A DNA stretch of 64,000 bases from Blepharisma stoltei ATCC 30299 (Eukaryota > Protista > Ciliophora). Below are positions 1-64,000 of the stretch, in pieces. Position 1 is the stretch's first letter; each line of letters starts with the position of its first letter. Both the position numbers and the translations under genes were made by a program. Under the pieces are notes generated by a model. The model saw only the letters and a program-made list of their open reading frames with translations, had not been told where the DNA came from and did no database searches. The stretch lies in assembly GCA_965603825.1 (NCBI GenBank), contig CBFDEM010000033.1:496001-560000 (forward strand), written 5' to 3'.

Positions 1-809
1 CCTTGCATAGATGCAGCTGACGAGTGCATCCTTGGATTATTAAGTGGGGCAATTTCTTCCCAACAGTCATTTGGGTTAAGTTTTTCTACCTCTCTCCTTA
101 GTTTTCCTTGAAAAGTTCCTCCAATTACATATACAGTCCCTTTATGAAAAACCATAAAATGGCCACTCCTTGCATGAATTAACTCTCCTATATAATTTCA
201 GCCATTAGAAGCTTGATACCTAAATGATGGTAAACTTCCTTTGCAAGTGGCTATAATTTGTCCATCAGGTAAAACACAAACTGCGTCAAGCTCTATGTTT
301 TCTGGAAAATTTATATTGTTTTCTCTGTCATTTACCATATCATGCAAAAACAATTCATTATCGCCAAGTGTAATTAATGTGAATGGCTGCTCAAAATAAA
401 CTTCCTCACGAAGTGTTTCTATGTAATTTTTCTTTTTATTATTTGAAAAAGTATCATTGAAGCTACAAGAATTGTTGTTGTCGTCTATTGTTGGATATTT
501 TCAGCTTTGAGAGTTTAAGTCAGCAAGAAATGATGCTGGGTCTTCTCTGGAATTTTCACTAAATGACTTCTCTAATAAAGATTCCAAGGTTTCATCAATT
601 ATCATGACATCTTGATTAAAAGTCCGAATAAGCCTTTCTGATACATCTTCGCTAGAGCTTTCTTCAAAAAAAGAACGTCCTCTAGGTACGCGAATGATTA
701 TAGGCATTTGTGTCGCATCTAATGATGTTGCAATGTTATTAATTATAAGAAGGTCTTCAGTGCTTGCATTTCCGCTATCAGAAGCATTAAGTCTCTCAAT
801 TGATTGCAT
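1..809 (-). CDS. Kelch-repeat protein (3'-partial, runs off window start)
   Basis: ORF 501-809 continues through TGA(501-503)=Trp to the window edge. Kelch motifs: 'GWNYIGELIHARSGHFMVFHKGTVYVIGG' (its W is a TGA) and 'EVEKLNPNDCWEEIAPLNNPRMHSSAA'. Confidence 0.8.
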
Positions 810-1058
810 ATTATTTATGATTAAAGTTTAAGGATTAGATAGAATCTCCACTAATATGGGGGCTATAAGAATGAACTTGGAAATTTAAATTTCCAGGATA
901 ATTCCTAGTCTAGGTCGAGAAAAGTATGGAAAGGAAAACATCAAAATTTATATTAATGCATAAAAATAATTTATTATAATTAAATTAATTAAAGACTATG
1001 AGTCTATCTATACTAGACTCGTAATAATTTTAGTTGCAATATGATTTAAATTCATAAA

Positions 1059-3377
1059 ATGGCTTCTTCTTTTACCTATCATCAATCAGCCTCCAAAAAA
1101 GAATTTTCACAAAAAAAGACTCTCAGCCAAGCTTTATCTTCTATCCCAAATTTCAATGGAGACTATCTAAATGCAAGCTCTCATCAATTAGACGAAATTA
1201 CCACAATCCCTCTGAATTACACAAAAATTACGAAAATTAATTTATCACACAACAATTTACAAACTTTAGACGGAATTAACCAATTCAAAAATCTCACTCA
1301 TATAAATGTTTCTCATAATTATATACAAAGCTTTACAGAATTTCTTAAAATAAAAAATCCTGATAACTTACTTGTTTTAAATATTCAAGAAAACCCTATA
1401 TCTCTGCATCCAAATATTTTGCCGCTACTCTTAAGTATTTTTCCACATCTAATTGAGCTAAATAATATAAAAATTCATGATTTTATTAAGCAAGATATAT
1501 TAGACTCAATTTTATTATCGAAAACACTTATGAAATACTTATATAGGAATGAAAAATTAATTATGAGTTTAGATATTGACATAAAAAGATTAAAAATCAA
1601 ATATGAGCTATTTAATGCCTTGAAAAATAAAATTAATCCAATTACTGGCCCATATTGGGAAGATATAAACGCAGCACATAATAAAGAGCTAAAAAAACTT
1701 GAAGGCTTCCCTAAACTTCCAAAATATAATTACAACAAAATTATCAGACCATATATGATTATAAATTATATAGAAACTGCTAGTAAGGCATTACAGAAAA
1801 ATGATGATAGCAATTCTTTTGACCAGGATGAATTATTTAGAATCTATAAATGATTGTTTTGCGAAATCTTGATTTTAATGGAAAATTCAGGAAAAAATGA
1901 TTTGCAAACTTTTCTTGAAAAGAGTGCAAAAGAAACTAATATAAATATAGATGATCAAGAAAGGTTGTTTGAGACTGAACTACTACAATTTTATCAATTA
2001 GGAGTTGTCCTAGATAACGCTTATACTAGCAAACTAAATTTAAATTCTGCTAGAATTGATGTTTATCCTTTTCCTCCAGAAAATTCAATAAATTTTCTAA
2101 ATAATCCATCAAGCAGATATTTAAAAGCTCAAAACTTGACAAGATTTCCTATTTTTGGCTGTAACCAAGATTATTTACGTATAATTTTGACTATAATTAA
2201 AAATCAAATTGATACTATAGAAATTTTATATAACGAAAAAGAGCAACTTTTAAGGTTCGATGCAAGCCAATTAGGACTCCCGGGCTTTAGTGATCCACGG
2301 ATAGCTGGCTATTCTTTAAAAAAAGATAGAAGCAATAAAGAAATCACAGAAGAAACCCGATGCTCTCCTATACATTGTTTTGGAACCTCCCCAGAGCCTA
2401 TATCTTTAAGGATTCCTGTATCGCCAACTCAAGGAATTAAGAGTGTCGATTTTGATTTAGGATCAGATAAAGCTTTTTTGCATGAAATTGAAGAAGAAAT
2501 TAGCAGCTATGAAAGAGAATACTATGGGGAAAGCCGAAAAAGTCCACAAGAATTTACATTTAAAACACAAAAACACCCAAAAGATATCAAAAAACTATTT
2601 GAATTTTATCAAAATAAAATTAATAGAAAAAAGAGTCAAAAAATGATGAGAAATATATTAAATGCCTGGAAAAGATATAGGAAAATAAATAGAAAAAAGC
2701 AAGAAAATATTGAAAAAGCAGATTCATTTTATAAGGATTTACAAAAATCTAGATATTTATTGTCTTGGCGAAAAAATTGCAAAATAAATAATCTTCATAA
2801 AAGGTCACTACTAAATAAAGCTTTTAAAGGTTTGCACGAGGCTTGCATACTCAATCCTAAGTATCATAATTCTCTTGCAGAACGTCACTATACCAAAAAA
2901 CTCTTAAAAAAGCCTTTTATTTCTCTTTTATATCATACTCTAAAAAGAAAGGCTAATATGGAAAGAGCGGGATCATTTTATTCTGGGAAGCTAAAGCTTA
3001 ATTCATTTTTCATGCTGAAATCATATGCAAAGAAAAAGCGTAGACAAAGAATAGACTCGTTGGCATCTTCAATTACTGAAAATAAACCTTTAATGGCACA
3101 TATTATAAAAGATTGAGAAGAGAGCCATTCAAGCAAGCGAAAAAAAGATAAAGAAAAGGCAAAAGAAGAAATAAATAAGCTTTTGAAACGAATTAATAAA
3201 AGTGAAAAAAGTATTGAAAAGTTATGAAATTTAATGAAAACGACGAACAAAAATTGCAGATGTGGGGGCTTTAAGTGCGAAGTTTGTATAAGTGAAAAAG
3301 CTCAAAAAATATCAGAGGAGTTAGATTATTTGCTCCAAAACATAAAAACTCAGAAAATTCGAGCATTAATGAAATAA
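1059..3377 (+). CDS. Leucine-rich-repeat protein with Sfi1-like (L..F..W) repeats and a C-terminal Cys cluster, 772 aa
   Basis: One frame through TGA at 1851, 3114 and ~3224 to TAA 3375-3377. SDS22-type LRRs (INLSHNNLQTLDGI, INVSHNYIQ, LNIQENPI); basic helical repeats (ILNAWKRY, LLSWRKN); CRCGGFKCEVC near the end. Confidence 0.7.
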
Positions 3378-3500
3378 TTATTATAATTAATTTTTTAATA
3401 AATTATGATGGCTTTTGAAGATAACATGTATTTAACTTTACTGATCGATGCAATTAATTATGAAATAAGGAAAACATATCATATATATCTAATCGTTTAA

Positions 3501-4676
3501 TTAAACTTTATCTAAAGCTTGGCTTAAATCATGAATTAAATCTTCATAATGCTCACATCCTACCGAAAATCTGAGTATATTATTTGGCAATTGGCATGTC
3601 TCTTGATAAGCTTTCGACAACCATGGGTCATTTATAATGCTTTTCACTCCTCCCAAGCTTGCATAAGCAACATCAATAATTTTCAAACTATAATAAAAAT
3701 TCTTCATTTCTTCCTCTCCCCCTTTAATTCTCCAAGTAATAACAGCCCCTGCATTCCTCATCTCTCTTTTTACATATTCATAATTCGGGTGATCAGGAAG
3801 CCCTGGATATCTCACAAAATCAACTTTCGGGTGCGATTTTAAAAATAATGCACATTTCATAGCATTTTTTGCACTTTTTTTCATACGGAGATGCAAAGTT
3901 TTCATTCCTCTGATAGCCAGATAGCAGTCAAATGGATTAGGAGAGTCAGCCATCAAGCTTTGATATTCACGGGTTTTTCGATAAATTTCAAGGTCACTCG
4001 TGCAGACGATTCCTTGCAGAACGTCACAGTGACCGTTTATGAATTTTGTTGCTGAGTGAACTACGATATCTGCGCCATGGTTTATTGGTTTGATTACATA
4101 AGGGGTCCCTAATGTGTTATCTACAACTAAAATAATATTGTGCTGATGAGCAATTTCTGATATTAATTTAATATCAGGGACATTTAATAATGGATTAGAA
4201 AAGGTTTCAAGTCATATAACCTTCGTGTTTGGCTTAATAGCATTTCGTACATTTTCTATATTCGAAAAGTCAATATAGTCAGATGAAACATTGTCCATGG
4301 TGTTGGTTAATTTGGAAAAAGGATATCTCGCACCTATGTAAACATCTATGCCCACGATAATGTGCATTCCTGGGCATGCTAAGTTAAAAACACTGCATAT
4401 AGCTGCCAAACCGCTTGGAAATGCTATAGCATACTTAGTAGATTCACAAGCTGCTATCAGCTCTTCTAAAGATTGGACAGTAGAACACAAAGGTCTTTCT
4501 AAGTCACTAAAGCTGTCTGTATGGCTATATTCAAATCCAGTTGATAAAGAAATTGGCATAGCTAGTGCTCCTGTTGAAGGATATGGAGGCTGCCCAGCAT
4601 GAATACAAAGAGTTTCAATATTTAAATTCTGATTCTCATGAGCTTCTCTATCATGGTCCAGACTATTATGATCCAT
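3501..4676 (-). CDS. Cystathionine gamma-lyase family PLP enzyme (Cys/Met metabolism), 391 aa
   Basis: Two ORFs joined by TGA 4212-4214 in the conserved 'KVI-W-LETFSNP'. Also VVDNT, HSATKFINGHCDV (PLP lysine), SLGG and LRFSVGCEH. Confidence 0.92.
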
Positions 4677-4932
4677 TATTATTTTATTGAAATTTTCAAT
4701 GTGATTTAAATTATTTAATTACCTTTTTATTTAATAAAATTCCACACTTTCTTAACCCATCTTAATTTTAAAGACCTATACAGTTTATATATAATAAAAA
4801 TTATAAATTCATAGTGCATTTAATAGATTTTATTTAGAAAAAGTAATTTTTTATCAGCAAAATTAAAATACGAAAATAGAAGATCTATAAAAAATATTTA
4901 GCAATATTTTAATTAACCAATGTTTTATTTTG

Positions 4933-6153
4933 TTATACCACTCCAAATTCTTCATTCCATTTAGCATAAAACTCAAGTGTCGCTTTTGATACCGAAGGCC
5001 TTATCACTTTTAATGCTTCTTTGAAATGCTTTAAGCTAATCGGTGGAATTTCTCCTTTACTTAACTTGTCTGGCTTTAGATTTCTTACAGGCCCCATTGC
5101 AGCTTCTTTGCAAAGCGCAGTCATATCACTTCCTGAGTAAAAATTCGTATGCTTTACAATCGTATCTATATCTTTCGGCGATAGTTTTTTTGATAAGTTT
5201 TCCATAAGTTTGACAACCATCGCTTTTCTAGTTTCATTGTCAGGCAAGTCTATATAAACCCTTTTTGCTAGCCTTCTCCTTACTGCTTCATCAATTTCTT
5301 GTGGCCGATTGGTAGCAGCAATCACAATCACGCGATCATCTGAGTTAGAGGAAACTCCATCCATTTGCACTAAAAATTCCGTTTCAAGTCTTCGTGATGC
5401 TTCATGCTGGCTGTCTGATCGAGAACCTAAAATTGAGTCTACTTCATCTATAAAAATAACTGAAGGCTGAAGGCGCCTAGCTACACTGAAAAGGGCTCGA
5501 ACTAATTTTTCAGCATCTCCAAAATTCTTTGATGTAAGTGTAGCTGAAGAAACACTAAGAAATGTGGCTTGGCATTGGGAAGCTACAGCTTTAGCAAGCA
5601 TGGTTTTACCTGTACCTGGAGGACCAAAAAGCATGATGCCTTTAGGAGGTGCTCTTAAGCCTGTAAATATATGCGGAAACTGGGATGGAAGTATAATGGC
5701 TTCTCTTAGCATCTCTTTCGCTCTTTCTAGCCCTGCAATATCGTCCCATTTAACACTGAGCGACCTGTCTACAATTTCTCCTTCAATTGCTCTTTCTAAG
5801 TTTGCTAATTCAGGATTTGGGCTAAGATTTTGATTAACATGCACTGAATTTCTTACTGGAGAAACTATTTGGCCTCTGTTATTAGTAGTTACGGCTCTTC
5901 TAAGTGGGACTTTTTGCTCTTCAAGGGAGTTTTTTGCTGCTTTGCAATATTCTGCCTTTTCTAGAATCTGAGAAATAAGAATCATTGTTTTGTCCTTTTC
6001 AGGCGGTCTCTGTGCTTTTGACATTTGAAATAAAATATCTAAAGCCTGCTTATAAAGTAGCAAAGCTCTTGAAAAGTTTTGCTCATCTAAATAAAATGTA
6101 CTGTATAATTGATTTGCGTCTCTTATCAGATCTGTTATCGGCCTAGTTTCCAT
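4933..6153 (-). CDS. Spastin/fidgetin-family microtubule-severing AAA ATPase (MIT + AAA + Vps4_C), 406 aa
   Basis: N-terminal MIT-like helices; WDDIAGL, GPPGTGKT, IFIDEVD, AATNRPQEIDEAVRRR, C-terminal WNEEFG. Confidence 0.88.
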   Translation of the reverse strand: METRPITDLIRDANQLYSTFYLDEQNFSRALLLYKQALDILFQMSKAQRPPEKDKTMILISQILEKAEYCKAAKNSLEEQKVPLRRAVTTNNRGQIVSPVRNSVHVNQNLSPNPELANLERAIEGEIVDRSLSVKWDDIAGLERAKEMLREAIILPSQFPHIFTGLRAPPKGIMLFGPPGTGKTMLAKAVASQCQATFLSVSSATLTSKNFGDAEKLVRALFSVARRLQPSVIFIDEVDSILGSRSDSQHEASRRLETEFLVQMDGVSSNSDDRVIVIAATNRPQEIDEAVRRRLAKRVYIDLPDNETRKAMVVKLMENLSKKLSPKDIDTIVKHTNFYSGSDMTALCKEAAMGPVRNLKPDKLSKGEIPPISLKHFKEALKVIRPSVSKATLEFYAKWNEEFGVV

Positions 6154-6623
6154 AATAAATTTTATATTAATTCTTTAGAAATAGGCATATTGGATAAAGC
6201 TGTCTAGGATATATAATCTTTTAAAATCGGATGAGTTATTATGAATATTACGAGAAAATACCAAAATAAACATTTTTAACCAAAATTGAATTTATTTTCT
6301 ATAAATCTCTTTTATTTTTCCATTAGCCAATTTTCACAATTTGAATTTAAATTTTGTAACTTTCCATCATTGTTTACTTAAAATATCAGATCAGCCATCA
6401 TTCAATTTGAATTGTTTTAAGAATAATAAAAGTATTTATTCCTAGCACTATTTACGATATATTTATGTTTCTATAATAGTCTTGCTTATAATAAGGCCCG
6501 AAGTGTTGGGAAAGACGTATTTTTATTATGGGGTAGATGGAGAATTAATGACAAGAAAGAGCGCTCTTCCTTTAAGTTGCAAATGGTGCTGAAAAGATTA
6601 ATAGAGCTGGTGGAGAAAATTAT

Positions 6624-7226
6624 TTAGCGATTTTGAGAATTAGATATTGAGCGATCTCTTCTAGAGCGAGCTAGAGGTGATGGAGTTCGTCTTCTTCTAT
6701 GATATGAGTTTCTATATTTACTTGAAGCTGCAAGTGGTCCGTTATAGCTCCCAGGAGTTGGCTCATGTGGTTTGCTTCTTCTAGCTTTTTCCACTCTAAT
6801 TACCTTACCTTGCAATTCAGTTTTGTCTAAATTTTTAATAGCTTCTCCTGCATCTTCAACCTTTTCATACGTAACAAACCCAAACCCTCTTGATTCCTGA
6901 GTGAAAGGATCCTTAATGATCCTCATATCTTTGATAGTCCCATACTTGCTGAAGATCTCTCTTAATTCGTCTTCTTTGGTTTCTATTGAGAGGTTGTTAA
7001 TGTAGATGTTATTCCCTGGGTTGGCTTCTGGATGGTCTGGAGGAGGGTTTGAAATCCCGCCACGCCTTGAACCATGAGGAGATCTATGGCGATGGTGGCG
7101 TTCATAGCTGTCATAGCGGTCTCTACTATGCCGGTGACCATGACGGTCATAGCTTGGAGATCTCCTGTGCCGGCGGTAACTCCGGGAACTGCTTCTAGAG
7201 TAGCTTCTTTTCCTTGGACTTCTCAT
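6624..7226 (-). CDS. SR-rich RRM splicing factor (Tra2/SR45a-like), 200 aa
   Basis: RS/RH-rich ends; NPGNNIYINNLS (RNP2), SRGFGFVTY (RNP1), followed by PTPGSY. Confidence 0.85.
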   Translation of the reverse strand: MRSPRKRSYSRSSSRSYRRHRRSPSYDRHGHRHSRDRYDSYERHHRHRSPHGSRRGGISNPPPDHPEANPGNNIYINNLSIETKEDELREIFSKYGTIKDMRIIKDPFTQESRGFGFVTYEKVEDAGEAIKNLDKTELQGKVIRVEKARRSKPHEPTPGSYNGPLAASSKYRNSYHRRRRTPSPLARSRRDRSISNSQNR

Positions 7227-7594
7227 ATTTTTAAGTATTAGTGATGTGTGAAGATATTTAAGTGTGAGTATCAGAATAATGGATAGGAATTAGAAGGGGA
7301 TAGGAAGGAAATAATGTTGAGCTTGAGTAGAGGAAAGGGGGTTAGAAAATTTTATTGAGATGGAAAATTAAAGCTGGAGGTGACATTTATTGATCCATTA
7401 ATTTATATGAAGGTCGATTAAGAGGTAATATTGGAATATGAAGGATTGGTGGAATATAATAAGCTGTAATTATCAAATTTATTTGCAAAAAATGATATTA
7501 ATAAAGAGTAAGTATTGAATATATGTTAAAATTAATTTCTATGCAAATGTATTTTATTAATTTATAAATTATAATAAAAAATAGTTCATCCTTA

Positions 7595-8821
7595 TTATAA
7601 GCTTTTTATTCTTAAATGAACCTTTGAAAAGCTCCTTCTCCTTCCTTTCACTACTTTTTGTAACAAGTTTCCTCTCTTTTCCCTAGATTTCACAAATGCT
7701 TCAGCAACAACTTTAATGATTTCATCATGGTCTTCTTCATCTAAAATTTCTTCTTTTAATATTGCTTCCATTACATCTTCAAGAGTAATTAGCCCTGCAG
7801 GGACCACACCATCCATAACAATAGCCATATGACTTTTCCCCGCTAAAAATAGTCCTAATAAATCCATCATTGTATCGTTAATTCTTACTTTTATAGGCTG
7901 TTTCATTAGATATGGCTCATCTGCAATGGTTTTTTGATTATCTGCGCATAATAACTTTTTGGTCAATAAAATCCCTATGATTTCGTGATTATTTTCTGCT
8001 TTAAAAATTGGGATTCTTGAATACCCTTGTTTCATAATTCCTTTTACAGCTTTCCTAGACAGCATTAAGTCATTGCTCACGCAATAAGCTTTTTCGAGAG
8101 GAATCATGTAATCTTTTACGATTTTTTTATATAAATCGATAGCACCATGTATCATACGGATTTGACTTGGAGCAAGCCCATGGCCTTCTTTTGCTGGGGA
8201 TTCAGGCTCAGACTGATGCAATGCAATCAGAGTTTTGATGTCTTCATTGTTTAATTTGTGTGCTGAATGATCATTTCCAAAGATTAAATCTAAAAATTTT
8301 GATATTGGATACCCAAGTGGGAATAATAAAATTATCAGTATTTTTATCACTGGCACCATCCTGCATGCTATTTTAATTTGGTCAGGCCCAGTGCAAAAAG
8401 CTTGAGGAATAATCTCTCCAAAAATCACACAAAAAACAATTGATAAAAGCACAGAAATAATTTTGTCAAACATTTCATCTAAAACTAATGGTAAAGCTTC
8501 CATTGCAATAGCATTTGCAAGCAAAAGAGTTACGAGCACTAAATGATGCTGATTAATTAAAGGAATTAATTGCCTCGCTTGTTGTTTTTCGTCTTCTTTT
8601 CCAACTTCTAATTTCAGAAGAAGGTCAATTTCATCAATTCCCATAACACCAACTGTGAGACCGGAGACCAGACCTCCGGTCAGCACACATAAAACTGCCA
8701 CAAAGCTATTCATGGCGTATTGTTCTCAAGTCATTTCTTCTAGTAAATCGTCATTGTCTATTGGATTTTGAGTGCTTTCTTTTAGACCATCATAAAGAAT
8801 AGTTAATAGCGTATAAAACAT
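7595..8821 (-). CDS. CNNM/DUF21-CBS metal (Mg2+) transporter, ~408 aa
   Basis: SGLTVG, LLLANAIAMEALP, FGEIIPQA, GYSRIPI, SHMAIV, ITLEDVMEAIL. N-terminus extended through TGA 8726-8728 to ATG at 8821 (start inferred). Confidence 0.88.
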
Positions 8822-9154
8822 TATATTAATTTCCACTTGATAAAATTTTGAATAATTAAATCTGTAAAAAAATAGGTTTTTTGTAATGATCATAGTGAAT
8901 TGTTTGTCTGGTTGAATCAATAATTGTGCATAAAAATAGAGGAAGATTATGTTTTGGTTTTATTAATAATAGTCAAATAATATTTTTTATGAATTTGCAC
9001 TTGAATCAAGTATCTTTTCCAAGGTGAGCTTGATAAGGCTTTATGTTGCTATTTTATTAATTTATGCTAAAATTTAGTAGATTTTGCAATTTTTTCGGTG
9101 AAAATATTTGGAATTAATTAGTAAAATATGATAATTCTATCAAATTAGCGGGAA

Positions 9155-9730
9155 ATGGAAATAGAGCTCTCTATGGCAGAAACTGAATTTTTCGCTGAAA
9201 GCCAACTAATCACAATAGTCCCAAACTTCAGAGAAGACCAAATAATCTTACTATGTGGCCAATTTGGCCCGTTTCGGCCCTCAATTCCTCTAGATGTCCC
9301 ATTATGACTCGCAATTTTTTTAAAAAAGCAGCATAAATGCCAAATTGTTCCTCCTTCTTGAATGGATCTTGAAGTTCTCAGCAATAAAGTCGAGGTCGAG
9401 CGCAAAACTGAGGGTTTCGCCGAAATTGATTTTCACTATTTAGAAACTTCTTCTATGCTTTTGACCCATGCTCAAGAAGATATAAAACATAAAAGTGTTA
9501 TAGGAAGGCTTATTCAAGATCTATATGATCTAAGGACTGCGAAAATCAGGGATATCATAAAAGAATTAAAACCGGAAAATTCTAAGCTGAAATTGACAAA
9601 TATCGCAGCTATTGAGCTTCAGACACTTAGAAGGCTATTGGTATGTACATTTGATACGATTTCCCAAATCAATAGAAAGGAAGAGCAAGTTGAGGATGAA
9701 AAAAATAATGAAAATGCAGCTCCACAGTAG
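9155..9730 (+). CDS. PSF2: GINS complex subunit Psf2, 191 aa
   Basis: EFFAE..ITIVPNF, FGPFRP, 'VPL-W-LA' (TGA 9305-9307) and 'PPS-W-M' (TGA 9359-9361); both TGAs sit at conserved Psf2 tryptophans. Confidence 0.92.
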
Positions 9731-9786
9731 AGAAATTTTGTTTATTAAAAATTCTTTAATCTTAATAGCTTGATTTATAATTTATT

Positions 9787-11088
9787 ATGGAAGAAAATAA
9801 ATTCGAAGACGAAAACACTTCTGAAGAAAATTCTGGAAACCCTGAAATCCCCAAAGACATAGTCGGTGAAGAAAAAGATCTGTTTAATAATGGTACTGTC
9901 TTTAAAACTATCACAAAAGTTGGCTTTGGCTACGACACCATTGAATATAAAGATGACATAACCATTGATATCACTGTCCGTCAAGAAGGAGCAACTGTAT
10001 TTCAAGAGCCAAACCTGAAGCTTGTAATAGTCCCTGAAAGCGTACCTGAAGCCCTCATAGAAATCCTCAAAACAATGAAGCTCAAAGAAGAAGCGCAGCT
10101 AAAAATCCATAATAAATATTTTCGTGACAATTTCGAAAGGTTTATGCCAAACCCAGTGACTGATGCTGATTTTTTAGTCGACATAAAAATTATTGATATG
10201 AGAAAAGCAGAAGATATGTACCTTGATGGTAGTTTTTATAAGAGAACTATAGAAGAAGGGGCAGGAAAAGATCTGCCCAATACAAATGCACATGTGAGGG
10301 TTTTATATAAATTAGATATAGAAGGAGAAACTGTACTGACAAATTTTGACCAAGAGCCTCTAGAGATCATTATGGATGAAGACGAGGTGCCTTCGCTATG
10401 GACGCATTGCTTGAGGCAGATGAAAGAAGGAGACTTGGTCAAGGTCGAATGCAATTTGATGGGACTACATGCAAATTATCTCAACGATGGCCTGGATAAG
10501 AAATATAATTTTGATACCTACGCAAAAGAAAACCAACATTCTGCAGAATTTTATATAAAACTCGTATCGTTTCAAATGGGAAGAACAAACTATAACATGA
10601 CTACACAAGACAGAGCTGATGAAGCATTGAGAATTAAAGAAGCTGGAAACAAGCTTTTTAAGGTTGGCAGATATGACCGCGCAGTTGAAAAATATGAAGC
10701 TGCAAATACCACAATAGACCCCATAACTGATGATCCACACAAATTTAGACCTGTATTTTTTATTTAGATAAGGAACGCTCTATTAGGAAATATCACCCTT
10801 TGCAATTTGAAACTGGAAAGGTGGCATGAGGCTGCAGTTGACGCAAATAAAATTCTTGATATGAATCCAGCAGATGTTAAAGCGTTATATAGAAGAGGCT
10901 TAGCTAGAAAAGAGCTGGAGAATCTTGAAGGAGCTTTAGAAGACTTTAAAGAAGCCAAAAGAGTTAGCCAGGAAAAAGGGGATAAAGAGATGGGGGTAAC
11001 GGTAGAAAATGAGATTAAAAGGATTAAAGCAATTATGAAGAAAAGCTATAGCCGTGAAAAAGAAATTTACAAAAATCTTTTTAAATAA
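9787..11088 (+). CDS. Multi-domain FKBP-type PPIase with TPR repeats (FKBP4/ROF-like), 428 aa, one 15-nt intron
   Basis: Degenerate FKBP domains (KRTIEEGAG, CLRQMKEGD) then TPRs (KEAGNKLFKVGRY, VKALYRRGLA). The in-frame TAG is removed by intron 10753-10767. Confidence 0.85.
10753..10767 (+). other. 15-nt spliceosomal intron
   Basis: GTATTTTTTATTTAG; A at position 10; removal restores the TPR reading frame. Confidence 0.88.
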
Positions 11089-11109
11089 GTCACAAATTTA
11101 ATAATTAAA

Positions 11110-12369
11110 ATGGATTTCGCCTTAATAGCGCTAGTTTTGACAGAAGTGCTATCATGCTCAGTATATTCGATTTTAGCACCTTTTTTCCCTTCAGAGGCAA
11201 ATAGCAAAGGAATTGGAAGCTCCTTAGTAGGGGTTATTTTCAGTGGATATCCGATTGCTGCAAGCATATCATCTTTAATTTTCGCAAAATTTATATCAAA
11301 AATAGGAAGACGAAAATTACTTGTATTTGGCTGCGCTTGTGAAGGCTTTGCAATGCTTACATTTGGATTTGTTCCTTATATTAATCGGCAATTATTTATT
11401 ATTATTTCTACTATAGCCAGATTTGGACAAGGCCTTGGAGCAGGAGCTAATACAACTGCTACGTTTGCAATAGTAGCAGTTACATATCCAGATAGAATGG
11501 AATCAGTTATTGGCCTAGTTCAGTCAACAGCAGGCATTGGATTTTTAGTAGGACCTCTGATAGGATCAGCACTCTACTCAATCGGCGGTTTTTCCTTTCT
11601 ATTTTTTACCTATGGAATTATTTTCTTAATTTTTGTCCCGGTCATATACACAATGCTACCTAGAGATGCAGAATATAATAAAAATAGAGATGAAATACAG
11701 TTATCAGAGCTCGCCAAAATTCCGACTGTGATTTATAATGGAATTGTTCAGATTATATCAATAATGAGCTTAAGCTTTCTTTATCCAACACTGACAAATC
11801 ATCTTGCTTCTTTTGGTGTCAGCACTGCTTGGACTGGAGTCATTTTCTCGTTACCATCAGGTGCTTATGCACTGGCTGCTGTTGTGTTAAGCTATATTAA
11901 ATGAGAGAAGAAACTTATTATGAGCATTGGGCTGTTTTTTATTTCTATGGCAAACTTTCATGTGGGGCCATGAGAGTATTTATTTTATCTACCTCAAAAA
12001 TTATGGATTGTTGTAATGGCAGGAGCATTTTTAGGATTTGGTCTTGGCTTATCTAATCTTCCAGTGCTTCCTGATATGGTTGAAAATTCTGTAAAAGTCC
12101 TTAGGCAGTACACAGAAGCCCAAATTTCTGATTCATTATCAGGTTTGCTGTGCTTTGCTATATTTTTTGGTGAAATCTGTGGACCCCCTTTATCAGGATT
12201 TCTTGCAGAAAGCATGGATTTTGGCAATGCTGAAGCAATAATGGGGTTTGCAGTGCTATTTTATTTGATCATTTATGTAATTTTTAGGAAAAAACAAAAT
12301 TCCTTAAAAAGAGATAACTTAAAGGAGATGTTCTTTGAGCATGAAATGATATCAACAACTATAAATTAA
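11110..12369 (+). CDS. MFS transporter (SLC18B1-like), 419 aa
   Basis: About 12 hydrophobic helices, KIGRRK loop motif, RFGQGLG, GPLIGS; reads through TGA at 11902 and 11971. Confidence 0.88.
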
Positions 12370-12420
12370 ATAAATCTCTAATAAACATATCTTAATTTTG
12401 TATAAAAATGAAATTTTGCC

Positions 12421-12753
12421 TTAGCTTATTATATTGCCTTCTTCATTTTTAGCTTTTTGTTTAGCAATAAAATCCTCATAGAATTTCTCGTACATAGAAT
12501 GTGTATAATAAGTTGAAACTCCTATAGAATAAGTTCCAATCGATAAAGGCACTAAAACTCTCAACACCAAATGCAAGGATGCAGGCCATTTCATAATGCG
12601 TGGGGTCACTAGCTTGCTGAATGCCATCACAGAGACTGCGTAGGTTGCACAAAAAGGTAAAACTAGAGTTTTCCCCATCAGCTTATAAGCTTCCACTGTC
12701 TGATCCTCATCGAGTTTATCTAAATTTTGCAAAAGCCACTCAGTCTTTTCCAT
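12421..12753 (-). CDS. Hypothetical small membrane protein, 110 aa
   Basis: ATG-to-TAA ORF filling the gap between neighbours; two hydrophobic segments. Confidence 0.65.
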   Translation of the reverse strand: MEKTEWLLQNLDKLDEDQTVEAYKLMGKTLVLPFCATYAVSVMAFSKLVTPRIMKWPASLHLVLRVLVPLSIGTYSIGVSTYYTHSMYEKFYEDFIAKQKAKNEEGNIIS

Positions 12754-12774
12754 GATTATTATAATTAAATAAAA

Positions 12775-13485
12775 TTACATACTTCGAGGTCATTGCTTTT
12801 CTCTTTCACAGAGAGGAATATAGGACACTGCCAAAGCTTGTCTAATTCTAACTTTCCCATTCTTTTCTTTGTCAATTATATTTATCTGTTGGGTAGACCC
12901 TGGAAGGCCGACTGGAATCACCATTCTTCCATCTACGTCAAGCTGATCTAAAAGCGCTTGTGGGATCCCATCACTTGCAGCTCCGACATGGATTGCTTTA
13001 TAAGGAGCATATAATGGATATCCATTACGGCCATCAGCAGTATACATTTCTATTGCGCCACTACTCAATACTTCGGAATGGGATCTGCGAATATTTTGTA
13101 TAGAGTCCTCTACAATTTTATCAATGTGGTCAACACCAATTACTTTACCAGTAAAGCCCATCATTGCAGACATGCAAAGGGTTAAATATCCTGACCCGCT
13201 TCCAATATCTAATACATGAGAATAAGGAGTTAAATAGTCTTTTAGCCATTCAAGTGCATATGCGTGCATATGAGGGGCTGATATAGTTGCGCAGTATCCT
13301 ATTGAATGCGGAGAATCGAAATAAATACTTTCGTCAGCTTTCTTGATGAATAAGCCTCTATCAATAGAGCGCATAGTTTCAGTGACTTGGCTTGATTTAA
13401 TCACTCCATCATCTATCAATTTTTGGACCAAACGATTGTTTCTTGGGTCGATTTGGCTTCTCATTCTTTTGATTATTATGTTCAT
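12775..13485 (-). CDS. PCMT1: Protein-L-isoaspartate O-methyltransferase
   Basis: ATISAPHMHA, VLDIGSGSGYL, APYKAIHVGAA, GRMVIPVG. C-terminus 'EKQ-W(TGA 12790-12792)-PRSM' then TAA 12775-12777. The start may instead be the second Met (13464). Confidence 0.92.
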
Positions 13486-13618
13486 TTTGTTTTCATTGAA
13501 TAAGCAGAATATTTATTTACTGAAAATAATTAGTATTTATTATAAAATTACTTTTATTGCTCATAAAGAAAAGATATAATCGGTTTTTGATTATATATTC
13601 TATGGATAATATTTCTCA

Positions 13619-16600
13619 TTAATTTAAAATTAATGCGTCATCTCCAAGTATCTTTACAACTTTTAATTTTTTCACAACTTTTTCAAGCTCTTCTTGCAAG
13701 TTTTCTTCGTTCCATACAGATTTTCCTATTTTACACTCTAAAATCTGTTTACTGCCAGGATCAAAAGCAGTGAGAGTAATCCCATCATGCCGCTTTATAC
13801 CAGAAACTAAAAAGCTTCTATCAGAAATCATCTGCCGTTTTTTGTATATCACTTCTCCTTGGCCTAAAACAAGCATTTCTTCTCCTGTGCTTTTATCAAT
13901 ATATAGCCGCGCTATTATATCTCGACAAATCCTTTCGATAACTTCTTCAGGAGTATTAGAAGGAATCGAGGTTTCTAGCTGCAAGGATAATTTTTTATTT
14001 TTCGCGTCCACAGTTTCAACTATAATTCCATCAGAGCTCCCGTATAATGATATAGACAATTGACGTTTATTGATTGAAGAAACTGTTTGAAATAGAAGCT
14101 TTGGAGGTTCTGATAAATAAAAAGTATTGGTTACACTAGAATTTATGTTGCGGCTTGATGATAAACTTTGATTTACAGAGCTTCCACTTCGACTGTATTT
14201 CATTTCTTCTCTTGAATTCTTTTTATCATCTTTTTGTCTTGGATTTTGTCCTTTCCGCTTTATCACATCACCCGAAGTTTCTAGTTTCGCCATTTCTGTA
14301 GCTTTTTGGTTAAAATATGAAATAGCTTGCGACAAATTTTTTGGGTTTTTTGAAATATTAGGCAAATTAAGAGCTTTTTGAGGCTCAGGCTCTGTTTTAA
14401 GGATAGATTGGCTTGAAGTTACAGCTAGATTTGTGTTTGCTGCAGTATTTCTTTTCTCAAAATACAATTTTCGGAGAATTCCTTGGTCATGAATTCCTAT
14501 ATATGGAAAAATTCTGGTCTCTAAAAATTTTTTCCTCGTGGTGTCACCTATGGATTTTAATATTTCTGCATCCAAATACATCGCAACCGTTTCTTTTCCA
14601 CATTCAGCCTCGATTTTTATTCTTTTATTCTGTGCATAAGCATAGATCATATAAACTTTTCCATGGATATTTTTTTTATGCATAGCAATCAACCCTCCAT
14701 CGGCACTTTTTACAATTTTCCCTATCAGTTTTCTAATCCTTCAGCCTCTATAAGCTCTCTGTATTTTTGTTGCCATTAAATTTATATCCATTTTTGGAAC
14801 ATCCATGTTCAAATTGATACTATATTCGCCCACTTGTAAACAATTGTCAAGCAGATATTTGCATAAAGGAACCAGCCATTGTGTTGGTATTCCAACTTTA
14901 TCAGAAGCTGTTTTTATATCGACTGAAAGCTGTTTTCTTGATAGCGCATCTGATACAGGTGCTACATCAAAAATGATCATTTCAGACTCTTTATTAGCTT
15001 TTTGATTATAGCGCTTATCTAAGCCAATATTCACTATACATTTTTTAAAGTTTAAAATCCTTTCTTGTGACATTATCAATTTTTCATCAGAAATACTGCA
15101 AAATGAGGAAGAGGATTCATCGATTCGGCTTGTGCCTCCTCGATTTCTTTGCACTTTGGAGTAAGCGCCACCTCCAAAATATTTAGGCTTGATTAAAACT
15201 AATTTTTTGTTCTGTATTTCAATTTCTCTGAAAATATTTTCTGTATCGATATCTCCATATATATTTTTAAGGTCTTCTAATGAGTATTTTTTTGTATATA
15301 TTCATTGGTTGTTTGCAGGTTTATTTGTAGAATAGACCTGGACTATATATTCAGTTGCGGTTTGAAAAATACTTACCATGTAATCTTCTCCGCCAATAGT
15401 TTTTTTCTTGTTGATTATCAATTTTTGGGTTGCTTCATTTCGTTTTCGTATCAATAATCTTTTAGCTAGGACAATTCTCATTCATTTTTGAAGCCTTAAG
15501 GTGGCAGTTTCTAACGATAAACCTTCGTCAACCGCATTTTCAAAATAAGAATAATCTCTATTTTGGACATTAATGTTCTCATGCCTTTTATAGTTGCGTA
15601 AAAACGCTAGTTTTCCATTAGAAATCGCTAATGAGTCAATTATCATTTTAATATTATTCCATTTCGAAAACCCAAAAATATAATTAGGTGGATCAATTAT
15701 TTTTTCTAATAAATTGCCTTGGTCCATATCTCTTACTTCTACTAGAATACCTTTTTTTGTGGAATATACAGTAACCATATATGCAATGCCATTAATAAAT
15801 CTTACACCTCGGCCTAAAATTTTGTTATGATTTTCCCTGTAGTTTTTCATAGAGAGCAGTTTTCTCAGTTCCCTTGCATTTTTAGACCTAATAAATTTCT
15901 GGATTGTTATGGCTGCTTTTTCTTCCATAGAAATCAATTTTTTGGGAAGAATAGAATGGCTTTCAATTTTTTGATTTATCTTTTTTACTGAAGGAATAGC
16001 CAGAGTATTTACAGTTGGGCAAGGGATTGTATCGGTTGGTGGAATTTCTGGTAATTTTGGACTCTCAATTTTACTTGACTTGCTACTAGATGTTGATGCG
16101 TTTATATAATGCCTTATAGAAGGCAGACTTATTAAGATAGCTGGGGGGAGTCTTGAAGCTTTTTTCTTATATATATGAAGCTCTGAGTTCTCAAGTGATA
16201 ATAAATCTGCCAGCTTATCCAAGTTTTTATAGATATCTTTAACATTAACTTCTAGGGTTTCTGCGATTTCTTCTTTGGAAACTGACAAATATATGTGAAT
16301 AGGAATGACTTCTTGAAGAGTTGCAGCCTCAATCAGAATTTTTTCTTTTATTTCATCAATTTCAATTTCATAGAAGGTTACTTGATAATTAAAATTTGTA
16401 TTTAATTTTTTTTCTCCTGTAAATAGGAGTTCTTTGTTCACTGGTTCAGAAACAGGCTGTTTTGCTATTATCACTTTTCCTTGTTTTATATCAACATGTT
16501 TAATTATCTCTTCTTTATGGTCATACACCTCAGAGTTCTCTCATAGCTCAAGAATTTCGCAAATTTCTCTTAATTTCATCATAGCCATTGCTGGCTTAGG

Positions 16601-19498
16601 CAGTTTTTTGGTAGGAAATGCTTCAACTCTTATATATTCATTTCCGTTCATAGCTTCTTTATATAAGCTTATTAAATATATGCATTTAAAAAATATTTTT
16701 TGACTTCTAATCAATAGATCATCTGTAAGCAGCTCTATTTGAGGCCTAGTAAATTTTCTTTCTTTTTCTGATTCTTGCTGGTTTTCATCTTCATTTTGGG
16801 TTCCAAACTGGAGTTTAGGAAAATTCTGGCCATTATTTTCTTCATTTTCTTCTGAAAACCCAAATTTCTGAAATTTTAAATCTTTTATTTGTTGTGATTT
16901 TAGGAAATCAGCAATAAATGAACTTTGCTGAGGATTTGAGGCATCAGCTTTGGGTTTAGATGGTGATTTCTTTTTCCTGAATAATCTTTGAATTTTCACT
17001 ATTTTTGATTCATCAAAATCCTTAAGATTTGGTAGCTCATTATTAATTTCTATTTTTGGATTTAAAATTATTCTTTCATTTTGAATATCAATTCTTTCTA
17101 AAACTTCGGTATTTAGATATTTAATCAAATCTTCTTCATTAAGATGAGTTATATCTTCTTCAAAAACTGAACAAATTTCTTTGTTTTTACCGAGCTCATG
17201 AGCTTTAATCATTAATTTCGAGTTATTTTCATTTAAGTAAAATTGAAATAAATACCCAGCATCTTGGATTCTTTTCATTATTCTTGTTACCATTGTTCAT
17301 CTTATATTATCAGAGTTATTAGCTTCTTTTTCAGGCAAATAAAGGGCATGATAACCATCTATATCAAGTCTGTCTGCAAGCTCTCGAGGAGAAATTGTCA
17401 TGTTTTTTGGGACTGTATATATAAGCTCATTAGTAAGCTTTCCAACCTCAGAAGCTTTGGCAGAAATTAAATTTTGATTTTGAAAAATAATGATGCTGTA
17501 AAATTTATTTTGTATTTTTCTGCAGGTTCTCAGAAGGATTTTTTGTTTCTGATATTTTTTACTGATAATCAAGAAATCCTGTGCTATATGTCTTCTAAAG
17601 TGCTTTTGAATTAAAATTGCTGCTTTTTTCATTTTTTCTAAGTCTTCTTTAGTCAAAACTGATTTATTTTGGTGCTTAAAAATTTTAGGCTGCAATTTGA
17701 ACTTTTTTGTTTCTTGTCTATTAAAGACTTCAATTTTTTGGATTTCCGTGGCACTGCTTATAGAATGATTTGACCTTATTGGCTCTGCACTTATTGGCTC
17801 TTGAGTTTTTATTTCTAATGAATCTGATCTTGAGCTGCTTAAATCAGGAATTTTCAACTGCGCTCTTGGTACCGATTTTGCCTGAAAAGTGAAGTATGGA
17901 GCCTTTTCACTTTTAGAAGAATTTAGCTTAGTATCTGAATTGTCCAATCTTAAGCTTTCTAATAAATTCTTTGATTTTCCAAGCTCATTTAAGTTTTCTC
18001 TATTTTTATTGGCATTTGATGTTTTTTGCTCTATATAAGAATCCTTATTCTGGCTTATTGATAGCACAGGAACTTCCTCATTCAAGACAAACCATTTAGG
18101 GATTTTATATTTAAAAGTTGGTATTTCTTTTGGTTTCTCAGGCTCAAAAATAATTTTTTCTTCTTTCATAAACTCTTCTGACGGTTTTGCAAAAAAATGG
18201 TCAATTTCTTCATAAGTTTCACGCTGTGTAATAACGCCACTTTCAGGTAGCCTAGAACTTGAAGAACTTTGCCCAATTCTAAAAATCGTTCCGGGTTTAG
18301 GTTTTGATGAATTTCCGCTTTCAGAACTATTTTTACTACTCGAATCTCTGCTGATAATATAATGTTTTTCTATTTCACTGCTTTCATAGCTGTTTTTACT
18401 ACTTGACGCTCTGCTTTCTGCCCCAATTTTTCTTCTTCCTCCTCTAACCCTTGCAGTTCCTCTGCTTATTGGGGGTTTTTCAAATAATGCATTTGATCTA
18501 GAAGTTTCGCTTATTTCAGACTGTTCTCACAAATTTTCTACAGAGAAAGGTGAAACATTGGTTGCACGATTTTTCAATGCTAAATCATTGGTAGATGCTG
18601 ATTTTAAATTGCCTCTTGACGATGACGATTTTGCTGCTTTTCTTGGGGGATCTTTTTCTGAGTTTTTGCCATCTGAAACAGCAGGGAATGAGGATTCTCT
18701 GCTATGCTTTGAGCTCTGAAAAGAATGAAGCTTGGACGCTTCTTCAAAAAGCTTCTTAAAGGTACGGAGCATTGAGGAATGCTCTTTGGTACCGTTTTTT
18801 GATAAGAAATCAATAGATTTTTTGTAATTATGAAGTGCTTTACGAATATTTCCTAGATGCTCATTTTCCACCCCAGAGTTGTGATAAGCAACTGCTAGAA
18901 GAGTAATTTGTTGGGATTTTTCACTATTTTTGTGTTCTTTAAAGTCAGTTTTAGCTAAAGTTTTAGCTTTGTTGGAATATAGGAGAGCTTCTTCATGCTC
19001 CCCTTGGCTTGATAAAATTGAGCATTTATTTAAAAGAATAGAAGTTTTGGTTTCTTTAAGTACTTTTGGCATAGAAAATAGAGTCAATGCTTTGTCGACT
19101 ACATCATTTGCAGCATTTGTCCTGTTAGATTTTCTATAAGCTACAGATAGATTATTGAGAAGATCTAATCTTTCATTTGCCAAATTTATTTCAGTATGAG
19201 AAGAAATTATTTTATCCAGAGTTTTCATTGATGAAATTGCGTCGTCATAGTTTTCGTTTTCTATTAGTTTTGTAAATTTTTCTTTAAATTTGCTATAAAA
19301 TATTTTAAAAATATTTAGGATTTCAATTTCTTTTGGGGTATTTGCATCAACTGATTTGTTTAGTCGCTTTGATAAATACTCACATGCCAGCTTTAAGTTT
19401 CCTTGAGAAAGTGCAGAATTGATTGCCCTTTCAAGTTTATCAATACTATTTGGGATTGGGGTTGAATTTGAAGTGCGTTTCACTAGAAAGTTTGCCAT
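13619..19498 (-). CDS. Large TPR + multi-IQ-motif protein, ~1959 aa
   Basis: Six track ORFs share one frame, joined by TGA at 18527, 17297, 16541, 15482, ~15302 and 14741. N-terminal TPRs (LNNLSVAYRK, LAVAYHNSGVENEHLG); IQ motifs IQKHFRRH, IQRLFRK, IQKFIRSK, LQK-W-MR, IQRAYRG-W-RIRK. Confidence 0.82.
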
Positions 19499-19628
19499 TT
19501 AATATTCCATGCGAAAATAAAATATTTACAAAAATCTGCATATATAGCTGTTTATAGCTATTCCATAAAGAAAATATATAAAATTTTTAAATAAGGGATT
19601 TTTAATATAAAATTCCATAATTTAAATT

Positions 19629-20957
19629 ATGAATATTAGAGATGAAATTTCAGAGCGAGATAAACTCATTCAATTTCTCAGAGAAGAATATGTCAGGGCT
19701 GCAGGACATGACATAAATATCCCATTTCAATGGGAAAAAATTGCAGGTCCTCCGATAGCATTAGCTGAAAACATTGAAAGTCTTGTAAAAGAGCAAACAT
19801 TTCTTGACGCGGTTAGAAGCCTTGATCTTCCAAAATTAACAAAAGAAGATAAATTCGGCGGCCCTAAGAAAAAAGCCCTAAATCAAAGCCAAGCCCAACT
19901 CGCATCAAAAGTAAGTCTCTGTGGGTATGCTGGGAAAAACCTTACAAAAGAAAATTTTGGAAATTTTGTTACTGGAGTAAAAAGGTTACCTAATCTCAAC
20001 ATTATTGAGCTCTCAGGAAATGGCTTAAGTGACACTTTTCAAATAGAATTAGAAGAATTGCTTTTGTGTAAAAAAATCAAAAGAATTAATTTATCAAATA
20101 ATGACTTAGGAAGAGCTTTTACCTCGAAATTTGTCGATATTTTAAAAGCAGAAGACTCACATTATGAATGGATTGAGTAAGTTTTATATAGTGTTTCCTC
20201 TAACCCTTTATCAGCAGACAGCACAGCAATTATAAACTTTTCTCAAGCTCTACGAAAGCATCCGAATTTATATCATTTTTCTATCAGTGTTGAAGGGAAT
20301 TCTTCAGAATATATAGCAAGAGCTGTGGTTGCAAATAAAATAATTACATCTGTGGCACTGCCTCACTCAAAACTAACTGAAAACTGTATTGAGACATTAT
20401 GTACGGGCTTGAGTTCGAAGCGGCAAGTTTCAAATATTTCTGCGCTGAATTTTTCCCATTGCTTTTTAGGGGCAAGACAAATGCTTTTGCTTGCTGATAT
20501 GCTGAAGCATAATAGGACACTTGTTAAGCTAGATTTAAGCTATAACGGACTCATTTCTAACGTAGCTCGATATTTAGCTGACAGTTTGAGGTTCAACTCG
20601 TCCCTGCATATTTTGTATCTGCAATATAATGACCTTGACGATATTTTCTGTGAAAATTTGGCGGAATCGTTGAAAAGAAACTCCACATTATTTGAGTGCG
20701 ACCTATCAGGAAACCCGTTCACTGAAAGAGGTGCAAACAGATTGATAGAAATAATGGGGTCTTATAATCATACTATTTCTACATTTGGATTGCTAGATAC
20801 TAATGAGCATTTAGGAGTAAACGTCAGAGAGCAGCTGAAAAACAACACAGGGTTTAATAGGGGAAATTATGTCTTATTGAAGCCAATTGAAGAGACAAAT
20901 CCTTATGGGTATATTGAAGAACTGCCATGGAATTTAAATGATGCTGCTCATTTTTAA
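19629..20957 (+). CDS. RNI-like leucine-rich repeat protein, 437 aa, one 15-nt intron
   Basis: LxxLxLxxNxL repeats (LVKLDLSYNGL, LHILYLQYNDL, CDLSGNPF); splicing 20177-20191 gives WIDVSSNPL. Confidence 0.83.
20177..20191 (+). other. 15-nt spliceosomal intron
   Basis: GTAAGTTTTATATAG; contains an in-frame TAA; A at position 10. Confidence 0.9.
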
Positions 20958-21122
20958 AGTAAATATAAGGGGAAAATGATTAATTTAGAGAGTAAATAAT
21001 TAATAAGAACTCCAGCGATTAAATTGAAAATAGCATAAATTCACATTGAATAAAATCTACTATCAGAATAAATTAATATTTATTCTTATTATTTCTACTT
21101 AGCGACATAATTAGCATTGTAA

Positions 21123-24100
21123 ATGTGGGGTTTTCTTCTACTTCTAACCTTTTGCTCAGCTTTTGAAATCTTTATAGTCCCACATTCACATTGCGATCCA
21201 GGATGGATCGAAACTGTAAAGTGGTATTATGATAGACAAGCTCGAAACATCCTTAATAACATTGTCAGTATCTTGCAAAAGGATTCAAGAAGGAAGATTG
21301 TGTGGTCAGAGACTTCTTTCTTGAAGATGTGGATGGACGAACAATCAGATGAAAAAATAAACCTCTTTAAAAGCTTCGTCAAAAATGGGCAAATTGAATT
21401 TGTCGGAGGTGGCTATGTGCAGAATGATGAAGCTAACCCAGATTTTGAGATGGTTATAAGGCAGCTAGAAACTGGCCATCAATACCTTAACAAAGAATTT
21501 GGGATCACAAAGGTAAGGGTTGGATGGCAAATTGACCCATTTGGCCACTCTGCCTTGACACCTAGCTTATGGTCAAAATTCGGATATGAATTTTTGGTGA
21601 CAAACAGAATCAATGTAGGGCTAAGAGATGAGCTGAGGAGAGACGGAAACATTGAGTTTCTATGGGAAGGAGTGAATTTCGGGCACAATGAATCGATTTT
21701 TACTCACAATTTGTATGACCATTATGATCCACCTCAGGTGCTTCACCCCTATAAAAACCATTGCTTTGGCTATGGGCCTATCAGTGACAATATCCTTAAC
21801 AGATGGTAAATTTTATTTAGCTTGAACATTATTTATAACCTATTCAATGAAAGGAAGTCAGCTTATAAGCATGATAAGCTGATGCTTTTATATGGTGACG
21901 ATTTTTACTATATGAACTCAGATGAAGGAGAAAAATTATATAAAAGAATTGAAGCATTAAGAGACTATGCTGAAAAATCAAATGAGTACCCAAACATGAA
22001 GATCAAAATAGCAACAGCCAGTGAGTATTTTGACGCAGTTAAAAATAGCAAGCCTAAGCTTTCAGTTTACAAAGGAGATCTGTTGCCTTATGTTAATTTC
22101 AGAGCTGGGTGGGAACCAGCTCATTGGACTGGGTATTACACTACTCGACCTCACTTAAAGCAAACTATTTATTACACCCACAAATTAGTAAGAGCTACTG
22201 AAATTGTTCTTGCCCTAAGCAAAGGAAAATCATTTTTTGCTTCAGAGTCTAGTCTTGCACTGCATCATGATGCTATTACTGGTACTTGCAGACCTCAAGT
22301 TGTAGAAGACTACACAAACAGACTTATAGATGAGCAGAAAAGTGCAAGAAAAGCAATAAATGACGCTATTAAAAACAAATTCCCTAAAGCAGAAGCTAAA
22401 TTTGCATTAGCTTTGCCTTATAGAGTATTAATTGTTTACAACCCTCTCAACTGGGAAGCCACATGCCTACTTCATTTAGAAGTAAGCAATGACATTTTTA
22501 TCCAAATAAAAAATTGGCGAGGAGAATACGTCCTATTGCAATCAGTCAGCAACCTGCTTGATGATAAAAAGACAGTCTATATGAAACTATCATTACCAGC
22601 ACTATCATTTGTTACCTTATTTGCTATTGAAAAAACTGAATACTCTGAATATTGTGACGAAAAATCAGAAGAATCAGAAACAGACCGATCAATCAAAGAC
22701 AAACATTTCTCAATTAATTTTAATGATTTCGGGCTCGTCCAAGAAATAACGAAACCTAGCTTGAATTATAACTTAAAACAAGAATTTTGGACTTATTCAG
22801 GAAACAGAGGTGGGGCATATATTTTTCACCCTCCAAGCAATGGAAATGAAATAACTGATATGAGCTTGGACAAAATTCTAGTATCGAAAGGGTCTATACT
22901 TGAAACAGTAGAAGTGGTATGGAGAAGACAGAGAAGATCTTTTGACATTGATTATTATTACCAAAAAATAATTTTGTATGGCCAATCACGATTTATCTGG
23001 AAATACGGATTATATGCAACTAATAATGAAGAAATTTTGGTGAGATTTTCAAGCAATAATATTAATGGTGAAAAATGGCTGCTTACTTCGAATTCAGGAG
23101 ATTTGAGGGAGAGAAAGTACTATCAAGAAAGTGCTAGCAAAAAAGGCTCAAATATGTATCCTGCACCAGGCGGTTTTGCTGTAAAACTTGATGATGAGTA
23201 TTTGCAAGTTTTTCCGAAATTTTCTATTGGAGTTGCAATGGTCAATGAAGGGTCCTTTGAGCTTCTTCTTCATAGAAACCTAGGCCAAGATGACAATTTT
23301 GGGCTCTCCACAGGGGTAGATGACAAGAAATTCGTCCACTACCACTTTGAAATAGAATTAAACAAATTATCACAAAAAAGCTATTGGAAATCTTATCTTG
23401 AAGCCAAAACGGATATTTATACATTCACACTGTCTAATTTAGCTGATTTTTCTATATCTGATAAGCCTTGGCTTGAAGGAGAACTCATAGAAAAAGACTG
23501 GAAAAGGGAGACCGTATACTCTTTAGGATTTAGTAGTAACGACCTTTATTTGTCAAGTCTTGTTGCTAAAAATAGCCAATTAGTAATGAGAGTTCTAAAC
23601 TTAAAAGATACAAGCCAAAAACTATCAGTAAATGGTTTTGAATTTTTGAATAAAAAATTATTTGATGGATTTTTAGATGCAGATACTGTACAAAGCAGAT
23701 GGGACAAAGGAGATGAATTTGTTTTCAGCCAAAAACCTGATTCCAGCTATCCGAAGTTTGCAGCAAAGGGAGATCGAGAGGAGAATGAAGGACAGGATTT
23801 GCTGAAACCGTTTGAATTGGCAACTTTTGAAGTAAAAGTTGTGCCTGCTAAGGTGGAAGAATCGATAGTTGAGGAGAAAAATGAAGCAATTGAGGAAAAA
23901 ACTAAAGAAATTCAAGAAACAGTAGAGAATGAAGCAGAGAGAAATGAAGAACAAGTTGCTGAAAACGAAATAAAAGCTGAAACTCAAGAAACCAATGAAG
24001 AAACTACTGAAAAGAAAGACATTACTGAGCAAGAACCAAGAGAGCAAGAACCTATCGAGCAAGAGACAACCAATCCTAAAGAAGAAACCAAAGAAAACGA

Positions 24101-24572
24101 AGAAGAAAAGCCTGCAATAGAACAAGAAAGTTCTCAAGCAGATGCAGACCCTATAGTACCAATAATTGAAAATAAAGGAATTGCCGAAGCTGAGCAAGAA
24201 AGTGACTCTGAAGCTGTCTTTATCCCTCAAGAAAACCAAGAAACCCCTGAAGAAGAAAGCAAGCAAGAGTACTCAAAATCTCATGATGGAGAAGCAGAAA
24301 CAATAGAGGCCACTGAAAACGAAGAAAAGCAAGAAGAAGCTAAGAAAGAAAAAATAGACAGAATTCCTATAAAAGATATTAGAAACCCTAGCATCGATAT
24401 AGTCAAAAATGTATATGGGACTGCTCCAGTGATTATCGAAAACCCTGAGTCAGCCCAAACAGGTGTTACTGCTCTACAAAGGCTGGAATATGCAGTTGTA
24501 ATCTGCTTGTCAGGGATTTCAGTCATGAGCATCATTCTCTACTTCAGGTCGAAGAAAAAGCGAAAAGAGTAA
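21123..24572 (+). CDS. GH38 alpha-mannosidase, type I membrane, with Glu-rich stalk, 1144 aa (paralog 1)
   Basis: Signal peptide; VPHSHCDPGW, GWQIDPFGHS (nucleophile Asp), LHHDAITGT; C-terminal TM plus basic tail; intron 21806-21820. Confidence 0.93.
21806..21820 (+). other. 15-nt spliceosomal intron
   Basis: GTAAATTTTATTTAG; in-frame TAA; same position and phase as the intron in paralog 2. Confidence 0.93.
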
Positions 24573-24682
24573 CAGGAGTAGTTAAATAAATCCAAACATA
24601 ATAAAAGACTTAAAATTAGACAAATTACTTGAAATAAAGCTAAAATAAATGTGCTCTGTTTATTCTATCATAAAATATATTA

Positions 24683-27631
24683 ATGTGGAGATTTTTATTA
24701 TTTCTTGGATACTGCTTATGCTATGAAATTTATATAGTCCCACATTCGCATTGTGATCCAGGATGACTCAAGACTGTTCAGGAGTACTATCAAGAGGACG
24801 TTAAGCATATATTAAACAACATTGTGTCCATTTTGCAAAAAGATGCAAAGAGGAAAATAGTTTGGTCTGAGACTGTTTTCTTGAAAATGTGGATGCGAGA
24901 GCAGTCAGAGGAAACTAAGAATACATTCAAAAATCTACTTAATAATGGGCAAATAGAAATCGTGGGTGGCGGATACGTTCAAAATGACGAAGCCAACCCT
25001 GATTTCGAAATGGTCATAAGACAATTAGAAACAGGCCATCAATTTTTAAAAGAAAATTTCAATATAACCCGAGTAAAAGTCGCCTGACAAATTGATCCAT
25101 TTGGCCACTCAGCGTTAACCCCAAGCATTTTAGCAAAATTTGGTTATGAAAATCTAGTGACTAGCAGGATGAATATTAACTTTAGAAACCAACTCATAAG
25201 GGAAGGAAATCTTGAATTTATATGGGAAGGGGTCAACTTTGGAGATCACGAGTCTATTTTTGTGCATAATTTATATGAGCATTATGATTTCCCTGAAATG
25301 TTCAACCAATGAAAAAGTGAGTGTTTCGGGGCATCAAATATCCTTACTGACACTTTAATTAAATGGTAAAAATTATTTAGCGCTGATAGACTTAGATTGA
25401 TGATTGAGGAAAGACAGATTGCTTATAAGCATGATAAAATCATGATTTTGTATGGGGATGATTTTTATTATAGCAGGCAGCCAGAAGCGGAACTGAAATT
25501 TGAGCATATGGAGGCACTTAGAGATTATATAGCTAAATCAAGCAAATACCAAGATTTGACTATTAAAATAGCGACACCTAGTGAATACTTTGAGGCAATT
25601 AAAAATACAGAGTTTTCGGTATACAAAGGAGATTTATTTCAGTATGTAAACTTAAGGCCGAGCTCAGGTGGAGTGAGTTGGACTGGGCATCTGGATCATG
25701 CAATTTGAACAGGCTTTTATACCACGCGGCCATTATTGAAACAAAATATTTATTATGCTCAAAAAATAGTTAGAGCTGCAGAAATAGTCCAGGCTATGAG
25801 TTTGCAGAAACAATTTTCTTCTTCAGATGTAAGCCTTATGCTACATCACGATGCAATAACAGGAACATGTAGGCCACAGGTTTATGAAGATTACAAATTT
25901 CGCCTAGAAGAAGTAGTAAAAACCTCAGTAAAAGCAATAAATGAGGCTATAAAATCAAAGTTTTCTGAGTCAGAAGCCAAATTTTCATTGACGTTGCCAT
26001 ATAAAGTAGTGATAGTGCACAATCCGTTAAATTGGGAAATTTTGAAGCTTTTAAGTTTTACTTTAAAAAGTAGAAATTTTTTAGAGATAAAAAATTGGAA
26101 AGGAGAAAACATCTCTTCACAATCTGTAAAAAATCTGTTAGATAATGAGCAAAAAACCGTTTATATCAAGATAGAGCTGCCTCCTCTTTCCTTTGTCACT
26201 TTATTTATCAATGAGCACACAGAGAAGTGTGAGTATTGTGATAAGGAGTCAGAGATATCAGAAAATGAGAGAAAAATCAGTGACAAAAACTTCAATATTT
26301 TATTCAACGACTTTGGAATGATTGAAAAGGTAGCAAAATCAAGTGCAACATATGATTTAAGACAAACATTTTGGACTTATTCAGGCATAGATGCTGGAGC
26401 TTATCTTTTTAGTCCTAACAGCAAAGGAAATAGCATCGCTGACTTAAAATTAGATAAAATTTATGTATCAAAGGGTCAATTGCTTGAGATGGTTGAAGTA
26501 CTATGGAGAAGGAGCAAAAAATTTTATGACCAAGATTTTTATTATCAAAGAATTATTCTATATGGAGGAAAAAGGTTCACAATGGAGTTTGGTGTATATG
26601 CTTATACAAATGAAGAAATCTTGATGAGATTTTCAAGCAACGATATCACAAGGGAAAAATGATTTCTAACTTCAAACTCAGGCGATCTTAGAGAAAGAAG
26701 GTTCTATCCAACAACTCCTAGAGGAAAAGGGGCAAACATGTATCCAATTCCTGGCGGTTTTGCAGTTGATTTAGGAAGTAGCTTTTTACAAGTTTTCCCC
26801 AAGTTTTCTATAGGAGTTGGGATGGCTGATAAGAACTCTTTTGAGCTTCTTCTTCATAGAAACTTAGAAAGAGATGACAGTTTTGGGCTTTCAATGGGGG
26901 TAAATGATAATACCTTTGTTAATTATCATTTTGAAATTGACATAAGCCAACTAACACATAAAGGCTATTGAAAGAACTATTTGGAAGCCAGAGCAGATGT
27001 ATATCAGTTCCCGCTGATGAACCTCCATGATTTTACCATTTCTGATCAAATTTGGTCTAAAGGAATAGAAATTAGCCAAAACTGGAATAGGGAAACACTT
27101 TATGTACTAGGATTTAACCACTCAAATATTTATCTTTCAAGCGCTGTAATTAAAGAAAACGGTCTTTTTATGAGAGTTCTAAACCTAAAAGATGCCACAC
27201 AAAGGCTTAGTGTTTCAGGCTTTAGATTCCATGATAAAACTCTGTTTAATGGGCTTTCAAAGTATAAAAGTTACCGATATCCTTTGATAGATAAAAACGA
27301 GCTCTTGTTTTATGAAAAATCAGACACAGGAAAGCCAAAATATTTACCACCGTCCGATAGAAATTCTTCTGGGAAAGTGCTTCTTGAGCCTTTTGAGTTG
27401 TCGACTTTCAAGGTCGAGATTGCTCCGAATGAAGTAGCTGAAGAAGAGGATTTAATTTATGATATTGAATTTCCAACGTTTCTGGAAAGCATTAATATAA
27501 CAGAGCAAAATCCAGAGAGCACAGATTGGCTAATTTATATAGTGGTGGTCTTGTCTTCACTCATGTTTGCTGTTGGAATTTGGTTGCATTTCAAGATGAA
27601 TAAATCAAAAAGCATAGTTAATATGAATTAG
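24683..27631 (+). CDS. GH38 alpha-mannosidase, type I membrane, 977 aa (paralog 2)
   Basis: Colinear with paralog 1. TGA at 24764 (DPG-W), 25085 (A-W-QIDPFGH), 25310, 25706, 26660 and 26969; five of these align with TGG in paralog 1. Intron 25366-25380. Confidence 0.92.
25366..25380 (+). other. 15-nt spliceosomal intron
   Basis: GTAAAAATTATTTAG; equivalent position to 21806-21820. Confidence 0.93.
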
Positions 27632-27719
27632 AAAAAATTTATTAATTGATATAGCCAAATTTTTTATATTAAGGACATGAATAATATCCATTGCCAATTG
27701 CCGTCACCATTTTATTTTT

Positions 27720-28270
27720 CTTAGAAAGGCTTAGCTGATAAAAATTTCGTTTGATTTCTGAGAGAAAATACTCGATTTGTTGCAATATCGCTCATAAAGG
27801 CTGCTCTTGCTATAGGATCCGGGTACCTAGGATATTAGAATTTTGCAGCATTATGCTCTGATAGATTGGACACAGTGAAGAGCTACGCAACAAAGAGCCT
27901 TACTGAAATGATGGAGAGGATCTCCCTCTAGCCAAATAGTATGATCATCACTAACGATAAACCAATCCTTTCTTGTGAATTTTGTCTTGCAAGCAGTCTT
28001 TGTCATCAGCCTTTCCATCTAGGGTTCGTGGATGATTTTATTGAACTCTGTCCAGCTTTTGATATGATTGGGGTTAATTCCTCCGAATAGTTTTTTTTAT
28101 ATATACGCTTTCTGCCACTGTATTTTTCTATGTTTTTTTCTTCTTTTGGTAATTCTAAATTTCTTTTAAAAAGATCGGTAAAATTATGGCTGAAAATTCC
28201 AGTGTTTATTACGGTCTGACCCCAATCGCTATTGATTTTTCATAAAATTAATTTTGATAGTCTGATCTAA
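27720..28270 (-). pseudogene. Decayed reading frame of an unidentified, probably membrane, protein
   Basis: One minus frame reads ~180 codons with three internal TAG/TAA. The duplicate at 36428-36633 has sense codons at two of them (TAC, TTA) and synonymous differences (CCG/CCA, GCC/GCA). Confidence 0.45.
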
Positions 28271-28350
28271 ACTAAATCATCAATGTGGTGACAGCCAAAG
28301 TTGAGCCATTACCATGCTCGCAGTATTAATATTCTCAAATAATCAATAAA

Positions 28351-29028
28351 ATGAGCCGAAATGTGTGTATGATTATTTATGTATCATCATTTTATATAGT
28401 TTTATCAGTCGGAATTTTAGCATGAATTGGAATCTCGACAAAATACTTATACACATCCTCAACTCTCTCATTCCAAGGCCTCTGAAATGTCTTTGTCTCA
28501 TGACTTCTCCAAATTGATAACGTTCTCCTTTCCTTATCATTCTTTTTTAAAGGAAACCTGGCTGAGATCTCAGAAAAAATGATCCTGATTATTCTCATCA
28601 TTTCAGGCCCTGTTTTACTTGCTTTATGCCTAGTTGGCTCATATTTTGATTGCATTAACTATGAGGCGTGATTTTGTGAAGAGCCTCCTTGCGTAATCTT
28701 CAAATAGGCCTGAGCAGAAATCCTTAAAAGTGTCCACTTTGCTATTTTGTACTTTATATCAATTTTCTGCTTTGGGACGCTGGTTTCTTATATATATCTT
28801 AATTATATAGCACCAGAACCTTGGAGAGAGTCACTGGTAAGACCATTATTAGAAATAGACACTGAGGCTTTAGATGTCTCAAATGGAGAAATCTGCTCGA
28901 TCTGCTTGGAAAATATGAAAACAAGAGAAATTGTCAGCAAACTTAGCAATTGCCACCATACTTTTCATAAAGCATGTATTGAAAGATGACTTCAAATAAA
29001 GCACATTTGCCCTTTATGTAGAGATTAA
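28351..29028 (+). CDS. Multi-pass membrane RING-H2 E3 ubiquitin ligase, 220 aa, one 15-nt intron
   Basis: ATG 28351; several hydrophobic helices containing TGA=Trp; intron 28693-28707; CSIC..CHHTFHKACIER-W(TGA)-LQIKHICPLC; TAA 29026-29028. Confidence 0.86.
28693..28707 (+). other. 15-nt spliceosomal intron
   Basis: GTAATCTTCAAATAG; ends in an in-frame TAG; A at position 10. Confidence 0.85.
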
Positions 29029-29040
29029 GTAAAAATATTG

Positions 29041-29949
29041 TTATTTATGATATAAATAATGCAGAAAATCTATAGTCAGCAATGTAATAATTACATTTGG
29101 TGCCACTCGCAATGCATAAGCGTCAAGTCCTACATATAAACCTATGAACCCTTCATTCTTTAGACTCTTCATTAAACAGTCATAAAAGCCTTTGTAAGGG
29201 TATTTTCCGTCTGCCCCTTTGATCATTTTTTGGTATTTTGTCTTGATATTATCGAATGGCAATGAAATAAAGCAGGCGAATATTGCAGCAATAACGGACG
29301 CCAAAATCCGATTCATGGTGTCTGATTTTCACCTTGAGTCCAGAAATTCTTTGGTTTGATCATATGGAGCAAGCATGCCAAAATTTAAAGCAGCAGCACG
29401 TAAAATTGTAGGAGTGCAGCCTTTTCAGTAGGCTAAAATTCCTTCTTCTTTTGGGATCCTTAATAAGGCATCTATTGCATTTTTGTAGTTTCTTCGCAGC
29501 TGCGGAGGCAAGGTGTTGTCTGTTTGTAAGCGGATAAGTGATAAATCACAAGGATTTCCTACAAAAGCACCGATTCCACCTGATACAGTAGAATAAATAA
29601 ATTTTTTGAAAAATGGGATGAATTTTGTGCCTGTTTTTTCTTTTTCGCGATCTGCGAGAGTTTTGTATAAGCCAAGCCTGGTTGTAGCATATAAAGCTTG
29701 TCTGAGGATAGCACTATCTAAGCCCTTATAGAAAGCTAAAAGGCCTTTCTCTCTATAAACTGTAGAGGCAAACTGCAATGGACTGATTCGAGGACCTTTG
29801 GATCCTTCAGCTGCGCATTGGAGGTGGACTTTGATAAAATCCATAGGAAGCACTGCAGTCGTGGCTACAATTCCAGCTGTTCCTCCTATGGAAAAATTTT
29901 TGATACTTTCCAGTCATTTGCTTTTATGGAGATCTGAGTGCTCAACCAT
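29041..29949 (-). CDS. Mitochondrial carrier, 2-oxoglutarate/malate or dicarboxylate-tricarboxylate type, 302 aa
   Basis: Three PxD/ExxK/R motifs (PMDFIK, PCDLSLIR, PFDNIK); RQALYATTRLGLY; 'AY-W(TGA)-KGCTPTILRA'. Confidence 0.93.
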
Positions 29950-30069
29950 TTTGGTATATATAATAATTAAATAAAAAATATTCGTTAACGTAATTTGGTG
30001 AATTATTAATTATTTTCATTATATTAGAATTTTACAAAAATGCGAGCTATTCAGAATAATTCACTCTAA

Positions 30070-30510
30070 ATTTTCTCTTTTTGTTATAATTTTTCAAGTT
30101 TTTGATCTCATAGCGAGTTTCTTCTACTCTTTCTTTGATGTCTGCATTGCATTATTTTCTGCCTGAAAACAGAAAATTCATATAATTTGCTATAAGCGTA
30201 TCTCTGTCATCTAAAATAAATACTTGTTATCTCTTTCTTGGAGAAGTAGATTCCTGAGAAATTCAGCCTAATCCAATTTGGCTGATTGAGGAAAAGTGCC
30301 ATTTTTACTTTTTCTTGTTTAGACAAGCTGACCCATAATAACATTCTTTTATCCTCAGAAAGCCATTATTTCTTCAGCAAATATCCTTATATGCTCTTGC
30401 CACAAGCTTAGTTTCATTGATTCGCTTTTTCACTAATTTTTTTTCTTCATACCAAAACGTGCTCTTCATTCTGAAAAGATTATTCTCCCTTTCTCACGCT
30501 TAATTTATCT
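30070..30510 (-). pseudogene. Heavily decayed third copy of the 3' end of the polycystin-like gene
   Basis: Colinear similarity to ~30830-31405 (e.g. TTTTTGATCTCATA..GAGTTTCTTC, TTAGACAAGCTGACCCA, CATACCAAAACG..CTTCATTCTGAAAAGA) with many indels. Confidence 0.8.
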
Positions 30511-30718
30511 TTAATTTCCTTATTGAATTTCCAGTTATTTACCTTTAAGAAAATCCCAATAAAAAACCAATTAAAAAATAATTATAGAGCAATTTGGCGA
30601 ATAGTATTTTTAGAAATAATTTCCATTAAAATGCATAAATCCTCAATTAACTCTTTTAATTTTCAACTTTAGTTAATTTATATCTATGTTTGACCTCAAT
30701 AATGAATTAAATAATACC

Positions 30719-33700
30719 TTATTCTTGGCCTCTCAGCAAGCTCTCACACCTAGCCTTCAATTTTTTTGCTTTTTCTTTTAAGGTCTTATTTTGCCTCTTA
30801 AATTGTTTTAGGTCTTCTTCCAAATGGACCTGGAAATTTTTTAAATTTTTGATCTCATAACGAGTTTCTTCAACTCTTTCTTTTGATGTTTGCATTGCGT
30901 TATTTTCTGCTTGGAAAACAGCAGATTCATATAATTTGTCATAAAGCTTCGAATCTAGCATACTTGTTATAAGTGCATCACTATCATCTAAAATGAAAAC
31001 GTTATTATCTCTTTCTTGAAGAAGGAGATAGCTGAGGATTTCAGCTTCAACCCTGTTGTGCTGATTAAGATAAAGAGTCATTTTTACTTTTTCGTGTTTA
31101 GACAAGCTGACCCACAATAGCATTCTTTTATCTTCAGAAAGCCATTCTTGCTTCAGCAAATATCCAATCGGATTAGTTGCTGCCTTATAAGCTCTTGTAA
31201 CAGGTTTAATATCATCAATTCACTTTTTCACAAAATCTTTTTTCTTTTTATCATCAAAATCCAGTCAACACTCTCTTTGCATATCTATGTTCCATTCATC
31301 AATGTCATCTCCAAACCTCTTTTTGTCAAAAAGTGCAGCATTTCATACCAAAACGCGTTCTTCATTCTGAAAAGACTCTTCTCCCATCCACATGCTTAAT
31401 TTATCCTGAGGTGGTGTAATTTCCCAAAGTTGTATTTGTCGTTCTGATAACTCTGAAAGCTCTGGAGGTTCGAGGCCTTGCTGTATAGCCTTTTCAATTT
31501 TTCTTCTGAGATAGTCATTATGCAATATAGAAAGTTGCCTCCATATTCTCAGCTTGCCTAGCGGGTCTTCTTGCAGCCATTGTGACTCTTCTACAAAAAC
31601 AACTTCTTGGAGTGGGGCTGGTGGGATAATTTTTTCCTCAATATTGTTCTCGTCTTTTAGATTTGGTAAGTTTATTTTTTGATTGCTTTTAACGAGCAGC
31701 ATTTCTTCTAGCATTTTAAGTCATGCATTTACTGTATAATTGATAGGCTTAGCTTCTTCTACTTCAAATTCTTGTTTCACAGAGTTGTTTGGGATTTCAT
31801 CTTCAGAATCTGTGATTTGATTGGCTTTAGTACTTGATTTTTCATCGCCAGAGTTTTCCCAGTCCATATATTTCTTCCTCTTTATCCTTGCCTTTATTAC
31901 CAAAATAATTTTTTTCAAAAATCCAATAGTGTTAGCATTTCTATCAGCTTTATTGGTATTATAATGAGCGTAAACGATTGCTATAAAAATATTGATCAAT
32001 AGCAAGTTGAATACAAGACTTAAGGTGATAAACCATAGCATGCCAATCTTACCGTCTGCACCTAAAAACCGGCCAACGCTGAATTTTCCTATCAGTACAT
32101 CGAAGGTTGAAAGGAGAGAATAATTAAAATGTTGGAATTCATCTAAAGCTTGGCCAAAAATTAAATATCCCATAATTGTATAGCCTATGATCACAAGAAA
32201 GAACATTATGATATAGAACAGCAAATCAAGCTTCGCAGAATCAAAAATATCAGTAAGGAGTGATGTCTGCTTACTGAACTCAAAGTATTTAAGAACCCTT
32301 AAAAATATGAGCAAAGCATTGAAGCAGGATACAACGCCGTAATGCTGGTAAAGCTTGGCAATATATCCAAATTCTCCAATATTATTTTCCCAAGTCTCAT
32401 TAATTTCGTAGTTTTTTATGAAGTCACTAGATATCAGTCTCACAAGATACGAGAACTGGATAATTGATAAAATGACTGATAACAATTGTAGTAGCTGCCA
32501 TCCATCCATTTTTAAAAAGATTCACAAAGACTGTATAAGCTGTTTGATAGTAAAAATTATGCCTACAACAAATTTCTGTATCTTCCTCCATACTATCTGT
32601 GCTATGAACCCTATGCCTTGATTTTCATTGTCCTGGTTATTTCCTAGAAGCTTATCAAGGACATCTCTAACTGCTCTTTTTCCTCTCTGAATTTTTTGCC
32701 TTTGTCCTATCAAGCCTCTCATTATTATCCATCACTCATAAATGAACTGTGATATAAAATAAACAATAAATAAAATAAAAATTATGTCAAGAGCTGCCCT
32801 TCCTTTATTTTCTGTACTGTAAGCATCAAGTTCAGCACTTTGAGAGGAAAGCCTGGTTGTAATTTTCCCTGATATATCTAAATTGAAATAAATGTAGGCA
32901 TAGCTGAACATGTTCATGTTCGTGTTATAAACGACTCACTCAAATACAAGAGAGCTTGTCTGGTTGCCAATGATGTCGTCAGCTTGGAAATTGATAAAAG
33001 CGTTTTTAAAATTCAAATAGGGGTACAGCTCATAAGTGCAGCCACCTTCTTCGTTAAACGTGGCCTTTGTGCCAGGCTCTATGTACTTGAATTTAGTCAA
33101 GGAAGACTTGCCTTGAAACCCACTTTCTTCTCATTCCCCTGGATCGTCGGAGACATAAGCTATAACAGAGCTAGAAAATGTGTTTTTATTTTCGTGGATT
33201 TTGTAGCGGTTCATATTGAAACGGATCTTTGGGGAAGTTAAAAAGTAGTTTTGAGTTCCCACAGTCGTGGATTCTACATAAGGGACCATAATAGCTGTCA
33301 GGAACTCATAAGCAGAGCCAGCGTCATATATTTCAAGAAATGTCGTGTTTGATCCTTTGTAAACAAATTGAGGAACTGCTATTGAGTCATATATTAGCGT
33401 ATTCATAGCATAAGAGTCTTCAATTCTCATTCGATACTTAACAGACATGACATAAATTACAATGAAAATTATGTACAAAACCATTTCAACAAAGAGCTTA
33501 AAATTGTAATTCACTTCGTTTTCCTTCATTTTTTTGAGGATTTCATTCTTTTTCTTTTCTTGTTCCATTGTCATGATAGTGTTTTTGTACTTAAGCATCA
33601 TCTGTTCTCTTGTCAGCAGTGTCGAGCCTGCTCCCCTCAAGGCAAGCTGAACTTGGCCAAAATTATATTTAACGATGCTAAAGATATTTTGCCTACTTTG

Positions 33701-35551
33701 ATGTAAAATTGCATTTTCCAGCTTCTTCAATCTTTCATTGATTTCTTCTTGCTCCTGAGCATTTGCAGTCGTTTTTACTGATAATGCTTGATACTCAATC
33801 GCATCTTCTTCTAATGTATTTTTGATCCTAAATAATAATAAGTTTATCAAAATCTCAATGAGTCTGTGACTGTCTTCTGCCAGCATACGTGCTTTAGCTT
33901 CTAGAAGCAGTTGTGATCTTTTTCTTAGCTCAGTATACACACTTAGAACGATTGCTAGAAAAGTATTCAAAATTATAAAATAAAACAAAGACATATATGC
34001 TACATAAAAGACCCCAGAAATACTTATGTTTCCTCTGCGTATTTCTGAAATTATGTCTCGTCCAAATAGAGATGACCATAAAGATGCAATAGTAGCGCCA
34101 AACGTGGAAAAGCCTTCTGCCTCTATCCCAAACCCTAGGTATGCGGAAAGAGAAAACGCTACTATCATGAGCAAAGTGATTAGCCCAAAATTGATAATGT
34201 CTTTCTTAGCCATATTTATGGTATCAAACAGCACTCCGAATGAAGGAAACTTAGATTTTAAGATGACAAGGATTCGGAATATAATCAAGAGAGCTGCAAC
34301 TGCGGTTACTCGGATAAAAATTTTGAAATTTCGACAGTACGTTATAAAATCTGTAAACTCGCTTTCAGAGTGAATAGGAATTTGAAGTTTTCCAATATTT
34401 CCAATCACATTTTGCACAAAAAGCGAAATTGATGTAATAACTAAAGCTAAAGTCATAAATTCTAAATACTCGTGCCATGCTACGTCTAGCTTTAATTTTG
34501 TTCAGAGGGTTGTGCATACTCTTAATAAAATTTGAACCATCTTGAATATCTGGATAAGAAAACCAACAATATAGATGGTTCCCAAAATGACCACGATTTT
34601 CGACTCTAGAGTCCAGGTTTCATAAGCTTCAGGAAAAATTCCAACGCTATCGCTTTCAAGGTTAAATCTCCCAGTACTTGTTCGTTCGACCGTTTGATAA
34701 TAATATAATGTTGTCATTAAATTTCCATTATGAACTAGAAGTTCTGCAGTAATGCTGACAAAATTATTAGGTATTAGCCAAATAGGTTTCATTATTCTTC
34801 ATTTAGCAAGTGCATCTTCTAGAGTTAAATTGCAAAAAAATTCTACATAGCCACCTGCTTTATCAAATCCTCCACCACTCGTATAATTAAAAATCCCTAG
34901 GTCATTGATCTCTTCTCCATCAGTGCGCTCTATCCCAGCGCCTAAGTTTGGGTCTTTTCTTACCTTTCAAACGGCTTCTTCATATTCAGAAAAAGGATTG
35001 CTAACGAGCCTGGCCTTTTTCAGTGTAAGCCTTAACCCAACAACATAGTTGTATTTATTTATAAATGTATTTGTAAAGATGCCTGGGAAAAAAATCGTTC
35101 TGTAGTAGGCGTCTAAGTCAGTGAGGGACTGGATGTCTTTAAAATATCTGTTTGGATCTCCAGCCCAAATAGTATTTTCAAAAATGTCGATTATATTAAG
35201 GCTAAGAGGTGATGATTTATCAACCCTGTTTATGAATATGCTCAAAACAATGAAAATTAAGGAGACTATGACTGACAAATACACCCCTTTCACATTTACT
35301 GGGGTTTCTTCAATGGATTTTTCTAGATCTTTTTCAACTTCAAGCAATTTTTTTTCGATGACTTTAAGTTCTTGGTCGGAAAGCTCAACATCGTCAATTG
35401 TAAGCTTTCCGTTTCTCATCTCAATTTCTTCAAGGATTTTTTGTCTATTTTTTGCTGAAGACTGCGCATTTTCTTTATCAACTTTATCAGTCCCCATTTC
35501 TTCAGCGCTTCTTTCGGTAAAGGGAGAGTCTTCGTCTTTTTTCTCTTCCAT
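30719..35551 (-). CDS. Two-repeat polycystin (PKD2/TRPP-like) channel, copy A, 1610 aa
   Basis: Eight track ORFs in one frame joined by TGA. Two TM1-TOP-loop-5TM units: GGYVEFF / LLVHNGN / IILNTFLAIVLSVY and FE-W-VVYNTNMNMF / LLINIFIAIVYAHY. C-terminal coiled coil. Confidence 0.85.
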
Positions 35552-35625
35552 TTTATTAACTGAAGCAATTAATTTATTTATTCTTATGGGCTATCGCAAT
35601 TTAATTATAGAATTAGATCAATAAA

Positions 35626-36427
35626 ATTAAATTTCTCTTGCAAATGTCATATTTCGGGCTATTTTCCTTTCAGCCTTATAGTTTTTATTGTTCTTTTTTA
35701 AGCTCTGGACTCTTTCCTTTTTTTACAAACTTTGGCTTGTAGCCTTGAGTGTAGATTTCTTTAAGCAGTTGCTGTGTATTTTTCTTTTGACTTGATGCCA
35801 AGATATCTCATGAATTCTTCCTTTGTTTGAACCACAGGCTCGATAATAACTTTTAATTGCTCTTGAATTTTAGCAAAAATTTCTGGAAGCTTAATCCTTG
35901 AAATTTCTCCCTTATAATTCAGCTTATTTAAGATTTTCCCTCCCAAGTTAACAAGTTTTGGTAATAAACTTGTGCCTTATCTTTTTGATCTTTTATGCTA
36001 TTAAGCTCTTTGTCTTCTGCTTCAATTGGCCTTCAATCGCTCTTAGCTCGCTATTATGAGGCCTATCATTATTTTCTCCTTTAACAAGCAAAAGTTCTTG
36101 TAACTGCTTTCTGGTGTTTTCGTTTTCAGTCTTTAAATCGCCGAGGTTTTTTTCTGGTTTTGCAATTTTTTGAATTAAAATATTATGGTTTTCGTTCTTA
36201 GAAGCAAACTTTTGCACAATGTCTTCGATTGAGTTTAAACCAGTCATTGCCCTGATGTTTTGGAATTCTGATTCTATTTCAGTGGAATTCTGCCAGTCTT
36301 TTTCCATTTTCCACTGTATGAATCCGTACCAAAACCGGTTTATTATCAGCTTTTCTTTCATTTGGACTTCATGGACGAACTGGTCTTTATTTGCAGCTGC
36401 TTCTGTTACCTCTGCTTGTTTTCTTAG
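35626..36427 (-). pseudogene. 5'-truncated, frameshifted copy of the coiled-coil gene at 41990-43429
   Basis: Closely matches 41990-42793 but has 1-nt deletions near 36026 and 35942, a 1-nt insertion near 35786 and a 2-nt deletion near 35678; it stops at the duplication junction. Confidence 0.9.
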
Positions 36428-36942
36428 TTAAAGGCTTAGCCGATAAACATTTCTTTTAATTTCTGGGAGTTAATACTCAATTTGTTGCAATATCGCTCAT
36501 AAATGCTGCTCTTGCTATAGGATCTGGGTACCTAGGATATAAGAATGTTGCAGCATTATGTTCTGATAGATTGGGCGCATTGAAGAGGTACGCAACAAAG
36601 AGCCTTACTAAAATGATGGAAACGCTCTCCCTCGAATTTTTTTTTCTTGCAAAAATTATTACTGAAAATTCCAGTGTTTATTACGGTCTGACCCCAATCG
36701 CTATTGATTTGTCATAAAATTAATTTTTATAGTTTGGTTTAAACGGAATCATCAATGGTGTGACAGCTAAGTTTAGCCATTACCATGCTCGCAGTATTAA
36801 TATTTCTCAAATAATCAATAAAATGCGCCGAAATGTCTGCATGATTATTTATGTATCATCATTTTATATAGTTTTATCAGTCAGAATTTTAGCATGAATT
36901 GGAATCTCGACAAAATACTTATACACATCCTCAACTCTCTCA
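36428..36942 (+). repeat. Deleted duplicate of 27725-28470, including the first 40 codons of the RING gene (36823-36942)
   Basis: 36428-36633 matches 27725-27928; ~36650-36942 matches ~28180-28470; from 36943 the match jumps to 30597. Confidence 0.88.
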
Positions 36943-37067
36943 GCGAATAATTGATGTTTAGAAATAATTGATATTAAAATGTATAAATCCTCAATTAACT
37001 CTTTTAATTTTCAACTTTAGTTAATTTATATACTATCTTTAATCCTCAATAATGAATTAATAATACC

Positions 37068-40000
37068 TTATTCTTGGCCTCTCAGCAAGCTCTCGCACCT
37101 AGCCTTCAAATTTTTTCCTTTTTCTTTTAAAGTCTTATTTTGCCTCTTAAATTGTTTTAGGTCTTCTTCCAAGTGGACCTGGAAATTTTTTAAATTTTTG
37201 ATCTCATAACGAGTTTCTTCAACTCTTTCTTTTGATGTTTCCATTGCATTATTTTCTGCTTGGAAAACAGCAGATTCATATAATTTGTCATAAAGCTTCG
37301 AATCTAGCGTACTTGTTATAAGTGCATCACTATCATCTAAAATGAAAACGTTATTATCTCTTTCTTGAAGAAGGAGATAGCTGAGGATTTCAGCTTCAAC
37401 CCTGTTGTGCTGATTAAGATAAAGAGTCATTTTTACTTTTTCGTGTTTAGACAAGCTGACCCACAATAGCATTCTTTTATCTTCAGAAAGCCATTCTTGC
37501 TTCAGCAAATAACCAATTGGATTAGTTGCTGCCTTATAAGCTCTTGTAACAGGTTTAATATCATCAATTCACTTTTTCACAAAATCTTTTTTCTTTTTTT
37601 CATCAAAATCCAGTCAGCACTCTCTTTGTATGTCAATGTTCCATTCATCAATGTCATCTCCAAACCTCTTTTTGTCAAAAAGTGCAGCATTTCATACCAA
37701 AACGCGTTCTTCATTCTGAAAAGACTCTTCTCCCATCCACATGCTTAATTTATCCTGAGGTGGTGTAATTTCCCAAAGTTGTATTTGTCGTTCTGATAGC
37801 TCTGAAAGCTCTGGAGGTTCGAGGCCTTGCTGTATAGCCTTTTCAATTTTTCTTCTGAGATAGTCATTATGCAATATAGAAAGCTGCTTCCATATCCTCA
37901 ACTTGCCTAGCGGGTCTTCTTGCAGCCATTGTGACTCTTCTACAAAAACAACTTCTTGGAGTGGGGCTGGTGGGATAATTTTTTCCTCAATATTGTTCTC
38001 GTCTTTTAGATTTGGTAAGTTTATTTTTTGATTGCTTTTAACGAGCAGCATTTCTTCCAGCACTTTAAGTCATGCATTTACTGTATAGTTAATAGGCTTG
38101 GCTTCTTCTACTTCAAATTCTTGTTTCACAGAGTTGTTTGGGATTTCATCTTCAGAATCTGAGAGTTGATTGGCTTTAGTACTTGATTTTTCATCGCCAG
38201 AGTTTTCCCAGTCCATATATTTTTTCCTTTTAATCCTTGCCTTTATTACCAAAATAATTTTTTTCAAAAATCCAACAGTGTTGGCATTTCTATCAGCTTT
38301 ATTGGTATTGTAATGAGCGTAAACGATTGCTATAAAAATATTGATCAATAGCAAGTTGAATACAAGACTTAAGGTGATAAACCATAGCATGCCAATCTTA
38401 CCGTCTGCACCTAAAAACCGGCCAACGCTGAATTTTCCTATCAGTACATTGAAGGTTGAAAGGAGAGAATAATTAAAATGTTGGAATTCATCTAAAGCTT
38501 GGCCAAAAATTAAATATCCCATAATTGTATAGCCTATAATCATAAGAAAGAACATTATGATATAGAACAGCAAATCAAGCTTCGCAGAATCAAAAATATC
38601 AGTAAGGAGTGATGTCTGCTTACTGAACTCAAAGTATTTAAGAACCCTTAAAAATATGAGCAAAGCATTGAAGCAGGATACAACGCCGTAATGCTGGTAA
38701 AGCTTGGCAATATATCCAAATTCTCCAATATTATCTGCCCAAGTCTCGTTAATTTCGTAGTTATTTATGAAATCACTAGATATCAGTCTCACAAGATACG
38801 AGAACTGGATAATTGATAAAATGACTGATAACAACTGTAGCAGCTGCCACCCATCCATTCTCAAAAAGATTCACAAAGACTGTATAAGCTGTTTGATAGT
38901 AAAAATTATGACAACAACAAATTTCTGTATCTTCCTCCAAACCATCTGCACCATGAACCCTATGCCTTGATTTTCATTATCTTGGTTATTTCCTAGAAGC
39001 TTATCAAGGACATCTCTAACTGCTCTTTTCCCTCTTTGAATATTTTGCCTTTGCCCTATCAAGCCTCTCATAATTAATCATCACTCAGAAATGAACTGTG
39101 ATATAAAATAGACAATAAATAAAATAAAAATTATGTCAAGAGCTGCCCTTCCTTTATTTTCTGCACTGTAAGCATCAAGTTCAGCACTTTGAGAGGAAAG
39201 CCTGATTGTAATTTCCCCTGAAATATCTAAACTGAGTTGAATATATGCATAGCTGAACATATTCATGTTCGCGTTATAAACGACTCATTCAAATACAATA
39301 GAGCTTGTCTGGTTGCCAATGATGTCGTCAGCTTGGAAATTGATAAAAGCGTTTTTAAAATTCAAATAGGGGTACAACTCATAAGTGCAACCGCCTTCTT
39401 CGTTAAACGTGGCCTTTGTGCCAGGCTCTATGTACCTGAATTTAGTCAAGGAAGACTTGCCTTGAAACCCACTTTCTTCTCATTCCCCTGGATCGTCGGA
39501 GACATAAGCTATAACAGAGCTAGAAAATGTGTTTTTATTTTTGTGGATTTTGTAGCGATTCATGTTGAAACGGATCTTTGGGGAAGTTAAAAAGTAGTTT
39601 TGAGTTCCCACTGTTGTTGACTCTATGTAAGGGACCATAATCGCTGACAGAAACTCATAAGCAGAGCCAGGGTCATATATTTCAAGAAATGTCGTGTTCG
39701 ATCCTTTGTAAACAAATTGGGGAACTGCTATTGAGTCATATATTAGCTTATTCATAGCATAAGAGTCTTCAATTCTCATTCGATACTTAACAGACATGAC
39801 ATAAATAACAATAAAAATTATGTACAAAACCATTTCAGCAAAGAGCTTAAAATTGTAATTCACTTCGTTTTCCTTCATTTTTTTGAGGATTTCATTCTTT
39901 TTCTTTTCTTGTTCCATTGTCATGATAGTGTTTTTGTACTTAAGCATCATCTGTTCTCTTGTGAGCAGTGTTGAGCCTGCTCCCCTCAAGGCAAGCTGAA

Positions 40001-41900
40001 CTTGGCCAAAATTATATTTAACGATGCTAAAGATATTTTGCCTGCTTTGATGCAAAATTGCATTTTCCAGCTTCTTCAATCTTTCATTGATTTCTTCTTG
40101 CTCCTGAGCATTTGCAGTCGTTTTTACTGATAAAGCTTGATATTCAATCGCATCTTCTTCTAATGTGCTTTTAATCCTAAACAACAATAAGTTTATCAAA
40201 ATCTCAATGAGTCTGTGGCTGTCTTCTGCAAGCATACGTGCTTTAGCTTCTAGAAGCAGTTGTGATCTTTTTCTTAGCTCAGTATACACACTTAGAACAA
40301 TTGCTAGAAAAGTATTCAAAATTATAAAATAAAACAAAGACATATATGCTACATAAAAGACCCCAGAAATACTTATGCTTCCTCTGCGTATTTCTGAAAT
40401 TATGTCTCGTCCGAATAGAGATGACCATAAAGATGCAATAGTAGCTCCAAACGTGGAAAATCCTCCTGTCGCTATCCCAAACCCTAGGTATGCGGAAAGA
40501 GAAAACGCTACTATCATGAGCAAAGTGATTAGCCCAAAATTAATAATGTCTTTCTTAGCCATATTTATGGTATCAAATAGCACTCCGAATGAAGGAAACT
40601 TAGATTTTAAGATGACAAGGATTCGGAGTATAATCAAGAGAGCTGCAACTGCAGTTACTCGGATAAAAATTTTGAAATTTCGACAGTACGTTATAAAATC
40701 GATAAACTCGCTTTCAGAGTGAATAGGAATTTGAAGTTTTCCAATATTTCCAATCACATTTTGCAAAAAAAGCGAAATTGATGTAATAACTAAAGCTAAA
40801 GTCATAAATTCTAAATACTCATGCCATGCTACGTCTAGCTTTAATTTTGTTCAGAGGGTTGTGCATACTCTTAATAAAATTTGAACCATCTTGAATATCT
40901 GGATAAGAAAACCAACAATATAGATGGTTCCCAAAATGACCACGATTTTCGACTCTAGAGTCCAGGTTTCATAAGCTTCAGGAAAAATTCCAACGCTATC
41001 GCTTTCAAGGTTAAATCTCCCAGTACTTGTTCGTTCGACCGTTTGATAATAATATAATGTTGTCATTAAATTTCCATTATGAACTAGAAGTTCTGCAGTA
41101 ATGCTGACAAAATTATTAGGTATTAGCCAAATAGGCTTCATTATTCTTCATTTAGCAACTGCTTCTTCTAAAGTCAAATTGCAAAAAAATTCTACATAGC
41201 CACCTGCTTTATCAAATCCTCCACCACTCGTATAATTAAAAATCCCTAGGTCATTGATCTCTTCTCCATCAGTTTGCTGTATCCCTGCACCTAAGTTTGG
41301 GTCTTTTCTTACCTTTCAAACGGCTTCTTCATATTCAGAAAAAGGATTGCTAACCAGCCTGGCCTTTTTCAGTGTAAGCCTTAACCCAACAACATAGTTG
41401 TGTTTATTTATAAATGTATTTGTAAAGATGCCTGGGAAAAAAATCGTTCTGTAGTAGGCGTCTAAGTCAGTGAGGGACTGAATGTCTTTAAAATATCTGT
41501 TTGGATCACCAGCCCAAATAGTATTTTCGAAAATATCGATTATACTAAGGCTAAGAGGTGATGATTTATCAACCCTGTTTATAAATATGCTCAAAACAAT
41601 AAAAATTAAGGAGACTATGACTGACAAATACACCCCTTTCACATTTACTGGGGTTTCTTCAATGGATTTTACAAGATCTTTTTCAACTTCAAGCAGTTTT
41701 TTTTCGATAGCTTTTAGTTCTTGGTTGGAAAGTTCGACATCATCAATAGTAAGCTTGCCTTTTCTCATCTCAATTTCTTCAAGGATTTTTTGTCTATTTT
41801 TTGCTGAAGACTGCGCATTTTCTTTATCAATTTTATCAGTTTCCATTTCTTCAGCGCTTCTTTCGGTAAAGGGAGAGTCTTCGTCTTTTTTCTCTTCCAT
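37068..41900 (-). CDS. Two-repeat polycystin (PKD2/TRPP-like) channel, copy B, 1610 aa
   Basis: Same length as copy A at a constant 6349-bp offset; intact frame; scattered, largely synonymous substitutions. Confidence 0.85.
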
Positions 41901-41989
41901 TTTATTAACTGAAGCTAATAATTTACTTTATTCTTATTCAGAATATTATGGACTATCCACAATTTAATTATAGAATTAGATCAATAAAA

Positions 41990-43429
41990 TTAAATTTCTC
42001 TTGCAAATGTCATATTTCGGGCTATTTTCCTTTCAGCCTTTTTCAGTTTTTCTTGTTCATTTTCAAGCTCTGGGCTCTTTCCTTTTTTTACAAATTTTGG
42101 CTTGTAGCCTTGAGTGTAGATTTCTTTAAGCAGCTGCTGTGTATTTTTCTTTGACTTGATGTCAAGATATCTCATGAATTCTTCCTTTGTTTGAACCATA
42201 GGCTCGATAATAACTTTTAATTGCTCTTGAATTTTAGCAAAAATTTCTGGAAGCTCCATCCTTAAAATTTCTCCTTTATAATTCAGCTTATTTAAGATTT
42301 TCCCTCCCCAAGTTAACAAGTTTTGGTAATAAACTTGTGCCTTATCTTTTTGATCTTTTATGTTATTAAGCTCTTTGTCTTCTGCTTCAATTTGGTCTTC
42401 AATCGCTCTTAGCTCGCTATTATGAGGTCTATCATTATTTTCTCCTTTAACAAGCAAAAGTTCTCGTAACTGCTTTCTGGTGTTTTCGTTTTCAGTCTTT
42501 AAATCGTCGAGGTTTTTTTCTGATTCTGCAATTTTTTGAATTAAAATATTATGGTCTTCGTCCCTTGAAGCAAACTTTTGCACAATGTCTTCGATTGAGT
42601 TTAAACCAGTCATTGCCCTGATGTTTTGGAATGCTGATTCTATTTCAGTGGAATTCTGCCAGTCTTTTTCCATTTTCCACTGTATGAATCCGTACCAAAA
42701 CCGGTTTATTATCAGCTTTTCTTTCATTTGGACTTCATGGGCGAACTGGTCTTCATTTGCAGCTGCTTCTGCGACCTCTGCTTGCTTTCTTAGTCTTTCC
42801 CTTCTTTTTTCTGTTATTTCATTTCTGAACCTCATCTGCTGCTCCAGTTCGTGCGCTCTTTCATCTTTTCTCCTTATTTCTAGAGTTAAAGAGTCCCTTA
42901 ATTCCTTTAGCAACTGTTTTGACTTGTCTTTTGATTCTCTATGCTTTAAAGATTTTTGTTTTTCTGACTCCAAAATAGACCGAGTTGAGGATAAGCTGTG
43001 CTGGATAGTATTTGACTCCTTCTCGAGTGCGATTCTTTCTTGTTTCATCCTTTGCAAGACGTGCTCGTACGAGTCCTTGTTGATCATTTCTTCATCAATT
43101 TTGATTTTCGCCATTTCGATAGCGGTTTCGAGCTTAGAGATCTTATTGGTGAACGAAAAGTCTTCAGCGTTGCCAGTGCTCACTACTACAGTTAATTTTT
43201 CTAAGTCTTTTTTCAAGTTTTCAAGCTGCATTCGTTTGCTTTCGTTTTCCCTTTTAAGCTCATCATGCTTTTTTCGAATCATCACCAGCTGAAGAGAAAT
43301 TTCTTTCATCTCGTCATCTTTGTTGGTCGAGGTTACGTTTTCTGACTGGCTAAATATGCTTGACTCAGGCTGAGTCATCAGAAGTTTTATATCTCGCTTC
43401 TTCGCAAGGCTTTTCAAGGTCTCAGACAT
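41990..43429 (-). CDS. Coiled-coil protein resembling outer-dynein-arm docking complex subunits (CCDC151/CCDC114 family), 479 aa
   Basis: Long heptad pattern; 'ESAFQNIRAMTGLNSIEDIVQKF' resembles the AF..I...TG...i.e.v..F motif of ODA-DC proteins. Confidence 0.6.
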   Translation of the reverse strand: MSETLKSLAKKRDIKLLMTQPESSIFSQSENVTSTNKDDEMKEISLQLVMIRKKHDELKRENESKRMQLENLKKDLEKLTVVVSTGNAEDFSFTNKISKLETAIEMAKIKIDEEMINKDSYEHVLQRMKQERIALEKESNTIQHSLSSTRSILESEKQKSLKHRESKDKSKQLLKELRDSLTLEIRRKDERAHELEQQMRFRNEITEKRRERLRKQAEVAEAAANEDQFAHEVQMKEKLIINRFWYGFIQWKMEKDWQNSTEIESAFQNIRAMTGLNSIEDIVQKFASRDEDHNILIQKIAESEKNLDDLKTENENTRKQLRELLLVKGENNDRPHNSELRAIEDQIEAEDKELNNIKDQKDKAQVYYQNLLTWGGKILNKLNYKGEILRMELPEIFAKIQEQLKVIIEPMVQTKEEFMRYLDIKSKKNTQQLLKEIYTQGYKPKFVKKGKSPELENEQEKLKKAERKIARNMTFAREI

Positions 43430-43564
43430 TTATTTTTACTTAAAACGACTGAATTTTTTAGCAATCAATAATATTAAATAATTTTTAACTTTCTCTTAGT
43501 TCTTGCGTTGGCGTATTTTTACCATTTTCGTGATAAATTTATTAAAGCAGGGCAGTTATAGAGA

Positions 43565-46297
43565 ATGTCGAGCATGTAAGTGATATGCAGAGCTTATGAT
43601 ATACAATGACAAGAAGCCATGACTGACTTGATGGAACAGGTTCAAATGGAATACTTGCCTTCACATAAAGAAGAAGGCCAGCAGCAGCCAGAAATTGACA
43701 AGTGAAATCCTCTGCGGCGATTTCAGCATTTCGCTCTCCTCTACATCAAGTATGCAGACATCATTCGCAAGTTTGAGGAATGCTATGATCAGATGCTTCA
43801 CCCTCAAAAGCGAGCACTTATCAAGAAGCTGTTAGAAAATACCATTCTGAGACTTCTCGAAGTTAAAGAAGCTTTGGTGTTTTTAAATCCACGACCTAAG
43901 TCAATATTCATAAATATTGATGATTTGCTGATGGATTTGAAGCTAGACCCGGATAACATGGAAATCACGATCCCTCGTTATTTTGCTGAAGAGAATCGGG
44001 ACTATTTAGAAAGACGCACTCAGCTGATCAACAGATTAATGATAAACAATTTCCAGACTGACGAGCCTGAAGAAGACCAAAGAGAAGAAATGTTTTTCTT
44101 AGAACTGAACATAGAGAACGCCATCCGCATCATCCAGAAAAACGAAAGAGGAAGACAAGGCCGAGACAGAATCATCCAAGCCAGGAATTTCTCGAAGAAA
44201 AAAAGACTCAAAGAAGACCCCAAAAACAGAATTGAAGAAGAAAACACTGAAGCGACCCACACAGTGATTGTCCAAAAAGTATTCAGAGCATTTCTCGCAA
44301 GAATTTACATCGACCAAACCAGAGACAAGGAGCTCGAATTTCTCGGAATGGTCGCTCCTAAAAATGTGGAAAACGACCCTACTCTTGAGTATGAAAAAAA
44401 CCAAAAAGTCCGCAGAATGAAAAAAGAAGAGCATCTCAATGAATATATAGGAGCGCTCAAAGATCTCCAAGATGTCGTCCAAAGAAATGAAGGCGCCGAT
44501 ATGGAAGACACTATGAAAGAAGAAAGAAGGAAATTCATGATTGAGTTTATTTCAAACCACGAGTTCAAAGAAGTACCTAAAATCGAGGATTTCTATAAGA
44601 GGGAAAACGAAAATAGGGTTTTGTCCTCAGAAGAAGAAGCTAAAAAGAAAGTAGAGGAAGAAGAAGCAAAAAAGAAGGCAGAAGAGGATAAGAAAAAAAG
44701 CAAGGCGAAAGGAAAAGATAAGGATAAGAAAGGGAAAAAGGGGAAGAAAGGGAAAAAAGATAAGAAGAAAAAGGAAGAGAAAAGTGATGGGACAAAATGG
44801 ATTGGGACAACACCGTGTGTCCAAAAAATGCAGGAAGAAATAGTCAAGTTTAAAGATGTTTGGGAAAGCAGGGATGAGTCCACAAATCCAGTGCAGAAAT
44901 ATGATGAAGAGTTGGCGAAAGGGACAGTGAGACCGACTATTCAAGAAGCTGTTAGATTGCAGGTGGATCAGCTGATGGAGGCGGAGCTGCAAAATATAAG
45001 AATCTACCTTGTAGGAGCACCAGCACCTAAGACTAAGGGAGGCAAAAAAGGCAAAAAAGGCAAAAAGGGCAAAAAAGGTAAAAAAGGTAAGAAAGGTAAA
45101 AAAGGAAAGAAAGGCAAAAAGAAAGAAACCAAGGAAGCCCCACAAGAAGGACCATTGGATGCTTTAACAGGAAACGTTGCAATGGATTTCCTAGGAAAAA
45201 TGAAAGGAGGCCCAAGTGAAAAGCTTGTAGGAAACAGAGCTCCTGATGACATGCTCGCTGAGCTGGTGGCCAAAGGAATCTTGAGGAAGCTCGTCCCTTG
45301 CCACCTTAAAGATTTTATCGGCACATTTAATTATTTAGGGTCTGTTGTTCAGCACAATCTTACATTAGCAGACAGAGAGCCTGATCCATCTTATGCACAA
45401 ATTCGCCAAGTTGTTACAGAATACGGAATTCTCCCAATGGGTTCTCCATTTTTAAGGCAAAATTCTCCAATCTATACAAACTCAATCCTCCTCTATGGCC
45501 CACCTGGCTGCGGGAAAACAATGCTTGTTAGGGCGATGGCTACCCACTTAAACGCTGTCATTTTTGATATTTCCCCATATACCGTTTCTGAGTCTCCTTA
45601 CAAAACTGAGTCTAAAGGTCTCAATAAAATGCTTTACACCGTATTTCGCTCAGCCAAAGAAAACCCACCTGCTATCATCTATATTGATGAGTGTGAAAAA
45701 TACTTTTCAGGTGGAAAAGGGAAAAAAGGCAAAAAGAAAAAAGGTAGAGGAGAGTTCGCAAAGCTCAAAAAAGACTTAGTTGGGCACAAAAAATACCTGA
45801 AAAACCAGCACAGAGTTATAATAGTTGGATGCACCTCAAAGCCATGGGAAGCTAGCAAGGTGGACTTAAAGTCTTACTTCAACAAGCATATCTTGATCCC
45901 TCATCCTAACTATGCAACCAGAAAAGAGCTGTGGGAGCATTTCCTAGACAAGCATGGAGACATACTGAACCCTAAGTTCAATATAAGCACATTGGCTCAG
46001 CTTTCTGAAGGATATACAGCTGGAAGCATTAATCAGACTGTCAATAAAGTTATGACTGATTTAAGGAAGCAGAACCTAAAGTGGAGGCCTTTGCAGATAA
46101 ATGAATTTATTGCCCCACTCTCCAGGACTCCATGTGTGGATACTAATGTTGATAAAGAACTAAGAGAGCTGAACTATGAGCTGCTCGGGATTAAAGCTGC
46201 TTATGAAAAAGAGAAAAAGGATAAAGAAGAAGCAGAAAATGCAAAAGCTGACGGGAAGAAAGGCAAAGGAGGAAAAGGCAAAGGAAAAAAGAAGTAA
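43565..46297 (+). CDS. IQCA1: IQ and AAA domain protein (dynein regulatory complex subunit 11), 905 aa, one 15-nt intron
   Basis: After splicing the N-terminus is MSSIAYDIQ-W-QEA; YDQMLHPQKR, IQKNERGRQGR, VQKVFRAFLAR (IQ), GPPGCGKT, IYIDECEK. Confidence 0.9.
43576..43590 (+). other. 15-nt spliceosomal intron
   Basis: GTAAGTGATATGCAG; in-frame TAA; A at position 10. Confidence 0.85.
45041..45121 (+). repeat. Coding 9-bp tandem repeat, (Gly-Lys-Lys)x9
   Basis: GGN-AAR-AAR nine times with synonymous variation between units. Confidence 0.95.
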
Positions 46298-46307
46298 TAA
46301 GATTAAA

Positions 46308-47372
46308 CTATGATTCAAGCTGCAAAAATGGGCCTTCTGGGTTTGTAATGATTGTGTTGACCATTTCTTCTGTGACTTCTTTGATATCTTCTGGATACCA
46401 TTTAATATCTTCTTTGACCTTTTCTACTAGTTTCTTTGTAACAGCCGTCATAAAATTATAGCTTCTTCTATAGCCCAGTTGAACCCCAAAACTGTAATCT
46501 TGCTCAAGTACCTCTTTTAAATTTCTGCTTAATCCTAACTTAAAGGTTTTTAGTGCAAGTTTTAGTGAAAGTGGGCAAAGTTTGGCTAATATTAGCTTAG
46601 TTTCATTCTTAAATGGTGTAGAATTTATAGATAAATTTAGAAATAAATCATCAATGGTTGTTATATCAGTAAAAATGTCTTCTATTTCTGTTAAATGCAT
46701 TAGAAGCTTGGATTTTTCTTGTAGAGGAGGTTGATGATATTTGTCTAAAACTTCATGGAGGCTGCTTGAAGATTTAATTTCTTCTAAAACTATAGGGATT
46801 TGAGCTTCTGGAATATAGTGTGTTGAAAGACCTGCTCAATATAAATCGATCCCATCTAGAGCTTTTCCTGTTAGCATTATGTACAGTCCTAATGATTTAT
46901 TAGATAAATGCGAGAAAAAATAAGACGCTCCAGCATCAGGAACGAGACCAACTGCGCTTTCTGGCATTGAAAATCGAGTAGTTTCTGTGCATACTCTATA
47001 TTTACAAGCCATAGCTATCCCATTACCAGCACCTATACATAATCCTCTCAAAATGGCCAGAGTTTCAGTAGGCTGCTTATAAACTTGATATATGGTGGAA
47101 AGTTCTGCCCTATAAAACTCCAAAATAATTAAAGGATTTTCAAAGATAGCTAAGATATCTCCTCCTGCTGAAAAAGCTTTAGGAGTGCAGCTTTGAAACA
47201 CAAAATTTTTGTTTCTTGCTGTATTAATTAGATCAGAGATTGTTTGAATCATTTCATAATTTAAGGAGTTCAATCTTTCAGGCCTGTTTAAAGTAAAAAT
47301 TCTGGTACGAGGAAAGTCTTCATGCAATACGTTCGAGCTTAAATGCTGACGAAGCATTTGAAGTCTTTCCAT
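46308..47372 (-). CDS. HIBCH: 3-hydroxyisobutyryl-CoA hydrolase (crotonase family), 354 aa, N-terminal PTS2-like signal
   Basis: LNRPERLNSL, AFSAGGDI, FSMPESAVGLVPDAGASYF, 'DLY-W(TGA)-AGLSTHYI', CPLSLKL. Confidence 0.85.
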
Positions 47373-47658
47373 TTAAAAAATATTAAAATTTTGCTTTCTA
47401 GTACGTATTCAAAGACACCTTTTTCTTCCATGAAATTTGATGGCTAAAGGTTGTAAATTAGCTCAATAGTAACAGCTTTTATCAATTTCGAACGAAATTT
47501 ATAAATGAAAGTTGAGGCTGCTGCACTTAGCGAGCAGCTGATTGTTTTGCAAATAGTGAAGTTTGAAACAAACTCATAAATCGAAAGGATATATACAGTT
47601 TAATGTGAAATAAAAACACTTCTTTTGCTATGATCCTTAAATAAAAATATATTTATCT

Positions 47659-47663
47659 AAAAA
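47659..47663 (-). terminator. Oligo(dT) RNA polymerase III terminator
   Basis: T5 on the minus strand, one base after the predicted discriminator of the tRNA-like gene. Confidence 0.55.
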
Positions 47664-47664
47664 G

Positions 47665-47736
47665 GTCCAAGGTCGGGAGTCGAACCCGATTATTAAAAGC
47701 TTTGATAGTCTTATAATTGGCCCAGGCCACCCTGGA
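47665..47736 (-). ncRNA. tRNA-like Pol III RNA gene (non-canonical tRNA, pseudo-tRNA or other tRNA-derived RNA)
   Basis: 72 nt: acceptor TCCAGGG/CCTTGGA; perfect T arm TCGGG-TTCGACT-CCCGA (B box); TGGC at positions 8-11; TTTTT terminator directly downstream. D arm and anticodon arm are atypical. Confidence 0.7.
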
Positions 47737-47909
47737 TTGGTATTTTTTAAGCTCTATCTCTTAAATGTAACTTTTTGGGAGAATAGCATCTTAAATTTTT
47801 GGAATAAACAAAGTAGTATTTCAATCTATAGCGAAATGGAAATAAAATCCCATAATTTTTAATGCAAAAATTTTATTAACACCCTAAGCCAATTCATATT
47901 TTAAAATTA

Positions 47910-50150
47910 ATGTCACATCTCATGCAGGACCCTAGTAGAAATCAAAATCATCCTTCAAGTCCATCTCCAACAGTATCTCCAATCGACTCAAATCAGCCAT
48001 CTCAGCATGTAAGCTTTTCAAACCAACCCACTCCTCACATATCTATGGTTCAATCATCCCAAGACAAATTTTTTCGTTCCTCAAAAAATCAATCCCCTTT
48101 ACCAGGCAAAAGTCCTCAGCTTTTAAAAACAGCCAAAACCCAATTGAAAACCAGAAATTTTTCGTCATTAAATGATAAACAAAAAACAGAGGCCTACTAT
48201 GATTTATATGATAGGAATCTTGAATTAAAGCAAATGGAAAATGAATTAAAAGAAAGAATTAAGCAGCTTGTTACACAACTGACAAAATTGACAGCTGATA
48301 TTAAATATGAACGAACTCTGCTAGAAGGAGGGGAAAATAGTGAAGTGAAGCTAATTATTGATGATTTAAATAGCAAAAATCAAAAATTAATGCAAGAAAA
48401 TAACAACTTAAAATCAAAAATTAAAGAATTATCAAGCAAATCTTTGAGAGGGGCAAAGCAGCCAAGTGGAAAAAGTGTAAAGCTTTCATCAGAGAAAACA
48501 ATGACCCTTCAGCCTGCAGTTATTGAAAAACAAAAGAGACTTGAAGAAATTATTGTAGAAAGAGATTCCTTAATTCTCAAGCTAAAAGAGCAGCTTCAAA
48601 GCTCAGAAGAAGTAATTTCACAGCTGAGAAATGAAAAATTAGCTGTATTAGGAAAGATTCCAACAGAAAAAATGTATAAGCTCTCTGATTTCGAAGAAAA
48701 GGTTGAGACATTGACTGAAAGCTACGAAGCCCAGTCAACTTATCTAGAAGTAGTAAAGCAGATGCTTGAAGAATCTGAAGAGCTTTTAAGAAAAGAAAAA
48801 CTCACCTCTTTTGATCTAAGTCTAAAAGTCAAAGAGCTTGAAGCAAACTCAGTTAAAGAACCTTATGAGCTAAAAATCCAAGAGCTGACACAAGAAAAAA
48901 TTCAGCTCGAACTAAAAATAAAAGAACTCTGCGACACCCCAATCATCAGAGACGCAAAAGGATTATCAGATACCACTTATAATATTTTGGAAAACGAAAT
49001 CGTAGAAAGGCATAAATTAATAATCCAGTACAAAACCAGAATATCAGAATTGGAAAATGAGCACATAAAGCTTAATGAAATGCTAAGACTTGTACAAGCA
49101 GAAAGGAATAAGCTAAAAGAAGAAAACCTTATATTGGCTTACAATTTGGAAAAAAGAGCGAAATATGTAGAAGAGTTTGAGTCCAAGCTTGTTTGGCTTG
49201 CAAGGGACAACGATACTGATGCTTTTATGAGAGCTCTTGGGATGCTAAAGCTAGGACTTAATGGAAAAGAATGGCCAGTCGTAGAACCTTTTGAAGAAAA
49301 CTCCAAGCTGAAGCAAGAAAATGAAAAGTTGACTGTCGAAAAAGGAGAAATTGCAGCTGAACTCAAAAAATGCCAAAATTTGTTAGAATTGAGGGATCAG
49401 ATTGAAAATGAAAAAGTTTCATTAATTCAGTCAGAAAATGAGAAGCTTAACTGCTTGCTGAGGTCTGCTCAAAAAAGAATAGATGAGCTTAGCAGGCTTG
49501 CTGAGTACAGAGGAAGTTTAGCTTCTCGTGGCAGCCAAGAAATTCAAAGGAATTTTGCTATGGAATCTTATGGGTTTGGAGCTGGGTTTAAAGAGGATGG
49601 CAGCGAAGTAGGAGTTGGACAGAATATTTTTGATTTGCTCATTGTCGATGCTGAATTTTATAATAAAGCATTAGAAACAGATGGTATTTCATTTTGAAAT
49701 AAACTAGTCACATGTCTATCAGTAGATTTCTACGATCATGAAACACAAATAACATCTCTATGTGAAGGGCTTCAGCCAAAATACGATATCCACATGAGTT
49801 TTCTGATAAGTATGGACCAATTGTTCTTAAGGTATTTACATGAAGGATATGTTGTAATAGACGTCAACATTGTTAACAGAGACAAATTTATCCCTATTGC
49901 GAAGGCTCAAATACCTCTATTGAATTTATTAGGTTTTTCAAAACCTGAAAGTAACAGAAGAGTAATTGAATCCGCTTGCATTTTAACTAGCTGACAGGAT
50001 GATAAGAAAACATTAGGAGGACTGAGATATAAAATCAAAATGAGGCACCCTCTTAACGATTTATATGCATTAGAGCAAACCGGAGTTATAGAAAACCCAA
50101 TAACTATCAACGCAACCAAAGCCATGACAAATCAGCAATCTTTGTACTAA
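47910..50150 (+). CDS. RPGRIP1L/fantom-like transition-zone protein (coiled coil + single C2 domain), 746 aa
   Basis: Long coiled coil, then 'GQNIFDLLI..SVDFYDHETQITSLCEGLQPKYD..MDQLFLRYL', matching the first C2 domain of RPGRIP1/1L. TGA at 49695 and 49992; TAA 50148-50150. Confidence 0.78.
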
Positions 50151-50221
50151 ATTTAAAACTAAGTCTAAATTTAAAAATGATTATCTATTCACGTTAATTA
50201 ATTATGTATTTACATCACTTA

Positions 50222-50599
50222 TTAAGCAGAAAAACTGCTGCTATCAGAACTTGCTGACGTGCTCAATACTGACTCGATTCTTTGAAATTCTTCGTCAGAA
50301 ACCATTGGATTTGTTTTGAGACGTTTAGGACATTTCTCGGTGATTTTTTGAAAAGGATCAGAAGATCCTGATTTCTTTGTGATAGGAGGCAAAGAAATAA
50401 TTGGTTTGTTTAGTATTGAGTTGATCTCTTTTAATAGAAAATCTTCTTCTTTGTGTTCATGATAATTTAGCTTTAATTTCGGGAGTCTATTTTCGTTAAA
50501 TGGGTTAACTTTCCGATTCGGGTCTATACAACTTGACTGTTTTAAAGGGTTTGGGCTGAGGAGACAAAGGCTAATTTTTCTTTTACGTGTATCTCCCAT
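50222..50599 (-). CDS. Hypothetical protein, 125 aa
   Basis: ATG 50599 to TAA; basic/Ser-rich; no recognised domain. Confidence 0.5.
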   Translation of the reverse strand: MGDTRKRKISLCLLSPNPLKQSSCIDPNRKVNPFNENRLPKLKLNYHEHKEEDFLLKEINSILNKPIISLPPITKKSGSSDPFQKITEKCPKRLKTNPMVSDEEFQRIESVLSTSASSDSSSFSA

Positions 50600-50669
50600 T
50601 AAAAAATACCAGTTATGTTTCAAAAATGAGTTCCATTGTTAATGATATCTAATTAGTTTTGCATAAAAA

Positions 50670-51269
50670 TTAACTGATGTTTGGATACCTAAGATTCCTG
50701 CTTCTCTTCTTTGATTTCAGTTCTGGGCTGAGTCGGCATGTAACGCCACTTTCGTTACTTTTGTCTCTAATTAGTGAGCTGTTAATCGCCTTAAGCTGAA
50801 GCCCTTTTTTATTGTGCACAAACATCACAGAAGGCTCGGCCTTGTAGTCGTCTTCAATGTCGTCGATAGCCGGCTCTTGCATGCTGCTATTGAACTTTTG
50901 TCTGAATTTTTTTAAATAAGGCAGCGGCTCTACCTTTGGGCCTTCTGGCTTTTCATTTTTTAACAGTTTTGCGTCCTGTTTTTTGATTTCTTTGCGCAGT
51001 TTTAGGTGCAGCAAGTAGTTATCCATCGCTTTTTCGACTTCTTTTCTTTTTGACTTTTTAAGAGAACGGTTTTCCCTTTGTCTTCAGGCTTCAAGAACCT
51101 GATGTTCAAGATCATTAAGTCTGTGAGAGTTTGCAATAAGCTTGACTTTCGGCTCAACCTTATTTTTATTACATAAATCTTGTATAGCTTTTTTCTCAAG
51201 TCGAATATCTTCTGCTAATATATATTTCTCTAACACGAGGCGTTCTCGGTTCGCCAGTACTGAATTCAT
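50670..51269 (-). CDS. Hypothetical basic coiled-coil protein, 199 aa
   Basis: Track ORFs 51084-51272 and 50670-51026 are one frame joined by TGA 51084-51086. Confidence 0.6.
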
Positions 51270-51316
51270 CAATTATTTATTTATAAAATCAGTCCAATTA
51301 TCAAGCTAATTTTTAC

Positions 51317-51973
51317 TTAATCTCTTCTGAGTGGTATTGATGTCTGCTGAATCCCCTCAGCTGTAATGTCCCAAACGGTGACTGCGTCTCCTGTATAAAT
51401 ATCGCGCTCTGCACAAGAAGTAAAGACATCTCTTATAAGCTCCACAGGGTCTTGGGTAAAAGTATAGTCATCTGTTCTATTAGCACCCTTACATTGGTTG
51501 TCGAGAACAGACATACAGAGCTCCTGACCAGTTCCTTGGACACCGTACTTCAGCTCGTCAAAGCTTCCAATTGCATCGTACCCGTAGACTGCTCCTTGAC
51601 CTTCTTCGTTAAGTCCTGCAAGCAAATTGAAAGTGTAAAAAGGAAAGAATCGGCGCGAGTAAAGAGTTATGGAGAGAAGTTTGGATAAGGCCTTGAGGGA
51701 CGGTTCTGTTCCGTGCTGATGCTTATAGAGAGTTATTCTTGCTAAAAGCAATTTATGGAGGTTTTGGGCATCGGTGACCATTCCTGATGATGCTATCACG
51801 GCTTTTGATGTCAGCTGTGTGATTTTGCAGTAATTTCGGCTTATGATGTTGTATCCTACTGAAATCCTCGTGTCACCACCAACTGCGACGCGACCTCCAA
51901 GGGCTACTGCTGCAACTGTGCCGCCATTGTTTTGATAGGGGTTGAATTGGCTTTGCTTGCTCTCCTTGACCAT
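51317..51973 (-). CDS. PSMB1: 20S proteasome subunit beta-6 (beta type 1), 218 aa
   Basis: FNPYQNNGGT, GDTRIS, LYSRRFFPFY, YDAIGS, ERDIYTGD, C-terminal LRRD. Confidence 0.95.
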   Translation of the reverse strand: MVKESKQSQFNPYQNNGGTVAAVALGGRVAVGGDTRISVGYNIISRNYCKITQLTSKAVIASSGMVTDAQNLHKLLLARITLYKHQHGTEPSLKALSKLLSITLYSRRFFPFYTFNLLAGLNEEGQGAVYGYDAIGSFDELKYGVQGTGQELCMSVLDNQCKGANRTDDYTFTQDPVELIRDVFTSCAERDIYTGDAVTVWDITAEGIQQTSIPLRRD

Positions 51974-52188
51974 TTTTATGTAAGAATTATTAGTATACTT
52001 AGGCGACTTATTAAAATACTTATTCTGAACAAGCCTTATATTTAAATTAAATTATAGCAGCTTTATTAGCTTAGAGTTATCTTAACTTTTTAATCTCTCC
52101 TTTTTGTCTAAAACATCTAAAAAGGTTTATTGTCTATATATTAGTATTTGCAAAAAAAGTGTGATTAAATATTAAACATAATTGCTGC

Positions 52189-53202
52189 CTACTTATGAGC
52201 TTTAGGCAGACAAAATTGTCCAGTTTCCAAATTAAAATTCATTTGCAAATACCTGATGTACTTCTCATTGACTTTTAAATTCTTAGCTTTCCTTATCAAG
52301 CTCCTTCAACAGATTTTCCCCCTTCCACCATCAAGCAGCTCTAAAAACTTTTTCCATTCCTTTTGAGATTTATGACAGATTTTCAGCGGAGTCAGCACTT
52401 CAATAGGGTCTCTTGCATCAAGCAGTTTCTTTTCAAGACACTGTAAAATTGCTAACACAAATTTATAGAAAAATACTCAGCCTTTTTCGAAAAATGCATC
52501 AAGCATATTCAGCATTTCATCAACTGGGACTGCACTGCCAAACAAAGTAAAGCACCACTCTGCTAAAAACATTTCATTCCCTATTCTGTGCTCAGCAAAT
52601 TGTCGGTGCAAATTCGGGAGATTTTCAACGATCAGGATTTGTATTATTTGGCAATGCTTAGAAAGCCCAGGCAGACTTGGAAGGTAGGTATCTCTGATTT
52701 CGTAGTTTTCCATTAGGCCTACAAAAAGCCAAAAAGCGTCAACTTCAGATGCATGCCACAGCAGTGCTCCTGCAATAAAATTCATTCCCTGGACATAGCC
52801 CATTTGTATGTCATATTTACTGAATGCTTGTAAAACCCTCCTCAAAGCAGACTGGCCTTCTCCATTTATGAAATAAGGCTCATCTGGGAAAGTTCTGTTT
52901 AGGTCTAGTTCAATTTGTTTTGCGCTTTCTAAATACTCTGTGACATCTAACGGAATTTCTAAAAGATTGTAATAAACTTCTTCAGCATTTCGAGGGGGGT
53001 TGCAATGCTTCAGTCATGACTGGGCTTTGCAGCATGAACTGACAGTAATTTGTTTTATCAATTTGAAATAGCTTCGAGAAAGGAGACTCATATCTTCTGC
53101 ATCACACATACATTGAGGTCGGTGAACGCGCTGGACTTGGTTTTCAATCAGAGGCGGCGTTAGGGTCATCGGGGAGTTGTCCTGTGTTGACATGCCTTCC
53201 AT
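52189..53202 (-). CDS. TBC-domain Rab GTPase-activating protein, ~337 aa
   Basis: QIELDLNRTFP (arginine finger), GYVQGMNF (glutamine finger), 'FFEKG-W(TGA)-VFFYKFVLAIL'; TAG 52189-52191; start inferred. Confidence 0.88.
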
Positions 53203-53525
53203 TCTGCTTTGTGTATTATTTGAAAATTTATAAATGTCAAAATTTTCGGTTTCTGGCAAATTTTATTATAAATTGTCAATTCAGGAATATTCATAAACTC
53301 AAAGAGACTGCTTGGTGAAATTAAAATATTTATTGGAGCGAATTAATTATGAAAGATAGATTAAGTTATATAAATAATATGAATTTTAACTTAATATTAT
53401 ATTAATGCAGATTATATTGATGAGACTTATGTAAGCTAAACGGAAATATATAGTCATTTTTTATTTAATATGGCTATATATATGATTACACATTTTTTAA
53501 CACATCGTTAATAATATTTTTATAA

Positions 53526-56387
<2,862 letters not shown>

Positions 56388-56563
56388 CTAATAGCCAAAT
56401 TAAAAATTTACATAATAGCTATTAATTAATTTCTTAGATATTGATTTAATCATTAATGATTGCAAATTTGAAAATTTTTATTATAAAGGTTTTAAGTTTC
56501 TAGAAATTAAATTTTCTGGAACGATAAGGGCGCTAGGCAAATCTGAATTGTGAGTTTAACATA

Positions 56564-56860
56564 TTAATAATTAGAAGTGCTTGTTCTAGGGAAAACATAC
56601 GTAGATAAAGGGTGATCGGTAGGTGATAAGCCTTGAGTATGGCTTCGTTTGTCTTTTCTAGGCGACTTAGTATGAATTTTGGACTCTGAGTTTTCTATAA
56701 GAATCGGAGTTTCTGAAATTGCATGGGCTTTGTCTTCTTTGTTTTTAGTATGATTGATATCATGGGGTCCATTAGTTGAGCCAGAAGTTCTTGAAGTCCC
56801 ACTGTCAGTTGATTTTTTGGAAGCTTGCTTTTTCCAACAGCAGCAAAAAACTTTTTTCAT
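56564..56860 (-). CDS. Hypothetical 98-aa protein with N-terminal Cys cluster (possible palmitoylation)
   Basis: MKKVFCCCWKK followed by a disordered Ser/Thr-rich tail. Confidence 0.6.
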   Translation of the reverse strand: MKKVFCCCWKKQASKKSTDSGTSRTSGSTNGPHDINHTKNKEDKAHAISETPILIENSESKIHTKSPRKDKRSHTQGLSPTDHPLSTYVFPRTSTSNY

Positions 56861-56935
56861 GATATAAAATTATTACCTTATTCCAATTCTATTTTAATAG
56901 AACAGTTATTCAAATTGAAAAGAAATTTCAAAGAA

Positions 56936-57583
56936 TTAAATTATTTCTTGAACAAACTCAAAATTTGATATTGGCTTCACTACAAATTCTTTTTTAAATG
57001 GCTTAGGAGGCAGAACTGGTGGAGGGATTGGAGAAGGAGTTGAGCAATGAGATGTTGGGTTCTGCTCTGTCAGATGAGGGAGCGTAATAGGAGGCTCTTG
57101 ATGATATAGGATTGGCTCAGGCAGAATGCTTGGAGTTTCAAGCGTAAATTGAATCACGTGTAGGCTTGAGTTTCCGACTTCTTTTGTTTTTTCTGGCAAT
57201 ACTAATTTTTCTTTTTTTGGCTTATTTGCATACCTTATAATATTGTGAGTCTTTTTGGAAATTTTTTGAATAATCTCAACTCTGGGAGTGCTTAAAGTCT
57301 TTTTAGGCTTATATTGAGGCTTGAAAGAGGAGGTTCGAGTAGTTAAAGGAATCTTTATTTGGCTTGATGTGAGATTTCTGGACATCTTAAGCACAGGTAA
57401 TGATTTAGCTCACATGAGCTTATTATAATCGCCTATTTGATGGCGCTTTAGGTATCTAGCTTGATCAGCCAAAGGAGTCTTTTGGACAAATTGACGAACA
57501 GTCACTGTTGTAGGGCTCAGAACATTGTCCCCACCTAAATTGACTTCGGTGTTTATATATTTGCTTTTAAGAACACTTTTCAT
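56936..57583 (-). CDS. Hypothetical Pro/Lys-rich protein, 215 aa
   Basis: Track ORF extended upstream through one TGA to ATG 57583 with no TAA/TAG. Confidence 0.6.
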
Positions 57584-58030
57584 TTTTAGAAATGAAGCAG
57601 AATTTACTCTATTGTTAAGGAGCTTATTTTTAAGATTTTAAAAGCAATAAATAAATTATTTTACTAATAGCAGGTCTTATATTATAAAGTATTTTAGAAT
57701 TTGTGCATTTCAAAGTATAAATAAGAAATTGAGCGAAGCACAATTTAGAAAATCATTTTTATATCATTTCACAACTCAACTGATTTAAATATATAAAATT
57801 AGTTAGCCAAAGCATATAAAAGTTTGTATAAATAGCTAATATTAAGCAATTCAAAGTATTCAAAGTACTTTATGCGATTCTCCATTACATAGGTAATTAT
57901 CTTATTATTTAATGATCTTATACGTTTCATTCTCTAGCATTGTCTTATAATTAAAATCTATGCTTGATTTTATTTTCTCTACATCACATTGATGCAATCT
58001 GACACTACATTTAAAAGTTCGCCTTAATAA

Positions 58031-60004
58031 ATGGCTATTTGAAATGATGAGGAAAAAACTATAGTGATTTTAATGAGTTTTTTATCTTTAGTGATGAGCG
58101 TCTGAATTACTTTTATTTATCTCAAATTTAAAGAACTCCAAAGACACCCTTCCGGACTCTTCTTTTGGATCTCAGTTTTTGACATAGGGATCTCGCAGCA
58201 CACGATATCTCTTTTCCTTAGTCCCCGAATTGCGTCTGCTGGGAATTATCTAAAAGAATTATTTTACGTTTTAAGCTTCCACCAAATGACATCAAAAGAA
58301 TCTGATGATATATCATGTGCTATAAATCAGATGATGCTTTGTGGATTCTTATCTGGAATGATGTGCTATAATATCTGTGTATGCGTAGACTTGATTATAA
58401 CTATCAGAAATCCACTTATAGAAGGGAGATCTAGGATGAAATATTATCATCTCTGCTCTATAATTGTGACCAGTGGAGAAGTTATTTACAATATCGCAAA
58501 AAACTTGTCGTCAAGGGAGTGTCAAAGTTCCAATGACAGCTTTATTGATGAATTAATGAACTTTGGTGTCCTTACAGTGCTCTTTTTTATATATTTGGTC
58601 GTTGGAATCGTCTCATTCTTTTACGCGCTTATCAAGCTTTCGAATGAAATGATTCCTCAGCACAATGCAGCGAAAATTTACTTCAGAAGGCATATCTTGT
58701 ATATTACAATTTTCTGGCTGTTATGAGGGGTCGCTGCAATCGCGTACTGGTCCAATGATATGCTGAATTCCTATGGGAGCTATCTGTGCATTTTTCTTAT
58801 TGTATCTGCAGGATTTATTCTTGCAGTAATAAGGAACTCAGAATCAGCATTTTTGAAAAAGTCAATCTATTTTTTAAGGAGAAGAAAGGTAAAAGACACC
58901 ATGAAAGAGCCTCCTGATATGTGGAACACCCCAATTTCTAATATAATTTACAGCGATTTAAAAGCCCAAACGACTTTTTGCATTCTCTCAGGTCTATACG
59001 AAGCGATGAAAAACTCGCGAAGTTCTTCTTTTATTGCATCACAAGCCACTTTTACTGAGCGTGATTATGCTGCTAGAATTAACCACGAAGTGAAATTAAA
59101 CCCTTACAACAGCCAAGGCTTAAACATTTTCAAGCTTCAGGCTCCTTATTTTGTCGTCACTGAGTACGCTCCGTCTGTTTTTGCTCATCTGAGATCATTT
59201 GATAAAATTGAAAAATATTTAATTCTTGAGTCTTTGAACCCTGACAATAATTTATCAGCGCTCATTAAGATCCATGAGAAAAAAGGAGGGTCAGGCAGTC
59301 TTTTTATGTTTACAGACGATCAAAAATTCTTCATGAAAACTATTGCGAAAAAAGAGAGACAGTTTTTTATAAGAGATTTGCTTAAAGGATATCACCATCA
59401 TATTAAGAAAGAAGAGAAATCTATATTGTGTAGGACTTATGGACTGTTTACTATAAGAGTACCTGGGCTAAGCCCAATAGAGCTGATGCTTGGACAGAAT
59501 TTGATGGTCCCTGGTATCCTTAAGTATTATGATTTGAAGGGTTCCTCAATTAATCGGCAGACTAATTCTCCAGAAGAAAATTTTATAGGACCCTTTAAAG
59601 ATGGGGACTTTATTGCGGACCAAAATGAGCTCGTTCTCCACCCAATGGTAAGAGACAGCTTGATGGAAGGAATACATGCAGATGTCCAATTTCTGCTTAG
59701 ACATGGCATCATGGACTATTCATTATTAGTTTTTATCATAGATAAACCGAGAAATTTTACTGATCTCATTCCTGATGCTTATAACCAAGAATGGTATAAA
59801 CTTTCAATCATTGATTATCTTGGGAAATATGATTATGCAAGGAAGATGGAGCATTACTATAAGGCTGTCAAGATCGGACAAAACGTATATCTGTGCTCTG
59901 TAGTCGACCCTAAGCGCTATGCTAACCGTTTCTTGAATTTTTTACATACAAGAGTGCTAAGAACTTTTGCATCAATCATAGGATCCTGCGATGAGCGATT
60001 TTAG
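58031..60004 (+). CDS. GPCR-PIP kinase fusion (7TM cAMP-receptor-like domain + PIP5K domain), 657 aa
   Basis: ATG 58031; reads through TGA at 58040, ~58103 and 58724; seven hydrophobic helices; EYAPSVFAHLR, GGSGSLFMFTDD, KYYDLKGS, IMDYSLL, IIDYL, SVVDPKRYANRF. Confidence 0.88.
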
Positions 60005-60084
60005 CATAAAAATAGCTGAACCCTGCTAGCATATATTAAATTAATAAGACATATTGCAACTTCATAATTCTCAATTAAATTCAA

Positions 60085-61500
60085 ATGCAAGCTACCTCTA
60101 GCATCCCTAGACCGCCACGCCCGAGACGCTCACGAATAAAAATTCCTCCAAACCTTGCAAACCGAGAAAGAACTTTATCAGACAACACAGAAAGAACGAA
60201 CCCAGAGCAGCCAAGAACCAAAAATCCAAGCCTGCCTCCTACTTCCAATAATCTTTCACTTAATAACTCACAATATCCAGACGAAAGAACAATGGTCAAT
60301 CTCCAGCACGCTTTACTTATTGAAGAAAAGCTATGAGGACTCCTAGAAAAGCTCAGACATGGAATTGCTGAAAAATCCTTATGTGAAGATTACTGGGCAT
60401 TTAGTGAAGAAAGTCCTTTGCCGATCCTCGAAAGACTCTTTAGTGAAGAAAGGACACGAAAAGTAATCAGACAAGCCTGTATCATTGAGCTCTCAGTAGT
60501 CTGCTTTGCAGGATTCTGCTTCGGAGGTGATATGCCTCCAGACTTAATCCAGCAGTTTCGGAATTTATTCTTCTATGTCCATCAGAACTATCTCAGTTGC
60601 ATGAAACTTATGCTATTTCGATGCAATGGAGATTCTCTGAACAATACTTGGGTTCAGTCTGTAAATAGAGTCATAAAAGAGAAGCAGGTCGAAATCGCCA
60701 GCAAAGGTGGCCAGAGTGGGTTCATGAAGCAGCACAACAGCATCATGTGCAAAATTTTGGAAGCAATAGGCTCCGTGGTAAGAGGGCCAATACAGAGCAC
60801 CTTGTTTTCAATCATGTATAACTTGGATAGCATCACATATGTAAGGGCAAGGTGACTGCTAGAAAACGCGATGGCAAGTATGCCAATCATTATGCCGATC
60901 TCTGACCTTGCCCCACCTATGCTGCCTCCAGCACCTTATCTTCCAGCGATCCAAAACAGATCTTACTCTTTAGTGGTTGATTTAGACGAAACTTTGGTGC
61001 ATTATTTTGAAGCTGGGGCTGACAGCAAGTTGCTTGTGAGGCCAGGATGTGCCACATTTTTGAATGAGCTGAAGAAATACTATGAAATCACTATTTTTAC
61101 AGCTGCTTTGCAAGACTACGCAGACTGAGCAATAGATAGTATTGATACAGAGAACGCTATATCATACAGACTTTATAGACATCACACAATATCTCTTGGG
61201 CCGATCTTTATGAAAGATTTATCCAGACTGGGAAGAGACCTGAGCAAAGCTATCATAATTGATAACGTTACAGACAATTTTAGGCTGCAGCCTGAAAACG
61301 GGCTAACTATGAAAAGCTGATTTGAAGATATCAATGATACTTGCCTTCTAGAAATTATACCCCTTTTGAAAGAAATTGTAATAAAAGAAGTCCCCGATGT
61401 AAGAATAGCTTTGAGGAACTATCGGGACCAGGTGCTTCGACAAATAATCAAAGGAATCCCAAATCCTCATTTAAATTTAATCACGTCAGTTAAATCTTAA
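60085..61500 (+). CDS. FCP1/SCP-family (NIF domain) CTD-like phosphatase, 471 aa
   Basis: LVVDLDETLVH, RPG, IFTAALQDYAD-W, KDLSRLGRDL, IIIDN, QPENG, KS-W-FED; TAA 61498-61500. Confidence 0.9.
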
Positions 61501-61599
61501 AAATTTTTTGGCTTTGCCATTCATAAATTCATATTAATATTGCTATATAAGTTGAATAAAAAAATCTGAGAAGAAAAAGCAATCAATAGTTAAGGGAAA

Positions 61600-61959
61600 T
61601 TATAAAAACCTTGATGCAACGATTGCAAGTATGATGATAATAATTGGGATCAACATGACCACGTTAAAGCCTCCTTCTTTTTTCTTCAAATCTACGTTGT
61701 CTCCTTTAGAGAACTCGCCAATATAATAATCTTTCATCATTTCTGCTGCTGTTGAACTGTGGGAAATGTCATTGAAATCCTTTGTTGCATCCCTTCCAGA
61801 AGAGTCAACCAAAATGTCTTTACCTCCAGGATGGTCTGAAAACTTCGACACATCGTAAACTTTGCCATTAATAGCCATCCAACAGTCATCTTCATCTGTG
61901 TGTTTTGACAACTCTTTGGCGTCTATCAATCTTGGCTGATCCTTTGATGCTTCTCCCAT
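61600..61959 (-). CDS. CYB5: Cytochrome b5, tail-anchored, 119 aa
   Basis: DCWMAINGKVYDV, HPGG, DATKDFNDISHS, C-terminal TM. Confidence 0.95.
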   Translation of the reverse strand: MGEASKDQPRLIDAKELSKHTDEDDCWMAINGKVYDVSKFSDHPGGKDILVDSSGRDATKDFNDISHSSTAAEMMKDYYIGEFSKGDNVDLKKKEGGFNVVMLIPIIIIILAIVASRFL

Positions 61960-62009
61960 TTATGTATGATTGCAATAATAAAACAGAGCCTTTGATAATT
62001 TTAGATTAA

Positions 62010-64000
62010 TTAGTCCCTATCTCTACCAGCTCGAACTTTACTCCTACTTTCTTCTACGTTCCTTTGATAAACGTCTAAATCCATATTTAGACTTGTATGA
62101 TCAATATTTTCAATATAGCTCGCAGCGCTTTGGAACTGCTGGAACACGAAGCCTTTAAGTCCAATCATCTTTGTGTGGTGTCTGAATTTCGAAATATAGT
62201 TCAGATTTGAATAAAGTCTTTTTGGCTTCGCTTTTAGTACAACATAAATTATAATCGGCAAAGAGTCATCTGTGCCAACTCCTCCGCTGCCTGACGACAC
62301 AAGGCTGAGAACATTGACAATGATAGACATACAATCAGCCAGACAGTTCAGCTTTTCCGAAGGTGCCCTATAGTCATCAATTGCTTCTAATGACTCAATT
62401 GCAAATTTCCACATATCTTCATTTCGGTTCGAAGGGTCAATATCCATATGTTCTGGCTTAACTCAGTCCAGCTCAAGTGTTTTATTATGCAAATTTGTAT
62501 CTTCTATTGATGCTTTGCTTGGGAAAATGTGGTGGTACATAGAAGAAGTAATGTGCTTCTCGATTTCTTCTGTAGTTGTTTCAATATCTTCTTCACCCAA
62601 GCCTGCATCTTTGAGCACGTTTCGAACCAAAGCTACATAGTCAAAGAAAGCACCTCCAACGTTATAATAGTCTTCAACATTTTCGGTGGATTGGACGACT
62701 TGGTCAAGCTTCATAAATCGTTGGTAAAATTCTTCTATAGAGAAAATGTGAGTACTTTCGGTTTTTATGGACTTTGAGCCTCGGCCTCCAAGCACAAAAT
62801 CTCCGACAGATTGCAGCTTGGAGTGAGGACATATGTTCTGGCTGTAGACTTGAACTGTGTTGTAAGGCCCTTCTTTAACTGTGAGCAGACAAGCTGGGAC
62901 TCTTCCATCCTTGATAAACTGTATAAAGTATGCTTTTCTTTGTAAAGACTCTTGGACTTTGACTTCTAGCTTTATGTCGCTGACGTGTTTTTCCATAAAA
63001 TTGACAGCTAAAAGCAGCAGCTTTTTATTTTTGTTAGCTGCCCTCCTCAAGGTCTCAAATCTGTCTTCGCATTCTTTTTGCAGAGTTGTATAGAGTTTCC
63101 TAAAATTGTAAGCAATATAGTCTTCTGGAACACTTTTCAAGTAAGTTGCTAAAAACTGAGCTAGTAATTTCAATGGGACACCTTCTTGGGCAGCTGCTTT
63201 TTTGTTTTCAAAAAGATAAGAAAATTGGATGACGAACTCCGCAATGTCTTTGAGTGACCATTCTTTGCTTAAATCAAAGAAAATAGACATATCAAGGCAG
63301 CCTAGCAAGTTTCTTGTCGCATCTTTTACCTTGGCTAAAAGTTTTTCTCCTTCAAAGTCTGCTGTTTTCGGGAAATTTGACTGTGATTTATGAAGATTTG
63401 CAATATATGAGTTTTCAATATCCCCAAAATTTTTTTTCATAAAAAACAGATATGGGATTTCATTTTGCTGTAAATTAATTTCAGCTGTATAGCTGGATTG
63501 AATCAGAGAATCGGTCTCATCAGCTTTGCTGATGACTTTTGCATATCTTAATAAATCATTCCACCCTTTTTCTGTAACAGCTGTCTCTTGTTCTTTGACA
63601 ATTCTAGCAAGGAACTTAATATCTTCAATTGATAAAACTGAGGTAATCACTTTAAACTCTTTGATTTCACTCATATTTTCAGCTTGTTTTCTCGTCTTTG
63701 AGTGGAAATTAAATGGACTTATCTTAGGCCTAGTCAAAGCAGTCAAATAGTAATTGCACATGGTTCCTCTGTTTTTCTGGTCCTCAGATACATTGGTGCA
63801 TGGCAGTGGATATAGAGGAATTGAGCTTTTTCTCCATAGATTTGCGCCTTCTTCTAAATAAATGATATCCCTAAAGAATTCTTTCATATGTACAGACTCT
63901 TCTTTGATAAAAGAATTGATCACGAAATACTGAGGCTCGTCAAACTCGCTTTCTTTGAAAATATTTTTGAATATGGTGCCAATTGTTTTTAAATAGCCCA
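62010..64000 (-). CDS. VPS9-domain Rab5 GEF, probably GAPVD1-like (5'-partial)
   Basis: 'LD-W(TGA 62463)-VKPEHMDI', APSEKLNC, GTDDSLPIIIYVVLKAKP, SNLNYISKF. The frame is open to the window end, where the sequence resembles a RasGAP C-terminus. Confidence 0.82.

Follow-up and report, generated by a model that had tools for sequence, protein, structure and literature searches.

A 72-nt tRNA-shaped gene with a UCA-bearing loop in Blepharisma stoltei probably encodes a non-decoding tRNA mimic

No nuclear tRNA-Trp(UCA) has been described in ciliates that translate UGA as tryptophan, and how they read this codon in the absence of a cognate tRNA is a question of current interest. The prevailing model invokes a tRNA-Trp(CCA) whose anticodon stem has 4 bp (Kachale et al. 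2023; Swart et al. 2023). In B. stoltei, tryptophan is encoded by 44087 TGA and 78535 TGG codons (UGA ~36%), and the genome carries seven tRNA-Trp(CCA) genes of this 4-bp-stem type. A first-pass annotation of a 64,000-nt stretch of this genome (hereafter the window) drew attention to a tRNA-sized gene with UCA at the tip of its central arm and proposed, among other readings, an atypical UGA decoder. Its statement that no nuclear UGA-cognate tRNA-Trp is known and that near-cognate decoding by tRNA-Trp(CCA) prevails agrees with the literature. Among published nuclear candidates, this gene alone has a possible UCA, and the question is whether it is a UGA reader at all.

Both the 72-nt tRNA-like gene and the UGA-decoder hypothesis are already known from the supplement of Swart et al. 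2023 (bioRxiv 10.1101/2023.10.09.561518), in which the locus is named Contig_39-tRNA-like(UCA) and is shown in the Supplemental Information and Extended Data Fig. 1d-f. The contig of the window (C33) corresponds to Contig_39, because tRNA-His(GTG) and tRNA-Glu(TTC) sit on it at the coordinates given by Swart et al. 2023. The window gene and the published locus thus agree in contig, in their length of 72 bp, in a cloverleaf that may present UCA and in having three paralogs on Contig_1. According to that study, the locus reaches ~7800x coverage in YAMAT-seq, above the tRNA median; its RNA carries a CCA tail and a modification signal; its sequence is 93.8% identical across Blepharisma species, against ~60% in the flanks; and blastn-short found no similarity to other tRNA genes (Swart et al. 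2023, 10.1101/2023.10.09.561518). The same authors placed the three Contig_1 paralogs at 59-71% identity, regarded them as possible pseudogenes, and left charging with tryptophan as a possibility (Swart et al. 2023, 10.1101/2023.10.09.561518). Our analysis adds a fifth full-length copy on Contig_56, a fragment copy, a 7-bp central stem with a 10-nt loop that is supported by covariation, variation between UCA and UCU among the copies, and a connection with further tRNA-like genes that have C73 and a 10-nt loop.

The anatomy of the element is given in Table 1. The minus-strand sequence and 72-nt size quoted in the annotation were reproduced, as were its fully paired 7-bp acceptor stem with one G-U (pair 5:68), its perfect B-box match (GGTTCGACTCC), its T5 terminator and its reduction of the D arm to a mini hairpin. 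The 5′ end is 47736, the A at 47737 being a flanking base. The minimum free energy of the element is -22.7 kcal/mol (z = -1.94; 5/200 shuffles equally good), so that fold energy by itself is barely better than that of shuffled sequences. Strong support for a real element comes instead from the four full-length paralogs, which share its architecture and carry compensatory changes.

Table 1. Coordinates of the 72-nt element, its parts and related genes in B. stoltei (bare positions refer to the window)
Feature	Position	Strand	Remarks
Complete tRNA-like gene, 72 nt with C discriminator	47665..47736	-	C33:543665-543736; sequence and model match
Acceptor stem, 5′ strand TCCAGGG	47730..47736	-	pairs with 47666-47672
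Acceptor stem, 3′ strand CCUUGGA	47666..47672	-	followed by discriminator C at 47665
Mini D hairpin GGC-CUGG-GCC	47719..47728	-	3-bp stem (4 bp with U8-A19), 4-nt GG-containing loop
Central stem, 5′ strand UUAUAAG (positions 21-27)	47710..47716	-	6/7 layers paired with 47693-47699, one U-U mismatch
Central stem, 3′ strand CUUUUAA (positions 38-44)	47693..47699	-	
10-nt central loop ACUAUCAAAG (positions 28-37)	47700..47709	-	
UCA triplet, loop positions 5-7	47703..47705	-	anticodon candidate of the first-pass annotation
T arm UCGGG-UUCGACU-CCCGA	47673..47689	-	B box GGTTCGACTCC inside
T5 run, Pol III terminator	47659..47663	-	begins 2 nt past the discriminator (C, one C, TTTTT)
Fifth full-length copy	C52 (Contig_56):366640-366710		model search
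Odd tRNA-like gene, tRNAscan 'Undet'	Contig_42:127654-127725		
Odd tRNA-like gene, tRNAscan 'Arg GCG'	Contig_43:104467-104538		
Odd tRNA-like gene, tRNAscan 'Val GAC'	Contig_2:83102-83173		
Odd tRNA-like gene, tRNAscan 'Phe AAA'	Contig_39:56559-56630		

The annotation had expected that tRNA scanners would miss the gene, and they do: ARAGORN made no tRNA call anywhere in the window, and no Rfam model matched the element at its gathering cut-off. With a permissive limit (E <= 10), the best Rfam match was tRNA-Sec at 14.6 bits (E = 2.1; gathering score 47). The canonical tRNA model (RF00005) scored below 14.6 bits against a gathering threshold of 29, and the paralogs had zero tRNA-clan matches at E <= 10. 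The vault RNA and Y RNA models of Rfam gave no match even at E <= 10, and both the 72-nt cloverleaf and the CCA tail reported for the RNA fit processing of the tRNA type, which leaves the vault- or Y-like RNA that the annotation had also offered without support. Across metagenomes, a strict pattern for orthologs returned 0 matches and a loose one at least 120, with no family member among the 80 inspected. Those 80 were ordinary tRNAs of prokaryotes that have a normal D arm and G73, the majority of them tRNA-Asn(GUU).

A model search of the B. stoltei ATCC 30299 somatic genome (41.46 Mb, 64 contigs) recovered five full-length copies—the window copy, three on Contig_1 and one on Contig_56—together with a fragment copy. 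Within this small Blepharisma family, the window copy is the best conserved; it scores 107 bits with the search model and is the sole match on Contig_39. The Contig_1 paralogs are clustered and number exactly three (C1a, C1b and C1c), with 71.2, 68.1 and 63.9% identity to the window copy. Acceptor and T stems are 100% paired in all five copies. Six of the seven acceptor pairs are invariant, pair 5:68 being G-U, A-U or G-C, and C73 never changes. Two of the five T-stem pairs show compensatory double changes (CG to UA, GC to AU), and the T loop reads UUCGACU, UUCAACU or UUCGAAU. A GGC...GCC hairpin with a GG-bearing loop of 3-4 nt and a stem of 3-4 bp recurs in every paralog; since the mini D stem is invariant, covariation speaks neither for nor against it. 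The variable region spans 1-4 nt. The gene flanks are organised as in the canonical tRNA genes of B. stoltei: a TATA-like box, at its weakest in the window copy, lies near -30, and a T-run begins at +1 to +3, the latter present as a terminator in 5/5 full-length copies. The family can thus be described by TCCARGG/CCYTGGA with C73, a GGC-N3-4-GCC hairpin, a G-C-closed stem, a 10-nt loop with U5 and C6, a T arm and a T-run, all of which the window copy carries as its founding member. The compensatory changes among paralogs bear out the annotation's view of a selected, tRNA-shaped gene of Pol III type with intact outer stems and a remodelled core.

The central arm carries the argument about decoding. 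Across the family, it forms a 7-layer stem with an invariant closing G-C pair (G27-C38) and a 10-nt loop. In this stem, 88.6% of cells are paired, compared with 60.2 +/- 6.8 in shuffles (0/500 shuffles reach 88.6%) and 40-64% in slid-register controls; six of the seven pairs show double, compensatory changes across the five copies, and RNAalifold predicts the identical stem. The sample consists of only five paralogs, all related, of which C1b and C1c are close to each other. Equal-length segments were compared because full-length alignments, whether made with MAFFT or guided by the model, put the 3′ strand of the central stem out of register. These 24-nt segments were picked by maximal pairing, and a further shuffle test controls for that choice: a shared 10-nt loop yields 31/35 pairs, which 0/300 shuffles reach, whereas a 7-nt-loop model yields 26/35, no better than shuffles.

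This result separates the two central folds that the annotation had drawn. Both can form in the window copy, and its minimum free energy fold is indeed the long stem capped by AUCAA; there, C29-G37 and U30-A36 are also pairable within the 10-nt loop, a feature of the window copy that the paralogs lack. The 5-bp stem with the 7-nt loop UA-UCA-AA, by contrast, is incompatible with a G27-C38-closed stem and a 10-nt loop. The proposed 8/4 acceptor/T arrangement (U8-A64 in the window copy) is not conserved, being available in only 2/5 copies, while the 7/5 arrangement is invariant. Loop bases U5 and C6 never vary, and the triplet at positions 5-7 is UCA in the window copy, C1b and C1c but UCU in C1a and the Contig_56 copy. 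It is preceded by A, C, A, C and C over the five copies, by A in the window copy and never by U. The annotation had tied its case to conservation of both the central arm and the UCA in related species: among paralogs the arm is kept, but the UCA is not, and for orthologs the available figure is the published 93.8% identity. UCA is expected in ~14% of 10-nt loops of equal base composition, and its presence is therefore weak evidence taken alone.

Comparison with other tRNA genes places the element outside the canonical set. It resembles canonical tRNAs (RF00005), especially tRNA-Asp and tRNA-Glu, in its 7-bp acceptor stem, 5-bp T stem, UUCRANU loop and 72-nt length, and further in its internal B box, T-run terminator, U1-A72 pair and, as published, CCA tail. 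The canonical D arm has a 3-4 bp stem and a 7-11 nt loop with G18/G19, whereas the family's has a 3-4 bp stem and a loop of only 3-4 nt, though always with GG in it. Likewise, the canonical anticodon arm of 5 bp and 7 nt, with U33 and a purine at position 37, contrasts with seven layers, 10 nt and no U33 in the element, which also bears C73. Whole-length identity to the isoacceptors was undiscriminating. Over the acceptor/T half, the nearest canonical tRNAs are tRNA-Asp (21.4/32) and tRNA-Glu (18.4/32), and the closest genes overall are odd C73 tRNA-like genes (19-22/32).

Four such odd genes in B. stoltei (Table 1) share U1-A72 and C73 with the element, and in three of them the loop is likewise 10 nt long and bears C at position 6. 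The gene called 'Undet' on Contig_42 has the loop ACUAUCCAAG, which differs at one position from ACUAUCAAAG of the window gene. These genes differ from the family, with its mini D hairpin and longer stem, in keeping a normal D arm and a central stem of 4-6 bp, and tRNAscan-SE therefore still calls them (32-59 bits). A descent from tRNA-Glu(CUC) was also considered, in a U33/A37 register that would give CUC or AUC. That register does not fit the covarying stem; what remains is the loose Asp/Glu-like affinity of the top half.

Collectively, these features suggest that the locus is a functional gene for a 72-nt tRNA-shaped RNA that is probably a non-decoding tRNA mimic; of the labels offered by the annotation, "tRNA mimic" describes it best. 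The top half has stayed tRNA-like: its acceptor stem has 7 bp, its T stem has 5 bp and a canonical T loop, and its shortened D hairpin retains in its loop the two G's that in tRNAs dock onto the T loop, so that an elbow may form. RNase P, RNase Z and the CCA-adding enzyme recognise this half, which would explain why the RNA is, as published, mature, CCA-tailed, modified and abundant. Instead of an anticodon arm, the bottom half is a 7-layer stem with an invariant G-C closure and a 10-nt loop with an invariant central U-C, and we therefore infer that the RNA does not decode. The frozen acceptor stem and C73 probably constitute a sequence-specific site for a protein that reads the acceptor end, possibly an aminoacyl-tRNA synthetase, and the 10-nt loop probably binds a partner, either protein or RNA. 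Vertebrate mascRNA and MEN-beta are likewise tRNA-shaped, processed by RNase P and RNase Z and CCA-tailed, with a non-functional anticodon-like arm and no role in decoding; they are ~61 nt long and are cut from the 3′ ends of long Pol II transcripts. The B. stoltei element differs from these RNAs (RF01684) in being a stand-alone gene with tRNA-type flanks, and it has no sequence or Rfam similarity to them.

The atypical UGA decoder, raised by Swart et al. as well as by the annotation, would be charged with tryptophan and read UGA through its UCA on the ribosome, complementing tRNA-Trp(CCA). Its appeal lies in the mid-loop position of UCA (positions 5-7), with A7 in 3/5 copies beside the invariant U5 and C6; in the share of UGA among tryptophan codons; in the abundance, CCA tail and conservation of the RNA; and in a second, weakly expressed TrpRS paralog unique to Blepharisma (Swart et al. 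2023, 10.1101/2023.10.09.561518). Set against this are a family-supported loop of 10 nt rather than 7, the lack of U33, UCU in two paralogs, a D arm cut to a 3-bp stem and a 4-nt loop, and a sufficient mechanism that is already documented, namely the seven tRNA-Trp(CCA) genes with their 4-bp stem. The acceptor end also differs from that of tRNA-Trp: A73 is an identity element of eukaryotic TrpRS, and the element has U1-A72 and C73 where B. stoltei tRNA-Trp(CCA) has G1-C72 and A73. Its acceptor/T half matches tRNA-Trp at 8.8/32 and tRNA-Sec at 9.8/32, among the lowest of the isoacceptors, against 20-22/32 for a group of the odd C73 genes. The tRNA-Trp(CCA) genes, the other candidates for reading UGA, are canonical, with a 7-nt loop (CUCCAAA), a normal D arm and an unrelated sequence. 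We consider this decoder very unlikely. Loop size alone does not exclude decoding, since enlarged anticodon loops can decode in rare natural tRNAs, such as yeast mitochondrial tRNA-Thr with its 8-nt loop. Even so, it is highly improbable that the 10-nt-loop family represents structurally new decoding adaptors, acceptor-end- or loop-charged, in which positions 5-7 read codons (UCA for UGA in the window copy, with UCU in two paralogs). A divergent selenocysteine-type tRNA with an 8/4 or 9/4 acceptor/T arrangement and a UCA anticodon is effectively refuted: the permissive tRNA-Sec match and the pairable U8-A64 of the window copy favour it, but that match lies far under 47 bits, the paralogs have no tRNA-clan match and mostly cannot form 8/4, and the 6-bp D stem and long variable arm are absent, as the annotation had observed. 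Moreover, the genome has a genuine, typical tRNA-Sec of 87 nt (C30:34444-34529, 75.6 bits).

Two further readings were weighed. A guide or antisense RNA on a tRNA scaffold, whose top half would provide processing, stability and export while the central arm or loop pairs with mRNA, rRNA or a small RNA, is unlikely. The sequence of the central arm varies among paralogs under a constant structure, as copy-specific targets would predict, and two long ORFs contain, in antisense, weak matches to the 5′ half and the central arm (at C35:620211-620288 and at C58:616171-616234). Yet these matches have genome-wide E-values of 0.08-0.6 and encode unrelated peptides, and are therefore probably due to chance; the single-stranded part is only 10 nt, and the invariant U-C of the loop suggests one partner common to the family rather than copy-specific targets. 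It is distinctly unlikely that the gene is a neutral relic, a decaying Asp- or Glu-type tRNA pseudogene still transcribed and processed through its surviving promoter and top half. This would accord with a top half that, of all canonical tRNAs, comes nearest to tRNA-Asp and tRNA-Glu, with the existence of fragmentary copies (a 5′ half on C55) and with the possible pseudogene status that Swart et al. gave to the Contig_1 copies. Decay does not predict five copies at 64-71% identity with the same non-canonical architecture and compensatory changes in both T and central stems, nor an invariant loop size, G-C closing pair and U5-C6. No canonical tRNA is a close relative, and the published identity (93.8% vs ~60% in flanks) and coverage above the tRNA median also argue against a relic.

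The family-conserved 10-nt loop, together with the UCA/UCU variation, thus makes the idea of a cognate decoder much less likely, and this in turn lends indirect support to the model based on tRNA-Trp(CCA) with a 4-bp anticodon stem. Were the new-adaptor reading true, Blepharisma would have a cognate UGA reader after all. The non-decoding mimic, for its part, offers a testable object: a family whose acceptor end is frozen and whose loop signature is fixed, with the abundance and conservation already published. Charging of the RNA, if it occurs, would make it a dedicated tRNA-like carrier, non-decoding or decoding non-canonically, of a kind rare in eukaryotes.

The 72-nt gene is intergenic and lies between divergent genes; its neighbours, an enoyl-CoA hydratase-family gene, an AAA ATPase and an unannotated ORF, carry no functional hint. 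As the whole 72 nt is reported to be conserved between species, the window copy may have a function of its own. In a second strain labelled as the same species, positions 47623-47736 are identical to the window, with 1 change at 47744 and an indel and two substitutions just below 47623; divergence is too low for selection to be demonstrable from this strain pair. Two mobile-element explanations were rejected. A retroelement primer was dropped, as the complement of the CCA-tailed 3′ end matches only the genes themselves in the somatic genome, and a tRNA-derived SINE was dropped, as the terminator directly follows the discriminator with no body or tail. The 5′-half fragment on C55 is flanked by a 15-nt direct repeat.

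The window gene is a stand-alone tRNA-type gene, situated intergenically inside a 538-bp divergent spacer that separates the enoyl-CoA hydratase/isomerase family gene from the unannotated ORF of 756 codons, and its 72-nt sequence reads on the minus strand exactly as the first-pass annotation had quoted it. That annotation also rightly suspected that tRNA scanners could overlook the element: ARAGORN identified no tRNA in the entire 64-kb window, and Rfam returned no match to the element at gathering thresholds, the top tRNA-clan match (E <= 10) being tRNA-Sec at 14.6 bits versus a gathering score of 47. Folded as a single sequence, the element adopts a predicted cloverleaf-like structure of -22.7 kcal/mol, a modest gain over shuffles (z = -1.94) that alone would not prove its reality.

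A search of the macronuclear assembly of B. stoltei ATCC 30299 (41.46 Mb, 64 contigs) with R1, a covariance model of the window copy, recovered five full-length genes: one match on contig C33, exactly three clustered on C1 (Contig_1:245791-246829; identities to the window copy 71.2, 68.1 and 63.9%) and one on Contig_56 (71 nt, 68% identical, its 7-bp central stem perfectly paired and its loop 10 nt long). All five share the acceptor stem TCCARGG/CCYTGGA, the discriminator C73, a GGC-N3-4-GCC hairpin with GG always in its loop, a canonical T arm and a T-run starting 1-3 nt past the discriminator. This layout matches that of canonical B. stoltei tRNA genes, which carry a TATA-like box near -30 (positions -35 to -25) and a T-run at +1 to +3; a clear CTATATA box occurs in three paralogs, and the weakest box is that of the window copy. 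The motif aaCTATATAt..CCG lies at about -32 in three family copies and is absent from the window copy and from C1a, one of the Contig_1 copies.

Features of the window gene, its family, its neighbours and related C73 genes (C1a, C1b and C1c, the three Contig_1 copies)
Feature	Position	Strand	Details
Window copy	C33, window 47736..47665	minus	R1 107 bits; central arm 5' UUAUAAG, loop ACUAUCAAAG, 3' CUUUUAA
Acceptor stem, 7 bp		minus	TCCAGGG/CCTTGGA; one G-U at 5:68
U8, then mini hairpin		minus	GGC-CUGG-GCC
Central arm		minus	A/U-rich
T arm		minus	UCGGG-UUCGACU-CCCGA, perfect; DNA fits B-box consensus GGTTCGANTCC
3' end		minus	discriminator C, another C, TTTTT
Family copy	C1:245791-245863	minus	R1 49 bits
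Family copy	C52 (Contig_56):366640-366710	minus	R1 46 bits; central arm 5' GAUAUUG, loop AACAUCUCAG, 3' CAGUAUU
Family copy	C1:246761-246829	plus	R1 40 bits
Family copy	C1:246555-246624	plus	R1 34 bits
C1a central arm			5' AAGCAUG, loop CCGCUCUCAU, 3' CGUGUUA
C1b central arm			5' AAAUAUG, loop UUUCUCACUC, 3' CUUAUUU
C1c central arm			5' AACGAGG, loop UUUCUCACUC, 3' CCUUCUU
AAA ATPase gene	window 44501-46294	plus	flanking gene
Enoyl-CoA hydratase/isomerase family gene	window 46308-47372	minus	ECH_2, E = 5.5e-41; one in-frame UGA
Unannotated ORF, 756 codons	window 47880-50150	plus	no Pfam match over first 595 residues
'Val GAC'	Contig_2:83102-83173		U1-A72, C73
'Phe AAA'	Contig_39:56559-56630		U1-A72, C73
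'Undet' (Undet_c42)	Contig_42:127654-127725		U1-A72, C73
'Glu TTC'	Contig_22:410325-410395		U1-A72, C73
'Arg GCG'	Contig_43:104467-104538		U1-A72, C73

The window spans C33:496001-560000, in a numbering that follows the lexicographic order of the published contig names. Because tRNA-His(GTG) and tRNA-Glu(TTC) on C33 sit exactly at the published tRNAscan-SE coordinates for Contig_39, C33 is that contig. Swart et al. (2023 supplement, bioRxiv 10.1101/2023.10.09.561518) described 'Contig_39-tRNA-like(UCA)', a 72-bp locus overlooked by tRNAscan-SE and ARAGORN, together with three clustered Contig_1 paralogs 59-71% identical to it. Given the single C33 match and three C1 paralogs at fitting identities, the window locus has therefore already been published. 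The same supplement reports its YAMAT-seq coverage (~7800x versus a tRNA median of 5500x), a non-templated CCA tail and modification signature in its reads, and 93.8% identity to syntenic loci in two other Blepharisma species, with flanks at ~60%. Three putative RNA runs examined here yielded no reads on the locus. The supplement also raised the question posed by the first-pass annotation, leaving TrpRS charging for future work. The locus was thus public beforehand, together with its expression and the UCA hypothesis. Our additions are a fifth full-length paralog, on Contig_56, which Swart et al. did not name among the paralogs (10.1101/2023.10.09.561518), and a fragment copy; support from covariation for a central arm ending in a 10-nt loop; the finding that UCA is not conserved; grounds for rejecting both the 7-nt-loop and the 8/4 reading; and a link to other C73 genes with 10-nt loops. 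In a second strain (run X8) the element is identical and its flanks carry few changes, a divergence too small to inform on conservation. Pattern scans of metagenomes for family members yielded either nothing or ordinary prokaryotic tRNAs.

Comparison of the five copies revealed that the top half of the window RNA is conserved and that the bottom half is conserved yet non-canonical. In each copy pairing of the acceptor and T stems is complete (100%), with compensatory double changes at two T-stem pairs (CG to UA, GC to AU), and six of the seven acceptor pairs are invariant, pair 5:68 being G-U, A-U or G-C. This frozen acceptor sequence, in copies only 64-71% identical overall, suggests that the acceptor end is recognized through its sequence and is not simply kept paired. 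The central region of every copy can form a seven-layer stem with an invariant G-C closing pair and a 10-nt loop. A shared 10-nt loop gives 31 of 35 pairs, versus 26 of 35 for a shared 7-nt loop; shuffled central sequences, granted the best loop size each time, averaged 27.1 +/- 1.0 pairs and reached 31 in 0 of 300 trials. The sample comprises only five sequences, all related and two closely so, with segments picked by pairing, for which the shuffle test with best loop size controls. In a gap-free alignment of these segments, 88.6% of cells were paired (shuffles, 60.2 +/- 6.8%), both partners had changed in six of the seven central pairs, and none of 500 shuffles reached any of five measures; sliding the partner strand as a control gave 40-64% paired. 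RNAalifold independently predicted the same central helix, and a MAFFT alignment of the full-length sequences, likewise independent, singled out G27, U32 and C33 as the central positions that never vary.

The covarying register bears directly on the folds proposed in the first-pass annotation. Its 5-bp stem AAGAC/GCUUU (with an A-C mismatch) around a 7-nt loop pairs G27 with U39 and is rejected because this pair cannot coexist with the covarying G27-C38. Its longer stem capped by AUCAA does contain the family stem, but the extra pairs C29-G37 and U30-A36 exist only in the window copy; the 8/4 acceptor/T arrangement needs U8-A64, present in only two of the five copies.

Nor did the suggested role as an atypical UGA decoder find support. 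Loop U5 and C6 are invariant, and position 7 is A in the window copy, C1b and C1c, and U in C1a and C52, making the triplet UCA or UCU. Immediately 5' of the triplet the five copies carry A, C, A, C and C, never the U33 required for the anticodon U-turn, and a random 10-nt loop of the same base composition contains UCA ~14% of the time. Identity of the acceptor/T half to tRNA-Trp (8.8/32) and tRNA-Sec (9.8/32) is among the lowest of all isoacceptors; the window gene has U1-A72 and C73 versus G1-C72 and A73 in tRNA-Trp, and a typical tRNA-Sec (75.6 bits) is encoded elsewhere in the genome. Together with the patchy 8/4 arrangement, these observations make UGA decoding by the window RNA very improbable, and a Sec-type tRNA is scarcely credible. 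Decoding of UGA as Trp has been ascribed to tRNA-Trp(CCA) with a 4-bp anticodon stem, for which B. stoltei has seven genes, C-to-U editing not having been detected (Swart et al. 2023 main text; Kachale et al. 2023). A guide RNA carried on a tRNA scaffold is unlikely, and a neutral relic, set beside the paired stems and double changes, distinctly unlikely.

We favor a non-decoding role for the window RNA. The acceptor/T minihelix, combined with a contact between the T loop and the GG of the mini D loop, may allow RNase P, RNase Z and the CCA-adding enzyme to accept the RNA as a substrate. A specific protein, perhaps an aminoacyl-tRNA synthetase, would recognize the frozen acceptor sequence together with C73, and the 10-nt loop with its invariant U-C could serve as a second recognition site. 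The nearest analogue is mascRNA, a tRNA-shaped, CCA-tailed, non-decoding RNA; the likeness is functional only, without homology, and the window element, unlike mascRNA, is an independent gene.

When acceptor/T halves are compared across all isoacceptors, the window gene comes closest to five tRNAscan predictions, low-scoring and oddly classified, that likewise carry U1-A72 and C73; tRNA-Asp and tRNA-Glu come after them. In three of these five odd genes the central loop is 10 nt long and its sixth base is C, and a single-base difference separates the loop of Undet_c42 (ACUAUCCAAG) from that of the window gene; the anticodons given for them (Val GAC, Arg GCG, Phe AAA) are probably spurious, the product of a forced 7-nt loop. 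These genes keep a normal D arm, whereas the window family has the mini D hairpin. The window family appears to be the most derived branch within a broader set of Blepharisma tRNA-like genes that have C73 and 10-nt loops.

Two further stretches, C35:620211-620288 and C58:616171-616234, weakly resemble the 5' half/central arm of the window gene (about 29/33 and 23/29 identical) and lie antisense within ORFs of 359 and 690 codons; with model E-values of 0.6 and 0.08, these similarities are probably due to chance. The fragment copy at C55 (Contig_59):519682-519746 matches the first 40 nt of the window gene (38/40 identical) and lies between genes; the second strain (run X8) has it too. The 15-nt direct repeat AGCTTAGTTTTCGAC, with a TTCGAC end similar to the T loop, occurs at either side of the fragment, which has the appearance of 1.3 tandem units derived from a truncated copy.
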